Shown here: in pieces, positions 1 through 64,000 of the stretch
How positions within the stretch are numbered: position 1 is the first letter of the stretch
How the letters are laid out: every line of letters begins with the position of its first letter
Assembly (NCBI GenBank): GCA_951406725.2
Contig: OX597826.1
Coordinates: 25,110,001 to 25,174,000 of the forward strand
Length of the DNA: 64,000 bases
Source of the DNA: Octopus vulgaris
Taxonomy: Eukaryota
Direction: 5' to 3'
Notes under the pieces: model-generated
The model's input: only the letters and a program-made list of their open reading frames with translations
Database searches by the model: none
What the model was told of the DNA's origin: nothing
Position numbers and translations under genes: made by a program

Positions 1-82
1 TGCTTCCGGGGATTTTGCTGGTCCTTCCGATTCATTATAAATAATTAATTTATGATTATATATATAAATGTATAACGATGAT

Positions 83-187
<105 letters not shown>

Positions 188-211
188 TTTCTTTTTTTTC
201 TCCCCCTCCAG

Positions 212-16000
<15,789 letters not shown>

Positions 16001-17100
16001 GCAGATGCTGAGTGACCCGGAAGCCAGCCAACCACCGCCGACGGTGAGCTCTACTCACTACTTATTTGCTTCAACACCACCACAACCACCACCATCACTG
16101 TTACAACACTTTTAAATACCTTTTTAACACATTCACTGTTAGTAAATAAATATTGCAAATACACCACTGCTTAGTTAATACCTAAACACAGCGTAAATGA
16201 CAAACAATAAATAAAGAAGGAAACAGTATTATGACAAACAGAAAAATAAAATCATAAAATGGCAGAGAATATAATAGGCAGCATCTGATATGTAATATGG
16301 GCAATAATGTGTGTTCCATATACCGATTTACACATTTGAATATGCATACGTACATTATCAGACATATAAATATATAGCTAGATACGTTGCATTATTTTCA
16401 AGGAAAACACATATACATACAAAAAAAAATATCAGAGTGTAAAAAGTAATTTAATGAGCAGTGTTTATTAATTATAATAATTAATGTCACTGCTTGTTGC
16501 TTTTTCAATCCATCATTTGACAAAATAGCGATAATGTTCGGACAATTTCTTCCGACAAGAAGCAAAATGTAATGTGAAAAAACGCATGGAATCTGTTGTC
16601 TTTCTTCCACACGAATGTACCTTGTTTTTTTTTTTTCAATTCTTCTGATTATTACTTGTTTTTTTTTTTCTTCTTTGTTGTTTTTCACGTTTCTGACACT
16701 TGCTATGTTCGACCGATAAAAGAACTAAAAACACAACAACCAAAAATTGTTATTTTTTGCAACATCGAAGAAACAAAATAAAAGGAAAAAAATCAAAATA
16801 AAAAAGTAAAAATATTAAAAAACGTTAATTTAATTTTCTTTTTTTTTTTTTCGAAAAAAAAATGTCTTTTTTTTTGTTTGCGAATTAATTCACACCGCTT
16901 TTCGTTGCCAGAACAAAATGTTAAGATATTTCGAATAATTCTTTTGCAATCACCAAACCAAAGTTTAGAAAGAAAAAAAAACGCAATAAAAAAATTCCAC
17001 TTGAAAACTGTTTTTAAAAAATCGGAACAAGTTGAAGAAAATGGAATAAAAATAAAAATGAGTATTCAATAAAGAATCCCAAAAGTTAAAAACGTCTTTT
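16001..17100 (+). other. Probable paramyosin 3' UTR with several AATAAA signals
   Basis: A/T-rich unique sequence after the stop; AATAAA near 16145, 16206, 16246, 16777 and 17068. The true 3' end cannot be determined from sequence. Confidence 0.6.
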
Positions 17101-18544
17101 AAATTCCCTTCAGTATGGTATTTTCGTGATAAAATTTACACCCCGTAATTTCTTTAATATCTCAATTTGTTTAGTTAATCCTGAATTTCTGTTTAAATGC
17201 GACGAGCTTCCGCATATTTCTCCCGACTCCCAACTTCCACTTACAAAACACTCTTTTCCGCTTTTCCCTATCGTCTGCTTTTCCACCCTACCTATCGTCT
17301 GCTTCTGCTTCCCCACCCCCTTGTCTGTGTTTTGCATTGTCTGTTTTACTGTACTGTTTATAGTTAATCGAATTTTGCTTTTGTTAATCGTCCTTTTTTC
17401 ATTGCTTTTGTTTGTTTTCGTTTGCATTGGCTTCTGTGTGTATATTCATTTGCCCAGTTCAATGGACATAAGAAGTCCCTTTGCATTTTCTCTCTGGCAT
17501 GAAGAGTGATCGACTGGGGTATTTAGGCACTTACTTTAGGACTTTCCAAGCTTTTTACCGCTTCTGTTTTGCTGGGACTCGAAGGGCTCCGTTTTTTCCC
17601 TGATGATAGGAAGCGGGATTTGAACTCAGAATGAACGGAGTTGAAACAGATATCGCAAGGCATCTTGTTTGACGCTTTGATATTCCGCAAATTCGCTATC
17701 CCAGACTGGGGGATTTTTATCAATCTCGAAATGGCGAAAGGCAACATTGACTTTAGCAGGATTTGAACTCAGAACACAGAGGTCCAGAAGAGATATCGAG
17801 ACGCATTCTTTCCGACTCTCCAACGACTCGGCCAGTTCGCCAACCGAAGATCAGGAGTGCAAAATTTCGGCAAAAAGAGAAGAATACTTTTGTCGACCGT
17901 GGATAAAGAAGAAAAGGGAAATCTTAACGTTCCGGACAGGATCCCTTGGTTAGAAATAAAAAAAAATTCGAAGGAACTGGTTCAAAACGTAACAATTTAC
18001 ATCTCTCTTCCTCGTGAACCTCGAACGTATTCACACTTGTGTGCTTTAGTCGTTGATTCTCCATGCAGTGGTTTCTCCTTTGCTGAAAGAAATCAGGTCA
18101 CAAGAATAGAAAGAAAGAAATACAGAAATAAAGAGCGTCAGAGAGAAAGAGAGAGAATTAGAGAGAAGAGAGATGGTGGAAGGGATGACATCTTTTAGCA
18201 GTATTTTGTTAGAAGTTTGAGTTCGAGGGATTTTAAAAAGTCACATTAAATATTTCTGTTTTTATATTCGTTTATTTGGCCAATATATTTAAGAAAAGCA
18301 AACAACAATAAAATAAACAAGCAATACATGAATTTCGAGAAGTGGAAGACGAGATTTTGGTTCCAAAAGACTGATTTCAGGGAAAATATTATAAATGGTG
18401 CAAAGTAACATTGGAGAGGGCGTTGTCAAAATGTTTCCAAAAACAAGCGTTCATTCACAGACTGGTACAAGTGACACACTAAACAACAAACAATAGTAGT
18501 AGTGGTACATTAGTAGAATGGCTAGACACATAGAGAAAATAATA

Positions 18545-18803
18545 AAGTAATAAATGCGCCCTTTTAAAGTCTAGCCAGGCTCATAGGCCCGGTTTCCCGG
18601 TTTCTATGGCGTATATGTTCCCCAGCTGGACGGGACGCCAGTCCATCGCAGCGTTACTCATTTTTGCCAGCTGAGTGGATTGGAGCAACGTGAAATGAAG
18701 TGTTTTGCTCAAGGACACAATGCGTCGCCCGGTCCAGGAATCGAAACCACAATCTTACGATCATGGTGCTGACACCCTAACCACTAAGCCACGCGCCTCC
18801 ACA
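18545..18803 (-). mobile_element. tRNA-head SINE
   Basis: Minus strand reads ggaggcgcgtggcttagtggttagg...gtttcgattcctgg; the tail 'ggaaaccgggcctatgagcctggc' is shared with 39450-39490. Confidence 0.8.
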
Positions 18804-19412
18804 CATAGAGAAAATGCCATACGTCATTTACTTACAGCATTTTTACGTTCTGAGTTCAAATACTGCTGAGATCAACATTATCTTTCCAACTTCCGGGGTC
18901 GATAAAAAGTAAAAGCAGTGAAGTACTGGGATCAATATAGTTGGTTACATTCCTACTCCATCCCAAACTGTGGTCTTGTGTCTATATTAGAAACGAATAT
19001 CGAACGTCAGACGACATCTTAATGTGAAGTAAAAAAGGAAAAAAAAAAGCAAGAATATATTTTGTGGCACCTACTTCCCTGTATGCTGTTGAATCCACAA
19101 GAGAAGGTAAGGATGAAGAAATGTTGTAATTCAAAGAAAATATAGGTATTACAACGGATGAAACACACACATACACAATGTACACGTACATACTTACATA
19201 CATTCACACATACAGTAGTAGTGATGGCAACACTGTCACTAATCCAGTATGAATAGGTAAATTACGAATGAAAGTTACGCATCTGTAGAAATTTGACAAT
19301 GCAGGCTACATTCTCGAAACGCACGTAAGATGATTTAACTAAATATTATATAAACAAAATCTCCATACACATATATATGTATAAGTACATACATATGTAC
19401 ACACACACACAT

Positions 19413-19444
<32 letters not shown>

Positions 19445-20396
19445 GTCTATGTGCATACATACATACATACAAACCTACATACATAAATACGTGTGTATAT
19501 TTTGCTTTTCTGTATTCACTTAGTCTTAGCTTTTCTTATATCCCCAAATGCAATGTCCTGTTACACTTAACTGATATTAATGGACATCGTGTTTAGAAAT
19601 ACATCAGTTAGAACTATCACTTTATATACTTTAGATTTTTAATCTCATGTAACTTTCATAATTCAATGCTTAATTAGGATTAAGTGTCATTTGTTAATCT
19701 GTCAACACGTAACTATAACCACACATAAATACAACTTGAGAGTATGTCAATAGTCATACTTTTATTACAAGCTTATTATTGCCGAGAAAAGATTTTAAAA
19801 GATGGTATTCCGTCATTTCAGATTCGTACCCGTGTCAGAGCTTTTATATGGTTGTTTAATCAACTAGAAATAACAACCAAATCTTCTTTAAATGACACTG
19901 CCATTTTAAAGGACAAGTTTATATCAATGCTGTCATATTAGGTAATGAAATTATGGATAAACTATGTCATCGTGGCCACACCTTTGATCATTTGTCTGAC
20001 AATTAACGTTGACTTATGACTATAACAATGGCCTAGATATCAATTAATTTTTAACCAGTCGGTTCTTAAAGCTGTTGCAGAATGCAATCATATTGGAAAC
20101 TTACGTACTAGGTCTGGTGGATTTCTGGGATTTATAATTGCTTATAGCACTAGTCTTTGTGTCGAGATATAACATCTATGTCTTTGGATAATTGGATCTA
20201 CATGTAATCCTGTTAAGAGTCCTTTTTTTCCCCTGTTTTGCACCAATCTCGTCATTCATAGTTTTATGAGAGCCGTGTACTTTCCGCTATACTTTCTTTA
20301 TTTTTCAGTCCCAGTTCTACAATAGATACAAGATCCGGGAAAGCCGAAACCGTGAAAGCTTTTCTTTAAAATCTCCGTAGGAACCCATAGATAAGG

Positions 20397-20447
<51 letters not shown>

Positions 20448-21203
20448 AGTATCCCAACCCAAGCAGTATATAATGTGTGTGGTTAAAACTTCGACTGCAA
20501 TCAAAATTAGTAACTAAACAAATACAAAACAAAACAAAAGAAAAACGATGCATTTTGCGTGACTGCTTTGCACTTTTTTTTATACTATTGAAGATGAAAG
20601 CCTTCCATAATTCCCCAAAGTTCACATTCATATTTTTTTCAAAAACACTTAGAAATATATTGCTTTTACTATTTTTATCCCTTATTTTTGTGTCTCGTTA
20701 GCTTATTATCTTCACTGAGATAATCGTATTGTAGAACCTCGACGGCATCAGAAGAAATGATAAAGTAACATGAAAAAAGAAAAAAAATAGTCAACAGAAA
20801 TGCGTTAACGAAACCTTTCAGCTATTTTATTGAATAATTAATAACTGATTATTAATTCAATCTATTGTTTCATCTTTTTTTGTTTTTTCTTTTCTTTTCA
20901 GATGCCGTCTCAAAAGAGTGTCCCACTTCTTTCCTGCACATCCCACCAGATCTTCCAAGTTTTACATGTCGGTTTTCAGGGTACCACTTCACTTCTTGCC
21001 ACCAAAAAATATCATCTGCAAAAGGGACATTTATTTTTCTAACGCTCTTTTATAATTTATAAATCTGCATTTCAAAGCAAATTTTTTTATATAAGAAAAT
21101 TTTTCCCTAATTGCTGCGTGATTACCACTGCATGTGTAAAATAAAAGAAAAAAATAACAAAACAAAACAGAGACCTCTGGTAACCAATTTTTTTCTCTTT
21201 AAC

Positions 21204-21263
<60 letters not shown>

Positions 21264-21931
21264 CTTGTCAAAAAACAAGGAAGTTAGTCTGCAAGATTTT
21301 ATGTTGAAAAAAAATTTCCATCGTTTTTGCAAGTAACTACGTACCGATGGCTTAAATAAATCTCACTTGAACGGAAAGTGTTGATTTCTTATGATTGTCC
21401 ATTGTGGACAGATAGCTTTCCGATACAGTAACATATTTGTGTTCACATGCATTTTTACCCTCTGCCGTCACATCCTTCCACTTTTTTCACTTTTGTGAAA
21501 ATGAAACGCAACACACAGACACACACACATACACCATGATTTTGGTGATTATTAATTTTTTTTTTGTTTTTACTTTCTGAATTTACAATCTAGAGTGGAG
21601 TAGCGAAGCTTCAAAGAAATCTTGAAGTGAAGAAAAAAGACAACTGAGAAGAAATATCAATTTTCTTTTCGTGTTTAAATGTATTCCTTAGTTCGTCAAT
21701 TTGTTTGAAACCTACCTTAAAAGCAACAGAAAGCACGTTTACCCACAAATTTTTCTCTTTTTTTTCTGTTTCTCACTCCTTCTTTCTCTTCTTTATGTGC
21801 CATCTTGGAAAACAAAAGACTAAAAATCCCCCCAAACATCCAAAAAACAAAATGAAGCTTATTCTGTGATGTCAACTGTTTCTTCTATATTTTCATATAA
21901 GATATCATATTCTGGAGGAGAACTGGAATTC

Positions 21932-22017
<86 letters not shown>

Positions 22018-22517
22018 CTTTTTAAAATATATCTAAAAAAGACACGATTCTGTTCGTTTAAATGACATGTTTTTTGTGTCATTGCGATATAATTGTTTTT
22101 GTTTAAAGTGAATGCAAAACCGATTTCAAGAAAATGGTACACGAGTTCAAAAGTCTCTACAGCTATATAATAATCATTTTTTTCTCTCTAATTGAAGAAA
22201 AAAAGAAAAAATTCTTCAGCAGCGATTCTTCTTTTACATACATACATTTATCTATTTATTTAATTGTCTAATTAAAGCCTGTTGCTGGATTTCAACGGTA
22301 CCTGAGATCAATGACTCTTTTGGACTCATTTCAAAATTAAGGTATTTTTTTAAACAAAGGGAAAAAAGGAGGAAAAAGTCCATAAAGAAAATTATATTTT
22401 TCTTTTTCGTGATTTTTCTTCGATTTTTTTTTATTTGTAAAGAAAAAATATAAGAATACGTCATTGTAATTTATTATTATTATTTTTATTATTATTGTTA
22501 GCTGTATATTGATAATG

Positions 22518-22602
22518 TTACTGTTTGTCTTCTGTTTGCGACTGAGGTCTGGATCCTACGTAGACAAATGACAAATGGTATAACGTCATGTATAACTGCG
22601 CT
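22518..22602 (-). CDS. Candidate last exon of an unidentified minus-strand gene (AQLYMTLYHLSFVYVGSRPQSQTEDKQ* if entered in phase 2)
   Basis: Acceptor tttttattattttcatag|; a GC-richer segment followed on the minus strand by about 2 kb of UTR-like unique AT-rich sequence. Reading frame not established. Confidence 0.45.
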
Positions 22603-24185
22603 CTATGAAAATAATAAAAAAAATCTGCACTATTTCCATTCTGTGATCGATTTACTCAATCATTACATACATATATATATATGTACTGTTACATATGTAC
22701 TGTTACTCATATTCTTCGAAAAATTCTTTCTCCTTAGAGGTATCTGTTATAGAACCTTCAGGCATGATCAGGGGAGACAGCTGTGTATAGCTTAAAGAAG
22801 AGGAGAAAAAATAGCAACCGAAAACATGATAAACCATAGAAGAAAAGGATAAATCGATAGAAAGTATTTTCAAAAAGAACATCAAAATAAACAACAAAAA
22901 TACAAAAACAAAAACATCACTGATGAAGAACTTAAAATCTTGCTCTCCCTCCCCACTTCCCTCGGGAACTGTTCAGTTGCATTCATTGACTTCCAAACTC
23001 TGTATAAATAACTGGTTTTTTTTTTACGTTATCATTATTTTAAATTTTAAAAAAGAAAATTAATTTCATTTATTATTAATATTTTTGTAAATTTTAGTTG
23101 TAATTTTTTCCCTCTCTTTTTCATTTATCTATATTTTTCTTCTTGCATCTTTTATTTTAACGACTTTGTTTTTGTATCTAATCTTGAAGACTGGTTAAAA
23201 AAGGTCACACACACACACACACACACACACACAACATACAACTCATATATATATACACTCATACGATACACAGACATTGTATCGAAATAAAGCAGGAATA
23301 AATCTCTAGCTCATTTATAAACTAGAGCTATCCCACCTATTCTCTCAAAAACGAACACTTAGAACTTAGGTAACAAATATACATATTATTCTACCCCTAT
23401 GATCGGGTTATATTCTTTCAACTTGATAGCTTATCGACAGGGAACAGATCACATTGCTTGCCACTGGTCTCGACTGAGTTATATAAAAAACGAAGTAGAA
23501 TTTGCCTCGTGTAAATTAAAAAATTTGATATTCCATATTAATCCGTTACAAAAAAAAAATTACATATTTCATCTAACAATGATAATGATTGTGCATAAAA
23601 AGAAACGAAGTAACTCTGCTAAGCAAAATGGGTGTTATTGCTGGAGAAATTGTGTTGGAGGCTTAAAAATAATTTTCATACATACCATAACACTTATGGT
23701 CGTTTTTTATCTGATGTGATCAGAGTTTCTCTGATATTTTGATAATTATAAAATTAACAAAACAAAAAAAAATGTATTGCATCGAAAAATATATTTTAAA
23801 AAGGCAATGGTAATTAATACAGGAATTCATTCTTTTTAATGATTTTTTTTTCACGAGACAATATTGAAAACGGTAATCTGTATTATCGAACAGATTAAGC
23901 TAACGACGAAAGACAGATCAAAACAAAACAAAGATAATCCATGGGATTTTCAGGGATTTGTTAGCGTATGACTTTCCCGCTCTTTAGAGTATTCCAACTA
24001 CAGGGGAACCGGATAGATGCAAGCTTGCGGCCATATTGCTATCATCTCTCTTTGTGTTTTCTATGACTCAGTCTTATCTGTTTACCTGACCATCACGTAT
24101 ATCACCACGATTTTGATTCTCGGAATAGACGGTGTTATTATTATTGTTGTTGTCAATAATGATAATAATAATAAGACAAACTTAC

Positions 24186-24258
24186 ATGCTCCTTTCCGTA
24201 AAGGCTTGTCTTTTTAGTCGTTGCGAATTAACAGAAGGGAGTAATTTTTGTGGGTTTA
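24186..24258 (-). CDS. Candidate 73-nt exon of the unidentified minus-strand gene (NPQKLLPSVNSQRLKRQAFTERS)
   Basis: atctttctttag|...GAGCAT|gtaagt; open only when entered in phase 1. Confidence 0.45.
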
Positions 24259-24418
24259 CTAAAGAAAGATATCAACTACTGAACAAGTGAGGTTTTATTT
24301 TAAATATATGACCCTCTTAGAAACACCAACGGTCGGCCTTAGATTTGAAGACACTGAGAATTTCTAATCTGGTGATTTTGGCCGGTTCTTTTGGCAAGAA
24401 CCGAATCATGAAGATTGG

Positions 24419-24455
<37 letters not shown>

Positions 24456-25374
24456 CACAAATGGGTTTGCTAGCAGAGACACAAAGCATAACTTCGTTTA
24501 GCCGAGCCGTTTCGACAAATTTGATCGGTAGGGTATAAATGAAGGCCCTTTCGTTCCCAGAAGCTCTTGCATTCTAAGACCAGCTTTCTACATGCCTTAA
24601 ATGGATGCTTTGGTGAAATAAATTTTGCGTATTTTTAAAAGATAATTAAACTGAGACGAAAAGTAGGATGAGAGTCAATTTGAGCGGATTTTCTTTTAGC
24701 AATAGTAGATAACTGAGAAGTTAAAAGATGGTTGGCATTCAAGATTTATTTCTGTTCGAGTATTACTGAAAATTTCGTGGGTTAAATCTTTCCAATGATC
24801 TCAAAATTTCAAAGAAGAATGCAACAAACAGAAAGCGACAGGAAGGTCGGGGCGTTGGGAGGTTGGGATTTATCTCCCCTGACCACCGCCATTGTTCGTG
24901 CGGCTGATCATTACGCTTGACCAAGCGAACAATTAGAGTGTTATGATGCAAATAATAATGTAATATTTTATATATTTCTGGTGAAGCGAATCGTAACGAG
25001 AGAACTTCACTCGATTGAATATTACACTTAACAAATTCTGTATAAACCGGGAAAGGTTACAGAAATACAGTTAAAGTGTGACCATAGAATACTACGGTAG
25101 TTAAGAGCGGGAAGGGATCGGACCTGTTATTTAATTATATTTATTATTCGGGGTCTCTGGAGACTTTTTCAAACTATTTTTTTGCCCATATACATATATA
25201 TATTTATATTTCTTCATGTTTTAAAATCGTTTGGTGTTCGTAACATAACAAAAAATAAGTAGATAAAATTGACCCATCTTCCTTTTTTATAAAAAAAAAT
25301 ATAATCAACATTAATATATGTCAGCTCTCTCTCTCTCTATTTCTCTCTTTCTCTCTCTCTCGTTTCCGATCTAG

Positions 25375-25547
<173 letters not shown>

Positions 25548-25612
25548 CAGTTGCTGTTGTTTGTCCGTCCCTTTTGCACCTGCCCAGTAATTCTTAACAT
25601 ATCTGATTCCAA

Positions 25613-25662
25613 CTACCTCCCTCTTTCTACCATTGTGAAGTATCTCTTGTGTTGTTCCTTAA
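25613..25662 (-). CDS. Candidate alternative exon ([15 protein letters not shown])
   Basis: Very strong acceptor tttttcttttctcctcttcctctatattttcacag|; longest open frame is phase 1. Confidence 0.4.
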
Positions 25663-25760
25663 CTGTGAAAATATAGAGGAAGAGGAGAAAAGAAAAAGCC
25701 GACAGACGCGATTTTTTTTCTTCCGTTTGTGATATTCTGTAAACTTGCAATTTTTCTTTG

Positions 25761-25815
<55 letters not shown>

Positions 25816-25894
25816 CGTATGTGTGGCAAAATATGTTCCAGCTGTCTGAGTTTTCATAAGCCAATAGTTTCCTTCCTCTTTTTCTTGAATTCCT

Positions 25895-25937
<43 letters not shown>

Positions 25938-26015
25938 AACATACACACATGCCTTCTTTCTGCACACGCTGATTATTATCATTATTATAATTATTACTAC
26001 TACTACTACGACGAC

Positions 26016-26060
<45 letters not shown>

Positions 26061-26243
26061 AATTAATGCTTTTACTAATATCACTGCAACAAACAACAGC
26101 TACACCAATTACTACTACTACTACTACCGCTACTACAACTACTGCTACTTTTATAATCAGTTTATTTTTCATCATTTTATTTTTTAATTTTATTTATTTA
26201 TTTTTTTTGTAAATTTATTTGCGAATGGACAGTTGGTCTAAAG

Positions 26244-26296
26244 CTACGGCTGGTATTCCGAAATACTCTTCCTCACGCTAAACTCCACATTGTCTG
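26244..26296 (-). CDS. Candidate alternative terminal exon (DNVEFSVRKSISEYQP*)
   Basis: NAGNAG acceptor ttgtttag|cag|, a stop in phase 1, and AATAAA about 25 nt after the stop. Confidence 0.35.
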
Positions 26297-27059
26297 CTAA
26301 ACAAGTTGTAAATAACAACAACAACAACAACTACTACTACTACTACTACAAATACAACAACATTAGCAGCAATAACAAAAAACATTAATAATAATAATAT
26401 TACAACAACAATCTCAAAAATAAATAAAAGAAAAATAAATAAATTTGTCAACATTTTACAAGGCTTAACTTTATTCTTTCCAGTTTTCATTATTATTCTT
26501 ATTCTTCTTCTTCTTCTTCTTCTTCTTCTTATTATTATTATTATTATGTTAGCAAAAATGGCAGATTGACAGAATCATTAGCACATCGGAAAAAACGCCT
26601 TGCGGTATTTCTTCCGGTTCTCTGTTCTGAATTAAAATCCTGCTGAGGTTAACTTTAACCTTTTATCCCACCGAGACGATAAAACGTAGTGCCAGGCTAC
26701 GTTCTGAGGGCGATGGTATCGATTCCCACTCCACACAAAATATTAACCCTCTGCCAAAATTCAAAACCAACAAAAGTGGTGAGCTGGCAGAATTGTTAAC
26801 CTCGCCGAGCAAAAGTGGCATTTCTTCTGGCTTTTTTTCTGAGTTCAAATTCCGTCGAGTTCTTCTTTGCCTTTCACCCTTTTGGTATCGATAAAATTCC
26901 GTCGAGTTCTTCTTTGCCTTTCACCCTTTTGGTATCGATAAAATAAGTAACTATTGGACACTGGGATCGATATAATCACCAAACCATCTCCCACAAAGTT
27001 TCACGTCTAGTGCTTATAATAGAAAGGATTATTATAATTGTAACATTTTAACTCAGGTT

Positions 27060-27324
27060 TTGTTGGAACTCCTGGAATCTTGTATAAGTAGCAGGGTTGC
27101 TACCTGTAGCATACGGTTCCATGCTATTTGTTCTCTTCACCTATATAATACTTTCCTGGTGATTCTGGCCGTGCCAAGGTGGCAAACCTTTTGAAACAGC
27201 TCTACCAAACACTCTATTCCAATTTCTATTATGCTCTTCTTAATATCTACTGATACTGTTTCCAAGATCCCAACAATAATTGGCACTATCTTCACCTTTT
27301 TCATTTTCTACAATCAAGCTATCA

Positions 27325-27400
<76 letters not shown>

Positions 27401-27864
27401 TCTTATTCAAAAGCTGCTACATGCTAATTTCGTTAGCAGAGATGTTATCTCGCAGTTTGGTGATGACAATCCTTCTCAAATCTCAAGAATGTTTTTTGGG
27501 GATTCTTTCCAAAATACAGGATAGTACTTTTCTGCGAATCGGCAATAGTTCCCTCAATTCCAATGTCTTTCAGTCTCTTGTTAGTTTAGGATGTTATCTC
27601 AAGTGTACCAATTACCACAGGAATAGTTGTTGCCTTTGTCTTCCACAATCTCTGTATTTCTCTGGCTAGTTCCTGATATTTCCAATTATTCTCAATTTTT
27701 CTGATATTCGCTATATTATCATATGGCATTGCAAAATCTATGATCTTACATATTTTATCTGGTCTCCTTGCTTCATTAGTGTGATCTGTCTCTATGGAGA
27801 AATTCCCTAAAATCCTGTAATTACCATTCATCATCACAGCCTTTGGCCTTTGACTCGTGTTCAT
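27060..27864 (-). mobile_element. R4/Dong-type non-LTR retrotransposon 3' fragments (restriction-like endonuclease domain), two pieces separated by (TAT)n
   Basis: IETDH..EARRPD...IIDFAMPYD...KYQELAREIQRLW...IPVVIGTL matches the RLE C-terminal signature. Confidence 0.8.
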
Positions 27865-28035
27865 ACCTATTACTATTATTATTATGGTGGCAAGCTGGCA
27901 GAATACTTAGCGGCATTTTGTCCGTCTTTATGTTCTGAGTTCAAATTCTACCGAGGTCGACTTTGTTCTTCATACTTTCGGGGTTGATATGATAAGTACC
28001 TCGAAGTCGCTGGCCTTGTGCCACAATTTGAAACC

Positions 28036-28077
<42 letters not shown>

Positions 28078-28278
28078 GAAAGCGGCGAGCTAGCAGAATC
28101 GTTAGCACGCCGGGCGAAATGCTTAACGGTATTTCCGCCCGTCGCTACGTTCTGAGTTCAAATTTCGCCGAGGTCGACCTTTCGGGGTCGATTAATTAAG
28201 TACCAGTTACGCACTAGGGTCGATGTAATCGACTTAATCTCCTCTCCCAAGCTGCGCTTGTGACAAAAATTTGAAATC
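28078..28278 (+). mobile_element. SINE of the GCGGCGAGCTGGCAG / 'gttctgagttcaaattccgccgaggtcgac' family
   Basis: Homologous copies at 15044, 26770, 27885, 30000-30375, 41500-41870 and 60140-60730. Confidence 0.8.
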
Positions 28279-28739
28279 ATTATTATTATTATTATCCAAT
28301 ACAACCTCCTCAATGCAAGATCGTGTTTGCAATGTAAAATTGTGATGGAAGCAGGCACGTAACACAAACAAAAAAGTAAACAATAACAAAAAAACAATAA
28401 ACCTTATAAATAATGACATGCAGATATGAACAAAATAAATAACATGCATTCTTCGAGGATATCAAATTGAAATGAAAACAAAATTCATTCACTCTTGTGA
28501 ACTGAAACAAATTTTGTGGACTCGGTTTTGTAGAAATTTTATCCATTTAGTTCGTGAAACTTCTACCAAAGCTTCTAATGACTCATTGTGACTGTGAGAA
28601 GTGATTGTGATGTGAATGAGTCAAACTTTATTCTGAAGAGAAAGACATCAGTCTTATTACATGTACTTGGTAGGCTTGAAATAGCAGTAAAATTTCCCTG
28701 AAATCATCCCCAATCGTCTTATTAAAAAAATACATTCTT

Positions 28740-29115
28740 TTATTCTTTTACTTGTTTCAGTCATTTGACAGCGACCATGCTGGGGCACCGCCTTAAAGGC
28801 TTTTTTAGTCAAAGAGATCAACCCCAGGACTTATTCTTTGTAAGCCTAGTAATTATTCTATCGGGTTGCTTTGCCGAACTGCTATGTTACGGGGACGTAA
28901 ACACACCAGCATCGGTTGTCAAGCGAAGGTGGTTGGACAAAGACACAAAGACACACACATAGACAATATACGGCGGGCTTCTTTCAGTTTCCATATACCA
29001 AATCCACTTACAAGACTTTGGTCGGCCCAAGGCAATAGTATATGACACTTGCCCAAGGTGCCACGCAGTGAAACTGAACCCAGAACCATGTGGTTGAGAA
29101 GCAAACTTCTTACCG
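28740..29115 (-). mobile_element. SINE with CR1-like tail
   Basis: Reverse complement of the family at 42745-43105. Confidence 0.8.
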
Positions 29116-29290
29116 CCTTTGATCTACTTGATCAAGACCTAAGTTCAAGCTAAACGAAAACAAGAACAACGACTATGAACTCACAGCCAAACACAAACAT
29201 ACACCAAGACAAGACAAATCTAACTTGTTCCAATTTAGTTTACAATAAATAAATATATACCGTGCTTTGAAGGTAGCACTACATAATTAA

Positions 29291-29810
29291 CCCCTTGACA
29301 ACGGTTGACGCAAATATGCGATCACACTTTTGCTTGCCTACCAGCGGTTAACGTAAATATACGATGTAGAGCTACACTACATCTTTCACGGACTTTTTAG
29401 CGGCTGACGTATGTTTACGTTTGCTATCGTGTACTTTATCTCTTGAGGTGCGGGCGCTCGCCGTCCCGTGCATTATCTAAGCTATTTTAGGTTACGTTCA
29501 AGTCATGAGACTAGCAGTAGACCAATGACATGCGGATACTTTACATGCATAATACCGTGTTTTGAGTTGTACCACACGCAAGCGATTTTCTGAACTTGAG
29601 CAGAGTAACTCGTGCATATCATATGATAAATAGCTTCACATAGTTCGTTTCCATAAACCGGTAAACGTAAATGTACGACGCTGTTATTGTAATGGTGGAC
29701 GTAAATAGACGCGAGCTCGCTGGCACTTGTGTGTTTGTGTGGCCTTATTAGATAAAAAAAAAACCCAGAGCAGTGTCTCGCATGCTTCGGGTAATACCGG
29801 CGTCAAGGGG
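29291..29810. mobile_element. Non-autonomous piggyBac-type element (520 bp)
   Basis: TTAA|CCCCTTGACAACGGT ... ACCGGCGTCAAGGGG|TTAA: TTAA TSD, 13/15-bp TIR, no ORF. Confidence 0.88.
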
Positions 29811-30977
29811 TTAACGTGTGTTCCGTTAGTTTGCTCGTTGTTGAATTAAAATAATCCTTCGAGCAAAGTAAAGGTGACTGCACTCTAGTGAATTCTCTTG
29901 AAGAGATCCTTACATTACAGCAATAAACGAGTGGTGAAATCTCCTTTTAACTCTTTTCAGATGTATTGAAATAACGGTTTCAAATTTTAGCACAGGGCCA
30001 GCAGTTTTTGAGGGGAGGGGGAATTTGAGTGCATCGAGCTCAGTACTCGAATGATACTTATTTCATCGACACCGAAAAGATGGAAGGCAAAGTCAACCGC
30101 ATCGGAATTTGAACTACGAACGTAACGGCAGAAGATATACCTATTTCTTTACTACCCACAAGGGGCTAAACACAGAGAGGACAAACAAGGACAGACAAAC
30201 GGATTAAGTCGATTATATCGACCCCAGTGCGTAACTGGTACTTAATTTATCGACCCCGAAAGGATGAAAGGCAAAGTCGATCTCGGTGGAAAAAAGGATG
30301 AAAGGCATATAAAGACAGACGAAACACCGCTAAGCATTTTGTTCGGTATGCTAACGACTTTGCCAGTTCGCCGCTTTAATGTAATAAGATAATAGAGAAA
30401 CAATTCGACTATAGAAACATCCTGATATTTTGTTACAGTCTTTAATGTTCTGAGTTCAAATCCTGTCAAAGTCAATTTTAGTTTTCTGAAGTCAAATTTT
30501 GGCGTTATTCTGATGTCAAAAGAGAGAAAAAATGTACCAATCAATTATTGAAGTTGATTTAGTTTTCTAACCCCTTCTCCACAAATCCCTAATCTTGTGA
30601 CTGTGTTAGAATTAGTAGTAGACCTTATCACGGAAGCATTCTATTTTTAAGGCTCCTTATCACAGAAGCATCCTATTTTTGAAGGTCTTAAACGGAGTTC
30701 ACTCTGTTACAAACAATCGCTTAGAGGATACAGTCCACACTTCCTCCCGCCGTCCCTCCACCTCCCGCCAGTCACAGAGGCTCTGCAAAGGGTCAACGGT
30801 ACCGTTCTTTCCTCTTGGCTAAATTAACGGAAAAGAAAAATGTCGTATGTTTTTTTTTAATATATGTAAGTAGCCTACTCTGTAGTTACGCAAGACATAG
30901 GACACATGCATACAGCGCATACATACATACACACACATACATCTCTCTCTCTCTGTACACATACACACACACACACG

Positions 30978-31025
<48 letters not shown>

Positions 31026-31522
31026 CGGAGATGTACTTGCATAGCAAGTGACCTGATCTGGGATCGACTGCAGGAACGAAAACAATTTGCAGCGTGGAAG
31101 GTGTTTATAAGCCATTTAAGAAACACACAAAAACCGTTAGATTCACTTCAACATTTAAATTTAATTTGCCAAAATATTTTCAAGTGCTCAATGCACCTTA
31201 TGCAGTTTATCGATATCCGCTATCTTTCTCCTAGGTCGAAATGACAATACCTTGAAGGTTAAATATATACTCTCTTTCCTGCTCTCTCTCCTCCGCCTCT
31301 CATGTGTATATATATGCGTGTGTGTGAAAACACACACACAAATATAAATACATATATATATACATATATATATTGATAAAACGGTAAGATAACAAAAGAA
31401 AGAAAGAGACCTCAATATTATGTAAATAGAGGAAATTTATCTATACAATAATATGTTACTTTACTCGGTAGTAAAGAGTTTTATCTTGACTACCGAGTAA
31501 AGTAACATATTATTGTATAGAT

Positions 31523-31583
<61 letters not shown>

Positions 31584-31634
31584 CATATTTATATATATGT
31601 ATGCATACATACACACATACACACATATATGTAC

Positions 31635-31685
<51 letters not shown>

Positions 31686-31841
31686 GCATAGCCATAAAAT
31701 ACTTATAGATGTGTATTTGTCCTAATAATTATCTCCTAATTATGTTATTATCTTCTAATTAACAAAATTAGCTAATTCCAATGTTTTCCAAATAGATCAA
31801 AAATTCTCTTTTCAGCATTTATATTCACTATTACAGTTATA

Positions 31842-33094
31842 CGAGGGGCGTTCAATAAGTAATGCCCCTGACCCACTTCCCATAGCAGTAGAGCAACGAC
31901 ACTTGGCACAGTTATTAGTCTTTTCTTACATAGGAACTACCCAGAGTTATGCATTTTTCCCATCGTTTGATACAGCTCTGGAGACCGTTTTTGTAGAAGA
32001 CCCCAGCTTGGTCCTCCAACCACGACGTGACTTCAGAAATCAAGGCTGCATCATCTGGTAAACGCTTTCCTTTCAAAATCAACTTCATGGCTGGGAAGAG
32101 GTGAAAATCAGAGGGTGCAAGGGGAGGAGTTCATAGCTGCACGCCTGTGCTTCTGATCTGGCGACACGCGAGTTGTGGACCGGAGCGTTGTCCTGCAGGA
32201 GGAGGATGCCTTTGCTGATCTTGCCCCGCCTCTTGATTTTGATAGCTTCTCTTAATTTCCTCAAAAGTGAAGCATAATAGGCTCCTGTAATTGTGGTACC
32301 CTTTGCCAGGAAATCTGTCATCACTACTCCGTCCTGGTCCCAGAAGACTGTGAGCATAACCTTGTCAGCGGAGGGCTGCACCCTTGCCTTCTTTGGAGGA
32401 GGTGAGTCACGGTGCTTTTACTGCATTGACTGGGCTTTGGTCTATGGATCATAGTGATGAACCCAGGTTTTATCCTGTGTGATCAGTCTTTTGAAAAATT
32501 TTGACTCATCTTCTTGGCACATCTCCAAATTCATCCTCGAGCACTCAACGCGTTCTTGCTTCTGGAAAGATGTGAGCAACCTGGAAATCCATCTGGCAGA
32601 CACCTTTTGCATATGCAAATGGTCATGAATGATAGTTTCCACAGACCCGGTACTAATCTTGACCTTATGGGCTATTTGGCGAATAGTTATGCGTTGACCT
32701 TCCAAAATGGCAGCCTCAACTTGACGGACAGACGTCTCATCAACGGCAGAAGGGGGGCGACCAGATCTGGGAGCTGTTTCCACAGAGTTCCGACTATGTT
32801 TGAATTCACAATGCCAGCGTTTTACAAGGTCATATGATGGGGCATCATCACCATAAGTTACTTTCATTTCATCAAAAGTCTCCCGTGGTGTGCGTCCTTT
32901 CAAATACAAAAACCAGATCACTGCTCGACACTCAACAGGCTCCATTTCACACTTGACTCAGTTCAAACACCTGTAAATCAGAAACCACAATAAGTTCAGA
33001 GCTGTAATTGGCCACTTAATCTATAGAGGTATAAATAAGTGCACAGCTAGATCAAACAAATGGGTCAGGGGCATTACTTATTGAACGCCCCTCG
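31842..33094 (-). mobile_element. Full-length mariner element (1253 bp, irritans-like) with inactivated transposase
   Basis: Perfect TIRs CGAGGGGCGTTCAATAAGTAATGCCCCTGACCCA with TA flanks. The transposase from 32945 reads WISRLL, ITQDKTWVHHYDP, LLQDNAPVH and LAPSDFHLFP; it has in-frame stops and the HPPYSPD segment is deleted. Confidence 0.95.
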
Positions 33095-33879
33095 TATACA
33101 AACACATACACACATAAACACGTACACGAATAAACATGGATGGAATATTGATCTGTTAGTTTTATTCTCCCTCGAAGCAAAAGCTGTCCTATTAAAAATA
33201 TGTACAGCTCACATGTTGTACCCCCGAGAAAATGATTGAATATACTACGGAATGAATAATTATGGCATTAGTTTGAACACAGAACTAAATGTTGAAGCTT
33301 GCTCTGGAGATAAACAACAATTATAAAAATGAAATAATAAATATATATATTTCGTATTTTCCGGAATACAATTAGGACCCTGTAGACTAAAATTTACAAT
33401 CAGAAAATGTCGGTCAACTTATACAGCGAGACGACTTTGGGAGACCAAATATTCTATGTTAAAAGCAATACGATTAGGAAAGATACTGCTGGTATTTCAA
33501 TGTTTACATTACGTTTCCCCTAGTATACCAAGTTGATTTTATTTTTCAGAAAATACGATAAACAATATTTGTTATATTTAATTTCAAAAATATTCATTCT
33601 ACGCCTTTTACATTAATAGTACATGGGTTGATTTATGTTCGTCTCTTTTTCTTCTCATCTATCTACTATGTTTTACCTCATACAGTCTCATTCACACAAA
33701 TGCATGCGTTTGTGTACCGCAAGGTTGCACACCTTTCTTTATTAATATAATATAGATATGTATATAATATAATATGAATATACGACGGCGGTGCCACAGC
33801 TCGGTCAAAGCCCACCGGCTGGAACCAAAAATCAGTGAAAGGAGTAAAAGAGTCTTTAATATAATATACTCTCTTTCTA

Positions 33880-33909
33880 TCAGGGGCATTACTTATTGAA
33901 CGCCCCTCG
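33880..33909. mobile_element. Orphan mariner TIR identical to the right end of the 31842-33094 element
   Basis: TCAGGGGCATTACTTATTGAACGCCCCTCG followed by TA. Confidence 0.9.
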
Positions 33910-33976
33910 TATATTCTTTCTGTCAAATAAGAATCTTTCTTATTAGTTCGACTCACCACAACCGTCCCGCCATCAT

Positions 33977-34097
<121 letters not shown>

Positions 34098-34729
34098 TGT
34101 ATGTATGTATTATCCAGGGATTTTCCCATATCTCTGATTAATTTATCTGCACTGGTGCCCTTCTATAATTCATTGATGCTGTTGAACTTTCGACTTCAGT
34201 CAGAGAATACTTAATTGCTGAAACACGAAACCAGAAGCCATACTGATTAGACAGCACTGCCTGCATCTTCTGATATCCATCTCCATAAGTCGTGTCTTTT
34301 CATCTATTGATCTAGATTCAAAATTCAGATATTTGCTTGCTATAAGTAAGAAATTACTGCCTCGATTAAAGCGATTCGCTAAAAATATACTAATCTTAAT
34401 ATATACGCCTTCTGGTTTAATTTGATCCGTCATATTTTTTAACCGGTGTATTTCCTCACATAATCTCCCAACTATATTGATCCTGGGGTTTGCTTGGTGC
34501 TAGTAAGAATTTGACTGCCTTGATGAAGATACTTCAATTAAATATTTTAATTTTAATATCTTCTGGTTTTATTGACCTAAGGATTCGCTTTTTTTCTTCC
34601 AAGAATTACTGGAATCATATGCATTTTTAAAAATATATTCTGGATGCTATCAGCTTCTTTCTCATGTTCTTATTTCTGAAATCAGCAACATTGCGATCCG
34701 TGACATTGTTTCACTTTATACTCTCTTCT

Positions 34730-35150
34730 CTCTTTATCTTTTACTTGTTTCAGTCATTTGACTGTGGCCATGCTGGAGCACCGCCTTCAGTCGAGCAAAT
34801 CGACCCCAGGACTTATTCTTTGTAAGCCTAGTACTTATTCTATCGGTCTCTTTTGCCGAACCGCTAAGTTACGGGGACGTAAACACACCATCATCGGTTG
34901 TCAAGCGATGTTGGGAGGACAAACACAGACACACAAACATATACACACACACATGCATATATATTTTTATATATACATATATACGATGGGCCTCTTTCAG
35001 TTTCGGTCAACCATATCCACTCACAAGGCTTTAGTCGGCCTGAGGCTATAGTAGAAGACACTTGCTCAAAGTGCCACGCAGTGGGACTGAACCCGGAACC
35101 ATGTGGTTCGTAACCAAGCAACTTACCACACAGCCACTCCTACGCCTATG
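34730..35150 (-). mobile_element. SINE with CR1-like tail
   Basis: Minus strand reads taggagtggctgtgtggtaag...gttccgggttcagtccc...ggcggtgctccagcatggccacagtcaaatgactgaaacaag. Confidence 0.85.
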
Positions 35151-35228
35151 GGACTGAACCCGGAACCATAATTATCTTAAATTATTGGACAATTATAACC
35201 GAGCAGTTATCTGTTCTGTTCGCCTTAC

Positions 35229-35313
35229 CTCGTCTTGTATGGTTGTCGTACAAGTTAGCAGAGTTAGAGTGGTAACTGCCTTGTTTGTATTGTTGAAAGA
35301 TAGAATCTAGGTA
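35229..35313 (-). CDS. Candidate 85-nt internal exon of the unidentified minus-strand gene (YLDSIFQQYKQGSYHSNSANLYDNHTRR)
   Basis: ccttcttatcttccag|...CGAG|gtaagg; fully open only when entered in phase 0. Confidence 0.5.
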
Positions 35314-35467
35314 CTGGAAGATAAGAAGGTAAACGAATTCATGAGTGATAGAATTGTGAGGGAGTTAAAACGACAGGAGAAACAAGTTCCATTCGCTAGT
35401 TTTTTTTTAGGGTGACATTTTGGCAATTTCGGAAATAATAATAATAACAATAATAATAATAATAATG

Positions 35468-35519
<52 letters not shown>

Positions 35520-35524
<5 letters not shown>

Positions 35525-35840
35525 GCAAAAGGGGCTGATTGCTACCTATCTCAAATGCCAGGAAACCCAAAAAAGGCAGAAATTCAAAAGATAGTGCTCA
35601 TGGGTACTGCCCATATCCTACGTAAAATACTTTCTATGTAATCAAATTTTTTTAAAATAAACATATAATTTTCTTATGGTTTCTTAAACATTCTCTAGAA
35701 CAACACTATGTAAAAAAAAATTTTAAAAATATATGGCACCCTAAGCATAACACCAACATGAACTTCTAATTTGTCTCTTGGGGTCTCTGGGTGAGACTTG
35801 GAGCCAACTTGTACAAATGCAAAGCAAAAGTTAAACATAA
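35520..35840 (+). mobile_element. 3' end of an R4/Dong-type LINE inserted in (AAT)n
   Basis: EIQKIVLMGTAHILRKILS* terminal motif, then a UTR and an (AAT)n tail. Confidence 0.7.
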
Positions 35841-36262
35841 AATAATAATGATAATAATGATAATAATAATAATAATAATAATAACAACAACAACAACAAC
35901 AACAATAATAATAATGGTTTCGAATTTTGGCACAAGGACAACAAGTTCGGTTGTAAGTCGACTGCATTAACTCCGATATTCAACTGGTATTTATTTTATC
36001 GACCCCGAAAGGATTAAGTCAAAGTCAACCTCGGCGGGAGTTGAACTCAATAATGATAATAGTTTCAAATTTTGGTACAAGACCTGTAATTTTAAGGGTT
36101 GGAGTTAAACGATTACATCGACCCCATTACCTCTCCGAAAGGATGAAAGGAGATTTTGGCCTTAGCAGGATTTGCATTTAAAAAATTAAAGAGCCGGAAG
36201 AAATGCCGCTAAGCATTTTGTTCAACGCGATAACGATTCAGCCAACAACAACAACATCAATG

Positions 36263-36344
<82 letters not shown>

Positions 36345-36434
36345 AGTTTTCTTTAAAGTTCTATATTTAAGAGATGAGGAATTATGTACATTATTTACAT
36401 CTGGCGGATATTTGTCCTCATCTTGTTTGTTGTT

Positions 36435-36479
36435 AACACAAGTTTCGGGTGATATACCCTCCAGTCTTCATCAGGTGTC
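36435..36479 (-). ncRNA. Degenerate minimal type I hammerhead ribozyme in a Penelope-type repeat
   Basis: Minus strand: GACAC-CUGAUGA-AGACUG..CACCC-GAAAC-UU-GUGUU. Stem I GACAC/GUGUU; stem II has mismatches; stem III is one nt short of an AACGUU palindrome. Confidence 0.6.
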
Positions 36480-36689
36480 TTGGGGAAATTTCGAAAGAAG
36501 CAGCACATATGTTAGGACACAACAACCTCCTAAGCAGACCGAGTGCAGATATGAATAACATATAGTAACCGGTATTAAGGAAGGATAGGAAAATATTAGA
36601 TTTATATGCCCTAAAATTCACTCCATAATTGCGGGCTACTAACCCCAAGATTCCGAATTCGATTCCAGGCAGTGACCTGAATAATAGTC

Positions 36690-38480
36690 CTCTATAGAAC
36701 TCTATGGTGGAATTTCCTCTGAACTGCACTGCCCAGTTGGTAGAAGGCTGTGAGTACCTGAAATTTCAGATGCCAAGCGTCCTGGCTGGGCCCTCATTTT
36801 ATCTAGGACTGCAGTTCTATCAAAGAGATGAGCTATCGAAATACCCATCGTGCTTTATCATCAAGGAAACGCTGCAAGTGTCTCAATCTCTGTGAACGTC
36901 TAACCAGTGCTTCACACGACGGACAACAAATAGAGTGACTGATCAATGGAAAGCGTCTCCACGAAAATGGGAGAGCAGGCGCTTCGTTCGGTAAGACGTC
37001 AACTGGAGCAAGATACAACAGCCAGGCGATGTAAAATATCAACACTTCTGCCCGGGAGAGGCACATTCAACTTCCAGTAACCAGGGCCCTGCCAATGAAA
37101 TTTATCTAGGTCGACCGTACATATCACAATTTTGGGCTCTATATAGCCAACAATTTTAGAATGTGGATAGCGTATTCTTATCTACTAGTCTACAGAATAT
37201 TATCTAGTTGCATTCTCTCGACCAATTTCTGAGTGAGATTGGTCACCTCAATTTTTTTCCACTCGGAGATCTGAACCAAACCAGACTCCGGGCAAACTAG
37301 CCTCCATCCCCCATTCTGCTGCCAATTGCAGTTGGAGACTGCCAAGATGTCTCTATACAAATCAAGTCCACTAAGTAAAGCTTGTAGGGAAAGACCGTCT
37401 AAACCAGGTGACTTGCGTATCGTGCAACCAGCCTTCTGGACCGCAATCGAGTTTTTACAACACTCTACTTCTCTTGATGAGGGTCTCGGCTTCTCTTAAT
37501 GAGAGTACTACCGTCGAGCTAGGTACTCAAATCCGGCCGAGTAACATGAACTCATTATTGTCAAAGACGAAATTGTGGATTCGTTGCGCATCCACCACTC
37601 GCTCCCATCGAACAGCTTTCCTCCTTTCGTGTCTTAGAGCACGCGCCTTAACTCTGGATACGTAGCTTTCGTGCTTTCCATTGAAGAATTTGTCGAATGC
37701 CAATCTCGTCCAAATTTTTAACTGTCTCCCTGTATTCTAGCTTCCTCTGTCGCTATGACCTTACTAAACCAAATCCATTCTACTCTAATCACTCTTTTCA
37801 AGGCAAACGACCATTGGTTGTTCATGGTTGACACCGTCAACAACCGCTAAATTAATTCGCTAATGAGATCTCTATAAGCTTAGCGCACCGGGAAAGGCAC
37901 GTTCAGCTTCCAGTAACCAGGCCCTGCCAATGAAATCTATTTAGTTCGACCGTACAAATCACAATTTTGTGCTCTATATAGCCAACAATTTTAGAATGTG
38001 GATAGCGTATGCTATTCTTATCTACTAGTCTACAGAATATTATCTAGTTGCATTCGAAGTAACCCGATTCGGCTTGTTCATATCCATACTGACACAATCA
38101 AGGAATCCAGTCGGTACCTGTTGTACAGTTGGAAATGTCTGAAGAGGTTTGTGAGGATTTTACACCACCTAATCCTATCAGCATTCCCCAAGCAATCAAA
38201 AAATGCGTTTAAGATTCGATCCATTCACCCTCTATCATTGAAGAGCAAAACTTTCAGGGGTAAAAAATCTCCAGAGGCCCGAAGCAATATAGTTGTTCTA
38301 CACTGTCAGATAGACTTCTACTAGTCTGAAGATACCCACTTTGCTGCTATCCAGAACCACCAACTTAACTTTTGCGTCCATAAAGATGGTCCATATCGTG
38401 AAATTCAGGCCTTCCCGAAACAACACAGCCACAATTCTGGTCGACTTGGAGATGTGTATACCTCTTATCCACCGAAAATA
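36690..38480 (-). mobile_element. Rearranged L1/Tx1-type LINE relic with an internal ~155-bp duplication (about 37060-37215 and 37897-38056)
   Basis: A (G)PGYWKLNV motif from the end of the L1/Tx1 endonuclease region occurs twice; many stops and frameshifts. Confidence 0.7.
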
Positions 38481-38643
38481 GGAGTGAAGGGTCGTAGTTT
38501 GAAAGTTTGGGTTTCACTGGTGGCTACCACATCTATAAGTAGTGACACGAAGTTGTTGAGCAATTTATTAGCATTTGCACTGACTATTTTAAGTAAGGCT
38601 ATGTTAGATGGAAGAAGGAAAGTGAGAAAAAAAAACTACTTAC

Positions 38644-38946
38644 CTCATTTCTGTGGAGAAACAAGTATCTCGTCCTTCTTGCTGGCTGTGGGTATCTCCA
38701 GAAGTTCTCTATTCAATCTTTTGTTTTTATTCCCCACGATATCTTCTGTTCGATTGGGCATTTATTTATTTTTTTTTATGTGTGTTCTGGTATTTGATTT
38801 TTGTATACTAGAATGTGATGTAGTTATTGTATGTGAAGTGTGATCCATTAGTTTTTTTTATTGCTTGTGTTTATGGTCGTGAAGCAAATGATTTTGCTTT
38901 TCATGTTAGGGTTGGTGTTCTGACTCTGCGTGTGTGTGTAGTGTGT

Positions 38947-38987
<41 letters not shown>

Positions 38988-39150
38988 TTAGTTGTCCTTG
39001 TGCTTGTAATGGTAGTGTATGTGATAGTGATTGTGGAGATGATGGGAATGGTGGTGGTGTTAGTAGCACTGGTGTAGATACTGTTGGAGGTGTTGATACG
39101 TTGTTGTTCCCTATCCTATTTGCTCGTCACATTTGTAAAACGCCTTTCTC
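38644..39150 (-). other. Candidate 507-nt exon of the unidentified minus-strand gene (early stop in all three frames)
   Basis: gattgattacag|GAG...ATGAG|gtaagtag. Confidence 0.45.
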
Positions 39151-39197
39151 CTGTAATCAATCCATAACGAGATATTAAAACCCTATTAGTCACTTAG

Positions 39198-39505
39198 TGG
39201 AGGCACATGGCCTAGTGGTTAGAGCAGCGGACTCGCGGTCGAGGAATCGCGGGTTCGAATCTCAGACCGGGCGATGTGTGTGTTTATGAGCGAAAATGCC
39301 TAAGCTCCAAGCGGCTCCAGCAGAAGGTAATGGCGAACTTCTGCTGACTCTTTCGCCACAACTTTCTCTCATTCTTTCCTCCTGCATCTTGCAGCTCACC
39401 TGCGACGGACCGGCGTCCCGTCCAGGTGGGGAACCTATACGCCAAGGAAACTGGGAAACCGGCCCTAATGAACCAGGCGTCGCTCGAGAAGGAACAAACA
39501 ACAAT
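39198..39505 (+). mobile_element. tRNA-derived SINE
   Basis: A box TGGCCTAGTGG, B box GGTTCGAATC, (AAC)n tail. Confidence 0.85.
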
Positions 39506-40692
39506 TAGTCAGTCACTTTGAGTTAGCTTTTATCCATTTCAGTAAACACACTGAATAGATTTTCAATCTAATTAATGCCCAGAGTTTTCGTTACTGATAC
39601 CAGCTTTTCTTGTAAACTTATCGGCTTACTCAAATTCTGTTTCCATTCCTCCAGCAATCACATCAGTTTAGAGGTATTTTTTCAATGTTTCCAATTCTAA
39701 GATGAACATTATTTTTACGATAGGTCGTTCACAAAACTGCTGTATGATGGCAGAATCGTTAGAATATCTGACAAAATACCATGTGATATTTCTTTCAGCT
39801 CTTTACGTTCCGAGTTCAAATCTCATCGGAGTCAATTCTGCTTTTCATTCTTTAGGAGTCGATAAAATAAAGTATCAATCGACGGTAGCAATTAACCCCA
39901 CCCTTCAAAATTACTGGCTTTCTGCCTAAATTAGAAACCATAATTAATTATAGCACGCTGGTAATGACGCAGATGTTAAACATACAAAGCTAAATATTTT
40001 ATGAGAGCTACTTCAGGACATCACGTTTCTCGGTTCAAATTACACCGAGGATTTTTCTTTTGTTTGTTTTTTTTTACTGTTGTTTCTTCGTGAGATTGGT
40101 CTATAAAATTAGTACCAATGATATTGCGTTTTATTCAAATTTCTTCGCCACAGAAAGAAAGAAAGGTGTATATGTTGCTGTTGAGCCGATACAAGATTTA
40201 ATTTATTATTCATCTGGTAGTTTGGTACAGCAAATTATTCTTGGCAAAAATATTCTATGATTCGTTTTCAGTTCTCACTTGGAACCATTTTACTTATTAC
40301 ACTAATTAATTTGGAAAAGACAGAAATAGCAGCACGAAGACTATTTGTTTATTTATTATTTGTCTGTGTTTTATACTGATTTACCGTGCAATAATTCTAT
40401 CTTTCCGCCTTCTCCTCGTCAAAATAACCAAACACCAAGAATATACACTATTCTTGTTATCATGTCAGTTTCCCTGAGGGCGGTAGACTGACAGAATCGA
40501 TATAGCATCGGATTATATGTCTTGTGGTTATTTGCTCCGGCTCTTTACGTTCAGTGTTCAAATCCTGTTGAGGTCAACTTTGCCTTTCATGCATTCGGAG
40601 TCGATAAATAAAGTACCATTCAAGTTCTGAGATCGATGTTATCGATTAACCATCATCATCATCCTCATTTAACGTCTGTTTTCCATGCTGAC

Positions 40693-41344
40693 GGATCTTT
40701 TCCTTTTGAACGGCACACAATTTCTAGTTAACTAAACACTTTAAAACTTCGTATGCTGGTAGAATGTGTCAAAATAAAACATTTTTTTCTCTTGGCTTTC
40801 TTGAGAAAATTATAATTTGTTTGTTTAACGTAGTTTAATTTTTCGAATTTTAACCAATCCTATGCTCTCTTTTGAGCTAAAATCATTTGCTGCGTCTAAA
40901 ACTGAGACAACATCCTGTAACTAACCCTAAACCTCACCCCTAACCCTAACCCTAACCCTAAATTTCTTTTTTCTTAATTGTTAAATTAATTTAATTGTTA
41001 CGCGTGCAAAAAAAACTAAAGCAATGGAATTAAATTAATTTAACAATTGAGAAAAAAAAATAGGGTTAGGGTTAGGGTTAGAGGAGAGGTTTAGGGTTAG
41101 TTACAGGATGTTGTCTCAGTTTTAGACGCAGCAAATGATTTTAGTTGAATGGAGGTAATCGATTGGTTAAAATTGCCGAAATGCTCGGATTTTCAGACGA
41201 AATATCTTACAAACTATAGAATTTTCTCAATAAAACCAAGAGAAAATGATGTTTTATAAACACATTCTACCAGTATACGAAGTTTAAAAGTGCTTAGTTA
41301 ACTAGAAATTGTGTTGACATCTGCCGTTCAAAAGGAAAAGATCC
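40693..41344. mobile_element. Foldback MITE carrying inverted telomeric repeats, copy 1 (652 bp)
   Basis: TIR GGATCTTTTCCTTTTGAACGGCA; 8-bp TSD ATGCTGAC; (CCCTAA)n at about 40921-40961 and (TTAGGG)n at about 41061-41100. Confidence 0.93.
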
Positions 41345-42710
41345 ATGCTGACATGGGTTGGACGGCTTGACAGGGCTGGCAAGTTCTATTGTTTGTGTTG
41401 GCTTTCCTTTGATAAGCCTTCCCACTACAAGCACAAGACCTGATATTTCTTTGTGGATGGGGAGCTATTCGATTACATTGATCTCAGTATATAACTGGTA
41501 CTTATTTCATCAAAACTGAAAAGATGAAAAGCAAAGTCGACCTTGGCGGAATTTGAACTCAGAACGTAAAGACGGACGAAATGCCGCTAACCATTTTGTC
41601 CACCTTGCTAACGGTTCTGCCAGCTCACCCCACTTTGCTGACCTTAATAATGGTTTCAAATTTTGGCACAAAGCCAACAATTCCAGAGCAGGGGTTAAGT
41701 CGATTACATCGACCTTAGTGATCAACTGGTACTTATTTTATCAACTCCCAAAAGGATGAAAGACAAAGACGACCTCGATGGAACTTGAAGTCAGAACATA
41801 AAGACAGAGGAAAGGCAACTAAGTATTTTGTCCGGGGTGGTAACGGTTCTGTCAGCTCAGCCCATTTATTGTCCTTAATAAGAAATGTGTTTAGTTTAAA
41901 CACGCTAAACTAAACTCAATTATTATTAAGGGCAGCAGGCGATATTTGTGCCGGGTCTGTACGTGCCGAGGTTAACTTTGCCATTCATACTTTTGGAGTC
42001 GATAAAATAAGGTATAACTCAAGCACTGCGGTCAATGGCATCAATTAAACACCACCCAACGAAATTTGCTGGCCTTGTACCTAAATCAAAAATAGCCGTT
42101 GGGGTTTCAGGTTCAATCACATCCTACAGCACCTTGGATGCTTTCAATAGCCCCGGGCCGACCAATGCCTTGTGAGTGCATTTAGTAGATGAAAAATGTG
42201 TGGAAAGACAGCGTATGCGTGCGTCTGATGCATGCTGATGTTTTCCAAATGCATAAATATACAGAGTTACATACACATACACATGCAAATATACACACGC
42301 ACATACAAACACATGAATATGCAGAATACATACATACAAACGTACACACATACATATATATATGTATATGCACACACATACTCATACATGCATACATTCT
42401 TTCATTCATTCATACATACATACATACATACATACATACATACATACATACATACATACATACATACATACACACATGCATACAAACAAACAAAAAGGAC
42501 GCAGCTCGGAAAACGGACAGAATCAACGGCTATCGAAAAGGTTGCAAGACGCAACGAAAATTTTAGTAAAAACAAAGAAGTGAGTGGAAACTGAACCGGT
42601 GCATGTGTTAAATAATAAGGCACAAAAAGAGAATGACTCTCTCTAGACACAACAAAATATGCTTCAACACACGAACTCACATAAGGAATCTTGCAAATCA
42701 AATCCCAAAA

Positions 42711-42744
<34 letters not shown>

Positions 42745-42747
<3 letters not shown>

Positions 42748-43105
42748 AGTGGCTGTGTGGTAAAGTAGCTTTACCACATGGTTCCGGGTTCAGTCCCACT
42801 GCGCGGCACCTTGGGCAAGTGTCTTCTACCATAGCCTCGAAACGGCCAGAACCTTCTGAGTGGATTTAGTAGACGGAAACTGAAAGAAGCCCATCGTATA
42901 TATGTGTATATATCTATATGTGTGTGTGTATGTGTTTGTCCCCGCTACATCCCATGACAACCCCGTAACTTAGCAGTTCGGCAAAAGAGGCCAATAGAAT
43001 AAGTACTAGGCTGACAAAGAATAAGTCCTGGGGTTAATTTTCTCGAGTAAAGGCGATGCTCCAGCGTGGCCGCAGTCAAATGACTGAAACAGGTAAAGGA
43101 ATAAA
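42745..43105 (+). mobile_element. SINE with CR1-like tail
   Basis: Same family as 34730-35150, opposite orientation. Confidence 0.85.
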
Positions 43106-43129
43106 AATATAAGTATAATTAGACAAGTA

Positions 43130-43549
43130 GGATCTTTTCGGTTTGAACGGCAGTTTTTTCTAGCGGTGTCATATGAAATTGTCACCCATAATTATGACCC
43201 TAGAATCGATCTATTGCATTTCAATCTTTTAGGGTTAGGGTTAGGGTTAGGGGTGGGGGAAGGGTATCTTTTTTTTTCTTCACAAACGTAAATAAACCCA
43301 ATCTGTTTCTTAAACGAGGGACACATACGGTACAGAATGCTTTTTTAACTCAATAGACGTCACTGATTGGTTGAAATTGCAGAAATTGAAGAAAAAAAAA
43401 CAATAAATATCTTACAAACTATAGAATTTTCTCAATAAAGCCAAGAGAAAAAGATGTTTTATAAACACATTCTACCAGTATACGAAGTTTAAAATTTTTT
43501 AGTTACCTAGAAATTATGTTGAAAACTGCCGTTCAAACCAAAAAGATCC
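43130..43549. mobile_element. Telomeric-repeat MITE, related subfamily, copy 2 (420 bp)
   Basis: TIR GGATCTTTT(C/T)GGTTTGAACGGCAGTTTT; 8-bp TSD GACAAGTA; four TTAGGG units at about 43229-43252. Confidence 0.92.
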
Positions 43550-43746
43550 GACAAGTAACCAATATGACATATATGGAAGAGTTTACAAGGCATCAGTTAT
43601 AAGATTCATCCACGAATGTTCTTAATGGTTACAATATAATTAATATTGGTATACTCCTAGAAGAGTTAGTAGTTATAAGGAAAATCTCATAGTATTGATA
43701 ATTAATTTATATAATAAGCTGAGGTAGACTATCATGGAGAGCTAAC

Positions 43747-44348
43747 GGATCTTTTCCTTTTGAACGGCACTTTGTAACATAATTTCTAGGTAACTAAAAA
43801 GTTTTAAACTTCCTATACTGGTAGAATGTGTTTATAAAACATCATTTTCTCTTGGTTTTATTGAGAAAATTCTATAGTTTGTAAGATATTTCGTCTGAAA
43901 TTTCGAGCATTTCGGCAATTTTATCCAATCGATTACCTCCATTGAGCTAAAATCATTTGCTGCGTCTAAAACTGAGACAACATCCTGTAACTAACCCTAA
44001 ACCTAACCCTCAACCTAAATTTTTTTTTGTTAATTGTTAAATTAATTTAATTGTGTAACAATTAAATTAATTTAACAATTAAGAAAAAAAATTTAGGGTT
44101 AGGGTTAGGTTTAGGGTTAGTTACAGGATGTTGTCTCACTTTTAGACGCAGCAAATGATTTTAGCTCAAAAGAGAGCATAGGATTGGTTAAAATTCGAAA
44201 AATTAAACTACGTTAAACAAACAAATTACATACAATTTTCTCAAGAAAGCCAAGAGAAAAAATGTTTTATTTTGACATATTCTACCAGTATACGAAGTTT
44301 GAAAGTGTTTTAACTAGAAATTGTGTGCCGTTCAAAAGGAAAAGATCC
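43747..44348. mobile_element. Foldback telomeric-repeat MITE, copy 3 (602 bp), inverted relative to copy 1
   Basis: Same TIR as copy 1; 8-bp TSD GAGCTAAC; palindromic almost to the centre at about 44055. Confidence 0.93.
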
Positions 44349-44476
44349 GAGCTAACTTAATTAGCGTTGGCTCCTCGTTAATTAAACAATATATTTCATT
44401 ATGCACAAACAGAACACACGCGCACACACATATGCGTTCTCTATTATCAAAATAATTCGTTTCTGTGAATACTTAC

Positions 44477-44792
44477 CTATTTTGCAATTAGCATTTAAAA
44501 AGCGACACCAGCCGAAACACAGGTGTAACTGTGTAACTGATGTCGCTTTTTCTGCCCTTCTTTCTCAGTAGCAGTTTCGTTTTTCTCTTCATTCCCTTCG
44601 CGTGTTTCTTAGCTGCTGCTGCTGGTTCGTTGTCGTCGCCACCAGCGCCACCTTCTAATACTCACGGCCATCAGTACATACCCGCACACGTTTGTGTCTG
44701 TATGTACTTCATGCTACGTAATGCTATTCGGTTCTTTCTCCCACTACGCTCCACATTAACCGCCGGGTATACTATTTCATTTCGGCGGTACG
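44477..44792 (-). other. Candidate 316-nt exon of the unidentified minus-strand gene containing a strong hairpin
   Basis: ttattccctgttgccttcaag|...AATAG|gtaagtat; GC/CpG-richer unique segment; phase 1 reads [39 protein letters not shown]. Confidence 0.45.
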
Positions 44793-45396
44793 CTTGAAGG
44801 CAACAGGGAATAAGATCTCGCACTTCGTCTTACATAGTTATCTTTCTCAGATGTTTGCATACATACATACATACATACATGCATACATACATACATACAT
44901 ACATACATACATACATACATACACATGCATACATGCATACATACATACATACATCCATACATGCATACACATGCATACATACAGACACACGCACATTGTG
45001 TATGTGTGTATTTTCAATATGATATGATTGAGATGCAGTCCGAGGGATATATATACACACACGCATATACATATATATATATTTATATATATATACGTAC
45101 ATACACACACACATATATATTTGCACACACATACATATATATATACATCCATATATTATTTTACTTGTTTCAGTCAGTTGAATGCGGACATGCTGGAGCA
45201 CCGCCTATCAGCCGAAATTGCGAGGATGATCCGGTTCTTGACTGAAGATTAGAGACTTCGAATGACCCGTCCATTTTTTGTGTCGTCTATTTGAGTGTTT
45301 TGCGTCCTTGTCCCATTTTGTACTTTTTTATATATAAATATTTTTTCTACATATATATATATATATTTTCTACATATATATATATATATATGTATC

Positions 45397-45455
<59 letters not shown>

Positions 45456-45542
45456 CGGGAAGCTTTATGAAAATAGACAAAAGACGAAGGCAGGTGGAAA
45501 ACAAACAAACAATTGTATTATATATATATATGTATATATATA

Positions 45543-45624
<82 letters not shown>

Positions 45625-45633
45625 TATATATAA

Positions 45634-48600
45634 ATATCCTTAAATCCTTAAATCCTTAAAAATGTTTTAGCCCGAAGGCCGCGGCCATGCTGGGGCACCA
45701 CCGCTGAATGAGCTACACTAATATGTGAATCCACCTCTGATACGTGGCACTTGATCAATACGGGAGTTCGATGCCGCTGCCCGCATCTGCGTCTCCTGTC
45801 GTGAGGTAGGTTCATCTGGGACCCCCGACAAGAAGAGATCCAGTTTAGTTTTAAAGAAACCCACATCCACACCATGTAAGTCTCTCAGGCATTTAGGGAG
45901 GATGTTAAAGAGCTGTGGTCCTCTGAAACCCAAGCTGTTGCAGTATCTGGACCTGTATTTTGATGGTGATGTTGGAATCTTTGGCACCATGCAGTGGCGC
46001 CCCGTTCTGCGGTTGAGGTAACTTTGAATGCCAAAGTTTGGGATAGGATTTTCCAGATGTATATCACCGCATATCTCTCCCGCCTTCGCTCTGGGGAGAA
46101 GAGGTTTAATACTTTCAGTCTTTCCCAGTAGCTGATATTTTGCATTGAGACGATCTTCTTTGTGTAGCTTCTTTGAATTGCTTCGAGTTCTGCTGTTAGT
46201 TTTATATTGTGTGGTGACCATAGTTGGGAGCAGTAGTCCAAGCGGCTGAGGACGAATGTTTTCCAGAGGACCATCAGTGTCTCCTTCTCTCTTGTTCTGA
46301 AAGTTCGGAGAATCCATCCAGCTAGCCGTCTGCATTTTATCACCAGATTAGTAATATGCACTTGGAAAGATGTCAATGCCTAGGTCTCGCACTGATTTTG
46401 ACTCAGGGATTGCAATTCTTCCTGGGCCAGTGTATCCAGTCTGCACGTCGTTTACCTTTGTGTGCCGGTAGCGCAGGGCCTGGAACTTACCTGCATTAAA
46501 CTGCATGTTGTTGTCCTCAGCCCACCTGTATATTGTATCCAACTCCTGTTGCAGATGCGCAATATTTTCAGGGTTTTGTATTGTGTGGGAGACTTTTGTG
46601 TCATCTGCATAGCTAGCAAGGGTGGCCATCGTAGCAACTGAAGGCATGTCTGAAAGGGCCACTATGAACAGCAGTGGCCCCAAGACAGTGCCCTGTGGAA
46701 CACCGCTTGTTATTTGTGTTTCCTTGGAGGTGGCTCCATTGCTCACAACTGCCTGTCTTCTGTCTTTTAGGAAGTTGTGCAGCCACTCTCCAAGTTTTCC
46801 GCCTATGCCGAGACCACGCAGTTTGTGACAGATCATACCGTGGTCGACTTTATCAAAAGCTTTTGCAAAGTAGAGATATATTACATCCACATTTGAGCCA
46901 TTTAGTAGCTGTTTTAACACCCAGTCAGGAGCTGTGTTAGGCAGCTTCTACCTGGTCGAAATCCATGCTGGGTGTCAGACAGCAAGTCATTTTCTTCAAG
47001 GAACATGATTAGTTTCTTGCGGACTATTCGTTCCATGACTTTGCTGATGTGTGAGGTCAGAGAGATAGGCCTATAATTTTTAGCATCTGCTCTGCTACCT
47101 CCCTTATGGATAGGGCATATTACCCCCTCTTTCAATTTGACTGGGAGCTTACCACTTGCAAGAAAGCTCTGAAAAAGAAGCTGTAGCGGTTTTGCAAGGG
47201 CTCGTTTGCACGATTTGAGAAGGATCGCTGGAAATCCATCAGGTCCAGCAGCTGAGTTTGTGTCAATCTCATCTATGGCTAGTGTGATATCATCATCTTC
47301 AATGTTGATGTACTCAATTTTTGCCTCTTTGGCCGCAGGTAAAGTGGCAAAGAATTCTTCTGGGTTGTTTACTTGCCTGTGTCCTAGAGGTGTAGTGAAC
47401 ACACTTTGGAATTGTTCGTTCAGTATTTCACTTATCCTCGTGGGATTTCCTGTGAGAGAGCCATCTTTTTGGAAGAGAGGTCCTATTCTCTGGTGCACTG
47501 TGGCTGTCTCTTTGGCAAACTTAAAGAAAGCTTTAGGGTTTGATTTTATATTTTCTATTACCCAAGCTTCTTTATCTGCTCTCTCCTTTTCATGGGACTG
47601 ATGCAGACTTTTCTCAATTTCCATTAGCATTCTCTCGAGCCGAGACTTCTCACCACTTTTGTGTGCTTGCTCAGGCGGTTCGCAATCCTTGTCCGTCGTC
47701 TCATAAGAATCTTCCTTTCTCTAGGGATCCTGTTTTTGTTTTGTGTGCGCTGGCCCTGCACACTGGGACATATTTGTCACATATGGCTTGTATTATGGAC
47801 ATTAAGTGTTTGTGTTTCATGTTAATGTCCGGTGTGGAGAGACATTTAGGCCAATCCTGTTTGAGGATCTCTTTCTCAATCAACTTCCAGTTTGCTTTAT
47901 GAAAGTTTAAGTTGGAGAGATGGTGGATGCTTCGTATAGGCTGTGTGTCTACGGGGGCTTTTGGTCCATACATAGACAGCTCTATTATGTTGTGATCCGA
48001 GATCATTGTCGGCATCACTTTAACATTATGGATAATATCCATATTGTTTGTGAAGCAGAGATCCAGTATATTATCTGCCCTTGTTGGTTGCAGAACTATT
48101 TGCTCCATGAAAGAGGCATTTGTGAGATGGAGCAGGGACTCTGCCTGTGCCTGCTGATGGTGTGTCATCCCTGAGAGCATCTGCCTCCCAGGCCATTCCA
48201 CATTGGGGAAGTTAAAGTCACCCATGAAGAATACACTGTTATGTTGTTCAAGGTTGGTGAGGACTTCTCCTATTTTTGTTAAGCAGTCTTCAAACATGCC
48301 TGAGTGATTTGGGGCATCTGGTGGGCGATATGTAGTGCATATGACGATATTCAGTTGTCTTATGTGTACAATTTGAGTGTCACACACTGAGTTTGAATAT
48401 GACAACAGGACCTGGGGCGTGAGGTCATCTCGGATGTACATTGCAACTCCACCATGGCTCCTCCCTTTTCTATCTGAGCGTATGACTGCATATTGCGGCA
48501 TGTGTATTTCTGCATCCCCTATACCGGGTCCAAGATACGTTTCTGTGAGTGCCATGCATATAGCTTGATTGCATGTCACAAGGTCTCTCAGGAATGAGAT

Positions 48601-49262
48601 TTTCCTTTTACAGTTGCCGCGCAGCAGCCCTCCTACGTTCAGTAGAAATATTTTTGTGGTGTGTGTGTTGGTGTCTGTGGTGGCCATCCTGCATCTGTTG
48701 GAGGTGGCCTTATGTGGTGGTAGTTCCAGCTTTGTGTTTGTAGCCAGGTCAGCTGCTGAACAATTTTTTGTGCCATGCACAAAAAAGATTGCTGTTCAGC
48801 TGCTGCCCTTCTCACATCTGGGTGAAGCTGGCCATTTGTTGGGTTACCGCGCACTACATCCGCATATCGTCTTTCAGGAGTGGTCAGTGCGCTATTTTTC
48901 CTTCTTTTATATTTTCTTTTTCCTTATCTTTTTGTTCTCCCCGAGGGAGGGATTTTTGTCCCGTGTCCGTGCGGTTTTGGTAGGGCTTCTGATGTGCAAA
49001 GCGACAGTTTGCACCTTCGACGCCGTGCCAGCAGTCCCCCTTCAGGTAGAATTTGCAGATGTTTCTGCCTTTGCCCTTATAGTTCTTGCTGGGGTTCTTT
49101 TGTTTTTTCTGAACAGTGTTTGTTTTGGTTCTAATTTTCTTGTGTTTTACCTTGTTTCCCATCAATTTTAGGGTGCTTTTCTTTTTTTGCGGCCATCGCA
49201 CCTCTTTGGTCTTCAGTTGTGTTGGGAGCTGGACATGTGCCATTGTTTCCCTTTGTTCTAGG
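45634..49262 (-). mobile_element. CR1-clade LINE, near full length (~3.6 kb), inactivated
   Basis: N-terminal CCCH zinc finger (CKFYLKGDCWHG...CRFAH); APE endonuclease (ALTETYL, YRPP, MGDFN, LDL, SDHN); RT (GPDG, YRPISL, QHGF, AFDKVDH, GVPQGTVLGP, YADD); (TTTAAGGA)n tail. Broken by frameshifts and stops; YLDF is mutated to YLYF. Confidence 0.95.
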
Positions 49263-49309
<47 letters not shown>

Positions 49310-49342
49310 CATATATATATATATATATGTATGTATGTATGC

Positions 49343-49394
<52 letters not shown>

Positions 49395-49480
49395 TATATA
49401 CATATATATGTATATATATATATATATGTATATATATATACATATATATATACATATATATGTATATATATATATATATG

Positions 49481-49536
<56 letters not shown>

Positions 49537-49540
49537 CACA

Positions 49541-49599
<59 letters not shown>

Positions 49600-51270
49600 G
49601 ATCTGGTTCTTGACTGATGACTGAGGGCTTCGAATGTCCCGTCCTGTGGTTCTTGTGTCGTCTCTGTGGTGTTTCATGTTCTTGTCCATGTCTGTAATTA
49701 TTTTTACTGTTTACCTATATGATCGGCGGCTACGTATCCACAATTGTCCTTATACGATAAGTATATTTTTTCTCTAGCATTGATACGACTCTTAATCTGT
49801 TTCTTTCTCTCTCTCTCTCTCTCCTCCCTTATTCCCCTTCCTTTCTTTCCCTCTCCATCCGTCTCCCCCCCCTTCTACGTTTCTCTATCTCTCTCACCTC
49901 CAGCCCCCTCGATCTGTCCCTTTCTTCTCCTCCCTCGTCCACCTTCTCTCTCTTTTCATCTGTCCCTTTCTCCTGTCTTTTGTTCTCACGTGACCGCTAG
50001 CCGCTGTTGAGCGCTCTTTTCGTTCAGCAGCCGCCGAAGCAACACGTATTTGTTCGTCTCCCTGCGGCCATTAGGCACAACTTCATAAGCCAGCCCCATA
50101 CTCAACTCGTCCTGTCGAAAGACCCTTGTCCTACGTCCTGGTTTTGTTTTGTTGTTTATTTTTTATTTTTACCGTTATTGTTTTTACGTTTTTGTATTCT
50201 TATGGTGTCACGTATTCTGTATTTTTGTTCGTGTACTTCGTTCGTTTTCCGTCCTCGTGTTGTATACATTCGAAGCTTTCTTCCAGGGGATCTAATGCGC
50301 TTGGCTTAGATTTCCCTTGGCGGGCTGCCCATATCGGAGCAATCTCAAGATTAATCAGCCGAAATTGCTAAGATGATCTGGTTCTTGACTGATGACTGAG
50401 GGCTTCGAATGTCCCGTCCTGTGGTTCTTGTGTCGTCTCTGTGGTGTTTCATGTTCTTGTCCATGTCTGTAATTATTTTTACTGTTTACCTATATGATCG
50501 GCGGCTACGTATCCACAATTGTCCTTATACGATAAGTATATTTTTTCTCTAGCATTGATACGACTCTTAATCTGTCTCTTTCTCTCTCTCTCTCTCTCTC
50601 TCCTCCCTTATTCCCCTTCCTTTCTTTCCCTCTCCATCCGTCTCCCCCTTCTACGTTTCTCTATCTCTCTCACCTCCAGCCCCCTCGATCTGTCTCTTTC
50701 TTCTCCTCCCTCGTCCACCTTCTCTCTCTTTTCATCTGTCCCTTTCTCCTGTCTTTTGTTCTCACGTGACCGCTAGCCGCTGTTGAGCGCTCTTTTCGTT
50801 CAGCAGCCGCCGAAGCAACACGTATTTGTTCGTCTCCCTGCGGCCATTAGGCACAACTTCATAAGCCAGCCCCATACTCAACTCGTCCTGTCGAAAGACC
50901 CTTGTCCTACGTCCTGGTTTTGTTTTGTTGTTTATTTTTTATTTTTACCGTTATTGTTTTTACGTTTTTGTATTCTTATGGTGTCACGTATTCTGTATTT
51001 TTGTTCGTGTACTTCGTTCGTTTTCCGTCCTCGTGTTGTATACATTCGAAGCTTTCTTCCAGGGGATCTAATGCGCTTGGCTTAGATTTCCCTTGGCGGG
51101 CTGCCCATATCGGAGCAATCTCAAGATTAATCAGCCGAAATTGCTAAGATGATCTGGTTCTTGACTGATGACTGAGGGCTTCGAATGTCCCGTCCTGTGG
51201 TTCTTGTGTCGTCTCTGTGGTGTTTCATGTTCTTGTCCATGTCTGTAATTATTTTTACTGTTTACCTATA
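49600..51270. repeat. Head-to-tail tandem of a 775/776-bp non-coding element (2 units plus a ~120-bp terminal repeat) flanked by (TA)n
   Basis: Units start at 49600, 50375 and 51151 (GATCTGGTTCTTGACTGATGA); near-identical; a diverged fragment lies at about 45206-45320. Confidence 0.95.
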
Positions 51271-51405
51271 TATATATATATATATATATGGGGCTAAATA
51301 GCAGTATCATTCTTCCCTTTCCTGGGACTGCCATATTAAGTTGGCAACAACCATCACTTTATATATATATATATGTAAAAATATACATATACATATACAT
51401 ATATA

Positions 51406-51476
<71 letters not shown>

Positions 51477-51539
51477 GCGCACACACACACACACACACGT
51501 GTGTGTGTGTGTAAAAATGTCAAGGGTAGAAAATGCTAA

Positions 51540-53180
51540 AATATTTTTATAAAATACATTTCAATACCGTTTTCAGTCATTGAAACTTTTTTCAACTGTA
51601 AGTATAGAAAACGATTAAATTTTGGAAAAGTTTTTTTAAAAGAATATATGCCTAGTATTCAAATACAAGTGGCATCTTCCTTGTTTCTGCCTGCCTCTGT
51701 CTCTCTTGTTTACTCTTGTGGATTCGAGGTTGCTGTGAATTCTTGGCAGAGAAGAAGAAGAAGAAGAAGAAGAAGAAGAAGAAGAAGAAGAAGAAGAAGA
51801 AGAAGAATGCGGGAGAGCCATGATAGTAGTAGGATGTTAAATGGTCAAGTGCCTTGAAAGTGGCTTGTTGTGGGTGGTGGTAGTGATTGAATTCTTGAGA
51901 CATCTTTTTTGAATGTATTGTTTATAATATTTGCGTAGGTGTTATTCTAAACAGCAATAGTAGTAAAATAAGAAAGAGGAGGCGGAGAAGAAGAAGGGGA
52001 AATATAAGAGATAATAATAATAAAGGATGTAGGTGGTATGATAGTAGTAGGATGTTAAATGGTCAAGTGACCTAAAAGTGACTCGTTTTGGATTATAGTA
52101 ATGATTGGGACTGTTTTTTAATGAATTCTTGTGTATCTCTTGAATGTATCATTTTTAATATTTGCGTGTGTGTTTGTGTTATTCTAAGGCCGTGGTGGAT
52201 ATGTTGTTTGTTGTAGAAGCGTTCAAAAGGGGTCTGTATTTTGTAACAAAGATAGTCTCTTTACTAATTCGTTGGCAGGTTGTATCGTTCCTGAATTGGT
52301 AGAGGGAAAAAATTGTGAAGCTTGGATTTTTGTTATTGGCGCAAATGTCGATGTGTTGGCTGAATGCTATTTTTCTGTTTCTTTTTTTTTATTTTGATCT
52401 GGGATCTGTGCAGAACCATCCTTTGACGTAGTGTTTTTTGTTCGGCCTATGTATTGCTCTTGATTCACAGAGCAGGTTAGTGCGTATATCAAGTTTTCCG
52501 AAGCACATGTGCTTCCCTGTTTGAAGGAGAACTCTGATCCCTCAATTAAATTGACGCATATCCTACAATTGGGTCATCCGCATCTTTTTACTGACGGCTT
52601 CTGTGCTGTTGCTGATTGTATTCGGGCTTGTGTTAGGAAACTTTTCATAGATTTGGGTTGTCTCTTGCTTTTTATGATAGTGTGTTTGGAGAATTAAGTT
52701 CATTCTGTGGTCCTTTTTTAGCAGGGGGATGTTTTGAAGGATGGTGTCGAAGGCTTCATTGTTAAGAGAGTTGTGTGTGGAGATGTATGGCAGGGCTTTT
52801 GGTTGTAAATCCTTCTTTAATTTGGGATGTCTAAGTTCGTGGATATTGAGTTGTAGGGCACGATGAAAGCATATGTCAATTAGTGAAGATGGTGATACAC
52901 TCATCCTGGTGATGAGTGTATCCTTTAGTTCATGTAGTCATGTGTCCTTGGTGCTTACATTAGAAACTATAGTACATATCCTTTTTGCTAGGTTGAAGGC
53001 GATATTCATTCTGATGTATCTGGGGTGGAATGAGTTGAACGGTAGATATTGCTTAGAATCCGTGGGCTTATTGTATATATCTGTTTCTATTACGTCGTTA
53101 GATTTCTTAATGAGGATGTCGAGGAAAGGAAGTTGTTCATGGCTATATTCTACAATCACGGTAACAGAAAAATAAATTGA
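51540..53180 (-). mobile_element. Penelope-like retroelement relic (RT C-terminus plus GIY-YIG endonuclease)
   Basis: LPFLDILI...TDIYNKPTDSKQYLPFNSFHP (52938-53204) and TCASENLIYALTC...EQYIGRT near 52430-52510; frameshifted. Confidence 0.88.
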
Positions 53181-54455
53181 AATCATTATACACAATAAAC
53201 CCACCCTAAAAAGGCTGTCTTATATAACGATAATTTATAAATCAATAAAAATCCAACGATCTCTTCAATGTTCACATGGATGTCCAAAACTGCATAAATG
53301 GGCAACTTTGGTCTCTGTATACGCTGCACAAAATGGAAACTTGTTTTCCTGAAATCACGCGTGGTCATTGGTTTACCGAATAATTGTCGAAGTTTATCTC
53401 ACAAAAACGACCTGGTCTCTCTATACATACTACACAAAACAAAAACCTGCTTTCGTGAAACCACTGGTGGGTTTTATCGAGATGACGAACTTTTGATCCT
53501 CAATAATGTCAAATCAGGCTTTCAGAAAAATTTCATAACTTCTTCAAAAACTTGGGTTTCCGAAAAATTTTAGCTTATCTCACAAAATCGAACTGAATTT
53601 TACTCTCAGACCTTTTCCATTTCCTTTATTACCTTTACCATAAACTTAATGAAACACTAAATTAGGATTGTGAAAATGTTCACATCTTACCTGGATACTC
53701 TTAGTATTTCATTACTTTGGAGTAGATTAAACATTTACCAGTAATATAATGATTCACTCAATCGACTATCAGTCGTCATTTTACAAAATTTGGTTTTATG
53801 ACGTATGAAAAAATTAGCCGTATATACTATTATCAATAACCTATTTTTCTGTTAAGTATTTTAGCAGACATGGCTTTGTGGTTAAAAAGGTTTGCAACCA
53901 CGTGTGTGGTTTCAGGTTCGATCCAGCTGCGCCTTAGGCTAGTATCTTCTACTATAGCCTCGGGATATGTATGTATGCGTGTGTTTATGTTTGTCCCCCA
54001 CACTCATTTAACCGGCGTTAGTCTGTTTCCGTCTCCATAAATTAATGGTTCGGCAACAGAGGTCTATAGAATGTATACCAGACTTTAAAAACAAAAGCAA
54101 TTTTTTTAGGGTCGGTTGGTTAGACAAAACCTTTCAAGGGGGTGTCCCAGAATGGTCGCTGTCCAATGACTGAAACAAGTAAAACATAAAAAAGATAAAA
54201 GGCGAAGACATTCAATATTGATAAATTGAGAGAGATAGACAAAGAAGATGGTAGCTTTTTAATTTTGAGTAATTCTTTGGGTTTATTAGTTAGGCATGGG
54301 TAAGCATGTACAGTACTGACTTCAGTTGAGCATTTCATGAGAATATAGCAAATACGGGTGATGTATTATCATCATCATACATATGTTTCGTTCACATTCG
54401 GTTTTCAGTCTTCAGCCTGTATAAGATTTTGGTTCATGAATAATATATATGTGTG

Positions 54456-54496
<41 letters not shown>

Positions 54497-54740
54497 AGGG
54501 ATCTTGAATCAACTGTATACATGTTTAAGATAGATGTAGAATTAACAGATTTAATGGTTCAACAAACCAACTTGGCTTTCGCTAAATAGCTGATCCGATG
54601 TTTCCGAAGACCTACTGAATATGCGAAAGCAGGATTTCTTTGCTAAACCAATAAATCTGTACGACACACACACACACGGAGAGAGAGTGAGACAGAGGGA
54701 GAGAGAGAGTTTTTATTGGAACTGAAACTGAGAATTTATC

Positions 54741-54780
54741 TCGTAACTCGAGTTTCACGCCATTGCGATCTTCATGCGAA
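54741..54780 (-). ncRNA. Degenerate minimal hammerhead ribozyme
   Basis: Minus strand: UUCGC-AUGAAGA-UCGC AAUG GCGU-GAAA-CUCGAG-UU-ACGA; palindromic stem III; C3 mutated. Confidence 0.55.
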
Positions 54781-54975
54781 ACTAAATAGTTATTTTTCCA
54801 TCGGTTCTATGAGTTATTTCTGTGATGTAGTGTATTTCTTGCCATTGTAGGTGTATGGAGTAGTTAATTTGCTTATGTTTGTTGGTAGGCGTTTTTGCTT
54901 ATTTCTTTATTTAATTGTATTTATTGTTCTTGCCAGTCACTAGACTGCACACTATCAATATTAAGTTGTAATAGT

Positions 54976-55015
54976 TTTGCCTGAAGATAGCAGAGACGTG
55001 AAACTAAGTCGCGAA
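54976..55015 (+). ncRNA. Minimal hammerhead ribozyme, same family as 54741-54780
   Basis: UUUGC-CUGAAGA-UAGCAGAGACGU-GAAAC-UAA-GUC-GCGAA; intact core and GUC site, weak stem II. Confidence 0.6.
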
Positions 55016-55115
55016 CCGAACTCTCAGGTTCTGTCTCAGGAACAAAAAAAAAAAAAGCCGTCATCTACAATATTTACAGGACTCATCTCCCATTCGTCCA
55101 ACATAAAGCAACCTA

Positions 55116-55179
<64 letters not shown>

Positions 55180-55346
55180 CACATGTATATATGCATACGC
55201 AGATATTTATATATACATAAGCATATATAGGTGCATGTATATATATATGCTTGTTTTATGTCCAGTAATACTAAAAACGATTTTGCATTAATGTGATGGG
55301 TAACTCTATACTTTTTGTATAGAGTACAAATTTATTATTCTTAAAC

Positions 55347-55441
55347 AAGGATATGTTGATGACAGTGACCTCGAAGTTTTTGGCCAGTCCGACGATGGCT
55401 TAGCAGACCAAAACTTCGAGGTCACTTTCAACAATATCCTT
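55347..55441. repeat. ~95-nt inverted repeat
   Basis: Arms AAGGATAT-GTTGA..AGTGACCTCGAAGTTTT / AAAACTTCGAGGTCACT-TTCAAC-AATATCCTT. Confidence 0.85.
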
Positions 55442-55448
55442 ATATATA

Positions 55449-55510
<62 letters not shown>

Positions 55511-55884
55511 TAAAACATTAAACATTTGGAAACATTTATTTGGGATGAAAAACGTTAGGTAATTCTGGGAGCTGTATAACGCTGAGCTGCTGTCAAATTC
55601 CAGTAAAAAAGAAAAAGGCCAAATCACACTGTGGGGGAAATATTCAGTATATATATATACACACACAACTGTATATAATATATATCATAATGATATTTAT
55701 TCTCCGATTTGAAGCGGCAATTTTTAGTTATAAACAAATGACTGAAAAGTGATGAGCTAACCTCAGGCAGAATCGAACTCACAAATCGACGTTTTCATGG
55801 CTCCTTGCGAATCTGATCGGCCAAACGCTCACCAATCAATTTCAGTCACACACACACACACATATATATATATATGTGTGTATG

Positions 55885-56245
55885 CATGTACACGAGCAAA
55901 AGGTCCCCCGTCCAATGGACGGTGCTGAGCTGTCAAACATTTAAACCAAATTTTCTCAAAACAACTTGTCTGACCGTCCCACAGGACTCTTCTTTGAGAA
56001 ACACTGATTTAACCTAAATTTGAGACACCAGTAAAAGAAGAAATAAAGATATACTTTTTTTCTATTCCAAAGAAAAACGATTTCCCACGGCTATATCGAT
56101 CGAATTCTCACCTGGAATCGACTTATACACGCCCTGATACCGTCGGTATCTACATATCAAATTTGAACGCAATCGGATGGAGGATGCCCGAGATCCTAGA
56201 AGCCACACACACACAGAACGGATTTTATATACGAGATATATATAG
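55885..56245 (+). mobile_element. Possible Helitron/Helentron-associated non-autonomous element
   Basis: The 3' pattern 'caaatttgaacgcaatcggatg...agatcctagaag..(ca)n..ttttatata' resembles HINE/DINE-type ends; judged by eye only. Confidence 0.35.
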
Positions 56246-56520
56246 CTAATATTGGATACAACGATTGAGAGCTCAATCTGGTATAAAATGATAACACGTT
56301 TATATAGTTAGCAAGAGGTACAGGGTTCGATTTCCGCCATTGGATTCGTTGTTTTTTTCCATCTCAAATTAGTGTTTACAAATGTTTAATACTGTTATAT
56401 TAAAATATTAGCTGTTTATAATATATTTACATCATATATCTGTACACACACACAAATAGAAACTAAAGAACATATGTCAATATGTTCATGCATATATACA
56501 CACATAAGAACAGACGGTAT

Positions 56521-56551
<31 letters not shown>

Positions 56552-56724
56552 CAGAGAGAGAGAGGGGGAGAGACACACACATACACGTATAAACATATAA
56601 CATGTGCATATATATACACATATACATAAGTATGTATATACACACATTATATTGTGACTATGTATGAGTGTAAAAATGATTGCGTATGCAAACTTGTTAC
56701 ATTTAAAACAAAATAAAAAACAGT

Positions 56725-57097
56725 AATATATATATATATAACACATATATATAACATATATATATATATGTATATAACATATATATATATATATAACATA
56801 TATATATATGTGTATATATATATAACATATATTACACACATATATATATTATATATATATATATGTTACATATATATATTTATATATATATTACATACAT
56901 ATATATATATTACATACATATATATATATTACATACATATATATATTACATACATATATATATATTACATACATATATATATATATTACATACATATATA
57001 TATATATTACATATATATATATATTACATACATATATATATATATTACATACATATATATATATATTACATATATATATATATTACATACATATATA

Positions 57098-57129
<32 letters not shown>

Positions 57130-57565
57130 TGCATACATATATATATTACATACATATATATATATATATATATTACATACATATATATATATATTACATA
57201 CATATATATATTACATACATATATATATATTACATACATATATATATATATTACATATATATATATATATATATATTACATACATATATATATTACATAC
57301 ATATATATATATATATATTACATACATATATATATTACATACATATATATATATATTACATACATATATATATATATTACATATATATATTACATATATA
57401 TATATTACATATATATATTACATATATATATTACATATATATATATTACATATATATATATATATAATACATATATGTATTACATGTATATATATATATA
57501 TATGGATAAATATACTACATATATATATATACATATATATATATACATACATACATATATATATA
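56725..57565. repeat. Compound (TA)n/TTACATACA satellite
   Basis: Low-complexity array; source of several spurious ORFs. Confidence 0.97.
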
Positions 57566-57816
57566 CGTAATTACAGTGAAATGGAATGTGAAAATATTGA
57601 AAAGACTCATGAGTTGCCTGTGATTAATGAAAGACAGAACAGAATGATGGACACTCATCATTCTTTACTCCACCTCATTAGCATCAATGTTGTTTTGTCA
57701 TTATAATTATGATTATCACCCCTGATTGTATAAAAGTACAATATCTTTAAATAATAAACCAAATCTTTGCAATACAGGCTGATGTCCACCATCGTGTGAT
57801 TATGTACGTGTGTGGA

Positions 57817-57848
<32 letters not shown>

Positions 57849-58420
57849 AGGTTTGTTTTAAAACAAAAAAAGGACATTAAAATAAGTAGACAGACAGGTA
57901 TACAAATAGATAGATAGACAAACAAATAGATATTAAAAACTGATATGTAGATAGATAGATTCACATATGTAGACGTTCTAGAGTTTTTGAAAGAGGAAGA
58001 GGTGTAAGTATGTGTATGCATGCATATGCATATATGTGTGTGTGTGTGTGTACCCACGCATATATTTGTAACGAGTGTGAAAGAGAAAGACGAAGAGAGG
58101 GAGGAAAAGAATAGATTGAGAGATATAGAAGGAATGAAAAAGATACAAGAAAGACTGCATGTAGAGGTAGGAATGAATTGTGAGATGTATATATATATAT
58201 ATAGAGAGAGAGAGAGACAAAGAGAAAGAGTAACACAAAAAGAATTTGTACAAACGTTTTAGGTTTCCTGAAAATTGGTAAAGCAATCAATAATATTTTC
58301 GTCTTACTAATTTACTTTCAACAGGCTTCAATTACTTCCTTCTTTCACACTATTCAATTATTTGTTTTTTATTAAAAAAATTTTTTTTTCGTTATTTAAT
58401 ATTTATTTTTTTAATTAATT

Positions 58421-58498
58421 TTACTTGTCTTTGCGGGTGAAGGTGTTGTGTTCGAAATAAGCTGGGTGGCTGGGTTGCGATGAGGCGATTGGGCGCAG
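58421..58498 (-). CDS. Candidate exon of the unidentified minus-strand gene (LRPIASSQPSHPAYFEHNTFTRKDK* in phase 0)
   Basis: GC-rich segment starting right after attgtcttgaccggtcag|, followed by an AT-rich stretch with AATAAA; all three frames are open for about 25 codons. Confidence 0.35.
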   Translation of the reverse strand: MRPIASSQPSHPAYFEHNTFTRKDK

Positions 58499-59258
58499 CT
58501 GACCGGTCAAGACAATGTTTTAGTGACAGAAGCGAATACACAGATACAGACACACACACACACACGTATATGCAGGAATATACATATACAGATGGGATGA
58601 GAAAGGAAGAGAGTGAGACATCACAATTTATTAAGTGAACACGATTAACGTGAACACTTTTCTTCTCATATACATAGAAAGAAACACAGAAGGAAAGGGA
58701 AGGAGAGAGAGAGAGAAAAAGAAGGATTACAATTTGTTAGACTGAAATAAACACTTTCCTTCTCCTACACATAGAGAGAGAGAGAGACAGAGAGAGGAAG
58801 ACAGAAACAAAAAAGAGAGGGAGAGAGACAGAGAGAAAACGAGAGAAGCATTAAGACGAGGGAAACATTAAAATGTCTGATGTCAAATAAGTCAGCATCG
58901 AATTAGCGACGCCAAATAAGCAGCGCCTTAACAACTGTGCCAAAACGTCTCATACCCTTTTTCGGTTTAGCTGCATTTTTATATACAAGGCAATGAAAAA
59001 CAAGAGGCAGTAGCAGCAACAACAACAATAACAATTAAAGGCAGCCATATTGAATGAAAGAAAGGAACAAAGGAATTAGGTTTCTTTTCTGCTGTTTTTT
59101 TTTTTGTTTTTTCATGAAAATAAATATTTTAAAAAATATATAAAAATTAATCTAAATAAAGACGCACTCATAAAGTGCACAATATATTCAAAAAGAATGA
59201 AAAATGGAGCAATTGGTCTGATGTCCCTTCAATATATATAAGTAATTATATATATATA

Positions 59259-59469
59259 CGAGGGGTGCTGAAAAATTCCTGGCTTCAAAGTTGTCACAAA
59301 AAGCCTAACTGGAGGCCCTACCTTCCGTGTTCTTTTATAGGGCTTAGAAAAACTGAAGGTTTACTGCAATAAGTGTATGAATCTGAGAAGGGAATATGTT
59401 GAATAAAATCATAATTAACAGATCCTATTTTCTTTTACGAAAAGCCAAGAACTTTTCAACACTCCCTCG
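59259..59469. mobile_element. Mariner-derived MITE (211 bp)
   Basis: TA|CGAGGGGTGCTGAAAAATTCCTGGCTT ... AAGCCAAGAACTTTTCAACACTCCCTCG|TA. Confidence 0.85.
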
Positions 59470-60139
59470 TATAATTATATATATTCTATATATAATTATA
59501 CTTATATATCATTTATATTGTATGTTTATTATATATAATGCAATATGTGTGTGTGTCTACGTGTACGATGTATGTTTGCATGTGTATGCGTATTTATACG
59601 CATGCTAGTCTTAGAGATATGCATGTTCCATGTTCGATTCTAGGTCAGTGTTCATTTAAAACGAAAAAGAAAAACAGAAAATAAATTAAATTAAACAAAC
59701 AACAAAACTTCATGCATCAGTAGAAGAGCAGAAGAGTAAGAGGAGGGACGGAAGGCTGTGAGGGAGAAGAGGGCAAAATGATAATAATCTCATGGGTTGG
59801 GGCAGACAGCAGTGGTAGTGGTGGTGGTGGTTGTAATGATGTTGCTGATAGTGGTTGTGGTAATATCAGTAGTTGCTGTAATGATAGCGGTCGAGTGGAT
59901 GGTATCGGCGGTGGTGTGACACCATAACGGGTACTGGTGTGGATGATAACATAGTGTTGGCGGTAGTGATGATGACAGCATAGTATAGGTGGTAGTACAA
60001 TGCTATAAGCATTGCCGACAATGCACGAACACAATGGGCAGTTGCCTGGAAGGTGGGGTAACTCCCACACAAACACCAGGTCTAAGGGCTCAACGATAAT
60101 CTATGTAACTATGGCTTGCCGTCAAATATTCTTTTCTAC

Positions 60140-60730
60140 TCTAGGCACAAAGCCCGAAATTTTGGGGAGGGGGTCAGTCGATTAGATCGACTCCCAGTAT
60201 GCAACTGGTACTTAATTTATCGACCCCGAAAGGATGAAAGGCAAAGTCAATCTCGGCGGAATTTGAAATCAGAACGTAAAGACAGACGAAATACCGCTGA
60301 GCACTTCGCCCGGCGTGCTAACGTTTCTTATTTCTTTATTGCCCACAAGGGGCTAAACATAGAGGGGACAAACAAGGGATTAAGTCGATTAGATCGACCC
60401 CAGTGCGTAACTGGAACTTAATTTATCGACCCCGAAAGAATGAAAGGCAAAGTCGACCTCGGCGGAATTTGAACTAAGAACGTAACAGCAGACGAAATAT
60501 CTATTTCTTTACTACCCACAAGAGGTTAAACACAGAGAGGATAAACAAGGACAGACAAACGGATTAAGTCGGTTATATCGATCCCAGTGCGTAACTGGTA
60601 CTTATTTAATCGACCCCGAAAGTGTGAAAGGCAAAGTCGACCTCGGCGGAATTTGAACTCAGAACGTGGCGGCAGACGAAATACCGCTAAGCATTTCGCC
60701 CGGCGTGCTAACGTTTCTGCCAGCTCGCTG
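60140..60730 (-). mobile_element. Nested or tandem SINE cluster (three partial units)
   Basis: 'aactggtacttaatttatcgaccccgaaaggatgaaaggcaaagtc' occurs three times. Confidence 0.85.
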
Positions 60731-61774
60731 CTTTTTGTCCTACTTCTAATAGGTCAAGTCAGTAATGGTGTTATAAATTTAGCACCAAGTCTACACTGAT
60801 CAAGCAATCATAAGATTAGAGTTATTCCGACCATAACCATCCCATCTTTTAAAGACACTCCATTTTAAACTACATTATTCAAAGAGTCATTCCTTTAATT
60901 TTTCAAAACTGATAAGGTGCTATTTCAGCAGAATTTGGTCGTTATTTTCAGTATGTTGAGTAAGTACTTAAAGGCTCCATCTCTCACTGACTTGTCGATA
61001 ATTTTTATTGTTTCGCTTCAGGTCAACCCAGAGAAACAGCAAGGCCAAAATAAAACTTCTTTTTTAAGCCCTGGCAAGAGGGTGGGATACATCCTCAAAA
61101 GCCAAGGGATAGGTGTTACTTTTTCATTTAGTTTTTTTTTTGAAGTGAGTTCAACAAATACTCATGAGCCCTTGTTTGGCCTCTGGACCAATGTACCAGC
61201 TTAACACCCACCCTCTTTTTTTATATTTACTTAGCCAGAGAGCAAGAGCAATATTCATATTTATCAGGGCTTCTATGACTGGTGAAAGAGAGGGAAGATG
61301 GAAAGTACCCTAAATTTAGAGACATGGTCTGAATGGTTGTAACAGGGTACAATCCCTCCACAAAGAGCACCCACGGTACCAAGTGTCGGCATTAAACTAA
61401 GCGAGGTCATTATCATATTAAGATTCACTTTTCTATGATCTCATGTTTCAGACAGAATTCATTGAAGCATTTTTTTACAGTCTGATGCCCTTCTTGTTGC
61501 TGACCCTCTCTTGTTTCCTAGCAACATAATATTCGCCCTCGACTGGACATGGTTTTCAAGGAAGATTGATAATGAACGATACCACTTGTATGATGGTGAC
61601 ATTTACAAATACCATGTAATGTCAGGACAAAGACACACAAACGCATATGCATATATATATATACACACACACATATTATATATACTCATATATCATATAT
61701 ACGTATATATATAAATATCATACATACGTATATATATATATATATATATATACATACATATTATATATACATAC

Positions 61775-61812
<38 letters not shown>

Positions 61813-63141
61813 ATACACACACACATAAATGTTTATGTAATTCTGCATATTTCTGGGCATGGCTTCTCAACCTCAAACCATATTACATTTGATATGTATA
61901 TATTCATACACACAAATAGTCATATTATACATATACGATGGTCTCTCAGGTTCTGTGAATCAAATCTACTCACAAAATTTGGGTTGGCCTGGGTGAAGAG
62001 CAGAAAACACTTGCCCAACGGTGTCGTACATTGGGATTGAACTTGAAACCACATGGTTGGAAAGCAAACTTCTTAAACCACACGACCATGCCTGTACATA
62101 TGTAAAACAAGGAATGTAATGTAAAATTTAGGATGAAGATGCTGTGTAGAGGGGGGGAGACACAAAAGATGCTTTCAAAAGTCAAATAAATTTTTTTTAA
62201 AAAGCAATAAAAAATTAAAAATAAACAAAACAAAAACACACCGAAATATAGGACAAAAACTTTCAGTAAAAAATGAGAAAAATTAAATTATCTTACTGTA
62301 AGCTTCTTTTTTTTATTTATTTACTTTTTTAATATTTTATATTTTTTGTTTATTTTTTTTTCATAATCATCACCATCGTTATCATCATCACAATTAATGT
62401 CCTCATTAATTAATATTGCATCACATTATCACTATCGTCATCATCATCATCACCATTATCATCACAAAATTCATCACTTAAAGTAAACGTGCATACGTTA
62501 AGTATGTATGTATATATATATGTGTATTGTTAAATATGTGTAGATATATACATTTACACGCACACATGTACATATATATACACAGAAAAAAACACACACA
62601 CATTATCACTACCATCTTTTTACGTCCATTTTTCAATTTGGGCATGGTTTGGGTGGATTGTCACAAACCAAGTCAGTTGTACATGCACATGTATATATAT
62701 GCGTGCGTGCATGTATGTGTGTGGTATACTTCAGCAAACTGAAATCGTCATTCAATGAAACCGCTATGAACTCAGTATAATAATACTTGCAAACCACAGC
62801 TTTCATCATATACACACATAAATATATGCATTGATGTACACAAGGTTGTGTGTGAGTTGCATTTAAGGATGTATGCATGTACGAATAACAAAACTTTCAG
62901 TACCTATGAATAAATAAATAAACTAAAAAATAATTCTATCGTTTCTTCTGACTAATCTTATTATTATTATTAGCATTATTACCAATACATAGATATATAT
63001 ATATACACATACACACATATATATATATAAATTGACAGAATGAGATAAAAAAATCCAAGGCTGTAAATAATTTTCAGAATATTTATAAATGTTCTGAAAA
63101 CTATTTACAGCGTTGGATTTTTTTTTAATCTCATTCTGTGA

Positions 63142-63180
<39 letters not shown>

Positions 63181-63319
63181 TGCTAATACATGACCCACGT
63201 TGGGCTCCTCCCTCGTATCATTATCGAACCTGGAGCTTTACCATGGTCCATCCATAGCACTTACTAAGAGTTACCCAACACGTTTTAAGTCTTCTTGATA
63301 CTAATACCTCTCATAACAT

Positions 63320-64000
<681 letters not shown>

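Follow-up and report, generated by a model that had tools for sequence, protein, structure and literature searches.

Merlin-type miniature elements of Octopus vulgaris with telomeric repeats that are probably passengers

The window analysed here is a 64-kb stretch of Octopus vulgaris DNA (contig OX597826.1, positions 25,110,001 to 25,174,000). It contains three elements, E1, E2 and E3 (Table 1), with the common termini GGATCTTTT..TTTGAACGGCA. All six ends start with GG, a terminal feature of the Merlin transposons, and each element is flanked by its own perfect 8-bp TSD (ATGCTGAC for E1, GACAAGTA for E2, and GAGCTAAC for E3), no other length from 2 to 13 bp providing a fit. The coordinates, the shared termini and the duplications given by the first-pass annotation were thus exactly reproduced. 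The cluster is flanked by a myosin-tail gene, a mariner remnant and a LINE, and BLAST finds no further copies of the family in the window.

Table 1. Positions of the three elements and of their parts in the window
Feature	Positions	Strand	Remarks
E1, palindromic non-autonomous Merlin MITE, subfamily C, 652 bp	40693..41344	+	TIRs, TSD, self-palindrome, arm homologous to Merlin transposase copies at their 5' end
E1 left TSD, ATGCTGAC	40685..40692	.	right copy 41345-41352
E1 left TIR (~23 bp) and ~175-bp outer arm common to transposase-bearing Merlin copies	40693..40892	+	81% identity with L361 and L370 across 168-200 bp
E1 left telomere-like tract, CCCTAA reading inward	40919..40961	+	4 consecutive perfect units; canonical G4 motif on the minus strand
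E1 AT-rich centre, probably derived in part from the 5' leader of a Merlin transposase element	40962..41060	.	E1 270-300 vs L396 leader, 90% over 31 bp; C2 centre, 90% over 80 bp
E1 right telomere-like TTAGGG tract, degenerate	41061..41102	+	longest run 2 perfect units
E2, asymmetric MITE, subfamily A, 420 bp	43130..43549	+	28-bp TIR and one half of palindromic subfamily B
E2 left TSD, GACAAGTA	43122..43129	.	right copy 43550-43557
E2 (TTAGGG)4 and G-rich tail	43229..43265	+	longest run 4 perfect units; canonical G4 motif
E3, palindromic MITE, subfamily C, 602 bp	43747..44348	-	opposite orientation to E1; a related organism lacks it at the orthologous site
E3 left TSD, GAGCTAAC	43739..43746	.	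right copy 44349-44356; the empty-site contig skips one copy along with E3
E3 left degenerate CCCTAA-like tract	43989..44018	+	1 perfect unit
E3 right TTAGGG tract	44093..44122	+	2+1 perfect units, longest run 2

E1 and E3 are imperfect palindromes over their whole length, 79–80% identical to their own reverse complements, and the hairpin of E1 has a z-score of -48. They are 87% identical to each other, E3 being inverted relative to E1. E2 has in common with them its TIR, a telomeric tract and one outer arm (145 bp at 92% identity with E1, 207 bp at 85% with E3).

For E3 the insertion is shown directly. A 787-nt contig joins position 43738 to 44349, skipping 610 nucleotides, that is, the 602 bp of E3 and the 8 bp of one TSD; hence E3 is an insertion that duplicated 8 bp. 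Such empty-site contigs come from two runs of a related organism (X14 and X17, from two studies), their flanks being 5–10% different. Together with the separate TSD of each element, this supports the earlier view that the three are independent transposition events. A comparison covering all three elements was swamped by repeats and contained no empty sites among the 15 joints listed (2018 others); the contigs reaching into the TIRs in this comparison overlap them by less than 31 letters, and we do not claim presence of the elements in those runs. There are no RNA datasets among the listed holders of the sequence.

The TIR pattern has 16,401 exact matches (8259 and 8142) in the 2.8-Gb genome, while no match was obtained with the reversed control. 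On contig C1 the first 100 matches belong to 77 elements; extrapolation of this figure gives about 12,600 elements that have an exact TIR at one end or both. In 20 arbitrary 10-kb stretches the family occupies 0.66% of bases, a rough estimate that comes from three segments in two loci. The family samples used below come mostly from the first 27–50 Mb of C1 and were partly chosen by the TIR pattern. Among 99 elements with facing TIRs, unfiltered for TSD, the 8-bp duplication is exact in 51 and within one mismatch in 73, whereas other lengths are exact in at most three.

All subfamilies have the common TIR and an arm of about 200 bp. Subfamily A (400–455 bp, mean pairwise identity 94%) is the type of E2, and subfamily B (about 810–865 bp) is a head-to-head palindrome of the A body. 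Subfamily C (600–650 bp) is the type of E1 and E3, subfamily C2 (about 760 bp) has the tract on one arm only, and subfamily D (1.0–1.2 kb, 2107 first-look candidates) has no tract. The elements have the properties of MITEs, being 400–1200 bp long, non-coding, TIR-bounded and present in high copy number, with uniform subfamilies.

The termini of hAT elements are YA and those of P elements are CA. The hallmarks of Merlin elements, in the cited part of PMC8101967, are 5'-GG termini and TSDs of 8–9 bp. Merlin transposases were sought via the PF12762 domain, 150 of the 476 candidates in the genome being scored, and the genome was found to contain several Merlin families, each having its own GG ends and 8-bp TSDs. 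One transposase looks, by eye, similar to an Octopus protein in a published supplement. When variants of the TIR were searched for, a sister end with 228 exact matches emerged; one of these matches is situated 1.2 kb from a Merlin ORF and directed the analysis to a single transposase clade. The first 10 bases of the sister TIR are identical to those of the MITE TIR, and it flanks further members of the same clade. Five of the 30 best loci of this clade (L361, L370, L372, L374, L379) have the MITE end and arm on the 5' side of the ORF, in the same orientation (P about 4e-7 if 0.005 per locus is assumed). One locus of the 30 (L364) has the arm at its 3' end, and nine have a GGATCTTTTC-type end without the arm. 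Out of five further clade loci that were fetched, three have the arm (L396–L398). The eight loci with the 5' arm are spread over six contigs, and all their ORFs belong to the one Merlin clade. The MITE end is situated 362–547 bp from the start-codon site in the seven copies where this site was located, and the arms are 72–84% identical to those of the MITEs. Further, the leader of L396 is matched by the centres of subfamilies C2 and C, at 90% identity in both cases (Table 1).

An open frame of the clade, 317 aa at locus L270, scores 36.2 bits with PF12762 against the cut-off of 27, the end of this element not being located; the L265 fragment, read as far as its first stop, reaches 26.7 bits, slightly below the Pfam cut-off. 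Both contain the D-D-E motifs. In a quick-search tree of 40 rows, ten of which are less than half filled and none left out, all 19 sampled end-bearing transposases group with five relatives whose ends were not located, in a single clade (SH-aLRT 100) distinct from the other Merlin families. For non-autonomous elements Repbase has a rule, applied here as at most one mismatch in terminal positions 1–11 (after part of PMC4455052). Compared with E1, six of the seven listed copies (L361, L396, L398, L364, L341, L315) have no or one mismatch at these positions and L379 has two, whereas two other Merlin families have seven.

The first-pass annotation considered the superfamily unassignable without a transposase, and proposed a search for long copies with the same TIR around a transposase ORF. 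The eight copies with the MITE end and arm point to Merlin; all ORFs of the arm-bearing copies are broken, and not one of these copies combines two intact ends with a TSD. In L397 both arms are present, the left terminus is eroded and there is no TSD, while no right arm is seen in five 3' extensions of transposase copies. The sister-TIR copy L315 has both TIRs and a TSD matching at seven of eight positions, with only a remnant of the transposase. Since eight broken transposase copies have the same end and outer arm, and all sampled transposases with such ends belong to one clade, we assign E1, E2 and E3, by sequence, to a non-autonomous Merlin (IS1016/IS1595-type) MITE family.

Several other candidates for the parent were rejected. 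L061 belongs to a different Merlin set and lies beside or in a truncated copy of subfamily D. For Merlin clade K (L039, L153) the juxtaposition is not repeated in other copies of that clade. L221, a pair of facing arms 7.5 kb apart on C1, proved to be two separate MITEs. The other Merlin families of this genome, with GGCAC..., GGTTA... and GGCGT... termini, have 8-bp TSDs but different ends.

TTAGGG is the telomere repeat of molluscs. The genome contains 22,831 overlapping matches of (TTAGGG)3, and the first 30 of them, on 27 Mb of C1, make up 22 sites. With the tracts masked, 15 of these sites fall clearly and one weakly inside the family; hence most of the short interstitial TTAGGG tracts of this sample are carried by the family, and the earlier suggestion that it seeds interstitial telomeric sequence holds there.

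A YTAGGGTTR site is present in 50 of the 51 classified copies of subfamilies A, B, C and C2. The canonical G4 motif occurs in 26 of 34 A copies, 5 of 9 C copies and none of 5 D copies; E3, in contrast to E1 and E2, lacks it. No telomeric unit is seen in 27 of the 99 elements, among which subfamily D is over-represented, as its copies were fetched on purpose; in D itself, 18 of 19 copies have no unit and one has a single unit. In 34 A copies chosen independently of the tract, its size varies from one to eight units mixed with TTAG steps, consistent with slippage, and only four copies have at least four consecutive perfect units. In the same copies the tract has decayed at the rate of the non-CpG body (28 edits per 899 bases, 3.1%, vs 345 per 10,658, 3.2%; p=0.92), whereas the 60 bp on each side of it are better kept (1.8%, p=0.018). 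This test, made on inserted copies, speaks to selection in the host, not to an effect during transposition. The expectation that the TTAGGG tracts would be better conserved than the adjacent arm sequence was thus not borne out.

None of the eight transposase leaders contains a telomeric unit. In two C2 copies, a segment of 89 or 104 nt that is collinear with the L396 leader persists in one arm, and its place in the other arm is taken by the tract. Because of these two observations we regard the tract-free state as ancestral and the tract as sitting, judging from the alignment, at a replacement junction. The tracts of A and B, on the one hand, and of C, on the other, have non-homologous flanks and yet a common G-rich tail and TTAG step, and were probably acquired once or twice. 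Three transposase copies (L370, L379, L350) have a degenerate TTAGGG stretch in their 3' part. Further, a motif similar to the tract, TTAGGGTTAGGGTTAGTTAG, recurs in a shared repeat of Merlin-hit contigs of Ptychodera flava (27 occurrences in the supplement of PMC8101967, 10 of them viewed).

The following history would account for the family. E1, E2 and E3 would be separate insertions of high-copy Merlin MITEs, likely mobilised by the transposase clade that shares their ends. The MITEs would have formed by deletion and inverted duplication of the end and leader of their parent. The tracts are likely to be neutral passengers that already existing MITEs acquired and that transposition and slippage then amplified. 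The commonest pattern of short ITS in mammals, in the part of PMC7215372 drawn on, is insertion with a flanking deletion; since the octopus tract, too, sits at a replacement junction, it most likely entered at a deletion junction in the course of break repair, made by telomerase or copied from a telomeric template, as has been modelled for short ITS. An alternative donor may be the degenerate TTAGGG stretch in the 3' part of the parent itself. Altogether, it is probable that this is a Merlin MITE family whose telomeric tracts are passengers.

An alternative is that the tract is functional for the element, TRF/shelterin or a G-quadruplex protecting or bridging its ends or hairpin and thereby raising the copy rate. 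The retention of the tract in nearly all A, B, C and C2 copies and the frequent G4 motif in subfamily A speak for it, as do the symmetric position of the tracts in the palindromic subfamilies, with the C-strand reading inward, and the similar motif near Merlin matches in the hemichordate P. flava. TRF1/2 bind some short human ITS, but, in the same cited part of PMC6410037, the binding varies with ITS length and conservation, and runs of at least four perfect units are rare in the A copies. Moreover, the tract shows no extra conservation, its adjacent flanks being better kept; the number of units varies freely; subfamily D has reached its high copy number without a tract; and the parent leaders are tract-free. 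We therefore consider this alternative unlikely, and the earlier proposal that the family may use telomere-binding proteins or G-quadruplexes is not upheld. A fuller version, in which Merlin MITE lineages captured telomere repeats more than once and a bound host telomere protein or G-quadruplex 230–300 bp inside the ends would aid movement or survival, is likewise unlikely. If true, it would mean that a selfish element exploits shelterin and has become the main builder of the short interstitial telomeric sites of this genome, and the motif beside the hemichordate Merlins would be a parallel case. A weak benefit of the tract at the level of the element may exist, given its retention in nearly all A, B, C and C2 copies, its two non-homologous contexts and the similar motif in P. 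flava.

On C1, 10 of 76 gaps between elements are shorter than 5 kb, while 0.58 would be expected (P 4e-10), and neighbouring copies frequently come from different subfamilies. Triplets like the one in the window would be expected even without clustering, about 30–60 at 12–15 elements per Mb. In four of 30 D copies other family DNA lies directly outside the end (P 5e-5 at the 0.66% background, 0.003 at 2%), and family-like outer flanks were seen at 21 of 276 ends, some of them redundant or generic. Clusters have probably arisen from a shared target preference, including insertion into resident copies of the family. The first-pass annotation explained the local cluster by local hopping or a hotspot. 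The clustering is real and family-wide, but it is very unlikely that the three elements hopped locally from one donor: E1 is 92–96% identical to seven C copies on C1, which is another chromosome, but only 87% identical to E3, and E2 belongs to a different subfamily. Local hopping is favoured by the strength of the clustering in the family and by one neighbouring pair of A copies on C1, whose identity of 97.5% is the third highest of 561 pairs and which may be a local hop; two further neighbouring A pairs show the mean identity of the family, 94%.

That the elements belong to another superfamily with 8-bp TSDs (MULE or foldback, hAT, P), the Merlin link being chance nesting, is highly improbable and largely refuted: while the long palindromic arms resemble foldback elements and two apparent Merlin links failed or were unclear (L061, clade K), the arm recurs in one orientation 5' of the ORFs of a single clade at eight loci on six contigs, the MITE centre matches a transposase leader, and the sister TIR flanks more members of that clade.

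The telomere repeats of the TBE elements of Oxytricha are terminal, whereas those of the octopus MITEs are internal, 100–300 bp from the ends, in non-coding elements, with no selection on the tract seen. Like the octopus family, TBEs are cut-and-paste DNA transposons with host telomere repeats and high copy number, but they are Tc1/mariner elements and encode a transposase implicated in genome rearrangement (parts of PMC4724952 and PMC12242761). With the Merlin/IS1016 transposons and their derivatives, as far as described in the cited part of PMC8101967, the family shares the 5'-GG termini, the 8-bp TSD and, in the parent clade, the DDE_Tnp_IS1595 transposase; its TIR is within the reported 24–462 bp, and internal tandem repeats have been reported in several Merlin families. 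The difference is that the tandem repeat here is the telomeric hexamer, in a family of more than 10,000 copies. The string 'telomer' does not occur in the main text of PMC8101967, and part 1 of 2 of its S1 Table contains no octopus family. No literature on this MITE family was found, and apparently it is a large repeat family not described before, although Repbase, Dfam, or octopus repeat libraries or supplements may already hold it.

Short ITS at mammalian double-strand breaks are each modelled as a separate repair event (cited parts of PMC7215372 and PMC6410037), whereas here transposition would have turned one or two acquisitions into thousands of copies. Transposition of telomeric repeats is on record as a possible route to ITS (PMC6410037, same part), and the octopus family provides a countable case of this route, which reviews list only as possible: short ITS multiplied by transposition, not made singly at breaks.

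A family that makes up about 0.7% of the sampled DNA is now named and tied to its transposase clade. The tract-bearing and tract-free sister subfamilies, having the same arms, form a natural control for effects of the tract. In this genome, thousands of MITE-borne sites will be included in telomere calls based on TTAGGG, in FISH signal and in TRF ChIP. Among 20 sampled contig ends, none has a pure telomere array at the start or end of the contig; the starts of contigs C13 and C6 contain, respectively, 29 and 9 CCCTAA units in 1.5 kb.

In the parent-type Merlin elements, which bear the transposase and share the MITE end or arm, a minisatellite with a 114–118-bp unit lies within the 3' part, at L361/L391 (C18 contig of the genome examined, G000:C18:64.461–64.467 Mb) and also at the locus L370. 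In one copy it has expanded to more than 5 kb, a satellite that grows within the transposon. A degenerate TTAGGG-like stretch of about 40–50 bp, situated 3' of the transposase, is common to three Merlin copies (L370, L379 and L350), and could have supplied the tracts of the MITEs.

In other Merlin families too (loci L056, L057, L064 and L065; e.g. G000:C1:98.626–98.629 Mb), two transposase halves lie inverted to each other within large palindromes. Since these families build transposase palindromes, foldback formation seems to be common among the Merlins of this genome. Stop-free Merlin ORFs of 308–356 aa were found at L033–L036, L270 and L368, with no TIRs located; some have near-identical copies on separate contigs, and either recent activity or domestication may account for them.

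At L130 (G000:C29:21.979–21.982 Mb), a 147-bp unit containing the family TIR is tandemly arrayed, and the array is adjoined by nested copies of the A (400–455 bp) and D (1.0–1.2 kb) types. Longer degenerate TTAGGG arrays on the C1 contig (L170, L176, L180–L183, L186) lie outside the MITE family or scarcely touch it, and are possibly borne by a different repeat family. The contig carrying the window starts (L415, G000:C13:1–1500) with a CTGGC repeat, after which come 29 CCCTAA units, and this start is a subtelomere-like end.

To the right of E3, a palindromic MITE of the window, the sequence at 44349–44850 is single-copy, and its conservation in the related organism is about 95%, that of the left flank about 89%; the right-hand segment could be regulatory or exonic.

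Genes and other elements in the window
Feature	Window position	Strand	Evidence
Coiled-coil gene exons, paramyosin-like	1700–14540	+	Myosin_tail_1 match on one exon frame, E 4e-14
Mariner transposase remnant	32085–32957	-	HTH_48
Broken LINE	45700–49200	-	Endonuclease and reverse transcriptase domains
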